Of a DNA stretch of 46,473 nt, positions 1 through 46,473 are shown piece after piece. The translations under genes and the position numbers were made by a program. Source of the stretch: a virus (lineage: Duplodnaviria; Heunggongvirae; Uroviricota; Caudoviricetes). Location of the stretch: IMG/VR virus record IMGVR_UViG_2563366824_000001; one strand, 5' to 3'. Under the pieces are notes generated by a model, which saw only the letters and a list, made by a program, of their open reading frames with translations, was not told the origin of the DNA and did not search any database. The number at the start of each line of letters is the position of its first letter. Position 1 is the first letter of the stretch.

Positions 1-90
1 TTGCCTCCCCCCCGTTGATGGGTAAAATAGCCGCAATTTTTCGTTTTCAACAAGCGCGGCGCGATGCCGCTTACTCAAGAAGAAAGAATT

Positions 91-165
91 ATGACGTTGT
101 CTCCTTATTTGCAAGAGGTGGCGAAGCGCCGCACTTTTGCCATTATTTCTCACCCCAATAATTAA
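91..165 (+). pseudogene. prfC: Truncated 5' fragment of prfC (peptide chain release factor RF3): 24 codons then stop, directly upstream of the prophage integrase
   Basis: ORF 91..165 translates [24 protein letters not shown], which matches the remembered N-terminus of RF3 up to ISHP, then diverges and stops. Promoter-like AT-rich sequence lies upstream. Confidence 0.55.
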
Positions 166-385
166 TCCCAAATTAAAGCTCTTTTACTCTTTCAAAATCC
201 TTTCAGTTAATTGAGGTCTGGTTATATAACTCATTTAAATACATATGGTTATGTGGCTTCTTTAATTGAAAATTCTTTCATGTAACTTTAAATCGATCAG
301 GTTGCTTTCATCAAAAATCTGTACATATGCTTGTACATAATGTACAAAGCAGCAGAGGTGTTTTGCGATTTGTACAAGGTGAGTA

Positions 386-1609
386 ATGGCGCTGTCTGAT
401 GCGTGGTTGCGTTCAGTCGTTGGAAAGGAACGTGATAAGGTTTTGGTTAAATCCGATCGTGATGGTCTGTCTGTCAGAGTATCACCGAAAGGTCGCGTAG
501 TGTTCCAATATCGTTATCAATGGGCAGGGAAAGGTGAGCGTCTTGATATCGGAACTTACCCGGCAACTGGATTAAAAGAGGCCAGAGAAGAAGTTATCCG
601 TCTCCGTGGTGAACTCGAGTCAAACCGTAATCCACGATTGGTCAAGCAGGCTGAAAAACGAAAAGCTACTGAAGCCATGACGGTAGAGTCTGTGATCCGT
701 GCCTGGTATGAAGCATATTGTGTAAAAAATAAAAAGGGTTCTGAACAGATACTCCGCTCGTTTGAGCTGCACCTGTTCTCTAAAATCGGGAATATCCCTC
801 ACGATGCAGCTACATTGCATGATTGGTTAGAAGTCCTGGAGCCTCTTAGCACTAAGACTCCAGCAATAGCAGACCGATTGCTAATTAACGCAAAGCAGGC
901 CCATGTCTGGGCGTATAAGAGAAAGCTTATTGAAACTCGCCCGCTGTCGGATATCACGGGTAAAGATATGGATATCCGTAAAGGTCAGAAGAAACGGTTT
1001 CTGACACACGATGAAATTAAAATTCTTTATGCTGCGATCGATGGCTCTAGAATGGTTCCCAAATACAGGGCCTTCATTAAACTATTACTGCATTTTGGTT
1101 GCCGTAGTTCGGAGCTAATTACTGCTAGGGTGGGTGATTTTGATTTCATAAATAAGGTATGGACTGTACCACCTGAACGACATAAGACAGGGGACATAAC
1201 AGGCGAACCGCTAAAGCGGCCCATTATTGAACCGGTTGAAGAGCTTATAAAATACGTTATCTCTATGAACAACGGTTCCGATATGCTTTTTACTAAGGAA
1301 GGAAGCAGGGAGCCAGTCGGTAGGACATCATTACAGTCGCTGCCTTACAATTTAATGCAGTACGCGTGGCGGCGTTTAGGATATCAATTCCCTCATTGGT
1401 CTCTTCATGACTTGAGACGGACAGCACGAACAAATTTTTCTGATCTTACTGCGCCTCATATCGCAGAAATTATGCTTGGTCATAAGCTGCCAGGGGTATG
1501 GCAAGTTTATGATAAGAGCGATTATCTAGAAGAACAGCGTAAAGCTTACCTGGCATGGTGGAAGAGGGTTGAATCGATTGTTAATTGTACTATCTCTGAT
1601 TCAAACTGA
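386..1609 (+). CDS. int: Tyrosine site-specific integrase (P4-like family with N-terminal arm-binding domain)
   Basis: 407 aa; C-terminal catalytic region with HDLRRTARTNFSDL and LGHK motifs typical of tyrosine recombinases; SD-like aggtgag before the ATG; first gene inside the element. Confidence 0.9.
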   Translation: MALSDAWLRSVVGKERDKVLVKSDRDGLSVRVSPKGRVVFQYRYQWAGKGERLDIGTYPATGLKEAREEVIRLRGELESNRNPRLVKQAEKRKATEAMTVESVIRAWYEAYCVKNKKGSEQILRSFELHLFSKIGNIPHDAATLHDWLEVLEPLSTKTPAIADRLLINAKQAHVWAYKRKLIETRPLSDITGKDMDIRKGQKKRFLTHDEIKILYAAIDGSRMVPKYRAFIKLLLHFGCRSSELITARVGDFDFINKVWTVPPERHKTGDITGEPLKRPIIEPVEELIKYVISMNNGSDMLFTKEGSREPVGRTSLQSLPYNLMQYAWRRLGYQFPHWSLHDLRRTARTNFSDLTAPHIAEIMLGHKLPGVWQVYDKSDYLEEQRKAYLAWWKRVESIVNCTISDSN

Positions 1610-1894
1610 CGGTTTGTATCACCTGAACATAACCAAATCTCCTAGCACACTTTGAGCGAGATGTGAGCGTTAAGTTTACGCCATTGTGTTGACATAAGAG
1701 GGCACGGGTATAGATATCATCACTATCCCTATGCCCCTAAATCGCTCCTGCTATTTGATAAATGCAGATGTTTACCACCAAATGTTTTTGATACTATAGG
1801 TTGATTCATGATTTACCTAGAAACTTAGTTGTAACGAAAACTTCTTAACGGACACTATCTGGATAAAGTTAGTTTTTTATTTAAGAGGGTTAAC

Positions 1895-2614
1895 ATGTCA
1901 AAGTTAAAAAATGAACCATTAGTAAGGGTATCAGAAGAAGACGGAATAGAAATAAGGAAGATCCAATATCCAGATAATACGATAGAAAGAGTTTATAAGC
2001 AGAAAGGTGTAATATTACCACGAATACCTTTAAAAGGCCGCTTTGTAGAACAATATGTGGCCTTACAGTTGCTGGATAAAGATCTTCGGAATGTTATTGG
2101 TTGGGAGAATATAATAAAAAACATTTGTAATAACATTAATAGAGAACAACACTTTATTTATCCTGATTTAGAAAAGAATCTAATATTAAAGTCTTTATTT
2201 ATATCAAAAGTTGTTACTTACGGTAAGTGTTTTACAGAGGCGAAAGGGCGTCGATTCACATTGCAGAGAAAGCATGTGCCAGAAAAATACAGAGATTTAC
2301 ATGATTCTATTATGAATGTTAGACATAACTTTGCTGCCCATAAAGGTGAATTTGAATATGATCAATGCGGCTTGGTTTTAATATTGCCGGGGACCAAGAA
2401 AAAAAGGTGCTATCATATTTTTTCAGAACTCAATCAAATAAATTACGGTAATAATGAGGAAGATGATGAACGTTTTTTTATGTTATATGATTCACTGCGT
2501 AAAGTCATTAAAGAAAAACGAGATAAATTAATTGAAAAAATATACGCTGAAAAGATTCATACTCAAACAATGGAGTATTGGTTGAGCCGAACAGGAAAAG
2601 AAACAGAGATTTAA
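1895..2614 (+). CDS. Hypothetical protein, markedly AT-rich orphan cargo gene between int and xis
   Basis: 239-aa ORF with SD taagaggg 6-8 nt before the ATG; codon composition much more AT-rich than the flanking phage genes; no motif I can name. Confidence 0.7.
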   Translation: MSKLKNEPLVRVSEEDGIEIRKIQYPDNTIERVYKQKGVILPRIPLKGRFVEQYVALQLLDKDLRNVIGWENIIKNICNNINREQHFIYPDLEKNLILKSLFISKVVTYGKCFTEAKGRRFTLQRKHVPEKYRDLHDSIMNVRHNFAAHKGEFEYDQCGLVLILPGTKKKRCYHIFSELNQINYGNNEEDDERFFMLYDSLRKVIKEKRDKLIEKIYAEKIHTQTMEYWLSRTGKETEI

Positions 2615-2890
2615 TTTGTTCAGTATATAAAAGCTAATTTTTAAGGAGTAATTTTCAGATGATTAAAGCTGATTACATTGCGATAGGTACTCTACGACTA
2701 ACTTTTCAACAAGAGTAAGGGGGTAATCAATTTTATTTGTATCAATACATTTCTTGGCGATAATGTTTTGATCTTATCGATTCATGTCATATGGTCATTG
2801 GTAACGTCCGCTCTTGGTAAAGAGTGGACGCTCAGATTAGGTTTGGCATCTAATCATAGATGTGTCAGCTCACATCTAAGCTAATACATA

Positions 2891-3085
2891 TTAATCAATC
2901 ACTCCCGCAAATCTGTAAATCTTGTGTGATGCCCATTTATTTGGGCAGGATTTAATATCAGGATCTGGAAAGTCAGGCCTGTATTTCTGGCCAGTTCTCC
3001 TGTTTACGCTGTTCCAGCGAAGAACTGTCGATACTGAAACACCACAGAAATCGGCGACTTGTTTAGTTGTCATTAAGTTGTTCAT
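2891..3085 (-). CDS. Excisionase / AlpA-like helix-turn-helix DNA-binding protein
   Basis: 64 aa; MTTKQVADFCGVSVSTVLRW is the classic Xis/AlpA/MerR-like HTH; sits next to int, at the end of the minus-strand early operon; start overlaps the upstream stop. Confidence 0.65.
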   Translation of the reverse strand: MNNLMTTKQVADFCGVSVSTVLRWNSVNRRTGQKYRPDFPDPDIKSCPNKWASHKIYRFAGVID

Positions 3086-3705
3086 TACTTCACCTCCTGC
3101 GGCGGCTCCGGTAGCGGCATCCAGTGGGTTACTTTCGATGCCGGTTCTTCCCCATTGTCAGTAACTGCCCACCATTTGTTTCTCGAACAATCGTAATACC
3201 CTTCGAAGGTATCGCACTCAGTCCAGCCGTAAGACTTACCCCAACACCAAACATACTGTTTATCGTTCGGCATTCGCTCACTACAGCTTATCCAACCATC
3301 CGGAGTTACCGGAGAGTTGCCCGACAGCTCGTTCAACTTATAAGTCTGGCTTACAGGTTCGGCACCATTAAGCATGGAGGCGCGGCAGGCGTTCCAGCCT
3401 TCATCAAAGCCGACTATGCCATTATTTAAAGACGGACGAGCATCTGGCACCATCGGCACTGGCTTGGCTATATATAGCGGCTGAACATACCAGCCCTTTG
3501 ATAACCAACTGTCAGCAATGTTTTTACTCCTCGTTATTGCCGGAATACCTAAGCCATTTTCTGAATGCAGCCATGCCACCGGCTCCTCTTCTAGCGATGC
3601 CAGAGCAATTTCATAAGCACGGCGCTCAATATCGTCTCGAACCTCTAGGCTGCTGATTCGTTCTTTGATTTCTTTAATCAGTTCTTTATTGGTAAATGTG
3701 GTCAT
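3085..3705 (-). CDS. DUF551-domain phage protein
   Basis: 206 aa; Trp-rich C-terminus (WISCSERMPNDKQYVWCW ... VTHWMPLPEPP) typical of DUF551; translationally coupled to its neighbours. Confidence 0.65.
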   Translation of the reverse strand: MTTFTNKELIKEIKERISSLEVRDDIERRAYEIALASLEEEPVAWLHSENGLGIPAITRSKNIADSWLSKGWYVQPLYIAKPVPMVPDARPSLNNGIVGFDEGWNACRASMLNGAEPVSQTYKLNELSGNSPVTPDGWISCSERMPNDKQYVWCWGKSYGWTECDTFEGYYDCSRNKWWAVTDNGEEPASKVTHWMPLPEPPQEVK

Positions 3706-4067
3706 TATGCTCCAGCCTCCGGCGCTTTTGGCATTACTGCCCAGTGAGTGATATTGAAGTTTTCAAGGTCCCCGACCTGAAATGTCCACTGCCATTCTCC
3801 GGTTTCTTTTTGTCCCCAGGTGTACCAGAGAGAACGCCAGCCAATCAGCCAGCCTTCTCCGTTAGCATCAAATAACAGAACACTTTCATTTGCTGGTGGC
3901 AGTTCAGCTGACACTGGTATTATTTTGTTTTCCAGTGCCGCACATTTAGCTTCAAGCGCGTCGAATTTACGTACCAGGTACTCAGCATTTGTTTCGTTCA
4001 CTTTCAGATCTCGCGGTACACATTTCCCGCGAAGAAACCCTTCCATTTCGAAAACATTCATGCGCAT
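3705..4067 (-). CDS. Hypothetical early protein (YfdS-like size; DUF551-like C-terminal ITHWAVMPKAP motif)
   Basis: 120-aa ORF in the same operon with overlapping start/stop junctions. Confidence 0.55.
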   Translation of the reverse strand: MRMNVFEMEGFLRGKCVPRDLKVNETNAEYLVRKFDALEAKCAALENKIIPVSAELPPANESVLLFDANGEGWLIGWRSLWYTWGQKETGEWQWTFQVGDLENFNITHWAVMPKAPEAGA

Positions 4068-4594
4068 TTGCGTAACTCCGATAACTCGTTAAAACGTTCC
4101 ATAAACATCCCGTAGGCATGGCTAGGTGCCAGTGGAATCACGTTGAACATCTCTGTTGCCGGGATGCCTTCCAGTACAGGCCAGAAAGAGCCATCATCAA
4201 GCCCGAGATCGCGGCGTTCGGTTGCCAGCATGATAAGATCGGCATATTTCACGGGCGTACTCATAACTGGGGGTAACCCGTATTTCTCACGGATTACGGC
4301 GTCAATTTTTTCTTCCATCCGTTTATAGTCAGGAAGAAGGCGTTTCAGTGGAGCGGGAATATCCTGGCAATACGCTTCTGTTGCATCATGCATTAACGCT
4401 TCAAAAGCAAATTCCTGCGGCACCAGCTGGCTGCAAAGCACCGCATGTTGGGCGACACTGTAGAAGTGAGAAAGATGACCGGCAAAGCGGCAGATATTTG
4501 AAAGGGAAACCGCGATATCGTTAATCACGATGTCGTCTTTATTTATCTTGTTATAATAAAAATGCTTCCCGGAAAAAGTTTTAATAAATGACAT
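4058..4594 (-). CDS. yfdR: HD-domain phosphohydrolase (YfdR/YfbR-like 5'-deoxynucleotidase)
   Basis: H..H and MHDATEAY (HD) metal-binding motifs; start taken at the second ATG (MSFIKTF...), which has SD ggaga 8 nt upstream and gives 178 aa. Confidence 0.7.
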   Translation of the reverse strand: MSFIKTFSGKHFYYNKINKDDIVINDIAVSLSNICRFAGHLSHFYSVAQHAVLCSQLVPQEFAFEALMHDATEAYCQDIPAPLKRLLPDYKRMEEKIDAVIREKYGLPPVMSTPVKYADLIMLATERRDLGLDDGSFWPVLEGIPATEMFNVIPLAPSHAYGMFMERFNELSELRKCA

Positions 4595-4721
4595 TTTGTT
4601 CTCCACGTATATGCGCTGCACCGCGCTGAGTTTGGGTAAAAGGAAGCCCTCACCATCCGGTGATTATTGAGTTAATTACGTTTCCATAAATGCCCCCGCA
4701 GGGGCATTTGCAGTAATGAAA

Positions 4722-5546
4722 TCAGGCGGTGAAAGTACCAATAAAGGTTTCTACTTTGCTGTCTTTGAATTTCTCAACAAGCAGATCACGAAATTCGTTA
4801 GCCATATCTTCCTGCACCGCTTCCAGCTGAATAATGCGCAGAACCAGTACAGGACGATCGCCAGTGATAATGCTGAGGCGTAATTTAAACGGACGTTCTT
4901 TCAGACCTTCAAACGGAACGCATTTAAATTCAAATGCCACTGGCATAATGTCTTTGGTCTTCGCTTCGACAGATTCCATCAGGGAGCGTTTGCCGCTGAA
5001 GTCATTATCTTCAAAATCAGCGGTCTGGTTTGCTTCAATCGTGATTTTACGGACTGCCGCAGCCGCTTTTGTTGCCTGAATGGTGTCACCATTAGCATCA
5101 AAGCCCACAAGGTAGTCGGCCCAGTCTTCAATCCATTCTGCCAGTGACTTCTGGGAGTTACGCTCGCCGTTAACAGACAACAGGGCAGAGAACGGTCCTG
5201 TCTTTTTCAGTTTGAGAGTGGCGGTGTTATCTGCGTGACCTGGTTCATCAATAGTACCCAGGTTAAGTACACTGACGGCACGCATATTATCAGCATCGAT
5301 AAAGCAGCGGGTGCCTTCATCTGCAAGATCTTTAGAATAACGGGTAAAGTCATCGATGCTGGCAGTGGAAAGCGCACCACGGAAACGGAAGCGATTTAAA
5401 TTAAATTTTTCCAGATCATGAATGCGGAAATTCTCAGGCAATGCCACAGCATCGGCACCAATATTACTGATAATTTCATTAACACCCTGAGCAGAAATAA
5501 GGGCATGGATTTGATTAATTGCGGTTGCGTCTAAGTTCTGAGACAT
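4722..5546 (-). CDS. yfdQ: YfdQ-like protein (DUF2303 family) of lambdoid prophage early-left region
   Basis: 274 aa beginning [21 protein letters not shown]; SD gagga before the ATG; size and sequence agree with my recollection of CPS-53 YfdQ. Confidence 0.65.
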
Positions 5547-5611
5547 AATAAGTCCTCACTATATAAAGATATTCAGTGATGAGATAAATAATCAGTTAAT
5601 TAAGAACGATA

Positions 5612-5974
5612 TTAATGACCTGCTGCGCGTAGTTTTCCGTCAGGTTCACCGGCAAGAGTCAGTAATTGTCCCTGGTCTTCCTGCAGAATAGTCAGGCGAC
5701 CACCGCGATTGACATACATCGGCGTTTCGGTGGTGTCTTCTTCGGAAATTTTCCCGCGGTTAGTCGGGCGAACATATGAGAGTTTGTGTTTGATTTTCAC
5801 ACGGTTCTCATCAAATGGTTCGATTTCCAGGTTGAGTGAGACCTTACCTTTGGTTTTCGTGTTCATCACACCGGAAGCGACTTCACTGAGAACTGCGCCG
5901 ATTTTGGTTTCAAATACGCCGCCGTCCAGCTCCCCGATAAATGCCTGCACATCAGTACTGCGTTCGCTAGCCAT
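5612..5974 (-). CDS. Hypothetical early protein (YfdP-like), first gene of the leftward operon
   Basis: Start placed at MASERSTDV..., preceded by SD gaggag at 8 nt (120 aa); the longer six-frame ORF extends into GC-rich non-coding sequence. Confidence 0.6.
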   Translation of the reverse strand: MASERSTDVQAFIGELDGGVFETKIGAVLSEVASGVMNTKTKGKVSLNLEIEPFDENRVKIKHKLSYVRPTNRGKISEEDTTETPMYVNRGGRLTILQEDQGQLLTLAGEPDGKLRAAGH

Positions 5975-6444
5975 TTTGCTGCTCCTCATCATATCGACCC
6001 TGCAAGGTCGGTTGGTTTCTCCACAAAACAGAGAAGAACACCTGCGGTGGCAGCCGCCCGGATGGATTGGGTTATGAGCCCGTCGTCCGGTGATGCTCTT
6101 CTCTGTTTTGCAAAAAAGGACGGTACCAGCCGGAAGCAAGGGTACAAACTGGTACCGCCAGGACTACACACAGCATAAAGTTGTGGTGCCGGGTGCCTCC
6201 CGGTGCCTGGCGAAGGTTGCACACCAGGCGGGTGGGTATCCACAGAAGGTCGACTGTCAGCCTCAACCTTAACCCGCGTGCGCTGAGCCGCATTCACCAC
6301 AACGCTAAGGATTCTCTCTGGTTGAAAATACTTAGCTGTTATGTGCCTGCTTTTAGCCACATCAGGCGAGGTGGACCTGGTTATTCCCCAACAACAAGGA
6401 TTCGGTTAATCTGGATATCCCCAACAACAATAAGAGTATTCAAT

Positions 6445-6960
6445 GTGATCGCTGAATTAACGGCAGCAATGACGGCTATTCGTGAAACAGCCCAGATTGC
6501 AAAACTAATGAACGAGGCAAAAACTCAAGCTGAAGTAAATGCGGCTATTGGTGAGCTGAACTCAAAGCTTGCGTCTATTCAGCGCGAATGCGTGTCTCTC
6601 GTTGAACTGGTGGGCTCTTATCAAGAAATAAATGCTTCTCTCAAAGCTAAAATTGCAGAATTCGAAAACTTTGAGGCTCAGACGGAAGGCTATATCCTTA
6701 ACCAACTTGAGTCGGGTACTTTTGTATACTCGAAGGAGGTAATCGTGAACGGTGGCAGCATAACCATGCATCTTTGCCCAAAATGTTTTGGACAAAAGAT
6801 AGTATCGATACTTCAACCATTCCCGGTTAGCGAAGATGAGCTTTTTCATAAAAGCAGGTGCCTCCACTGTGAAAATAAGTTTCTGATGAATAAAAATCCG
6901 GATTACGTATCGCCTCCATCCATTGAGGAGTTGTCCAGAAAACTTAACGGCAATCTGTAG
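6445..6960 (+). CDS. Coiled-coil protein with C-terminal C4 zinc ribbon; lysogeny-region accessory gene convergent with cI
   Basis: Probable GTG start at 6445 (SD aagag), alternative ATG at 6469; N-terminal heptad-like helix, C-terminal CPKC ... CLHC; own terminator at 6990..7017. Confidence 0.6.
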   Translation: MIAELTAAMTAIRETAQIAKLMNEAKTQAEVNAAIGELNSKLASIQRECVSLVELVGSYQEINASLKAKIAEFENFEAQTEGYILNQLESGTFVYSKEVIVNGGSITMHLCPKCFGQKIVSILQPFPVSEDELFHKSRCLHCENKFLMNKNPDYVSPPSIEELSRKLNGNL

Positions 6961-6989
6961 ATTGCTACTGTTGTGGATATCCAGATTGT

Positions 6990-7017
6990 TAAAGAGCTAA
7001 GCGTCCTGTAGGGCGCT
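6990..7017 (+). terminator. Rho-independent terminator for the 6445..6960 gene
   Basis: agcgtcc-tgta-gggcgct stem-loop followed by TTTTTT. Confidence 0.5.
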
Positions 7018-7139
7018 TTTTTGTTGCTAATGAATCATCCTAGACTTCATATGCTCCAGGCGGCTACTTCGTGGGCGTCCTGCCTGTTTGTTGTTTCTCT
7101 TGGGTACATTATGTATCCCAAAGGTACATTGTCAAGTAT

Positions 7140-7165
7140 AAAAAAACCTGCCGAAGCAGGTTCAT
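7140..7165 (-). terminator. Rho-independent terminator downstream of cI (minus strand)
   Basis: aacctgc-ttcg-gcaggtt stem-loop followed by a 7-T run when read on the minus strand, just past the cI stop. Confidence 0.55.
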
Positions 7166-7174
7166 AAACATTGA

Positions 7175-7849
7175 TTAGGCTTTGATTTTGTATCTTCTTG
7201 GTTTTCCTGAGAAAATCACAGTTCCAATTATAGAGCAATTACCGTTGATCTTAATGTAAGGCTCAGGCCAGTTTGGGTTTAACGCTTTGAGATAACGCTG
7301 TGTCCCATCTTCTATCAACCTTTTGAAGGTGGTTTCACCTGTATCGTGCATCAATGCAATAACGTCGTCACCGTGGCAGGCAGGTACTTCAGGATCGACA
7401 AAAATCATGTCTCCCGGGCGGTACTCATCAATCATTGAATCACCTATCACCCGCAAGATATAAGTCATTTCCCCACAGGGTACAGGGCAGGGATACGTTT
7501 CTGCTGTGCTCAAATCAACCTCAGAATATCCAACTTCTTTCCATGCTCCGGCCTGTACCCATGATATGACAGGGACTAATGTGATTTGTTTATTAGTGAT
7601 TGAAACATCAGGTTTTTTTGTGATGTTCGTTGTCTGGTGTTCTTGATCGAGCCATCCGACAGGCAGGTCGAAACATTTTTCGATGTGTCGTGCCATGCTG
7701 TCACCGATATTTTTAGTAGCACCATCTCCCATAAACCTGCTGGTCTGGGTTGGCTCGCGATCAATCATAGTGGCAAAGGAAGAATTCCCGCCAACACCAT
7801 CTCTCAGTTTTCTGGCGTTAGACCGCCGGATGTCATGGATTGTTTTCAT
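7175..7849 (-). CDS. cI: CI-type prophage repressor (N-terminal HTH, C-terminal LexA-like S24 autopeptidase domain)
   Basis: 224 aa; C-terminal GDSM ... K pattern of S24 peptidases; divergent from a Cro-like gene across a palindromic operator region. Confidence 0.85.
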   Translation of the reverse strand: MKTIHDIRRSNARKLRDGVGGNSSFATMIDREPTQTSRFMGDGATKNIGDSMARHIEKCFDLPVGWLDQEHQTTNITKKPDVSITNKQITLVPVISWVQAGAWKEVGYSEVDLSTAETYPCPVPCGEMTYILRVIGDSMIDEYRPGDMIFVDPEVPACHGDDVIALMHDTGETTFKRLIEDGTQRYLKALNPNWPEPYIKINGNCSIIGTVIFSGKPRRYKIKA

Positions 7850-7864
7850 AACGAAATTAAAACC

Positions 7865-7885
7865 CTTGTACCGTTAAGGTACAAG
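7865..7885. promoter_or_regulatory. Palindromic operator candidate (OR) between cI and cro
   Basis: cttgtacc-gttaa-ggtacaag: perfect 8-bp inverted arms. A second inverted repeat atatgta-N9-tacatat (7914..7936) overlaps the cro SD. Confidence 0.5.
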
Positions 7886-7939
7886 TATCTTGAAGGTTCA
7901 TTTCAATCATGTAATATGTATACCGGAGGTACATATTGT

Positions 7940-8140
7940 ATGAAAGCGTATTGGGACTCTTTAACCAAAGAACAGCAGGGCGAGTTGGCCGGAAAAGTTG
8001 GCTCAACACCTGGCTACTTACGGCTGGTTTTCAATGGCTATAAAAAAGCCAGTTTTGTGCTGGCTAAAAAACTTGAGCAATGCACGTCAGGTGCAATTAC
8101 GAAATCTGACTTAAGACCGGATATCTATCCGAAAGATTAG
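7940..8140 (+). CDS. cro: Cro-like HTH regulator
   Basis: 66 aa; SD ggaggt 9 nt before the ATG; divergent from cI; HTH-like GELAGKVGSTPGYL. Confidence 0.75.
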   Translation: MKAYWDSLTKEQQGELAGKVGSTPGYLRLVFNGYKKASFVLAKKLEQCTSGAITKSDLRPDIYPKD

Positions 8141-8171
8141 CAGAACACTTTCAATTTTTAACCACAGAACG

Positions 8172-8741
8172 ATGAGGCTAATCGTGGGTAAGCATCACTG
8201 GAAAATAGAAAAACAGCCTGAGTGGTACGTGAAAGCTGTCAGAAAAACTATCGCGGCGTTGCCGGGTGGTTACGCTGAAGCGGCTGACTGGCTCGATGTA
8301 ACAGAAAACGCTTTATTCAACCGCCTTCGTGCAGATGGCGATCAGATTTTCCCGCTGGGATGGGCAATGGTTTTACAGCGTGCTGGTGGCACTCATTTCA
8401 TTGCTGATGCTGTGGCGCAGTCTGCAAATGGCGTCTTTGTGTCTCTTCCTGACGTCGAGGATGTGGACAACGCCGATATTAACCAGCGTCTGCTGGAAGT
8501 CATTGAACAGATCGGCAGTTATTCAAAACAGATTCGTTCAGCAATCGAAGACGGTGTAGTGGAACCGCATGAGAAGACAGCAATTAACGACGAGCTGTAT
8601 CTCTCAATTTCGAAGCTGCAGGAGCATGCAGCACTTGTCTACAAAATTTTTTGCATTTCAGAAAGTAATGACGCCCGCGAGTGTGCAGCTCCGGGCGTCG
8701 TGGCGTCGATTGCTTCTGGTTGTGGAGAAACTAACGCATGA
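8172..8741 (+). CDS. Hypothetical protein at the cII position (possible CII/YdaT-like regulator)
   Basis: 189-aa ORF right after cro; family assignment is a guess from position only; alternative GTG start at 8184 has a better SD. Confidence 0.45.
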
Positions 8742-9096
8742 ACAGTTTAACAACACACTACCGTCGCTCGCAACTGATTGCGCTTCCTGTACCGGGTGGA
8801 AAAGCGAAGGTGGAATATTGCTATGCAGTGAATGTACCAGGTGACAGGGAAATTGTAACCCACAGCTTTGCAGAGTGGGCTGTGGGGGATTTCAACCGGC
8901 AGAAGGAGACAGTCCTTTGCGACAAGTTAACCGCTGGTTCAAAGATCACTACGGAGTGCCCGTCAGAGTCATTCGTTGGGAACCGGAAACACAACGGGTT
9001 ATCTACCTCCGCGAAGGCTATGAGCATGAGTGCTTCAGTCCGCTCGAACAGTTTCGTCGTAAATTCAGGGAAATAGAGGTCGGTCATGAGCACTAA
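8738..9096 (+). pseudogene. Two overlapping ORFs (8738..9076 and 8875..9096, frames offset by -1) consistent with a frameshifted small early gene
   Basis: 8738 frame starts with ATGA coupling and is protein-like for about 55 codons, then becomes Ser-rich junk; the 8875 frame is protein-like at its C-terminus ([21 protein letters not shown]) and overlaps the next start. Confidence 0.4.
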
Positions 9097-10027
9097 ATTA
9101 ACCGGCTATGTATGGGATGGTTGCGCAGCGTCAGGCATGAAATTATCCAGCGTGGCAATTATGGCCCGCCTGGCTGATTTCAGTAATGACGAAGGTGTGT
9201 GCTGGCCATCGATTGAAACCATTGCCCGCCAGATTGGCGCGGGGATGAGTACAGTCAGAACGGCTATCGCACGGCTGGAAGCAGAAGGCTGGTTAACGCG
9301 TAAGGCGCGTCGCCAGGGTAACCGCAATGCGTCGAATGTTTATCAGCTTAACGTTGCGAAGCTTCAGGCTGCGGCATTTTCTCAACTGTCAGATTCTGAC
9401 CCGTCAAAATCTGACGCATCAAAATCTGACCCGTCAAAATTTGATGCGTCGAAATCTGGCAAAAAAGCGGGTTTTCACCCGTCAGAATCTGGCGGGGATC
9501 CGTCAGTAAAATCAAAACATGATCCGTCAGATAAAAAACCTTCTCGTCCGGACGCTTCGCAACCGGACACGCAGACGGCTGAACAGGATTTTTTAACTCG
9601 CCATCCTGATGCGGTTGTATTCAGCCCTAAAAAGCGCCAGTGGGGGACGCAGGATGATTTGACCTGCGCACAGTGGCTCTGGAAAAAAATCATCGCCCTG
9701 TACGAGCAGGCTGCCGAATGTGACGGCGAGGTGGTTCGTCCCAAAGAACCGAACTGGACAGCCTGGGCAAACGAAATTCGCCTGATGTGTGTGCAGGATG
9801 GTCGTACTCACAAACAAATCTGCGAGATGTACAGCCGCGTCAGCCGCGATCCGTTCTGGTGCCGTAACGTGCTCAGCCCGTCGAAGCTGCGGGAAAAATG
9901 GGATGAGCTTTCCCTGCGCTTATCGCCGTCCGTAAGCACGTACACCGAAAAACGCGAAGACGCGTACTTCAAAGCCAGTTACGACAACGTGGACTACAGC
10001 CAGATCCCGGCAGGATTCAGGGGGTAA
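9086..10027 (+). CDS. Replication initiation protein (lambda O-like function; N-terminal winged HTH) containing the origin iterons
   Basis: 313 aa; SD gaggt; N-terminal HTH (IETIARQIGAGMSTVRTAIARLEAEGWL); internal 15-bp DNA iterons encode the SDSDPSKSDASKSDPSKFDASKS peptide repeat. Confidence 0.75.
   Translation: MSTKLTGYVWDGCAASGMKLSSVAIMARLADFSNDEGVCWPSIETIARQIGAGMSTVRTAIARLEAEGWLTRKARRQGNRNASNVYQLNVAKLQAAAFSQLSDSDPSKSDASKSDPSKFDASKSGKKAGFHPSESGGDPSVKSKHDPSDKKPSRPDASQPDTQTAEQDFLTRHPDAVVFSPKKRQWGTQDDLTCAQWLWKKIIALYEQAAECDGEVVRPKEPNWTAWANEIRLMCVQDGRTHKQICEMYSRVSRDPFWCRNVLSPSKLREKWDELSLRLSPSVSTYTEKREDAYFKASYDNVDYSQIPAGFRG
9386..9460. repeat. Iteron array (about five 15-bp tandem repeats, consensus CCGTCAAAATCTGAC) followed by an A-rich tract; candidate ori
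   Basis: Seen directly: ctgtcagattctgac / ccgtcaaaatctgac / gcatcaaaatctgac / ccgtcaaaatttgat / gcgtcgaaatctggc, with further copies at 9478..9535. Confidence 0.65.
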
Positions 10028-10029
10028 TC

Positions 10030-10518
10030 ATGAGTCTTTTGAATGAAGTTCAGAAATTCATTGAAGCCCATCCGGGGTGTACTTCCGGAGACATTGCGGA
10101 TGCTTTTGCAGGCTACTCACGGCAGCGCGTTCTGCAGTCAGCAAGCAAGTTACGTCAGAGTGGGCGTGTGGCTCACCGTTGTGAAGGGGATACACGCAGA
10201 CATTTCCCGCGCCTGACTGAGAGAGCGCAGGAGCCGGAACCACAACCAGTTCGTGAAACCAGACCTGCGCGCAATTTCTATGTCGGCACTAACGATCCCC
10301 GGGTGATTTTGTGCCTGACCCGCCAGGCTGAAGAACTGGAGTCAAGGGGCTTATACCGTCGTGCTGCAACCGTGTGGATGGCGGCATTCCGTGAAAGCCA
10401 CTCCCAGCCAGAACGAAACAATTTTCTGACGCGTCGTGAGCGGTGCTTACGGAAAAGCAGCAAGCGCGCTGCATCGGGTGAAGAGTGGTATCTGTCAGGG
10501 AATTACGTGGGGGCTTAA
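10030..10518 (+). CDS. PerC-family-like putative regulator (YfdN-like)
   Basis: 162 aa; C-terminal AEELESRGLYRRAATVWMAAF resembles the PerC motif as I remember it; N-terminal winged-helix-like region. Confidence 0.5.
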   Translation: MSLLNEVQKFIEAHPGCTSGDIADAFAGYSRQRVLQSASKLRQSGRVAHRCEGDTRRHFPRLTERAQEPEPQPVRETRPARNFYVGTNDPRVILCLTRQAEELESRGLYRRAATVWMAAFRESHSQPERNNFLTRRERCLRKSSKRAASGEEWYLSGNYVGA

Positions 10519-11171
10519 TGAGTAATAAATATTGCCAGGCGCTGGTGGAACTGCGGAACAAACCAGCCCATGAACTGAAGGAAGTGGGCGATCAGTGGCG
10601 CACGCCGGACAACATTTTCTGGGGAATTAACACCCTGTTTGGCCCGTTTGTTCTGGATCTGTTCACTGACGGTGATAACGCCAAATGTGCTGCGTATTAC
10701 ACGGCGGAAGACAACGCGCTGGCGCATGACTGGTCAGAACGTCTTGCGGAGCTTAAAGGGGCTGCCTTTGGTAATCCCCCATACAGCCGCGCCAGTCAGC
10801 ATGAGGGGCAATACATCACCGGCATGCGTTACATCATGAAACATGCCAGTGCCATGCGTGATAAGGGTGGGCGCTATGTTTTCCTGATCAAAGCTGCCAC
10901 CAGCGAAGTGTGGTGGCCGGAAGATGCAGACCATATTGCTTTTATTCGCGGGCGTATTGGTTTTGAACTGCCTGCCTGGTTTATCCCGAAGGATGAGAAG
11001 CAGGTGCCGACAGGCGCTTTCTTCGCTGGTGCTATTGCTGTTTTCGACAAGACCTGGAAGGGACCGGCAATCAGCTACATCGGGCGCGATGAACTTGAGG
11101 CATGTGGTGAGGCGTTTTTGGCGCAGGTTCGCCAGCAGGCAGAAAAACTTGTCAGGGAGATGGCGGCATGA
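10518..11171 (+). CDS. Phage DNA N6-adenine methyltransferase (Dam-type)
   Basis: GNPPYS catalytic motif; start ATG overlaps the preceding stop (TAATG); the six-frame ORF extends upstream to 10485. Confidence 0.8.
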   Translation: MSNKYCQALVELRNKPAHELKEVGDQWRTPDNIFWGINTLFGPFVLDLFTDGDNAKCAAYYTAEDNALAHDWSERLAELKGAAFGNPPYSRASQHEGQYITGMRYIMKHASAMRDKGGRYVFLIKAATSEVWWPEDADHIAFIRGRIGFELPAWFIPKDEKQVPTGAFFAGAIAVFDKTWKGPAISYIGRDELEACGEAFLAQVRQQAEKLVREMAA

Positions 11172-11494
11172 CGACGTTAACTCAGTGTCAGCAGCAGGTG
11201 CTGGATATGCTGATTTCTTACCAGCAAGAACGTGGCTTTCCGCCAACCAATCAGGAGGTGGCAACCATGCTGGGATACCGTTCAGTGAATGCAGCGGTGG
11301 AGCATCTTCGCGCACTGGAGAAAAAAGGCGTCATCACGATAAAGCGTGGTGTGGCCCGGGGGATCACGCTTCATACCGCGGTGAAGGACGACGACAGCGA
11401 GGCGGTCGGGATTATCCGCTCACTGCTTGCCGGTGAGGAAAACGCAAGGCTGCGTGCAACTCACTGGTTACATGAGAGAGGCCTGAAAGTATGA
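11168..11494 (+). CDS. LexA DNA-binding-domain-only protein (no S24 peptidase domain)
   Basis: 108 aa; LTQCQQQVLDML ... GFPPTNQEVATMLGYRSVNAAVEHLRALEKKGVITIKRGVARGITL is collinear with the LexA N-terminal winged HTH; no Ser/Lys peptidase domain follows; ATGA coupling. Confidence 0.7.
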   Translation: MTTLTQCQQQVLDMLISYQQERGFPPTNQEVATMLGYRSVNAAVEHLRALEKKGVITIKRGVARGITLHTAVKDDDSEAVGIIRSLLAGEENARLRATHWLHERGLKV

Positions 11495-11881
11495 AGCTGA
11501 TCCTGCCTTTCCCGCCCAGCGTGAACACGTACTGGCGACACCCCAACAAAGGGGCGTTTGCTGGTAAGAGCCTGATAAGCGCGGCGGGGCGAAAATTCCA
11601 GAGCGCGGCGTGCGCAGCAATAGTTGAGCAGTTACGTCGTCTGCCAAAACCAACGTCGGCACCTGCTTCAGTGGAGATCGTGTTGTTTCCTTCCGGATAA
11701 CCGGAGCCGCGATCTGGACAACTATAACAAGGCGCTGTTTGACGCCCTGACCCACGCGGGTGTGTGGGAAGACGACAGTCAGGTGAAAAGAATGCTGGTG
11801 GAGTGGGGACCGGTTATCCCGGAAGGGAAGGTCGAGATCACTATCAGTAAGTACGAGAAAACGGCGGGTGCAGCCGCCTGA
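11491..11881 (+). pseudogene. rusA: rusA (Holliday junction resolvase) split by a frameshift into 11491..11700 and 11624..11881
   Basis: N-terminal part MKLILPFPPSVNTYWRH... in one frame and RDLDNYNKALFDALTHAGVWEDDSQV... in the +1 frame; junction near gtgttgtttccttccggataa (11683..11700). Confidence 0.7.
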
Positions 11882-11900
11882 GCAAAAGGAGAAACGAAGT

Positions 11901-12710
11901 ATGAATAATCTGATGGTCATTGATGGTATTGAAGTTCGTCGTGATGCTTATGGGCGTTACAGCCTGAACGATCTGCATCGCGCAGCAGTAGCATCTGGTG
12001 CAAATGCCAGAACCAAGGAGCCAGGAAAGTTTCTTTCCAGCCAACAAACTGTTGAACTTGTTCATGAATTGACCAACACCCAGAATTTGGGTGTTGACCC
12101 GGTGAGTGTGATTCATGGGGGAAATGAACGGGGAACTTATGTCTGCAAGGAACTGGTGTATGCCTATGCAATGTGGATCAGCCCGTCATTCCATCTGAAG
12201 GTGATCCGTACTTTCGATATGGTAACCAGCGCACCGGAAAAATTATCCGGGCAGGCTGCTGACAAGATGCAGGCTGGAGTGATTCTGCTGGACTTTATGC
12301 GCAGGGAGTTAAACCTGTCTAACTCTTCAGTGCTTGGGGCCTGTCAGAAACTCCAGGAGGCTGTTGGCTTACCGAATCTGGCACCGCGCTATGCCATTGA
12401 TGCTCCTGCTGACGCGCCTGATGGCTCAAGCCGCCCCACGCTGTCACTGAGTGCATTGCTGAAGCAGTATGGTATCCGCCTGACAGCTAATCAGGCATAT
12501 CACCAGATGGTGAAGCTGGGGATCGTCGAGCAGCGCGAACGATACAGCCGTACCGCGATTAACAACATCAAAAAATTCTGGTCACTGACAGCGAAAGGCT
12601 GCATGTTCGGCAAGAACATCACCAGTCCCGCAAATCCGCGCGAGACGCAGCCGCATTTCTTCGAATCCCGATTCCCTGAGCTGTTAAAGCTGCTCGATAC
12701 CGTACATTGA
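11901..12710 (+). CDS. KilA-N domain protein (antirepressor-like)
   Basis: SD aaggag 7 nt before the ATG at 11901; N-terminal MNNLMVIDGIEVRRDAYGRYSLNDLHRAA ... LVYAYAMWISPSFHLKV typical of KilA-N. Confidence 0.7.
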   Translation: MNNLMVIDGIEVRRDAYGRYSLNDLHRAAVASGANARTKEPGKFLSSQQTVELVHELTNTQNLGVDPVSVIHGGNERGTYVCKELVYAYAMWISPSFHLKVIRTFDMVTSAPEKLSGQAADKMQAGVILLDFMRRELNLSNSSVLGACQKLQEAVGLPNLAPRYAIDAPADAPDGSSRPTLSLSALLKQYGIRLTANQAYHQMVKLGIVEQRERYSRTAINNIKKFWSLTAKGCMFGKNITSPANPRETQPHFFESRFPELLKLLDTVH

Positions 12711-12711
12711 G

Positions 12712-13707
12712 GTGACCGTGAGAGCACTACTGACCCCTGAAATTGCCCCGCGTATGGGGATCGTATTGTTCAGACCAGGTTCAGAGCTGATGCCCCTGTT
12801 TATGCAGGGGCGTGTCCTGCTGGAGCCTGAGCCGGAACGTTATTCATCTTTCGCCAGTGGTGCCGTTCCGGCGGCATCACAACCGCTGGCGGATGATCCT
12901 GCCGTTCGGGCCGTGTTCCGCAATGAGGCAGTGATTCGTCGTGCTGGTGGCGTGGAATGTCTTGAAAGCTGGTTACTTCGTGAAAAAGGCTGCCAGTGGC
13001 CTCATTCCGACTGGCACAGCGAGAACATGACAACAATGCGACACGCGCCGGGCGCAATCCGTCTGTGCTGGCACTGCGATAACCAGCTGCGTGATCAGTT
13101 CACGGAACGGCTGGAATCAATGGCAACGGATAACTGTGCCCGCTGGGTGTTGTCTGTTGTGCGTCGGGATCTCGGTTTTGATGATAGTCACGTTGTGACA
13201 ATGCCGGAACTGTGCTGGTGGCTGATTCGTAATGACCTGGCGGATGCCTTACCGGAAAGTGCAGCCCGTAAGGCACTGAGATTACCGAAGCCTGTTGTGC
13301 CGTCTGTCACCCGGGAAAGTGACCTTGTGCCTTCGGTTCCTGCCACCAGCATCATCCAGGATAAGGCGAAAAAGGTGCTGGCGCTGAAAGTGGATCCGGA
13401 GTCGCCGGAGTCTTTTATGTTACGCCCAAAACGTCGCCGCTGGGTTAATGAAAAGTACACGCGCTGGGTTAAGACACAGCCGTGTGCATGTTGTGGAAAG
13501 CCTGCTGATGATCCCCACCACCTGATAGGCCACGGTCAGGGTGGAATGGCTACAAAAGCGCATGACCTCTTTGTGTTGCCTTTGTGCAGAAAGCATCACG
13601 ACGAGCTGCATGCGGATACCGTGGCATTTGAAGAGAAGTATGGTTCCCAGCTGGAGCTGATATTTCGTTTTATCGATCGTGCGCTGGCAATAGGCGTACT
13701 GGCGTAA
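12712..13707 (+). CDS. DUF968-domain protein (YdfU-like, HNH-like Cys/His-rich C-terminus)
   Basis: C-terminal CACCGKP..DPHHL.GHGQGG...HDLFVLPLCRKHHDELH pattern; probable GTG start at 12712 or 12718. Confidence 0.7.
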   Translation: MTVRALLTPEIAPRMGIVLFRPGSELMPLFMQGRVLLEPEPERYSSFASGAVPAASQPLADDPAVRAVFRNEAVIRRAGGVECLESWLLREKGCQWPHSDWHSENMTTMRHAPGAIRLCWHCDNQLRDQFTERLESMATDNCARWVLSVVRRDLGFDDSHVVTMPELCWWLIRNDLADALPESAARKALRLPKPVVPSVTRESDLVPSVPATSIIQDKAKKVLALKVDPESPESFMLRPKRRRWVNEKYTRWVKTQPCACCGKPADDPHHLIGHGQGGMATKAHDLFVLPLCRKHHDELHADTVAFEEKYGSQLELIFRFIDRALAIGVLA

Positions 13708-13720
13708 GTGGAGAACGAGC

Positions 13721-14473
13721 ATGAACCTTGAAGCCTTACCGAAATATTACTCCCCGAAATCTCCAAAATTGAGCGATGACGCACCGGCGACAGGCTCTGG
13801 TGGTTTAACAATTACGGATGTAATGGCTGCGCAGGGGATGGTGCAGTCGAAAGCACCGCTTGGGTTTGCCTTATTCCTGGCAAAAGTTGGTGTTCAGGAT
13901 CCTCAGTTTGCGATTGAAGGTCTGCTCAATTACGCGATGGCACTGGATAACCCGACATTGAACAAATTGAGTGAAGAAACCCGGTTACAGATCATCCCTT
14001 ACCTTGTGAATTTTGCCTTTGCTGATTATTCCAGGTCTGCGGCAAGTAAGGCTCGCTGTGAGTATTGTGCTGGTACTGGATTTCATAATGTATTGCGCGA
14101 AGTGGTGAAACACTCCAGAAGTGGGGAATCTGTTATCAAGGAAGAGTGGGTGAAGGAACTATGTCAGCATTGCCATGGTAAGGGAGAAGTCAGCACAGCG
14201 TGCAGAGGGTGTAAGGGTAAAGGTATTGTCCTGGATGAAAAAAGGACCCGGCTTCATGGCGCGCCTGTTTATAAGATTTGTGGGCGTTGCAATGGAAACC
14301 GGTTTAGTCGTTTACCAACGACACTGGCGCGGTGTCATGTCCAGAAGCTGGTACCAGACCTGACTGATTATCAGTGGTACAAAGGATATGCAGATGTCAT
14401 TGATAAACTGGTTACAAAGTGCTGGCAGGAAGAAGCATATGCTGAGGTGCAATTAAGAAAAGTGACGAGATAA
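13721..14473 (+). CDS. Late-gene antiterminator Q-like protein (QuuQ/YdfT-like, four CxxCxGxG zinc-finger repeats)
   Basis: 250 aa; SD ggaga; CEYCAGTGF, CQHCHGKGE, CRGCKGKGI, CGRCNGNRF repeats; followed by a PR'/tR'-like unit and the lysis genes. Confidence 0.65.
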   Translation: MNLEALPKYYSPKSPKLSDDAPATGSGGLTITDVMAAQGMVQSKAPLGFALFLAKVGVQDPQFAIEGLLNYAMALDNPTLNKLSEETRLQIIPYLVNFAFADYSRSAASKARCEYCAGTGFHNVLREVVKHSRSGESVIKEEWVKELCQHCHGKGEVSTACRGCKGKGIVLDEKRTRLHGAPVYKICGRCNGNRFSRLPTTLARCHVQKLVPDLTDYQWYKGYADVIDKLVTKCWQEEAYAEVQLRKVTR

Positions 14474-14504
14474 ATGATTTTCGCCGAAGATGGCGACGTA
14501 ATGC

Positions 14505-14533
14505 TTGCATTTTTCAAAAAATATGGATAAAAT
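14505..14533 (+). promoter_or_regulatory. Candidate late promoter PR' (-35 TTGCAT, 17-bp spacer, -10 TAAAAT)
   Basis: Seen in sequence immediately downstream of the Q-like gene; the region up to the terminator would carry a qut-like site. Confidence 0.4.
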
Positions 14534-14577
14534 TCTTTCAACGATGGGCTTTATATACCCGACGTTAAGAAAAAGTA

Positions 14578-14606
14578 GAAAACCCGCTGATGAGCGGGTT
14601 TTTGTG
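14578..14606 (+). terminator. Rho-independent terminator (tR'-like), about 65 nt downstream of the candidate PR' start
   Basis: aacccgct-gatg-agcgggtt stem followed by TTTTT. Confidence 0.6.
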
Positions 14607-14888
14607 CTTTAAATAGGGTAATAGAGATGTTGAATCTCATTCCGGGATTCATGTTTGTTTACTTATTATTTATCGGGTGACTTTGCCTGATGTTTAAAAT
14701 GTTTTCTTCCAGTACTATGTCCCTAGATACAATGAGTCTGCATATTACATTATTAGCAGAGCTATTACGGTCAAAGTACAGCATAAGCTTTTAAAGCCAA
14801 TCAACCAGTCATCAAGACAGACGGGGTTATTCATGAAAACTCTCCATGTTTGATTCGATGGGGCCTGAAATTAAAGCTTTAATATAGC

Positions 14889-15101
14889 TCATGAAAGGTA
14901 AACATTGGCAGCTGAAGGGCCACGCAGACCATTTATCCGGCAAAATTCCACGCGTAATCCGGTGGTAATTTCTTCTGCATCGCGGAGATTGAGCGCTGAA
15001 ACATGAAGCTGGACATCGATACGACCATCGGATGGGGTGATAAGACCCTTGCCGCTTTTGCCGTCAAAGGTTTTGACAATTCCTGTCATTTTACGGGACA
15101 A
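14889..15101 (-). CDS. Cold-shock protein family member (CspF/CspH-like)
   Basis: 70 aa [27 protein letters not shown] ... [23 protein letters not shown] fold of the CspF/H subgroup. Confidence 0.85.
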
Positions 15102-15401
15102 AAAAATTCCTTAATACTGATAACTGGGCGCACTATACACACGTTCCTGAAGAAAGCTATAGTTTTTTGATGGGGTTGAAGATGGCTGGATGTCTAAAAT
15201 AAACATTGCTTCATATGTTCAACTATGCGTTAATGATTGCGTCGGTTTGAAGAACAGACGATATACGAAGTAGTTTACTAAAGCAGTTCTCATTTCAGGT
15301 GTTATTCACTTATTCCTTCTTTGAGTCTCTCCAATTAAGTACGAAGTCGTTTCTGTTATACAAGCCATTTATGCCGAAAGGCTCAAGTTAAGGAATGTAG
15401 A

Positions 15402-15617
15402 ATGTCAAATAAAATGACTGGTTTAGTAAAATGGTTTAACGCTGATAAAGGTTTTGGCTTTATTTCTCCTGTTGATGGTAGTAAAGATGTGTTTGTGCAT
15501 TTTTCTGCGATTCAGAATGATAATTTTCGAACCTTATTTGAAGGTCAAAAGGTTACCTTCTCTGTAGAGAGTGGTGCTAAAGGTCCTGCAGCAGCAAATG
15601 TCATAATTACTGATTAA
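15402..15617 (+). CDS. cspB: Cold-shock protein CspB-like
   Basis: 71 aa [67 protein letters not shown]; RNP1/RNP2 motifs present. Confidence 0.85.
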
Positions 15618-15898
15618 AATTCATAGTTTGTCTGTATACGATAACGAAGAAGGCTGATGCCTGAGTGGAGATACAGACAGAGTGGTGAATATTGGATCTC
15701 TTTAATAAATAGTAAGGAGGTCCAATACATGAAACAATGGCCAGCATATTTGGCAATAACTTAATCAGGAAAAGTATGCTAACCATTGTGGTGAAGTGCA
15801 GGTTTGCTGCATGAATAGTTTTACAGCAGAAGCTAACTGCTGGCATAGCAAAACAAAGTGCGTAAGTGGATGACTCCCACAAAAAGTACCACAATATT

Positions 15899-15922
15899 AA
15901 ACCCGCTCAGGCGGGTTTTTTA
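15899..15922 (+). terminator. Rho-independent terminator
   Basis: acccgc-tcag-gcgggt followed by TTTTTT. Confidence 0.55.
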
Positions 15923-15980
15923 TTATCTGCTTTAAATATGTTATTAAAATATAAAAAATACTTGTTACGAATAAAATCAA

Positions 15981-16151
15981 TCAAGCTACAGCTTTAAGAT
16001 TTGTCTGGAATACTTTGTTGCAATGAGGGCAGATCAAAAGGGCACCTTTTTGTACTCTTGAAAAACTGTGTTCTGACTCTTGGGTGCAGTTTGGGCAGGA
16101 ACATTTAACGAGATAATTACGGCGTGATTTTGAGTCTTTACGTTCTGACAT
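15981..16151 (-). CDS. Small zinc-ribbon protein (YnfN-like)
   Basis: 56 aa from MSERKDSKSRRNYLVKCSCPNCTQESEH ... CPHCNK (CxxC ... CxxC); the longer six-frame ORF has an unlikely N-terminal extension. Confidence 0.5.
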   Translation of the reverse strand: MSERKDSKSRRNYLVKCSCPNCTQESEHSFSRVQKGALLICPHCNKVFQTNLKAVA

Positions 16152-16369
16152 AGGCTTTTCCTGTATAAATGGCCGTATACAGTACACTAAATATGAAAAC
16201 ATATCTCGTATTATTATTTAATATATGATTTTCTTTTAAAATAATTACCCACATTTTTAATGTGTCTGTTTTTTAGCGCCGTTGAGAACAACGTTTGCTA
16301 TAAAAACTAACCCATAGACTCCGATCTTTTCAAACATATTGCACCATCTGTGTACATCGGGGTGAGGAT

Positions 16370-16585
16370 ATGAAATCAATGGATAAGTTAACAACAGGTA
16401 TCGCCTATGGCACATCGGCTGGTAATGCTGGTTTCTGGGCATTGCAGTTACTCGATAAAGTAACTCCGTCACAGTGGGCTGCAATCGGTGTGCTGGGTAG
16501 TCTGGTTTTTGGCCTGCTGACGTATCTGACAAACCTTTATTTCAAGATTAAAGAAGACAGGCGTAAGGTTGCGAGAAGAGAGTAA
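16370..16585 (+). CDS. Class II holin (phage 21 S-type, EssD/EssQ-like)
   Basis: 71 aa [28 protein letters not shown] ... with two TM helices and a charged C-terminus; SD gaggat. Confidence 0.85.
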
Positions 16586-16589
16586 TCCA

Positions 16590-17141
16590 ATGACACAAGA
16601 CTATGAACTGGTTGTGAAAGGAGTCCGCAATTTTGAGAATAAAGTGGCGGTAACTGTAGCCTTACGGGACAAAAAACGCTTTGACGGTGAAATTTTTGAC
16701 CTGGACATCTCGCTGGACCGTGTTGAAGGTGCCGCGCTGGAGTTTTATGAGGCAGCAGCCAGAATGAGAATCAGACAGGTATTCCTGGATGTTGCTGCCG
16801 GGTTATGTGTAGGGGATGAGCAGTCGCCGGAAAAGCGCCCCATAATTTTAGAGGCGCAGAATGTGTGGATAACCTACAAAGGAAAGCTACCGGGAAGAAT
16901 TACTGGTTCTCTGAAGACGCCACCGACGGCATTGCGGTCAGAAAAAGATGATATTGAATCGCCCATTGAAAAACTGGAGGGCAGCGTCGCTGATCTGAAT
17001 AAAAAATTGTCGGTGCTGATCCCTTCTGAAGATGAAAAAAAACGCCGCGATGAGCAGTTTGCGGCGTTTTACGATTATTGCATTGAAGTTACTCGCAGGA
17101 ATTTTGTGAAGATTTTTGAGGAGGGTAAATCTCTTCAGTAA
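16590..17141 (+). CDS. Hypothetical protein between holin and endolysin (possibly YdfR/DUF1327-like)
   Basis: 183-aa ORF from MTQDYELVVKG...; family assignment from position and memory only. Confidence 0.5.
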   Translation: MTQDYELVVKGVRNFENKVAVTVALRDKKRFDGEIFDLDISLDRVEGAALEFYEAAARMRIRQVFLDVAAGLCVGDEQSPEKRPIILEAQNVWITYKGKLPGRITGSLKTPPTALRSEKDDIESPIEKLEGSVADLNKKLSVLIPSEDEKKRRDEQFAAFYDYCIEVTRRNFVKIFEEGKSLQ

Positions 17142-17355
17142 GCTTAATGGCGGACGCTGCAATTAATTCAGGAAGGTCCGCAAGGTCATCTGTCAGTGGA
17201 TATGATGAAAAATCGGCGGCAGTTCTGTTAAGAAGCGCTTTAACTAATTCCTTTTCCTTCTCCGGCAACAAGTTGATTAGAGCTACGACTGCTTGCCTGA
17301 GTGCGATTAAATCAGCAAAAGTTTGTTTTGGTAGATTTGTGTAATCCATAGTCAC
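17089..17355 (-). CDS. Possible small protein antisense/convergent to the 3' end of the preceding gene
   Basis: 88-aa ORF with helical, protein-like composition, but it overlaps the + strand gene by about 50 bp; may be spurious. Confidence 0.3.
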   Translation of the reverse strand: MTMDYTNLPKQTFADLIALRQAVVALINLLPEKEKELVKALLNRTAADFSSYPLTDDLADLPELIAASAIKLTEEIYPPQKSSQNSCE

Positions 17356-17462
17356 CTCTGTGTTTATCAGATTGACATCCTCCTCCCGCCAGTGCCCATC
17401 ACTGGTGAGGTAAGATTTAACATATCCGGGGATTTGAAGCCGATAAATCCTGATAAATATCC

Positions 17463-18490
<1,028 letters not shown>

Positions 18491-18850
18491 ATTAATATTA
18501 AATCGGATTATTTTTAGCGCTGAATGTGAAATTTAAATAAAAAGGACTCTTCCATGAGTCAAAATCCTTGAAATCTTAAGGGTAAGATAAAAGGTCATTA
18601 GACAGAATGACACGTTTTATTAATAAATAAAGCTATTGTTTCATTCGTGTGTTTTTCTTTACAAAAGTAATCCTTGCTATGGTTGGTTAATCATGCGTTA
18701 ATGGTGTTCTGGTTTGTTACAAAATTATCTGAAGCAGTCATTGTTATAATTTTATTATTTGTACCTCTTGAGATCTCCTTGTTGGTTTTTCTCTCTGATA
18801 TTTTTTTTCGGACCATTCTGCCCAAGGGCTAACTTCTTCAAAAGGTAATA

Positions 18851-19066
18851 ATGATGTCTAACAAAATGACTGGTTTAGTGAAATGGTTTAACCCTGAAAA
18901 AGGTTTTGGTTTCATCACGCCGAAAGATGGTAGCAAAGATGTGTTTGTCCATTTCTCAGTTATTCAGAGCAACGATTTCAAAACGTTAACTGAGAATCAG
19001 GAAGTCGAATTCGGTATTGAGAACGGACCTAAAGGCCCCGCGGCTGTTCATGTAGTGGCACTTTGA
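18851..19066 (+). CDS. cspI: Cold-shock protein CspI-like
   Basis: [71 protein letters not shown]; long AT-rich 5' leader upstream as in csp genes. Confidence 0.85.
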
Positions 19067-19269
19067 GGTAGAAAATATTACAAACCATATTCACTTTAGA
19101 TGCCCGTGTTGCCATGGTTCTCAGTATAGAACATCATCTTTTGATGTTTCTGACAGGAATCCTTTCGGGGCAAAATGTATCTTTTGTAAATCAATGATGA
19201 TTACATTTGATAATATTTCACAATACTTAAATGTTAGCCGTCTGTCGTTAGATTTAAGAAAGTGAAAAT

Positions 19270-19294
19270 GAAGGCTCCTTCGGGAGCTTTTTTG
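19270..19294 (+). terminator. Rho-independent terminator after cspI
   Basis: ggctcc-ttcg-ggagc followed by TTTTTT. Confidence 0.6.
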
Positions 19295-19337
19295 CTTAGT
19301 GTCTAGTCGATGGATACTCACATATTACGGTAACATT

Positions 19338-19568
19338 ATGAAAAAAATAATAGTTTTTTTTAACTCTGAACCAGCAATGGTAGTGCCAGTGATGACCGGA
19401 GTTAACACCATCATGCGTGAATATCCAAATGGCGAAACAACACACCTCACTGTAATGGCTGCAGGGTTTCCATCTCTGACCGGAGATCATAAAGTCATTT
19501 ATGTAGCAGCGGATCGACATGTAACTTCAGAAGAAATTCTGGAAGCAGCAATGAGACTCTTGAATTGA
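19338..19568 (+). CDS. Hypothetical small protein
   Basis: 76 aa from MKKIIVFFNSEP...; no SD-like purine tract recognised upstream; the six-frame ORF starts 13 codons earlier. Confidence 0.45.
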   Translation: MKKIIVFFNSEPAMVVPVMTGVNTIMREYPNGETTHLTVMAAGFPSLTGDHKVIYVAADRHVTSEEILEAAMRLLN

Positions 19569-19737
19569 TTTGATTCTAATGCATTGATAATAAATGATAA
19601 TCATCTTTATCTGTTTGTGTGAAATTTAGACCGTCGTATGTTGATTATTGCGATGTTTCATCTTATCTTTTATACGTTTGCTCCATATAATTGACACTAC
19701 TGTGTACCAGGAAAGTCATAACAGACTAAAAGAGGAA

Positions 19738-19914
19738 ATGATGAACATTGAAGAGTTAAAAACAAAAACAGAAGCAGATATTTCTGAATATATAACAAAA
19801 AAAATCATTGAGCTTAAGAAAAAGACCGGGAAAGAAGTTACCAGTATCCAGTTTACTGCACGGGAAAAAATGACTGGTCTTGAAAGCTATGATATCAAGA
19901 TTGATTTAATCTAG
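19738..19914 (+). CDS. gnsB: GnsA/GnsB-family protein
   Basis: MMNIEELKTKTEADISEYITKKIIELKKKTGKEVTSIQFTAREKMTGLESYDIKIDLI matches GnsA/B as I remember it; SD aagagga before the ATG. Confidence 0.75.
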   Translation: MMNIEELKTKTEADISEYITKKIIELKKKTGKEVTSIQFTAREKMTGLESYDIKIDLI

Positions 19915-20033
19915 TATGTTTATAGTATTAGCATCAATTTCTCATCAGATGCTATTCAACAATACAAATTACCCATAAACCTCGTTTTTACGGGGTTTTG
20001 TTATATTTAAACATTACCGAATAGATATAAATC

Positions 20034-20068
20034 TCGATTGTCGATTGTCGATTGTCGATTGTCGATGG
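20034..20068. repeat. Heptanucleotide tandem repeat (TCGATTG) x 4 plus one degenerate copy
   Basis: Seen directly: tcgattg tcgattg tcgattg tcgattg tcgatgg. Confidence 0.9.
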
Positions 20069-20230
20069 TATTGGTTGTGTGATAATACCTAGTCTTTCCG
20101 GTATGCCTGAAGAGAATACAAACGACAGATTATGTAAGGGAAACGCGCTGAAACTTTCACTCTTTCATGCTGAGTGATTTGACGTTATATTTTTAGCCGC
20201 AAGTGAAGAGCAAACGCATGGAGCGACAAA

Positions 20231-20437
20231 ATGAATAAAGATCAATACACTGATGCCCCCTCCCAGGAGCAGGTTCGTGTAAAAACTATGCTTAATAGCA
20301 CCATTTCGATGGGTTACCCGGATGTTGTAATTGCATGTATAGAACATCAAGTATCTCTGGAAGCATTCAGGGCAATTGAGGCCGCGTTAGTAAAGCACGA
20401 TAAGAATACGAAGGATTATTCCCTGGTGGTTGACTGA
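20231..20437 (+). CDS. Hypothetical small protein
   Basis: 68-aa ORF with a weak SD; function unknown. Confidence 0.4.
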
Positions 20438-20803
20438 TCACCATAACTGCTAACCATTCTGACCATTTCACAAGTGACAGAGTCAATATCGTATTCTGTC
20501 ACTGTCAGGCTAATACAGTACTGCAATTCAACTACAGCAATGCCTCGTATTTAGGTGAATTTACAATATCGTCCAGTTCGGATGCCGGCTGCATTTCTGA
20601 AGATAAGGCATTTCGGTTCGCGTATTTTCCCCTCATGCTCGTCAGTCCTGCGCGTAGTAAGAAACAGGACACTCACACTAATTTGTGTGGGCATGCTGTG
20701 ATGTCCTTCTGAATTATCCCCACGCCATTATGTAAAGCTCTGTTTCAGATGCTCGTCACGGTTGTCAGGCTGTCGGGTCCTCCCTGTGGGGGGCCCTGCC
20801 ACG

Positions 20804-20815
20804 GGGCGGGAGCGT
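20804..20815. other. Candidate cosN cohesive-end site (GGGCGGGAGCGT) within a lambda-like cos region
   Basis: acggggcgggagcgtcgcgg aligns with the lambda cos sequence ACGGGGCGGCGACCTCGCGGG (from memory); lies about 180 bp upstream of the terminase small subunit. Confidence 0.45.
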
Positions 20816-20986
20816 CGCGGAAAAAGACTAGTTTTTGCATTTCCATGGCGGCGGCAGCATGTTTGGTAATTTATTGATAATTAAAAGTTATTTCTCTTTT
20901 CACCTGTACAATATTTTTTCTCCCTGTCATTAGACCAGTTTGCAATTAATTGAAATATATAAATAAACCTGATTTTCACCTGCCAG

Positions 20987-21526
20987 ATGGAGTTGCTTAT
21001 GTCAAATGTGAGCGGGATCGGTGATGCTTATTACTGGAGTGTTTTTAAAATCGCCGAGGCCTTTGGGCTTCACCGGGACACAGTAAAAAAACGGCTCCTC
21101 GCGGCCAACACTCCTGTGGCTGCGACTGTCAGGGGGAACCCCGTTTACGCCCTGCAGCATGTCGGGCCCGCCCTGTTTAGTGTGAAGCATGAGGCAGCAG
21201 ACTCTGTTCATGATCCATCCCGTATGGAGCCGAAAGAGAGAAAGGACTGGTACCAGTCTGAAAATGAAAGGATCAAGCTGGAAAAGGAGCAGCGAAAACT
21301 CATCCCAGTTGATGAAGTAGTCATCGTCTATTCGTCCATGAGAAAGGCTGTCGTCCAGGTTCTGGAGACAATTCCGGATGTTCTTGAACGCGATTGCGCC
21401 CTGACTCCTCAGGCCGTCGGCGTTGTACAGCAGGCCATTGATGACCTGCGATACACTCTTCAGGAAAAATCCTACGAGGCTTGTGCTGCTGAATTAATTC
21501 CTGATGAGGAAGGAGAGAGTCTCTAG
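20987..21526 (+). CDS. Terminase small subunit (lambda Nu1-like)
   Basis: 179 aa immediately upstream of the large terminase; N-terminal HTH-like region (FKIAEAFGLHRDTVKKRL). Confidence 0.7.
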   Translation: MELLMSNVSGIGDAYYWSVFKIAEAFGLHRDTVKKRLLAANTPVAATVRGNPVYALQHVGPALFSVKHEAADSVHDPSRMEPKERKDWYQSENERIKLEKEQRKLIPVDEVVIVYSSMRKAVVQVLETIPDVLERDCALTPQAVGVVQQAIDDLRYTLQEKSYEACAAELIPDEEGESL

Positions 21527-21534
21527 GAGGAATA

Positions 21535-23634
21535 ATGGGTTTTTCATCAGCCCGAAATTTGGGAAGGGACATATCGGCAGGATTTTCCCCACCACGTCGC
21601 ATGCCGATTTCGGAGGCTGTTAAAAAATTCATGCGTGTTCCCAAGGGGGCTGGTAACTCGGTGCCATGGGATCCTGAACTGACACCCTACATCATTGAGC
21701 CCATGAACTGCCTGGCATCGCGTGAATACGATGCGGTGATTTTTGTTGGTCCTGCGCGAACAGGGAAGACCATTGGTCTGATCGATGGATGGATTGTCTA
21801 TACCATCGTTTGCGATCCTTCGGACATGCTCGTTGTGCAGATGACCGAAGATAAGGCCCGCGAGCATTCTAAAAAGCGCCTCGACAGAACGTTCAGAAGC
21901 AGTGCGGCGGTAAAGAAAAGAATGAGTCCACGTCGTAACGACAATAATGTCCATGATAAGACGTTCAGGGATGGCTCGTTCCTTAAAATTGGTTGGCCCT
22001 CGGTCAACATTATGTCGTCGTCGGATTACCGGTTTGTCGCCTTAACCGATTACGACCGTTTTCCGGAGAATATCGACAGCGAGGGTGATGGTTTCTCCCT
22101 GGCCTCAAAACGTACCACCACATTTATGTCCGCCGGGATGACTCTGGTGGAGAGCTCGCCGGGACGTGACATCTGCGACAGCAAATGGCGACGTAAGTCG
22201 CCTCATGAAGCGCCACCGACGACTGGTATTCTTTCCCTTTACAATCGTGGTGACCGCCGCCGCTGGTACTGGCCATGTCCGCACTGCGGTGAATATTTTC
22301 AGCCAGCTATGGATGCCATGACCGGCTACCGTAATGAACCGGATCCCTTTAAAGCCAGTGAGGCGGCGTATCTACTTTGCCCGCACTGCAGCGGCATTAT
22401 CACTGCGGAGAAAAAGCGTGAGCTCAATAGTGCAGGAGTCTGGTTGCGTGAAGGTCAGGTCATTGATCGTAACGGCAACGTTTCCGGTGAACCGCGCCGC
22501 TCCCGTATCGCCAGTTTCTGGATGGAAGGGCCAGCTGCTGCGTATCAGACCTGGGCGCAACTGGTTTACAAATTACTGACTGCAGAACAGGAGTATGAAG
22601 CGACAGGAAGCGAAGAAACACTCAGGGCGGTTATCAACACCGACTGGGGATTGCCTTATCTTCCTCGTGCCAGCATGGAGCAACGAAAAAGTGAACTGCT
22701 TGAGCAGCGGGCAGAGCCAGTTCCTTCCCGCAGTGTTCCGGATGGCGTTAATTTCCTTGTGGCGACAGTGGATGTGCAGGCGGGACGTCATCGCCGTTTT
22801 GTGGTTCAGGTAACGGGCTATGGCAGCCGTGGCGAACGCTGGATTATTGATCGTTACAACATCACGCAGTCATTGCGCAGTGACTGCGACGGGGAGAGCC
22901 AGCGAATTGATCCGGCCAGCTATCCGGAAGACTGGGATGTCCTGCTGACGGATGTTTTTCATAAAAGCTGGCCGCTGGCCTCCGATCCTTCTCAACAAAT
23001 GCGACTGATGGCAATGGCGGTGGACTCCGGCGGTGAAGACGGGGTCACTGATAATGCCTATAAATTCTGGCGTCGTTGCCGTCGTGATGGCCTTGGTAAA
23101 CGTATTTACCTGTTTAAGGGCGACAGCATCCGGCGCGCAAAACTGATCAGCCGTACATTCCCTGATAACACCGGACGAACGGGCCGCCGGGCGCAGGCCG
23201 CAGGTGATGTGCCGCTCTGGCTTCTTCAGACGGATGCCCTGAAAGACCGGGTGAATAACGCGTTATGGCGTGACTCGCCAGGTCCAGGCTATGTGCATTT
23301 CCCTGACTGGCTGGGGAGCTGGTTTTACGACGAACTGACGTATGAAGAGCGGAGCAGTGACGGGAAATGGAGTAAGCCGGGTCGCGGTGCCAACGAAGCT
23401 TTTGACCTGATGGTGTATGCCGAGGCGCTGGTCATTCTGCATGGATACGAAAAGATCCGCTGGCCGGATGCACCGGAGTGGGCGAGCCGGGAAACCTGGC
23501 TGGAGTGTGTCCCGGACAGTACCGAACCGTCACCCTCACCGGAACCGGTACCCACGCCTGTTAAAAAACAAAAACGGAAGAAAACAGTAACTGACGATGT
23601 TAACCCCTGGCTGACTTCCGGAGGATGGTTATGA
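21535..23634 (+). CDS. A: Terminase large subunit (lambda gpA family)
   Basis: 699 aa; SD ggagg; Walker A GPARTGKT; size and position as lambda A. Confidence 0.9.
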   Translation: MGFSSARNLGRDISAGFSPPRRMPISEAVKKFMRVPKGAGNSVPWDPELTPYIIEPMNCLASREYDAVIFVGPARTGKTIGLIDGWIVYTIVCDPSDMLVVQMTEDKAREHSKKRLDRTFRSSAAVKKRMSPRRNDNNVHDKTFRDGSFLKIGWPSVNIMSSSDYRFVALTDYDRFPENIDSEGDGFSLASKRTTTFMSAGMTLVESSPGRDICDSKWRRKSPHEAPPTTGILSLYNRGDRRRWYWPCPHCGEYFQPAMDAMTGYRNEPDPFKASEAAYLLCPHCSGIITAEKKRELNSAGVWLREGQVIDRNGNVSGEPRRSRIASFWMEGPAAAYQTWAQLVYKLLTAEQEYEATGSEETLRAVINTDWGLPYLPRASMEQRKSELLEQRAEPVPSRSVPDGVNFLVATVDVQAGRHRRFVVQVTGYGSRGERWIIDRYNITQSLRSDCDGESQRIDPASYPEDWDVLLTDVFHKSWPLASDPSQQMRLMAMAVDSGGEDGVTDNAYKFWRRCRRDGLGKRIYLFKGDSIRRAKLISRTFPDNTGRTGRRAQAAGDVPLWLLQTDALKDRVNNALWRDSPGPGYVHFPDWLGSWFYDELTYEERSSDGKWSKPGRGANEAFDLMVYAEALVILHGYEKIRWPDAPEWASRETWLECVPDSTEPSPSPEPVPTPVKKQKRKKTVTDDVNPWLTSGGWL

Positions 23635-23843
23635 ATCAGAATGATATTGAAGCCATGATTCAGCGTTATACGGAAGCTGAAATGGCGGTGCTGGACGGAA
23701 AATCCGTCACTTTTAATGGTCAGCAGATGACCATGGAAAACTTATCTGAGATCCGGCAGGGACGGCAGGAGTGGGAGCGCCGCCTTGCGGCTCTGATTAC
23801 ACGACGACGGGGGCATCCCGGGTACCGGCTGGCGAGGTTCTGA
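23631..23843 (+). CDS. W: Head-tail joining protein gpW-like
   Basis: About 70 aa; ATGA overlap with the terminase stop; position and size as lambda W. Confidence 0.7.
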   Translation: MNQNDIEAMIQRYTEAEMAVLDGKSVTFNGQQMTMENLSEIRQGRQEWERRLAALITRRRGHPGYRLARF

Positions 23844-25351
23844 TGGCAATTCTTGATGATGTGATTGGCGTTTTTTCACCAGGATGGAAAGCGGCAAGGC
23901 TGCGTTCCCGTGCGGTGATCCAGGCTTATGAGGCCGTAAAAACGACGCGGACACACAAAGCCCGGCGGGAAAACCGAACTGCCGACCAGTTAAGCCAGTA
24001 CGGGGCCGTGTCGTTACGTGAGCAGGCCCGTTACCTTGATAACAACCACGATCTGGTTATTGGTGTATTTGACAAGCTGGAAGAACGGGTGGTGGGGAAA
24101 AACGGGATTATTGTCGAGCCACATCCGGTATTACGCAATGGGGCCATTGCCCGTGATCTGGCAGCGGAGATTCGCACCCGATGGAGTGAATGGTCTGTCA
24201 GCCCGGAAGTCACCGGGCAGTTTACCCGTCCGATGCTGGAACGTCTGATGCTGCGTACCTGGCTGCGCGATGGTGAGGTGTTTGCCCAGATGGTTTCCGG
24301 GCGCATAAACAGCCTGACGCCTTCTGCCGGTGTTCATTTCTGGCTGGAGGCGCTCGAGCCAGACTTTATTCCCATGACCAGTGATGAGAGCAACAGGCTG
24401 AATCAGGGCGTGTTTGTTGATGACTGGGGGCGTCCCGAAAAATATCTGGTGTATAAAAGCCGTCCCGTATCCGGACGGCAGATGGAAACCAAAGAAGTGG
24501 ATGCAGAGCGAATGCTGCATCTTAAATTTGTTCGCCGTCTGCACCAGATGCGCGGGACGTCTTTGTTGTCCGGTGTGCTGATCCGCCTCAGTGCCCTGAA
24601 AGAGTATGAAGATTCTGAGCTGACTGCAGCAAGGATCGCCGCTGCTCTGGGGATGTACATCCGCAAAGGCGACGGGCAGAGCTATGAACCGGATGGTAAT
24701 GGCAGCAAGGATAAGGAACGCGAGCTTACCATTCAGCCAGGCATTATTTACGACGATCTGAAACCCGGCGAAGAAATTGGAATGGTGAAGTCGGATCGCC
24801 CCAATCCTAATCTTGAAACTTTTCGTAATGGTCAGTTGCGTGCAGTGGCGGCTGGCAGTCGTCTGAGTTTTTCCAGTACAGCGCGCAACTATAACGGCAC
24901 TTACAGCGCCCAGCGTCAGGAGCTGGTTGAGTCTACTGATGGCTACCTGATCCTGCAGGACTGGTTTATTGGTGCCGTCACCCGCCCGATGTATCGTGCA
25001 TGGCTGAAACAGGCTGTGGCATCCGGTGTTATCAGGTTACCCCGCGATCTTGACCGTTCTTCACTGTATACCGCGGTGTATTCCGGACCAGTGATGCCGT
25101 GGATTGACCCTGTTAAGGAGGCTGAGGCCTGGAAAATCCAGATTCGTGGTGGAGCGGCGACAGAATCAGACTGGGTACGTGCTGGTGGTCGTAATCCGGA
25201 TGATGTCAAACGTCGGCGCAAGGCCGAAATTGATGAAAACCGCAAGCTGGATCTGGTATTTGATACCGATCCGGCCAGTGATAAAGGAGGCAGCAGTGCC
25301 GCAACGAAACGACAGGAGCCGCAGCACACCGACGACCAGTCCGAAGAATAA
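23843..25351 (+). CDS. B: Portal protein (lambda gpB family)
   Basis: About 502 aa from MAILDDV...; start overlaps the W stop (TGATG); position between W and the head protease. Confidence 0.85.
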   Translation: MAILDDVIGVFSPGWKAARLRSRAVIQAYEAVKTTRTHKARRENRTADQLSQYGAVSLREQARYLDNNHDLVIGVFDKLEERVVGKNGIIVEPHPVLRNGAIARDLAAEIRTRWSEWSVSPEVTGQFTRPMLERLMLRTWLRDGEVFAQMVSGRINSLTPSAGVHFWLEALEPDFIPMTSDESNRLNQGVFVDDWGRPEKYLVYKSRPVSGRQMETKEVDAERMLHLKFVRRLHQMRGTSLLSGVLIRLSALKEYEDSELTAARIAAALGMYIRKGDGQSYEPDGNGSKDKERELTIQPGIIYDDLKPGEEIGMVKSDRPNPNLETFRNGQLRAVAAGSRLSFSSTARNYNGTYSAQRQELVESTDGYLILQDWFIGAVTRPMYRAWLKQAVASGVIRLPRDLDRSSLYTAVYSGPVMPWIDPVKEAEAWKIQIRGGAATESDWVRAGGRNPDDVKRRRKAEIDENRKLDLVFDTDPASDKGGSSAATKRQEPQHTDDQSEE

Positions 25352-25364
25352 TTCCTGGTTCAGG

Positions 25365-27323
25365 ATGCAGGCTGGTCACCAGAGTGACGCGGATATTTAT
25401 ATTTATGACGAGATTGGTTTCTGGGGTGTTACAGCGAAGCAGTTTATCAGTGATCTGAATGCACTGGGCGATATCACCCACATTAATCTCCATATTAATT
25501 CACCGGGTGGCGATGTCTTTGAAGGCATCGCCATTTTTAATGCGCTGAAAACACATGGTGCGTCCATTACCGTTTATGTCGACGGTATGGCGGCGTCAAT
25601 GGCGTCGGTCATTGCGATGGTGGGAAACCCGGTCATTATGCCGGAAAACACCTTCATGATGATTCATAAACCATTTGGCTTTACGGGCGGTAATGCGGAG
25701 GACATGCGCACCTATGCCGACCTGCTCGATAAAGTTGAGGCGGTTCTGTTACCCGCTTATGCACAGAAAACCGGGAAAACCACCGATGAAATTGCTGCCA
25801 TGCTGGCGGATGAGACCTGGATGTCCGGTGCCGAATGTCTGGCACATGGATTTGCTGATCAGGTAACGCCAGCCGTTAAGGCAATGGCATGTATTCAGTC
25901 AAAACGTACAGAGGAATTTAAAAAGATGCCGGAATCCATTCGAAACATGATTACTCCGCCACGCAACAGTGCTCCACGCGTACAGGATGATGAACCTGCA
26001 GCCTCCCGGACGCCAGTGCAGGCAGCAGCACCCGTGGTGGATGAAAACAGCATCCGTGCGCAGGTCCTGGCAGAGCAAAAAGCGCGTGTAAACGGTATTA
26101 ATGATCTGTTTGCCATGTTTGGCGGGCGTTATCAGTCGCTGCAGGCTCAGTGTCTTGCCGATCCTGAATGTTCGCTGGAGCAGGCCCGCGAAAAGCTGTT
26201 GAACGAGATGGGGCGCGAGTCCACGCCATCCAATAAAAATACCCCGGCTCATATTTATGCCGGTAACGGTAATTTTGTGGGGGACGGGATCCGCCAGGCG
26301 CTGATGGCGCGTGCCGGATTTGAAAAAACCGAACGTGATAATGTCTACAACGGGATGACCCTGCGTGAATATGCCCGTATGTCACTGACTGAACGGGGTA
26401 TTGGGGTTTCCAGTTATAACCCGATGCAGATGGTCGGTGCGGCGTTCACACACAGTACGTCTGACTTCGGTAATATTCTGCTGGATGTTGCGAACAAAGC
26501 CATTCTGCAGGGCTGGGAAGATGCCCCTGAAACCTATGAACAGTGGACGCGGAAAGGTCAGTTGTCTGATTTTAAAATTGCCCATCGTGTGGGTATGGGG
26601 GGCTTCAGTGCTCTGCGTCAGGTGCGTGAAGGGGCGGAATATAAATACGTCACCACCGGAGATAAACAGGCCACTATTGCACTGGCGACCTATGGCGAGC
26701 TGTTCAGTATCACCCGTCAGGCCATTATCAATGATGATCTGAATATGCTGACCGATGTCCCGATGAAACTGGGCCGTGCGGCGAAATCCACTATTGCCGA
26801 TCTGGTTTATGCCATTCTGACGTCTAACCCGAAAATCTCCACAGATAATGTAAATCTGTTCGATAAAGCGAAACATGCAAACGTACTGGAGAGCGCTGCA
26901 ATGGACGTGGCATCGCTGGATAAAGCCCGCCAGTTGATGCGCGTTCAGAAAGAGGGGGAGCGTCATCTGAATATTCGTCCTGCGTTCGTACTGGTACCGA
27001 CGGCGATGGAGTCTGTTGCTAACCAGGTCATTCGCTCCTCAAGTGTCAAGGGGGCTGACATTAACGCCGGTATTATTAACCCGGTGAAAGATTTTGCGAC
27101 CGTTATTGCAGAGCCTCGTCTTGATGATAACAGCCAGACCACCTTCTACCTGGCTGCGTCAAAAGGCTCCGATACGATTGAAGTGGCTTATCTCAACGGT
27201 GTGGATACGCCATATATTGATCAGATGGAGGGCTTCAGTGTGGATGGCGTGACAACGAAAGTGCGTATTGACGCCGGTGTCGCGCCAGTTGATCACCGCG
27301 GTCTGGTGAAATGTACGGCGTAA
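25365..27323 (+). CDS. Fused prohead protease (ClpP/S14-like) - scaffold - major capsid protein
   Basis: N-terminal ClpP-like region (IYIYDEIGFWGV ... INSPGGDVFEGIAIFNALK ... MMIHKP), Ala/Gln-rich linker, C-terminal capsid-like domain; single uninterrupted ORF; start at 25365 is tentative. Confidence 0.8.
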   Translation: MQAGHQSDADIYIYDEIGFWGVTAKQFISDLNALGDITHINLHINSPGGDVFEGIAIFNALKTHGASITVYVDGMAASMASVIAMVGNPVIMPENTFMMIHKPFGFTGGNAEDMRTYADLLDKVEAVLLPAYAQKTGKTTDEIAAMLADETWMSGAECLAHGFADQVTPAVKAMACIQSKRTEEFKKMPESIRNMITPPRNSAPRVQDDEPAASRTPVQAAAPVVDENSIRAQVLAEQKARVNGINDLFAMFGGRYQSLQAQCLADPECSLEQAREKLLNEMGRESTPSNKNTPAHIYAGNGNFVGDGIRQALMARAGFEKTERDNVYNGMTLREYARMSLTERGIGVSSYNPMQMVGAAFTHSTSDFGNILLDVANKAILQGWEDAPETYEQWTRKGQLSDFKIAHRVGMGGFSALRQVREGAEYKYVTTGDKQATIALATYGELFSITRQAIINDDLNMLTDVPMKLGRAAKSTIADLVYAILTSNPKISTDNVNLFDKAKHANVLESAAMDVASLDKARQLMRVQKEGERHLNIRPAFVLVPTAMESVANQVIRSSSVKGADINAGIINPVKDFATVIAEPRLDDNSQTTFYLAASKGSDTIEVAYLNGVDTPYIDQMEGFSVDGVTTKVRIDAGVAPVDHRGLVKCTA

Positions 27324-27345
27324 ACGTCGCAGACAACAACTCTGA

Positions 27346-27367
27346 TGGCCCGTAAGGGCTTTTTTTG
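27346..27367 (+). terminator. Weak terminator-like hairpin after the capsid gene
   Basis: ggccc-gtaa-gggct followed by a 7-T run; short stem, so probably partial. Confidence 0.4.
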
Positions 27368-27409
27368 TACCTGAAATCAGCCCCTGAACGGGGCTGTGCG
27401 GAGACAGTT

Positions 27410-27733
27410 ATGGCAAAGAATTTTGTAGAAGAAGGAAAAACGGTGGCGATTGTTGCCAGTGCAGCCATCAGCAGCGGAGATCTGGTGCAGGTGGGTGATG
27501 TTTTTGCGGTGGCGCTGACCGATATTCCACAGGGTGAAACAGGCGACGGCATGACCGAAGGTGTGTTTATGCTGCCTAAGCTGAAAACGGATGACATGAA
27601 AACGGGTAAGAAGGTTTATCTGAAGTCCGGAAAAGTTCAGCTGACTAACAGCGGCTCTGATCCGCTGGTCGGGGTTGTCTGGGCAGATGCCGGAACCAGT
27701 GCAGAAGAAGTGCCGGTAAAACTCAATGTCTGA
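27410..27733 (+). CDS. Putative head-associated (decoration-like) protein
   Basis: 107 aa with SD ggaga 4-8 nt before the ATG; position immediately after the capsid gene. Confidence 0.45.
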   Translation: MAKNFVEEGKTVAIVASAAISSGDLVQVGDVFAVALTDIPQGETGDGMTEGVFMLPKLKTDDMKTGKKVYLKSGKVQLTNSGSDPLVGVVWADAGTSAEEVPVKLNV

Positions 27734-28001
27734 TCCCTTTTCCCGGCTGGTAGCGCGTATGGATGCGATCACGGTCAGAAAGATGGGAAAGACAGCCTCG
27801 ATTAATGATGTCGATATAACTGTGATCCCGGGAGAAACACTGGCAGAGCTGAATGCTCTGTCCGGACCTGCGGTCTCTCTGGTGGTGTTTTCTTCGGGAT
27901 ACCGCCCACGGCGCGGGGATCGCGTTGTTTATGACGGACAACAATGGACGGTCACACGGCATGAACGCTTTAACGGTAAGCCAATGATCTTTATTGAGTA
28001 A
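27726..28001 (+). CDS. Head-tail joining protein (lambda FII-like)
   Basis: 91 aa; RRGDRVVYDGQQWTVTRHE resembles the lambda FII C-terminal RGD..W.V pattern (from memory). Confidence 0.5.
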   Translation: MSDPFSRLVARMDAITVRKMGKTASINDVDITVIPGETLAELNALSGPAVSLVVFSSGYRPRRGDRVVYDGQQWTVTRHERFNGKPMIFIE

Positions 28002-28012
28002 AGAGGTATGGG

Positions 28013-28603
28013 ATGAAGGGGCTTGAGAATGCCATCCGCAATCTGAACAGCCTTGATACCCGTATGGTGCCACAGGCCAGCGCATGGGCGATAAACCGTG
28101 TGGCACAGAAAGCGGTCTCGGTTGCCACCCGGCAGGTTGCCGGGAATACCGTTGCGGGAGATAACCAGGTGAAAGGGATCCCCCTGAAACTGGTACGTCA
28201 GCGTGTCCGGGTGTTTAAAGCCAGTCCGTCAGGAAAAATGACGGCCAGGATCCGCGTTAACCGGGGCAATCTGCCCGCCATCAAACTGAACACAACACGG
28301 CGGCGTGCTGGTGAAGGACTGAGAGTGGGAAAATACTTTTTCCGGGGGGCATTTGTTCAGCAACTGGCGAATGGCCGCTGGCATGTTCTGAGGCGTCTTC
28401 CTGAAGCGCGTTTTGCAACAGGGCATGACCATCAGGGCAGGCCAAGAAAAAATCGTCTTCCTGTGGAGGTAGTGAAAATCCCGCTGTCCGGACCGCTGAC
28501 ACAGGCATTTGAAGATGCCCGCGACCGCATCATTGCTGCGGAAATGCCGAAACAGCTGGGGTATGCACTGAAACAACAACTGAGGTTATGGCTGACCCGA
28601 TGA
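28013..28603 (+). CDS. Z: Minor tail protein Z
   Basis: 196 aa; NRGNLPAIKL ... GAFVQQLANGRWHVLRR ... VVKIPLSGPLTQAF ... LGYALKQQLRL is collinear with lambda Z as I remember it. Confidence 0.8.
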   Translation: MKGLENAIRNLNSLDTRMVPQASAWAINRVAQKAVSVATRQVAGNTVAGDNQVKGIPLKLVRQRVRVFKASPSGKMTARIRVNRGNLPAIKLNTTRRRAGEGLRVGKYFFRGAFVQQLANGRWHVLRRLPEARFATGHDHQGRPRKNRLPVEVVKIPLSGPLTQAFEDARDRIIAAEMPKQLGYALKQQLRLWLTR

Positions 28604-29001
28604 ACCGACATACACAAATCCGCCAGGTCGTACTGGCACGCCTTCGGGAACAGTGTGGAGACAGCGCCACGTTTTTTGACGGGCTTCCGGCATTTGTTGA
28701 TGCGCAGGAACTGCCTGCCGTGGCGGTGTGGCTGAGTGATGCTCAGTACACCGGAAAAATGACGGATGAAGATGACTGGCAGGCTGTTCTGCATATTGCT
28801 GTCTTCATCCGGGCACAGGCACCGGATTCAGAGCTGGATATGTGGATGGAGAGCACCATTTTCCCGGCCCTGAATGATGTACCGGCACTTTCCGGACTCA
28901 TCGACACCCTGATCCCACTCGGTTTTAACTATCAACGTGATAATGAGATGGCCACCTGGGCGATGGCGGAAATCACGTACCAGATCACGTACACGAATTA
29001 A
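28588..29001 (+). CDS. U: Minor tail protein U (tail terminator)
   Basis: 137 aa; ATFFDG.PA..D..ELPAVAVWLSDAQYTG ... PDSELDMWMES ... ALS.LI matches lambda U. Confidence 0.85.
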   Translation: MADPMNRHTQIRQVVLARLREQCGDSATFFDGLPAFVDAQELPAVAVWLSDAQYTGKMTDEDDWQAVLHIAVFIRAQAPDSELDMWMESTIFPALNDVPALSGLIDTLIPLGFNYQRDNEMATWAMAEITYQITYTN

Positions 29002-29011
29002 GGAGGTGGCA

Positions 29012-29755
29012 ATGACCACACCAAATCCACTGGCAAAGACGAAAGGTGCGGGGACGACGTTCTGGATGTATACCGGCAACGGCGACGCATTTGCGAACCC
29101 TTTGTCGGACACTGACTGGCTGCGTCTTGCGATGGTGAAGGATCTGCAACCTGGCGAAATGACCGCTGATGCAGAAGATGATACTTATCTCGATGATGAA
29201 GATGCAGACTGGAAAACGACAACCCAGGGGCAGAAATCAGTCGGTGATACTTCGGCGACGCTGGCCTGGCGTCCGGGTGACAGCGGGCAGAAAAAACTGG
29301 TTCAGTTGTTCGACTCCGGTGAAGTCTGCGCGTTTCGTATCAAATATCCCAACGGTACTGTTGATGTTTTCCGTGGCTGGCTGAGTTCACTGGGTAAAAC
29401 CATTGCCTCAAAAGACGTGATGACCCGCACTGTGAAAATCAGCGGTGTGGGGCGTCCGTATCTGGCAGAGGAAGGCACTGAAACAGTGAGCGTTACCGGG
29501 CTGACGGTGGCACCGGCATCTGCCAGTGTAAAAGTGGGAGCAACCACCACGCTGACCTTTACAGTAAAACCTGACGGAGCCAGTGACAAAGCGATCAGTG
29601 TGCATTCGTCAGATCCACAGACTGCCACGGTGACCCTGAACGGGCTTGTAGCCACGGTGAAAGGCGTGAAGCAGGGCAGTGTCAGCATTGTGGGCATGAC
29701 CGCTGACGGGAATTTTGTGGCTGTGGCTGCGGTGACTGTCAGCGCCGCAGGTTAA
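29012..29755 (+). CDS. V: Major tail protein V with C-terminal Ig-like domain
   Basis: SD aggagg; TPNPLAKTKGAGTTFWMY ... ANPLSDTDWLRLAMVKDL ... YLDDEDADW ... YPNGTVDVFRGWLSSLGK is collinear with lambda V. Confidence 0.9.
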   Translation: MTTPNPLAKTKGAGTTFWMYTGNGDAFANPLSDTDWLRLAMVKDLQPGEMTADAEDDTYLDDEDADWKTTTQGQKSVGDTSATLAWRPGDSGQKKLVQLFDSGEVCAFRIKYPNGTVDVFRGWLSSLGKTIASKDVMTRTVKISGVGRPYLAEEGTETVSVTGLTVAPASASVKVGATTTLTFTVKPDGASDKAISVHSSDPQTATVTLNGLVATVKGVKQGSVSIVGMTADGNFVAVAAVTVSAAG

Positions 29756-29775
29756 CAGGACGATACTCATCATTT

Positions 29776-29799
29776 GCCCCGGTTATCCGGGGCTTTTTT
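29776..29799 (+). terminator. Terminator-like hairpin between V and G (probably partial)
   Basis: gccccgg-ttat-ccggggc followed by TTTTTT. Confidence 0.55.
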
Positions 29800-29812
29800 G
29801 CAGGTGGAGAAC

Positions 29813-30202
29813 ATGATGTTTCTGAAACAGGGCACGTTTAATTATGAAAAACAGTCCGTGGTGCTCAGTGAGCTGTCCGGGCTGCAGAGAATTGAATATC
29901 TGGCGTTTGTTCAGCAGCGAACGGCAAAGTTTGATGCCGGTGAGGGAGAACTGCCGGAGGCTGAACGACAGATTGCTTTTCTGCGGATGGGGATGGATAT
30001 CAATGCCTGGCTGGTTTCCCGCTCACTGTGGAATGCGGATCAGTCTAAGGATGTAGAGACGCTTTGCGCATCCGTTATTACAACATGGTCGTATGATGCC
30101 CTGGGTGCGGGGGCGGAGATGGTTCTGTCGCTGAGCGGTATGGGGGCCATTGATAATGCCGGGGATGATGAGCATGAGGCGCTGACGCCGGAAAAGTCCT
30201 GA
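29813..30202 (+). CDS. G: Tail assembly chaperone G
   Basis: MMFLKQGTF ... LSELSGLQRIEYLAF resembles lambda G; start placed after the terminator hairpin, with SD ggtggaga. Confidence 0.8.
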   Translation: MMFLKQGTFNYEKQSVVLSELSGLQRIEYLAFVQQRTAKFDAGEGELPEAERQIAFLRMGMDINAWLVSRSLWNADQSKDVETLCASVITTWSYDALGAGAEMVLSLSGMGAIDNAGDDEHEALTPEKS

Positions 30203-30540
30203 CGCGGGAAATGCAGTTTGTCATGCGGCTTGCCCGGGAGTTCCGGCGGGCAGACTGGCGGCGGATGCTGTCGGAAATGTCGGCCACTGAGCTTGGTGAG
30301 TGGGGCGATTATTTCCGGATGCAGAGCTTCAGTGATGTGTGGATGGATGCGCAGTTTGCCTCGCTGAAGGCATTGATCGTGAGAATGGTGTCCGGCAGCA
30401 GTGATGCTGCGGTGGCTGATTTCAGCCTTTTACCGGAAGAGAACGGGATACCGGAGCGAACGGACGAAGAACTGATGCATCTTGGGGAAGGTATTTCCGG
30501 AGGTGTGCGTTATGGACCAGATAGCCAACCTGGTCATTGA
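30178..30540 (+). CDS. T: T-frame extension of the G-T tail assembly chaperone, expressed by -1 programmed frameshift from G
   Basis: The -1 frame is open from 30178 (just after a TGA at 30175..30177) and encodes VMRLAREFRRADWRRML ... GGVRYGPD, which resembles lambda gpT; G stops at 30202. Confidence 0.7.
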   Translation, partial: GADAGKVLTREMQFVMRLAREFRRADWRRMLSEMSATELGEWGDYFRMQSFSDVWMDAQFASLKALIVRMVSGSSDAAVADFSLLPEENGIPERTDEELMHLGEGISGGVRYGPDSQPGH

Positions 30541-33500
30541 TTTGGGGATTGATGCGGCAGAGTTTAAAAATGAAATCCCCCGTATCAAAAACCTTCTGAA
30601 TGGTGCAGCCAGCGATGCAGAACGGTCTTCTGCCCGTATGCAGCGTTTTATGGAGCGTCAGACTCAGGCCGCCCGGCAGACAACGCAGGCGGCGTCTTCG
30701 GCTGCAACAGCCGCATCCGTCCATGCGCAGACAGTGGAGAAGAACGCACAGGCTCATGAACGCATGGCCCGCGAGGTGGAGAAAACCCGCCAGCGCATGG
30801 AGGCGCTGAGCCAGAAAATGCGCGAGGAACAGGCGCAGGCCATGGCTCTGGCGGAGGCTCAGGATAAAGCGGCTGCTGCGTTTTATCGTCAGATTGACAG
30901 TGTGAAACAGGCCAGTGCGGGGCTGCAGGAATTACAGCGTATTCAGCAGCAGATCCGACAGGCCAGAAACAGTGGCGGGATTGGTCAGCAGGATTATCTG
31001 GCGCTGATTTCTGAGGTTACGGCGAAAACCCGTGTTCTTACACAGGCTGAGGAAGAGGCTACCCGACAGAAAGTGGCGTTTATCCGTCAGCTTAAAGAGC
31101 AGGCAACCCGCCAGAATCTTTCTTCTTCTGAGTTGCTTCGTGCTAAGGCTGCCCAGCTGGGGGTAAGCAGTGCTGCAGAAGTGTATATCCGCAAAATGGA
31201 GCAGGCAGGAAAAGCCACGCATTCGCTGGGTCTGAAAAGTGCAGCGGCCCGTCAGGAGATAGGCGTTCTGATAGGTGAACTGGCCCGCGGAAATTTAGGT
31301 GCGCTGAGGGGATCCGGAATAACGCTGGCTAACCGTGCCGGGTGGATAGACACATTGATGTCACCGAAAGGCATGATGCTTGGCGGGGTTATTGGCGGTA
31401 TTGCCGCGGCTGTCTATGGTCTGGGTAAAGCCTGGTATGACGGTCAGAAGGAGGGGGAAGAATTTAACCGCCAGCTGTCGCTGACGGGGCATTATGCCGG
31501 AGTCACTGCCGGGCAGCTGTGGACGCTCAGTCGTGCTATTTCCGGGAATGGTATCACGCAACATGCTGCAGCCGGTGCGCTGGCTCAGGTGGTGGGGAGT
31601 GGTGCATTTCGTGGAAACGATATCGGTATGGTGGCGAGAGCTGCCGCACAGATGGAGCGATCGGTTGGCCAGTCGATCAGCGATACCATAAATCAGTTTA
31701 AGCGGCTGAAGGATGATCCTGTAAATGCCGCGAAGGCTCTGGACAATGAGCTGCATTTTCTTACTGCCACTCAGCTTGAGCAGATACGTGTCCTTGGGGA
31801 TCAGGGACGGTCCAGTGATGCTGCACGGATAGCCATGTCTGCACTGGCAGAGGAAACCGGTCGGCGTACTGCGGATATTGATAATAACCTCAATGCGCTT
31901 GGTAGTACGCTGAAGTATCTGTCTGATTTGTGGAGTCGTTTCTGGGATGCGGCCATGAATATTGGTCGTGAAGACTCGCTGGATGAACAAATTGCCGCTT
32001 TACAGGAGAAAGTGTCGCGGGCGAAAAGACTCCCCTGGACGGCATCATCTTCTCAGGTTGAATACGATCAGCAGCGTCTTAACGATCTTCAGGAGAAAAA
32101 ACGCCAGAAGGATTTGCAGGATGCAAAAGAGCAGGCAGAGCGGAATTATCAGGAGCAACAGAAACGCCGTAATGCTGAAAATGCTGCACTGAACCGGATG
32201 AATGAAACTGAAGCAGCACGGCATCAGCGTGAAATTGCGCGTATTAATGCCATGCAGTACGCCGATCAGGCTGTCAGGGATGCGGCGATACAACGTGAAA
32301 ATGAACGTTACGAGAAAGCCCTGGCATCCGGTAAGAAAAAAACACGCGAAACCCGTAATGATGAGGCCACCCGGTTATTGCTGCAGTACAGTCAGCAACA
32401 GGCACAGGTGGAAGGGCAGATTGCTGCTGCAAGACAGTCAGCAGGCATTGCCACTGACAGGATGACAGAAGCGCATAAACAGCTTCTGGCTCTGCAGCAG
32501 CGCATCAGCGACCTGGACGGGAAAAAACTGACGGCAGATGAAAAGAGTGTGCTTGCCCGTAAAGATGAACTGATTCAGGCATTGACGCTGCTGGATGTAA
32601 AACAGCAGGAGCTTCAGAAACAGACGGCACTCAACGAGCTGAAGAAAAAAACAATTCAGCTGACCAGTCAACTGGCTGAAGAAGAGCGCGCTCAGCGTCA
32701 GCAACATGACCTGGATATCGCCACGGTGGGTATGGGTGATCAGCAGCGGCAGCGATATCAGGTACAACTGAGTCTTCGCCAGAAATACCAGCAACAGCTG
32801 GAGCAGTTGAGGCGGGATAGCGAGCAGAAAGGGACATATAACACGGATGACTACAGAAAGGCCGAGCAGGCGCTGACGGAGAGCCTGAACCGACAACTGA
32901 ATGAGAATCGCCGTTACTGGCAACAGCTTGAAATTGCTCAGGGTGACTGGAAAAACGGAGTCCTGCGTGCACTCCAGAATGTCACTGAGAATGCGGATAA
33001 CACAGCCGGGACAGTGGAACAGTTGTTCACGTCTGCGTTCAGTAGCATGAGTGACTGGCTGGCGACATTCTGTACTACAGGCAAACTCAATTTCAAATCC
33101 TTCACCTCTTCTGTGCTGTCAGATATGTCCAGAATCATGGCTCAGATAGCTTTAATGAAAGCGGTAAAAGGCATTGCTTCCGCGCTGCCTTTTGATTTTG
33201 TAGCTAATGCTGATGGCGGTGTTTATCAGTCGGCTGATTTGAGTCGCTACAGTGGCACGGTGGTTAACCGTCCGACGTTTTTTGCTTTTGCAAAAGGCGC
33301 GGGTGTGATGGGGGAAGCTGGGCCTGAAGCCATTCTGCCACTGCGTCGTGGTGCTGACGGTAAGCTGGGGGTTGTGGCGGATATTGGTGGTTCAGGTATG
33401 GCGATGTTTGCCCCGCAGTACAACATCGAGATCAATAACGATGGCACGAACGGGCAGATAGGTCCGGCTGCCCTGAAGGTGGTTTATGACCTTGGGAAAA

Positions 33501-33568
33501 AAGCGGCAGCGGACTTTATGCAACAGCAGGCCCGTGATGGTGGTCGGTTAAGTGGAGCATATCGGTAA
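30512..33568 (+). CDS. H: Tail tape measure protein (lambda H-like)
   Basis: About 1018 aa, Ala/Gln/Arg-rich coiled coil, located between G-T and M; SD ggaggtg before the ATG at 30512. Confidence 0.9.
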   Translation: MDQIANLVIDLGIDAAEFKNEIPRIKNLLNGAASDAERSSARMQRFMERQTQAARQTTQAASSAATAASVHAQTVEKNAQAHERMAREVEKTRQRMEALSQKMREEQAQAMALAEAQDKAAAAFYRQIDSVKQASAGLQELQRIQQQIRQARNSGGIGQQDYLALISEVTAKTRVLTQAEEEATRQKVAFIRQLKEQATRQNLSSSELLRAKAAQLGVSSAAEVYIRKMEQAGKATHSLGLKSAAARQEIGVLIGELARGNLGALRGSGITLANRAGWIDTLMSPKGMMLGGVIGGIAAAVYGLGKAWYDGQKEGEEFNRQLSLTGHYAGVTAGQLWTLSRAISGNGITQHAAAGALAQVVGSGAFRGNDIGMVARAAAQMERSVGQSISDTINQFKRLKDDPVNAAKALDNELHFLTATQLEQIRVLGDQGRSSDAARIAMSALAEETGRRTADIDNNLNALGSTLKYLSDLWSRFWDAAMNIGREDSLDEQIAALQEKVSRAKRLPWTASSSQVEYDQQRLNDLQEKKRQKDLQDAKEQAERNYQEQQKRRNAENAALNRMNETEAARHQREIARINAMQYADQAVRDAAIQRENERYEKALASGKKKTRETRNDEATRLLLQYSQQQAQVEGQIAAARQSAGIATDRMTEAHKQLLALQQRISDLDGKKLTADEKSVLARKDELIQALTLLDVKQQELQKQTALNELKKKTIQLTSQLAEEERAQRQQHDLDIATVGMGDQQRQRYQVQLSLRQKYQQQLEQLRRDSEQKGTYNTDDYRKAEQALTESLNRQLNENRRYWQQLEIAQGDWKNGVLRALQNVTENADNTAGTVEQLFTSAFSSMSDWLATFCTTGKLNFKSFTSSVLSDMSRIMAQIALMKAVKGIASALPFDFVANADGGVYQSADLSRYSGTVVNRPTFFAFAKGAGVMGEAGPEAILPLRRGADGKLGVVADIGGSGMAMFAPQYNIEINNDGTNGQIGPAALKVVYDLGKKAAADFMQQQARDGGRLSGAYR

Positions 33569-33897
33569 TGGAGACGTTTCACTGGAAAGTGCGCCCGGAT
33601 ATGAATGTGGTATCAGAGCCGAAAGTGGTGACAGTGAAGCTGGGCGATGGTTATGAACAGCGTCGTGCGGCGGGACTGAATAACCAGTTGTCGACTTACA
33701 GCGTGACGATACGTGTTCGTAAATGTGAACACCCATCTTTAAAAGCCTTTCTGGAACGGCACGGTGGCGTCCGCGCATTTCAGTGGACGCCACCTTATGA
33801 CTGGAAGCCGATCAGGGTGGTTTGTCGTAAATGGTCGGCAAGCGTGGGGGCGCTGTGGGTAACCATAACGGCAGATTTTGAACAGGTCGTGGCATAG
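33568..33897 (+). CDS. M: Minor tail protein M
   Basis: 109 aa; FHWKVRPDMNV ... GDGYEQRRAAGLN ... TYSVT ... HGG.RAF.WTPPYDWKPI.V.C.KWS collinear with lambda M. Confidence 0.9.
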   Translation: METFHWKVRPDMNVVSEPKVVTVKLGDGYEQRRAAGLNNQLSTYSVTIRVRKCEHPSLKAFLERHGGVRAFQWTPPYDWKPIRVVCRKWSASVGALWVTITADFEQVVA

Positions 33898-33906
33898 GAG
33901 GCCCTG

Positions 33907-34605
33907 ATGCAGGATATTCCACAGGAAACACATCATGAGACGACACGCCTTACTCAGTCAGCCCAGGTGGTGCTCTGGGAAATCGATCTGACAGAGGTCG
34001 GTGGTGAACGTTATTTTTTCTGTAATGAGCAGAACGAAAAAGGTGAGCCGGTCACCTGGCAGGGGCGGCAGTATCAGGTATACCCTATTCAGGGGACGGG
34101 ATTTGAACTGAACGGTAAGGGTAGTGCTGCCCGTCCGACACTGACGGTCTCTAACCTGCACGGCATGGTCACCGGGATGGTGGAAGACCTGCAGAGTCTG
34201 GTCGGCGGAACGGTGGTCAGGCGTAAGGTTTACGCCCGTTTTCTGGATGCGGTGAACTTCGTCAACGGAAACAGCGACGCCGATCCGGAGCAGGAGGTGA
34301 TCAGCCGCTGGCGCATCGAGCAGTGCAGCGAACTGAGTGCGGTCAGTGCCTCCTTTGTGCTCTCCACACCGACGGAAACGGATGGTGCTGTTTTTCCGGG
34401 GCGCATCATGCTGGCCAACACCTGCACCTGGACCTATCGCGGTGATGAGTGCGGTTATCATGGTCCGGCTGTCGCGGATGAATATGACCAGCCGACGTCC
34501 GATATCACGAAGGATAAATGCAGCAAATGCCTGAGCGGCTGTAAGTTTCGCAATAACGTCGGCAACTTTGGCGGCTTCCTTTCCATTAACAAACTTTCGC
34601 AGTAA
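33907..34605 (+). CDS. L: Minor tail protein L
   Basis: 232 aa; nearly residue-for-residue match to lambda L as I remember it (VVLWEIDLTEVGGERYFFCNEQNEKGEPVTWQGRQYQ ...). Confidence 0.9.
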   Translation: MQDIPQETHHETTRLTQSAQVVLWEIDLTEVGGERYFFCNEQNEKGEPVTWQGRQYQVYPIQGTGFELNGKGSAARPTLTVSNLHGMVTGMVEDLQSLVGGTVVRRKVYARFLDAVNFVNGNSDADPEQEVISRWRIEQCSELSAVSASFVLSTPTETDGAVFPGRIMLANTCTWTYRGDECGYHGPAVADEYDQPTSDITKDKCSKCLSGCKFRNNVGNFGGFLSINKLSQ

Positions 34606-34609
34606 TCCC

Positions 34610-35353
34610 ATGACACAGACAGAATCAGCGATTCTGGCGCACGCCCGGCGATGTGCGCCAGCGGAGTCGTGCGGCTTCGTGGTGAGAACGCCGGAAGGGG
34701 AAAGATATTTTCCCTGCGTGAATATCTCCGGTGAGCCGGAGGCGTATTTCCGGATGTCGCCGGAGGACTGGCTGCGGGCAGAGATGCAGGGTGAGATTGT
34801 GGCGCTGGTCCACAGCCACCCCGGTGGCCTGCCCTGGCTGAGTGAGGCTGACAGGCGGCTGCAGGTGCAGAGCGATTTGCCTTGGTGGCTGGTCTGCCGG
34901 GGTGAGATTCATAAATTCCGCTGTGTGCCGCATCTTACCGGGCGGCGCTTTGAGCACGGGGCGACGGACTGTTACACGCTGTTCCGGGATGCTTATCATC
35001 TGGCGGGGATTGAGATGCCGGACTTTCATCGTGAGGATGACTGGTGGTGTAACGGCCAGAATCTCTATCTGGATAATCTGGAGGCCACAGGGCTGTATCA
35101 GGTGCCGTTGTCAGCGGCGCAGCCGGGCGATGTGCTGCTGTGCTGTTTTGGTTCATCGGTGCCGAATCATGCCGCCATTTACTGCGGCGACGGTGAGCTG
35201 TTGCACCATATTCCTGAACAACTGAGCAAACGAGAGAGGTATACCGACAAATGGCAGCGACGCACACACTCCCTCTGGCGTCACCGGGCATGGCACGCAT
35301 CTGCCTTTACGGGGATTTACAACGATTTGGCCGCCGCATCGACCTTCGTGTAA
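34610..35353 (+). CDS. K: Tail assembly protein K (JAB/MPN plus NlpC/P60-like domains)
   Basis: HSHPGG (JAB-like) and Cys/His peptidase-like motifs; located between L and I; start is uncertain (34568 or 34610). Confidence 0.8.
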   Translation: MTQTESAILAHARRCAPAESCGFVVRTPEGERYFPCVNISGEPEAYFRMSPEDWLRAEMQGEIVALVHSHPGGLPWLSEADRRLQVQSDLPWWLVCRGEIHKFRCVPHLTGRRFEHGATDCYTLFRDAYHLAGIEMPDFHREDDWWCNGQNLYLDNLEATGLYQVPLSAAQPGDVLLCCFGSSVPNHAAIYCGDGELLHHIPEQLSKRERYTDKWQRRTHSLWRHRAWHASAFTGIYNDLAAASTFV

Positions 35354-35709
35354 AAACGGGGGCTGAAGCCATCCGGGCGTTGTCCACACAGCTCCCGGCG
35401 TTTCGTCAGAAACTGAATGACGGCTGGTATCAGGTGCGCATTGCCGGGCGTGATGCAGGTGAAACCGAATTATCTGCCCGTCTTAATGAGCCGCTGGCAA
35501 ATGGTGCCGTGATCCACATCGTGCCGCGTCTGGCGGGAGCTAAAAGTGGCGGTGTGTTTCAGGTGGTGCTGGGGGCGGCGCTGATTGCGGTGGCATGGTG
35601 GAACCCTGTGGGCTGGCTGGGTGCCGCGGCTGTATCGGGCATGTATGCGGCAGGGGCCAGTATGATCCTGGGTGGTGTGGCCCAGATGCTGGCACCGAAA
35701 GCCCGGACG

Positions 35710-37145
<1,436 letters not shown>

Positions 37146-37219
37146 TGATTGGTCGCTGATGCAAAATGTTTTATGTGAAACCGCCTCCGGGCGGTTTTAT
37201 CGTTTATGGAGCATGACGA

Positions 37220-40200
37220 ATGGGTAAAGGCAGCAGTAAGGGGCATACCCCGCGCGAAGCGAAGGACAACCTGAAGTCCACGCAACTGCTGAGTGTGATC
37301 GATGCCATCAGCGAAGGGCCGGTTGAAGGTCCGGTGGATGGATTAAAAAGCGTGCTGCTGAACAGTACGCCGGTGCTGGACAGTGAGGGGAATACCAATA
37401 TATCCGGCGTCACGGTGGTGTTCCGGGCCGGTGAGCAGGAGCAGACTCCGCCGGAGGGATTTGAATCCTCCGGTTCCGAGACGGTGCTGGGTACGGAAGT
37501 GAAATATGACACGCCGATCACCCGCACCATCACGTCGGCAAACATCGACCGTCTGCGCTTTACCTTCGGTGTGCAGGCACTGGTGGAAACCACCTCAAAG
37601 GGGGACAGGAATCCATCGGAAGTCCGCCTGCTGGTTCAGATACAACGTAACGGTGGCTGGGTGACGGAAAAAGACATCACCATTAAGGGTAAAACCACCT
37701 CGCAGTATCTGGCCTCAGTGGTGGTGGATAACCTGCCGCCGCGCCCGTTTAATATCCGGATGCGCAGGATGACGCCGGACAGCACCACAGACCAGCTGCA
37801 GAACAAAACGCTCTGGTCGTCATACACCGAAATCATCGATGTGAAACAGTGCTACCCGAACACGGCACTGGTCGGCGTGCAGGTGGACTCGGAGCAGTTC
37901 GGCAGCCAGCAGGTGAGCCGTAATTATCATCTGCGCGGGCGTATTCTGCAGGTGCCGTCGAACTATAACCCGCAGACGCGGCAATACAGCGGTATCTGGG
38001 ACGGGACGTTTAAACCGGCATACAGCAACAACATGGCCTGGTGTCTGTGGGATATGCTGACCCATCCGCGCTACGGCATGGGGAAGCGTCTCGGTGCGGC
38101 GGATGTGGACAAATGGGCGCTGTATGTCATCGGCCAGAATTGCGACCAGTCGGTGCCGGATGGCTTTGGTGGCACAGAGCCGCGCATCACCTGTAATGCC
38201 TGGCTGACCACGCAGCGCAAGGCGTGGGATGTGCTCAGTGATTTCTGCTCGGCGATGCGCTGTATGCCGGTATGGAACGGGCAGACGCTGACGTTCGTGC
38301 AGGACCGGCCATCGGATAAGGTGTGGACCTATAACCGCAGTAATGTGGTGATGCCGGATGATGGCGCGCCGTTCCGCTACAGCTTCAGCGCCCTGAAGGA
38401 CCGTCATAATGCCGTTGAGGTGAACTGGATTGACCCGAATAACGGCTGGGAGACGGCGACAGAGCTTGTGGAGGACACGCAGGCCATTGCCCGTTACGGT
38501 CGTAACGTCACGAAGATGGATGCCTTTGGCTGTACCAGCCGGGGGCAGGCACACCGCGCCGGGCTGTGGCTGATTAAAACAGAACTGCTGGAAACGCAGA
38601 CCGTGGATTTCAGCGTCGGCGCAGAAGGGCTTCGCCATGTACCGGGTGATGTTATTGAAATCTGCGATGATGACTATGCGGGGATCAGCATTGGCGGGCG
38701 CGTGCTGGCGGTGAACAGCCAGACCCGGACGCTGACGCTCGACCGTGAAATCACGCTGCCATCCTCCGGTACCACGCTGATAAGCCTGGTTGACGGGCAG
38801 GGGAGTCCGGTCAGCGTGGAGGTTCAGTCCGTCACCGACGGCGTGAAGGTGAAAGTGAGTCGGGTTCCTGACGGCGTTGCCGAATACAGCGTGTGGGGGC
38901 TGAAGCTGCCGACGCTGCGCCAGCGCCTGTTCCGCTGTGTGAGTATCCGTGAGAACGATGACGGCACGTATGCCATCACTGCCGTGCAGCATGTACCGGA
39001 AAAAGAAGCCATCGTGGATAACGGGGCGCACTTTGACGGCGACCAGAGCGGCACGGTGAATGGTGTCACGCCGCCAGCGGTGCAGCACCTGACCGCCGAA
39101 GTCACCGCAGACAGCGGGGAATACCAGGTGCTGGCGCGCTGGGATACGCCGAAGGTGGTGAAGGGCGTGAGCTTTATGCTTCGCCTGACCGTGGCAGCGG
39201 ATGACGGCAGTGAGCGGCTGGTCAGCACGGCCCGGACGACGGAAACCACATACCGCTTCAGGCAGCTGGCTCTGGGAAATTACAGTCTGACAGTCCGGGC
39301 GGTAAATGCGTGGGGGCAGCAGGGCGATCCGGCGTCGGTATCGTTCCGGATTGCCGCACCGGCAGCGCCATCGCGGATTGAGCTGACGCCGGGCTATTTT
39401 CAGATAACTGCCACGCCGCATCTTGCGGTTTATGATCCGACGGTACAGTTTGAGTTCTGGTTCTCGGAAAATCGGATTGCGGATATCAGGCAGGTTGAAA
39501 CCAGCGCGCGTTATCTTGGCACGGCGCTGTACTGGATAGCCGCCAGTATCAATATCAAACCGGGCCATGATTATTATTTTTACGTTCGCAGTGTGAACAC
39601 CGTCGGCAAATCGATATTCGTGGAGGCTGTCGGTCGGGCGAGCGATGATGCGGAAGGTTACCTGGATTTTTTCAAAGGCAAGATAACCGAATCCCATCTC
39701 GGCAAGGAGCTGCTGGAAAAAGTCGAGCTGACGGAGGATAACGCCAGCAGACTGGAGGAGTTTTCGAAAGAGTGGAAGGACGCCAACGATAAGTGGAATG
39801 CCATGTGGGCTGTCAAAATTGAGCAGACCAAAGACGGCAAACATTATGTCGCGGGGCTTGGCCTCAGCATGGAGGACACGGAGGAAGGCAAACTGAGCCA
39901 GTTCCTGGTTGCCGCTAACCGTATCGCATTTATTGACCCGGCAAACGGGAATGAAACGCCGATGTTTGTGGCGCAGGGCAATCAGATATTCATGAACGAA
40001 GTGTTCCTGAAATATCTGACGGCTCCCACCATTACCAGCGGCGGTAATCCTCCGGCATTTTCCCTGACACCGGACGGGCGGCTGACGGCGAAAAATGCCG
40101 ATATCAGCGGTAACGTGAATGCGAACTCCGGGACGCTCAACAACGTCACGATTAACGAGAACTGCCGGGTTCTGGGAAAACTGTCCGCGAACCAGATTGA

Positions 40201-40615
40201 AGGCGATCTCGTTAAAACAGTGGGCAAAGCTTTCCCCCGTGACTCCCGAGCACCGGAGCGGTGGCCATCAGGGACCATTACCGTCAGGGTTTATGACGAT
40301 CAGCCGTTTGACCGGCAAATTGTTATTCCGGCGGTGGCATTCAGTGGCGCTAAGCATGAGAGAGAGCATACTGATATTTACTCCTCATGCCGTCTGATAG
40401 TGCGGAAAAACGGTGCTGAAATTTATAACCGTACCGCGCTGGATAATACGCTGATTTACAGTGGCGTTATTGATATGCCTGCCGGTCACGGTCACATGAC
40501 ACTGGAGTTTTCGGTGTCAGCATGGCTGGTAAATGGCTGGTATCCCACAGCAAGTATCAGCGATTTGCTGGTTGTTGTGATGAAGAAAGCCACTGCAGGC
40601 ATCACGATTAGCTGA
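37220..40615 (+). CDS. J: Central tail fibre / host specificity protein J
   Basis: 1131 aa; SD ggag; position after I and size as lambda J. Confidence 0.9.
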
Positions 40616-40633
40616 ATTTTATAACCCAGATAC

Positions 40634-40659
40634 GGGCACCAGAAATGGTGCCTTTTTTA
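40634..40659 (+). terminator. Rho-independent terminator after J
   Basis: ggcacc-agaaat-ggtgcc followed by TTTTTT. Confidence 0.6.
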
Positions 40660-40682
40660 TTGCAGAAAAGCGAGAGGTAATT

Positions 40683-41282
40683 ATGCGTAAATTATGTGCT
40701 GTTATTCTGTCCGCAGTAGTCTGGCTGGTTGCCGCTGGTACGCCAGCGAGCGCAGCAGAGCATCAGTCCACACTAAGCGCCGGGTATCTTCAGACCCATA
40801 CTGATATGCCAGGCAGTGATGACCTGAAGGGCATTAACGTGAAATACCGTTATGAATTTACGGACACGCTGGGGCTGGTGACGTCATTCAGTTATGCCAA
40901 TGCCAAAGATGAGCAAAGAACGCATTACAGCGATACCCGCTGGCATGAAGATTCAGTGCGTAACCGCTGGTTCAGCATGATGGCGGGGCCATCTGTACGC
41001 GTGAATGAATGGTTCAGTGCTTATGCGATGGCAGGTGTGGCTTACAGCCGTGTTTCGACGTTCTCCGGGGATTATCTCCGCGTAACTGACAACAAGGGGA
41101 AAACGCACGATGTGCTGACCGGAAGTGATGACGATCGCCACAGCAACACGTCTCTGGCGTGGGGAGCTGGCGTGCAGTTTAACCCGACCGAATCCGTGGC
41201 CATTGATATTGCTTATGAAGGCTCCGGCAGTGGCGACTGGCGCACTGACGGTTTCATCGTGGGTGTCGGTTATAAGTTCTGA
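40683..41282 (+). CDS. lom: Lom/Ail/PagC-family outer-membrane beta-barrel protein
   Basis: 199 aa with signal peptide and beta-barrel pattern ending ...GFIVGVGYKF; located after J as in lambda. Confidence 0.85.
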   Translation: MRKLCAVILSAVVWLVAAGTPASAAEHQSTLSAGYLQTHTDMPGSDDLKGINVKYRYEFTDTLGLVTSFSYANAKDEQRTHYSDTRWHEDSVRNRWFSMMAGPSVRVNEWFSAYAMAGVAYSRVSTFSGDYLRVTDNKGKTHDVLTGSDDDRHSNTSLAWGAGVQFNPTESVAIDIAYEGSGSGDWRTDGFIVGVGYKF

Positions 41283-41309
41283 TTAGCCAGGTAACACAGT
41301 GTTATGACA

Positions 41310-41337
41310 GCCCGCCGGTTCAGGCGGGCTTTTTTGT
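41310..41337 (+). terminator. Rho-independent terminator after lom
   Basis: gcccgcc-ggttca-ggcgggc followed by TTTTTT. Confidence 0.65.
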
Positions 41338-41346
41338 GGAGTGGAT

Positions 41347-43746
41347 ATGGCAGCAGTAAAAATCTCAGGTGTGCTGAAAGATGGTGCGGGAAAACCAATA
41401 CAGAACTGCACTATTCAACTGAAGGCAAAGCGTAACAGCACCACGGTACTGGTGAACACGGTGGCTTCTGAAAATCCGGATGAAGCCGGACGTTACAGCA
41501 TGGATGTTGAGTATGGCCAGTACAGCGTCACCCTGCTGGTTGAAGGTTTTCCGCCTTCACATGCCGGGACCATCACCGTGTATGAAGATTCTAAGCCGGG
41601 GACGCTGAATGATTTTCTCGGTGCCATGACGGAAGATGATGTCATGCCGGAGGCATTGCGTCGTTTTGAGGAAATGGTGGAAGAAGCGGCACGCAACGCT
41701 GAAGCCGCCTCTCAGAGCGCAGCGGCGGCAAAGAAATCCGAAACTGCAGCGGCATCATCGAAGAACGCGGCGAAAACCTCAGAAACGAATGCAGCTAATA
41801 GTGCACAGGCGGCAGCGACCTCAAAGACTGCATCGGCAAACTCCGCGACAGCAGCCAAAAAATCAGAAACCAACGCGAAAAATAGCGAGACAGCCGCAAA
41901 GACGAGCGAAACCAACGCAAAGTCCAGCCAGACGGCAGCGAAAACCAGCGAAACGAATGCCAAAGCCAGTGAAACTGCGGCAAAAAACAGCCAGGTTGCA
42001 GCAGCCCAAAGCGAGAGCGCGGCAGCCGGTTCTGCGACTTCAGCAGCTGGATCAGCAACTGCTGCGGCTAACAGCCAGAAAGCTGCGAAGACGAGTGAAA
42101 CTAACGCAAAGTCCAGCCAGACGGCAGCGAAGACCAGCGAAACGAATGCCAAAGCCAGCGAAACTGCGGCGAAAAACAGTCAGGATGCAGCAGCCCAAAG
42201 CGAGAGTGCTGCAGCTGGTTCTGCAAGCGCGGCGGCTGCTTCTGCCACTGCATCAGCCAACAGTCAAAAAGCAGCAAAAACCAGTGAAACCAATGCAAAG
42301 ACAAGCGAGACTGCAGCGGCGAACTCGGCGAAAGCATCGGCAGCAAGCCAGACAGCAGCTAAAGCAAGTGAAGACGCAGCCAGAGAGTATGCAAGTCAGG
42401 CAGCAGAGCCGTATAAATATGTCTTACAGCCACTGCCTGATGTGTGGATACCGTTTAATGATTCACTGGATATGATTACGGGCTTTTCGCCGTCATATAA
42501 AAAAATTGTTATTGGTGATGATGAAATAACGATGCCTGGCGACAAGGTTGTTAAGTTTAAACGCGCATCAACTGCCACATATATCAATAAATCAGGCGTA
42601 TTTAGTGTTGCTAAAATTGATGAGCCACGATTTGAAAAAGAAGGTTTATTGATTGAAGGACAGCGCACTAACTATTTTGTTAAATCCAATACTCCCGCTG
42701 AATGGACGAGTACCAGCAATATCGATAAAACTAATAATGGTGTTGATGAATTTGGTTTTTCATATGCCAAAATGCGAACAAAAGATAATATGACAGGACA
42801 ATCATCTGCACTTAGTCTGCATACATGCAGTGCATCCCGGGGGATTGATGTTAGTGGCGATAATAAGTATTGCACTGTTTCATGCAGGGTTAAAGCTCCT
42901 GATGGTCTTCGTTGTCGTTTGCGTTTTGAAAAATACGATGGGTCGGTTTATACATTTTTAGGAGATGCTTATTTAACTTTCGGAACTCTGATAATAGAAA
43001 AAACTGGCGGAGCAGCCAATAGAATAGCAGCTACTGCAACTAAAGATCCGGTTACAGGGTGGATTTTCTATGAGGCAACTATAGAAGCTGTTGAAGGTGA
43101 AACCTTAATTGGCGCAATGATTCAGTATGCGCCGAAAAAAGGTGGTATAACTGAAGCGGGAGATTATATTTACCTTGCAACACCACAATTTGAAAACGGC
43201 GGATGTGCTTCATCTTTTGTTATTACGACAACTGCACCCGCAACCCGCTCCAGTGATATGGTGACGATCCCAACTGAAAATAATATCTATAATAGACCGC
43301 TTACGTGTCTTGTCGAGGTTAATAGAAATTGGGGCGATATTCCTCCTAATGTAGCACCGCGTATTTTTGATTTTTCTGGTGTGCCACCTATTGAGTCAAT
43401 TACATACGCTTTTAACACAACTGAGAAATATTACGGTCAGCTTTATATGCAAACTTATAAAGCGTCGACAAGTACTTACGTTTCTAGTGTGTTTGCTGGT
43501 CGAACTGATGTTCGAAAATTCATTGGTGGTTTTAATATTTATTCTGATGGTACTAAACGAGTAGTTTCTAACGGTGAGGCTACTAAAACTATGAAAACGG
43601 AGTGGACGGGCGTAAAAACACGGACCTTTATTCGAATTGGAGGTCAAGCCACATCGGGAACTCGTCATCTATTCGGCCATTTGAGAAATCTTCGTCTCTG
43701 GCATAAAGAATTAACTGATGCGCAAATGGGGGAGAGTATTAAATGA
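41347..43746 (+). CDS. stf: Side tail fibre protein Stf with Ala/Thr/Ser-rich repeat region and a divergent C-terminal domain
   Basis: N-terminus AVKISGVLKDGAGKPIQNCTIQLKAKRNSTTVLVNTVASENPDEAGRYSMDVEYGQYSV matches lambda Stf; C-terminus ends ...LRNLRLWHKELTDAQM (LamG/ConA-like signature); AT-rich 3' half. Confidence 0.85.
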   Translation: MAAVKISGVLKDGAGKPIQNCTIQLKAKRNSTTVLVNTVASENPDEAGRYSMDVEYGQYSVTLLVEGFPPSHAGTITVYEDSKPGTLNDFLGAMTEDDVMPEALRRFEEMVEEAARNAEAASQSAAAAKKSETAAASSKNAAKTSETNAANSAQAAATSKTASANSATAAKKSETNAKNSETAAKTSETNAKSSQTAAKTSETNAKASETAAKNSQVAAAQSESAAAGSATSAAGSATAAANSQKAAKTSETNAKSSQTAAKTSETNAKASETAAKNSQDAAAQSESAAAGSASAAAASATASANSQKAAKTSETNAKTSETAAANSAKASAASQTAAKASEDAAREYASQAAEPYKYVLQPLPDVWIPFNDSLDMITGFSPSYKKIVIGDDEITMPGDKVVKFKRASTATYINKSGVFSVAKIDEPRFEKEGLLIEGQRTNYFVKSNTPAEWTSTSNIDKTNNGVDEFGFSYAKMRTKDNMTGQSSALSLHTCSASRGIDVSGDNKYCTVSCRVKAPDGLRCRLRFEKYDGSVYTFLGDAYLTFGTLIIEKTGGAANRIAATATKDPVTGWIFYEATIEAVEGETLIGAMIQYAPKKGGITEAGDYIYLATPQFENGGCASSFVITTTAPATRSSDMVTIPTENNIYNRPLTCLVEVNRNWGDIPPNVAPRIFDFSGVPPIESITYAFNTTEKYYGQLYMQTYKASTSTYVSSVFAGRTDVRKFIGGFNIYSDGTKRVVSNGEATKTMKTEWTGVKTRTFIRIGGQATSGTRHLFGHLRNLRLWHKELTDAQMGESIK
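41893..42221. repeat. Two roughly 144-bp direct repeat copies (about 185-bp period) inside stf, over a background of shorter 33-bp-period repeats
   Basis: AAKTSETNAKSSQTAAKTSETNAKASETAAKNSQ.AAAQSESAAAGSA is encoded twice (about 41893..42036 and 42078..42221) with near-identical DNA. Confidence 0.7.
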
Positions 43747-44024
43747 AAGATTTAACACTCAAATTTGCAGACAGGGTCGACTTTTCGGCCTTTATGGAGA
43801 GCATTGGCTATTATGATGACGAGTCGATGCAGGATGATATTCTTATTGACGTGATAGGTAATGTGTACAAAGAAACCGGAGAACTTACTGAAGATGGCGA
43901 GCCGGTATGTGTTAAGGAGGACGGATATTTTGTAAATGTGCGCATCATTAATGATTCGCAAATATCGTCATTATTCGATGAACACGCGGTTGCTGTTGAG
44001 CATCAACTCCGTAGCTGGATGTGA
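43743..44024 (+). CDS. Hypothetical protein downstream of stf (possible fibre-associated chaperone/adaptor)
   Basis: 93-aa acidic ORF, ATGA-coupled to the stf stop; AT-rich. Confidence 0.5.
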   Translation: MKDLTLKFADRVDFSAFMESIGYYDDESMQDDILIDVIGNVYKETGELTEDGEPVCVKEDGYFVNVRIINDSQISSLFDEHAVAVEHQLRSWM

Positions 44025-44033
44025 GGAAGAAAA

Positions 44034-44738
44034 ATGGCTACATCGACAGTAATTCCTGATGACATCAAAACGCTAAAGGGAGATGTCAGTAAGGCAAAGG
44101 AAGATATTTCCTCAATTAACGTAAAAGTATCAACGCTTCAGACTGATATGGACAGTGCAAAGCAGGATATCAGTACCAGATACACAAAAACAGAAGTGGA
44201 TAATAAGCTGAAAAACAAAGTGGAAGTGAACGATCTGGAAAGTGGTCGTTATGGCGGAGATTTTTACCCGCTGACTGGCCGTGAAGCGTTTTATTTATGG
44301 GGATTGGGCACAACTACAGCGGCGGCAAATCTTTATCTTAATCCTGACCCTGCAATTTCGTCTGTGCTGCGGTCAACATCGTCTATCCGCTATAAACATT
44401 CAGTAGAGACGATAGATTCAGAGCACGCCGATCTCATTTTCAGGATGCGCCCTGTGTGGTACAGGTCGCAATGCGAAAATGACAGGCGTGACTGGGGATT
44501 CTATGGATTGATTGCCGAGGAAGTAGGAGAAATTGCCCCTCAGTTTGTTCACTGGCGACCAGCCAACGAAGATGATGCACCGGAAACCATTTCCAGCAAT
44601 GGCCTTGTTGCCGAAGGTGTAATGTACGAACGTCTGGTTGTTCCACTGATTCACCATATCCAGAAACTGACTGAAAGAGTTGATGAACTTGAGTCAGAAT
44701 TGAAGTTGTTATCAACTTCCCAAAGCGATATCGGATAA
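44034..44738 (+). CDS. Small coiled-coil fibre-like protein with C-terminal S74-type intramolecular chaperone domain
   Basis: SD gagga; N-terminal heptad-repeat region; C-terminal STSSIRYKHSVETIDS ... RPVWYRS ... GFYGLIAEEVGEIAPQFV ... ERLVVPLIHHIQKLTERVDELESEL fits the S74 pattern. Confidence 0.55.
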   Translation: MATSTVIPDDIKTLKGDVSKAKEDISSINVKVSTLQTDMDSAKQDISTRYTKTEVDNKLKNKVEVNDLESGRYGGDFYPLTGREAFYLWGLGTTTAAANLYLNPDPAISSVLRSTSSIRYKHSVETIDSEHADLIFRMRPVWYRSQCENDRRDWGFYGLIAEEVGEIAPQFVHWRPANEDDAPETISSNGLVAEGVMYERLVVPLIHHIQKLTERVDELESELKLLSTSQSDIG

Positions 44739-44748
44739 AGGAGGAGTA

Positions 44749-45042
44749 ATGGATATAACACCTTTTCTTCATGCGCTTTGTGCTGTGGCTGCGCAGGTAA
44801 TGATTGGTCTTTTTACCGGAAACTGGGTTTACGGGGCGATAGCCGGTTGTACGTTCTTCATTGCGCGTGAACACACCCAGGCAGAATATCGCTGGATTGA
44901 AATGTTCGGGCATGGCAAGCGGATTAACATGCCGTGGTGGGGCGGTTTTGATCCGCGTGTTTGGGATGTGGCAAGCCTGATAGATTTTGCTGTGCCGGTG
45001 GTGGCGTGTCTGCTGGTCTGGCTGTTGGTTAATCGTGGGTGA
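44749..45042 (+). CDS. Small inner-membrane protein with two predicted TM helices
   Basis: SD aaggagg; hydrophobic helices LHALCAVAAQVMIGLFTGNWVYGAIAGCTFFIA and VASLIDFAVPVVACLLVWLLV. Confidence 0.6.
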   Translation: MDITPFLHALCAVAAQVMIGLFTGNWVYGAIAGCTFFIAREHTQAEYRWIEMFGHGKRINMPWWGGFDPRVWDVASLIDFAVPVVACLLVWLLVNRG

Positions 45043-45052
45043 AAAAAGGTGA

Positions 45053-45172
45053 GCTGTATATGCAACGGAGGAAGAAACCCCGTTGCTGGAAGCCTGGAAA
45101 AAGTATCGGGTGTTGCTGAACCGTGTTGATACGTCAACTGCACAGGATATTGAATGGCCAGCACTGCCGTAG
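45053..45172 (+). pseudogene. tfa: 3'-terminal remnant (39 codons) of a tail fibre assembly gene tfa
   Basis: Open frame encodes [39 protein letters not shown], matching the conserved Tfa C-terminus (...YR..L..VDTSTAPDIEWP..P, from memory); no in-frame start, and an upstream TGA at 45050. Confidence 0.55.
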
Positions 45173-45269
45173 GGTAAAACATATAAATTCTATAATTAGA
45201 TGTATCTTTCCATTTACGGCAAGGAAGGGGGCTTGGAAGACGTAAAGCATCTCACACCGAGATTATTTT

Positions 45270-45860
45270 TTATATGTCAGGTGTCTGAAGTTTTGCTTTG
45301 GCTCTTAAAATGGTTTGCCGCGAGGTTTTGAATTCCCGGGCAATGGCACTTATACTTACACCTGACTTAATTCGTTCGAATACCACCTGTTTCTGTTCTT
45401 CATTTAACACAGGTGGTCGACCAAAACGTTTCCCTGCGCCCCGGGCTCTTACTATCCCGGAATGAGTGCGTTCAAGTAAAAGGTCTCGTTCAAATTCAGC
45501 GACTGCTGAAATTACTTGCATCATCATTTTTCCTGTTGGACTGGTCAGGTCAATGCCCCCCAATGCTAAGCAATGCACTCTGATACCTGTTTCGGTCAGT
45601 TGTTCCACTGTTTTCCTGATATCCATTGCATTACAACCAAGGCGATCCAGTTTTGTCACAATCAATTGATCACCACATTTCAGGCGAGCAAGCAACCGGT
45701 TAAAACCAGGACGCTCACTGGTTGCTGCTGAGCCGCTAATGTGTTCTTCGATTATTTGCTGAGGTTTGATTTTAAAACCTGCACTTTCGATTTCCCGGCG
45801 TTGATTTTCGGTGGTCTGATCCAGAGTTGATATCCGACAGTAAGCAAAAATTCGAGACAT
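45270..45860 (-). CDS. Serine recombinase (resolvase / Pin-like DNA invertase family)
   Basis: 196 aa; N-terminal catalytic motif [13 protein letters not shown] with Ser nucleophile, LDRLG motif, C-terminal HTH ([15 protein letters not shown]). Confidence 0.85.
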
Positions 45861-46239
45861 AGTGAGACTCTATACGAAATTGGTGTACATATCATAATGC
45901 ATATCCAAAAATTATTTCGCTTATTATTGCACATATTTGTATGTATACGTTCGAAAATAAACAAATTCGGATGCAGTCCCGTAATTTTGGTGTAACCCAA
46001 AATCGATTTTTTGAAAAATGGCTTTAACTCGGTTTGTTTTTCGAACTCCGGGCGGACTCGAGAAAGACGAATAATAGTGTTGTATGTTGTTTTAGCCAGA
46101 TTTCAATTTGTTTGGTCTTGGAAAAGTGGAGCAAAAAGTTGTTAAAGTGGAAAAATGGTAAAAAAGTAGGTTGTTGCGGCATAACGTAGTTGTTGATATT
46201 TTTTAATGCATTGAAAAATTATTTTTCAGGGGGTGTTTA

Positions 46240-46473
46240 TTACACTTTACCATTTAAATTTTGGTTGTCTTTAAGAACTGATATCGCTGTTTGTAATAAT
46301 TCTTTGTTATCCAGCCATGACTTTTTCTTTATGTTTCCTTCAATGTAATCAAGCAATGTTCTGGTATTGATAGGTCTTCCCTGTTTTGCCACTTCCACGA
46401 CAGCATCTCCCAGGATAATTCTGACTTCAGGAAGCTGCGCGGGGAACCACTTTAGGGTGTCTTTTGATTTCAT
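46240..46473 (-). CDS. Hypothetical small protein; start codon is the last three bases of the window
   Basis: 77-aa ORF MKSKDTLKWFPAQLP...; promoter and SD lie outside the window, so the start cannot be validated. Confidence 0.35.
   Translation of the reverse strand: MKSKDTLKWFPAQLPEVRIILGDAVVEVAKQGRPINTRTLLDYIEGNIKKKSWLDNKELLQTAISVLKDNQNLNGKV

Follow-up and report, generated by a model that had tools for sequence, protein, structure and literature searches.

The orphan recombinase gene pinR of a lambdoid Escherichia coli prophage as the probable leftover of a decayed Tn3-family transposon

Background

What does a serine recombinase gene act on when it lies beside the tail fibre genes of a prophage and nothing next to it can be recognised as invertible? 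This question is raised by pinR, located near one end of the stretch of viral DNA analysed here (46,473 nucleotides at full length, referred to below as the window), which is a nearly complete lambdoid prophage of E. coli. The initial annotation of this locus started from the premise of a fibre invertase of the Mu/P1/e14 type and considered that the gene could be an orphan, as pinR is in the Rac prophage, or could act on another element.

Results

The recombinase gene and its neighbourhood

In the window, J, lom and stf are followed by three small open reading frames on the plus strand (93, 234 and 97 aa), and these are followed by the tfa remnant and pinR.

45062..45172, plus strand: 3' remnant of tfa, the last 36 codons and the stop codon, with no start codon
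45270..45860, minus strand: pinR, encoding a small serine recombinase of 196 aa with a catalytic domain and HTH_7
46240..46473, minus strand: ydfK/ynaE-type gene, named 'cold shock protein YdfK' by RefSeq at identical loci (phrog_2718)

The product of pinR has the domain arrangement of a small serine recombinase, with an N-terminal Resolvase domain (Pfam PF00239, 2.5e-36, residues 4-144) and a C-terminal HTH_7 domain (PF02796, 3.8e-11), and its nucleophile is S11, which lies within YCRISTLDQ and is aligned to S10 of gamma-delta resolvase. Because the protein is identical to PinR of the K-12 Rac prophage at 196 of 196 residues, the locus is already known and annotated. PinQ, encoded in the Qin prophage of K-12, is 99% identical in our alignment, in agreement with the figure given in PMC12529663. 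As the initial annotation described, the recombinase gene is convergent to a tfa remnant, the two stop codons being located at 45172 and 45270. The translation of the remnant agrees with the C-terminal end of K-12 TfaR at 34 of 36 residues, and about 155 N-terminal codons are missing. The homology between the window and Rac DNA spans 45061..46473 and starts abruptly at 45061, inside tfaR. Unlike Rac, the window has only these 36 codons of tfa because another fibre module, which consists of an stf with a different distal part and the 93-, 234- and 97-aa open reading frames, replaces stfR/tfaR. Rac and Qin share with the window the convergent tfa, the ydfK/ynaE gene upstream of the recombinase gene, the relics of inverted repeats and the target duplication described below (AGGAA), so the tfa / pinR / ydfK-ynaE context is the same here as in K-12. 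The ydfK/ynaE-type gene travels with pinR.

A match to pinR was found in 2,843 of 5,426 complete E. coli genomes, and the same protein is encoded by phages mEp460_ev081, 2H10, Tritos, HannyBb and PhiR63_1 (at least 11 sequenced phage records). Genes of the pinR/pinQ type are routinely annotated as 'DNA invertase'.

Search for a substrate within the window

No alternative fibre segment was identified on the opposite strand between stf and pinR, as had been noticed before: the only sizeable minus-strand open reading frames in this interval (44440..44913 and 44829..45182) match no PHROG family. The earlier impression that there are no obvious inverted crossover sites extends to the whole 46-kb window, in which a search for pix and gix-like sites gave nothing above chance. 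The pix site of e14, with up to three mismatches allowed, had 0 matches across the window, and the AAACCNNGGTTT core (AAACC-NN-GGTTT), with at most one mismatch, had a single match (at 19977) compared with 1.8 expected by chance. In 36000..46473 the only inverted repeats detected are short ones of 17-31 nt that pair imperfectly (70-88% complementary), and no coding segment lies between the arms of any of them. In addition, the window was scanned with position weight matrices (PWMs) for the sites used by the closest relatives of PinR, which are described below; the half-site matrix gave four isolated matches and no dyads, and the search for a second copy of the TnpR-family subsites I, II and III returned only the relics upstream of pinR. 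A substrate of PinR is absent from the window, whether Gin-type sites or the crossover site of its own family are considered, and therefore nothing in the window is invertible.

Relationship of PinR to invertases and transposon resolvases

Against Gin, Cin, PinE and the HK225 invertase, PinR has 35-38% identity (38% against PinE of e14), and against TnpR of Tn3/gamma-delta it has 32%. In a neighbour-joining tree, which is distance-based and was built with 200 bootstraps and a small sampling of reference sequences, the PinR clade was split from both of these groups with 100% bootstrap support, and PinR falls outside the invertase clade. When PinR was compared with solved structures by HMMER, Gin scored 105 bits and gamma-delta resolvase 83 bits.

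The origin of the gene is better indicated by its closest relatives. A large database search returned thousands of homologues, of which the best 120 are 77-100% identical to PinR and many are plasmid-borne. Among the best 5,000 records from a plasmid collection, PinR-like copies were present at 80-90% identity in 250 and at 60-80% in 1,529. A scan of one genome per species yielded 383 relatives, and among the 80 loci that were fetched a divergent Tn3-family tnpA is located about 160 bp from the recombinase gene as a long copy in 19 and as a truncated copy in 4. The nearest relatives (77-85% identity) are TnpR proteins encoded beside such a divergent transposase, which scored 1170 bits with NCBIfam NF033527 (cut-off 500). 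For instance, a complete element of 3,814 bp is present on pRM10386-2; it contains tnpA, ends in 40-bp inverted repeats without a mismatch and is flanked by a duplicated TTTTA target, and the recombinase of this element is 84-85% identical to PinR. PinR thus belongs with recombinases whose genes neighbour a Tn3-family transposase gene. The initial annotation had proposed a phylogeny with invertases and Tn3-family resolvases and would have counted a grouping with the resolvases against its own reading; by genomic association PinR does group with transposon resolvases, although it is distinct from the TnpR of Tn3/gamma-delta themselves.

Two other leads were followed and rejected. Tn5403 (on pKpQIL), a cryptic tnpA/tnpR transposon considered as a candidate source, has a co-directional recombinase gene whose product is only 26% identical to PinR, and its TnpA is 34% identical. 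An ancestral state linked to fibre genes was not supported by the homologue in Erwinia phage LS-2018a (61% identical), which is located between the terminase and portal genes without an invertible segment.

Relics of a res region upstream of pinR

Of 76 relatives, 63 share a conserved layout in the 135 bp that precede the recombinase gene. In this layout, subsite I is a 26-bp dyad, TGTCCGAAACCG-NN-CGGTTTCGTACA, subsite II consists of the half-sites of subsite I with 6 bp more between them, next comes a TATAAT -10 element, and subsite III is a third cluster of half-sites just before the start codon. The region lies between the divergent tnpA and tnpR genes and overlaps the tnpR promoter. The res of Tn3 is likewise located between tnpA and tnpR, over the tnpR promoter, and the architecture suggests that the upstream region of the relatives is a res. 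The LS-2018a homologue has dyads at the same places with a different half-site, GTACTAAA, and its recognition helix differs as well.

PWMs for the subsites were built from the relatives, which are related and non-independent sequences, and shuffled windows served as the control. The following features were located upstream of pinR.

45870..45891, minus strand: relic of res subsite III (PWM score 20.9 bits; family 21.4-38.7; shuffles at most 12.0)
45891..45896, minus strand: predicted -10 element of pinR, TATGAT (position conserved across the 63 relatives, which have TATAAT there)
45902..45933, minus strand: decayed relic of res subsite II (17.3 bits; family 22.1-52.9; shuffles at most 4.9)
45948..45973, minus strand: position of res subsite I, the crossover site, unrecognisable (-1.8 bits; family 18.5-44.6; shuffles at most 8.7)

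All three subsites score below the family minimum, and the region upstream of pinR does not qualify as a functional res. At the position of subsite I, only the fragments TCCGAA and TTTCGAAC are left. The relic of subsite III lies between the -10 element and the start codon of pinR. The pinR promoter escaped a generic promoter/terminator scan, and the -10 element is predicted from its conservation.

Comparison of the window with Rac, Qin or HannyBb gave different degrees of conservation along the locus. The relic of sites I and II is 81% identical, pinR is 99.3-99.7% identical and the spacer between tfa and pinR 99-100%, the tfa remnant is 96% identical, and the 45 bp with the -10 element and subsite III are 95.6% identical.

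Ends of the transposon remnant

From its sequence, pinR looks to be enclosed in an 834-bp remnant of a Tn3-family transposon without tnpA (45227..46060), the boundaries of which are formed by the following features.

45222..45226, no strand: putative left copy of the target duplication, AGGAA, abutting the outer end of the IRR relic
45227..45263, plus strand: IRR relic, by the 3' end of pinR (24 of 32 matches to the 40-bp inverted repeat of pRM10386-2, and the terminal GGGG)
46021..46060, minus strand: IRL relic, moderately supported (24 of 40 matches to the pRM10386-2 inverted repeat; about 27 of 40 to the variant in plasmid L007)
46061..46065, no strand: putative right copy of the target duplication, AGAAA (AGGAA in Rac, Qin and HannyBb)

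The BLAST alignment of the window to the plasmid transposon continues past the pinR stop codon, and its end at 45225 corresponds to the outer end of the inverted repeat of the transposon. The IRL relic is the only other match in the window to the 40-bp inverted repeat, and both its strand and its side, just past res, are those expected. By itself it is weak, as 0.26 such matches are expected by chance in the window; a chance origin is nevertheless unlikely because of its position and orientation. A 5-bp target duplication is the hallmark of Tn3-family insertion, and the two AGGAA copies are perfect in six loci (Rac, Qin, HannyBb, and three further loci, L008, L014 and L015). In the window the pair is AGGAA/AGAAA, which differs from Rac by one substitution in the right copy; the boundary of the duplication assumes a 3-nt deletion in IRR. 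The gene is therefore located inside an element with terminal inverted repeats, both of which are decayed, and a 5-bp target duplication.

The transposase gene would be expected between IRL and res and is absent there. With the TnpA of the family as the query, tblastn gave no match in the window, Rac, Qin or HannyBb. The empty site, represented by a query in which the flanks of the 834-bp element are joined, was matched contiguously in none of 5,426 E. coli genomes, and the evidence for the insertion is therefore limited to the inverted repeats and the target duplication. The IR-res-tnpR-IR unit of plasmid L007 was considered as an intact mini-element and rejected, with flanks (TTAGC on the left, AAGGA on the right) that are not a duplication and a left inverted repeat that is diverged; this unit is more likely a hybrid.

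Active site, DNA binding and selection

PinR does not have the complete catalytic set of Tn3 resolvase (Y6, R8, S10, D36, R68 and R71 in Tn3 numbering). It has Y7, R9, S11 and R73, all members of the PinR clade have Glu at the D36 position, and the R71 position is changed as follows.

45633..45635, minus strand: codon 76 of pinR, TGT (Cys76), at the position of the catalytic Arg71 of Tn3/gamma-delta resolvase

The same codon is CGT in the closest transposon copy. Of the best 120 homologues, 112 have the motif DRLGR, and the Arg is also found in PinE and Gin. DRLGC, the form with Cys76, is present in PinR, PinQ and a second prophage lineage (P0009-type) of 374 sequences, which shares 85% identity and in which the gene likewise converges on tfa. 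When R71 of Tn3 resolvase was replaced in R71A and R71K, no recombination was detected and the cleavage rate was about 1000-fold lower, while site I binding and synapsis persisted (PMC2794168). If the outcome of replacing R71 by Ala or Lys carries over from Tn3 resolvase, an enzyme with 32% identity to PinR, then PinR would be a poor or inactive catalyst.

The recognition helix of PinR differs from those of its TnpR relatives at 1-2 positions, and it differs from the helices of Gin and PinE. PinR thus probably still binds the TTTCGTAC-type half-sites left over its own promoter and would in this way regulate its own expression.

The copies of the PinR group differ by 0-5 nucleotides, which is too few for a test of selection, and the second Cys76 lineage was therefore used. 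Between the two Cys76 lineages pN/pS was 0.43 (34 non-synonymous and 24 synonymous differences; P = 0.0018 against neutrality), compared with 0.15-0.20 between prophage and plasmid copies. From this difference, constraint after the Arg-to-Cys change appears to be relaxed but present, the power of the test being limited.

Discussion

We regard it as quite probable that pinR is the leftover tnpR of a decayed mini Tn3-family transposon, that its product is a weak catalyst, and that it is not the relic of a fibre shufflon. An ancestral lambdoid phage would have taken up a small Tn3-family transposon immediately downstream of tfa, with duplication of AGGAA, and the transposase gene would have been lost, leaving the 834-bp unit of IR, res, tnpR and IR. 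In this lineage, the crossover subsite of res can no longer be recognised, subsite II is badly eroded, and the Arg equivalent to R71 is now Cys. The arrival of pinR by insertion of a transposon downstream of tfa would explain both the convergent orientation of the two genes and the absence of a fibre cassette, and the adjacency of pinR and tfa would be an accident of transposition. With its crossover site decayed and the Arg changed to Cys, PinR finds no substrate in the window and should catalyse recombination very poorly. Its present activity would most likely be sequence-specific DNA binding, in autoregulation and possibly in other regulation, since the DNA-binding domain is near-identical to those of the relatives and the relics of subsites II and III overlap the promoter. 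The pinR gene is intact, with at least 99% nucleotide identity, in 2,618 records; this fits a maintained function of some kind, and we have counted it against the preferred reading.

The comparison with known systems places the locus in the Tn3 family with some features of its own. The relatives of PinR share with Tn3/gamma-delta the divergent tnpA, the multi-subsite region, the 40-bp inverted repeats and the 5-bp duplications, and the window has relics of all these features except tnpA. In contrast to Tn3/gamma-delta, the PinR clade is distinct, and subsite I of the relatives has an invertase-like 26-bp layout of 12+2+12. With Gin, Cin, Hin and PinE, PinR has in common the fold of a small serine recombinase, the C-terminal HTH and the location near tail fibre genes, and site I of the relatives resembles the sites of these enzymes in its 26-bp layout with AAACC...GGTTT blocks. 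Unlike these invertases, which act on the G, C, H and P segments, PinR has neither crossover sites nor fibre cassettes in the window, and its relatives have resolvase-like accessory subsites. Non-autonomous derivatives of the Tn3 family are miniature elements bounded by Tn3-type inverted repeats. The element in the window is similar to these in that it is bounded by inverted repeats, lacks a transposase and is flanked by a 5-bp duplication; it differs in that a full-length resolvase gene is kept and in that its inverted repeats are now too decayed for mobilisation.

If PinR is such a leftover, its present role has to be reconciled with a peer-reviewed paper of 2025 in which PinQ/PinR are reported to invert the P segment of e14 in trans (PMC12529663). 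According to that paper, the 1,797-bp P segment was inverted in survivors producing PinQ, qPCR gave 88% inverted segments with overproduced PinQ compared with 26-30% in controls, the effect of PinQ was gone when stfP, stfE or e14 was deleted, deletion of pinQ lowered inversion of the P segment, and overproduction of PinQ protected against T2. One tentative reading, which we think somewhat improbable, is that PinR and PinQ are crippled 'pseudo-recombinases', kept on lambdoid prophages by about half of E. coli genomes, that serve as sequence-specific DNA-binding regulators or as modulators of Gin-type invertases such as PinE, in which case the PinQ-dependent inversion in e14 and the resistance to T2 would be indirect. 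As they stand, the published data would fit either catalysis by PinQ or an indirect effect. The two are not separated because the P segment was locked in one orientation in a pinE single mutant in which pinQ and pinR were intact, because PMC12529663 mentions no catalytic-site mutant of PinQ, and because no assay of PinQ in a pinE-null background was found in its available part.

Alternatively, PinR could be an active invertase in trans on the pix sites of another prophage, such as an e14-like P segment, outside the window; we consider this unlikely, slightly more so than the indirect effect. The reported inversions speak for it, and the initial suggestion that the recombinase may act on another element is to that extent matched by a published claim. 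Targets would often be available, as pinE-like sequences were found in 2,888 of 5,426 E. coli genomes. The 12+2+12 layout of site I in the relatives is that of gix and pix, and one half-site of each fits the family matrix to some degree (gix TATCCAAAACC, 12.1 bits, P ~7e-5; pix TCTCCCAAACC, 5.4 bits, P ~0.002), so that some cross-binding of PinR to gix/pix is conceivable. However, the remaining pix and gix half-sites score -6.5, 0.5 and -9.2 bits, the AAACC/GGTTT blocks are 2 bp further apart in site I of the family than in pix and gix, and the recognition helix is unlike those of Gin and PinE. Together with Cys at the R71 position and the locked P segment of the pinE mutant, this poor fit to pix and gix speaks against the same suggestion. 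If PinQ is indeed the catalyst, Cys76 does not abolish activity.

It is less probable still that pinR is a functionless passenger, that is, a decaying transposon gene hitch-hiking on a widely exchanged lambdoid module of the tfa 3' end, pinR and ydfK. The decay of res and the loss of a catalytic residue would be expected of such a passenger, as would the rise of pN/pS to 0.43 in prophage lineages above the range found between prophage and plasmid copies. Furthermore, the non-coding neighbours are as conserved as pinR (spacer 100%, tfa remnant 96%), and the high nucleotide identity of pinR therefore need not mean selection. In contrast, the open reading frame is intact in thousands of genomes and in the phage records mentioned above, pN/pS stays significantly under 1 once the Arg has changed to Cys, and phenotypes of pinQ and pinR deletions are reported in PMC12529663 and in a preprint (bioRxiv 10.1101/2022.03.29.486199), the latter of which also attributes transcriptional effects to PinR.

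Finally, the premise that PinR is a Gin/Cin/Pin-type fibre invertase whose adjacent stf/tfa segment and crossover sites were deleted can be set aside as highly improbable: like gin, cin and pinE, pinR does have tail fibre genes as neighbours, it is named 'DNA invertase' in PHROGs and by phage annotators, and the HMMER scores slightly favour Gin over gamma-delta resolvase, but the identity of 35-38% and the fully supported split put PinR in a clade of its own, the proteins closest to it are resolvases of transposons and plasmids whose genes come with res and are not linked to fibre genes, the relics of inverted repeats and the target duplication point to insertion as a transposon, the LS-2018a homologue lies between terminase and portal genes, and the orientation is wrong, since gin of Mu abuts the 5' end of S' at gixR and pinR instead faces the 3' end of tfa. 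The parallel drawn initially with the orphan pinR of Rac proved to be closer than supposed, as the protein is PinR itself, in the same context and with nothing invertible nearby; what falls away is its assignment to the Gin-type invertases.

Conclusions

The pinR gene of this prophage is an ordinary and already known gene, which was correctly flagged as an orphan and has an origin other than the one first assumed. Its probable descent from a res/tnpR cassette of the Tn3 family would explain why no invertible segment has ever been found beside it. The lost crossover site and the replaced essential residue bear on the claim of 2025 that PinQ is an active inverting enzyme and that the inversion underlies a new anti-phage mechanism, and the active-site change in PinR is worth testing against that claim. 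If the catalytic defect is true, PinR would be a recombinase that has turned into a DNA-binding factor; if it is false, the R71 position would be dispensable in some serine recombinases.

Surroundings of pinR in the prophage

The side tail fibre module of the prophage differs from that of Rac or lambda, and three open reading frames take the place of tfa 3' of stf. Its components were as follows:

41341..45042: side tail fibre module
within 41341..45042: Stf, 801 aa, with the usual N-terminus and Ala-rich repeats
first open reading frame after stf, (+): 93 aa, phrog_1361
second open reading frame after stf, (+): 234 aa, Peptidase_S74 chaperone domain, phrog_3299
third open reading frame after stf, (+): 97 aa, phrog_1443

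The distal part of Stf (residues 437-637) matches the 'phage head spike fiber' domain of NCBIfam, and the 234-aa product aligns solely with the C-terminal ~240 residues of phrog_3299 fibre proteins, which are more than 1,300 aa in length. The fibre module of the lambdoid phage HannyBb has the same layout, except that the middle protein is 343 aa there, compared with 234 aa in the window.

When the region from 45061 to 45226 was compared across E. coli genomes, it was found that in those carrying tfa with no pinR after it, homology to the window ends at ~45160, near the tfa stop codon, and the 52-bp spacer at 45173..45226 is present only alongside pinR. On the other side of pinR, the non-coding DNA that separates ydfK from the relic of the transposon (45996..46239) is only ~66% identical, with indels, between the window and Rac, Qin or HannyBb, whereas both of its flanks are 95-100% identical. 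The pattern suggests either a pair of old haplotypes or a patch introduced by recombination.

Relatives of PinR

Two loci of PinR relatives were of the following form:

NZ_CP029742.1 (L007), IncK2/Z plasmid, 4786..6964: recombinase and res between two Tn3-type inverted repeats
Erwinia phage LS-2018a (L002), 7880..8840: PinR-clade gene, 61% identical

The plasmid recombinase copy is intact and has Arg76, its res is well formed, and tnpA is missing between the two inverted repeats, of which the one by the recombinase 3' end is interrupted by an IS4321-family insertion. Because no target duplication was evident, this unit is possibly a hybrid and not a mini-element able to move. In a few singleton proteins from metagenomes and assemblies (P0004-P0007), the N-terminal half is of the plasmid type, with Arg76, while the C-terminal half is of the PinR type; either transposon and prophage copies have truly recombined in these, or they are chimeras of assembly.

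The LS-2018a gene lies between those for the large terminase and the portal protein, is followed by two small open reading frames and has three dyads of its own, with the half-site GTACTAAA; a second copy is found elsewhere in the same record.

Among the relatives L016-L087, the central dinucleotide of the 26-bp res subsite I (columns 13-14) is mostly GT at some loci and AC at others. Because GT is the reverse complement of AC, it seems that the asymmetric core of subsite I in this family can face either way with respect to the recombinase gene.
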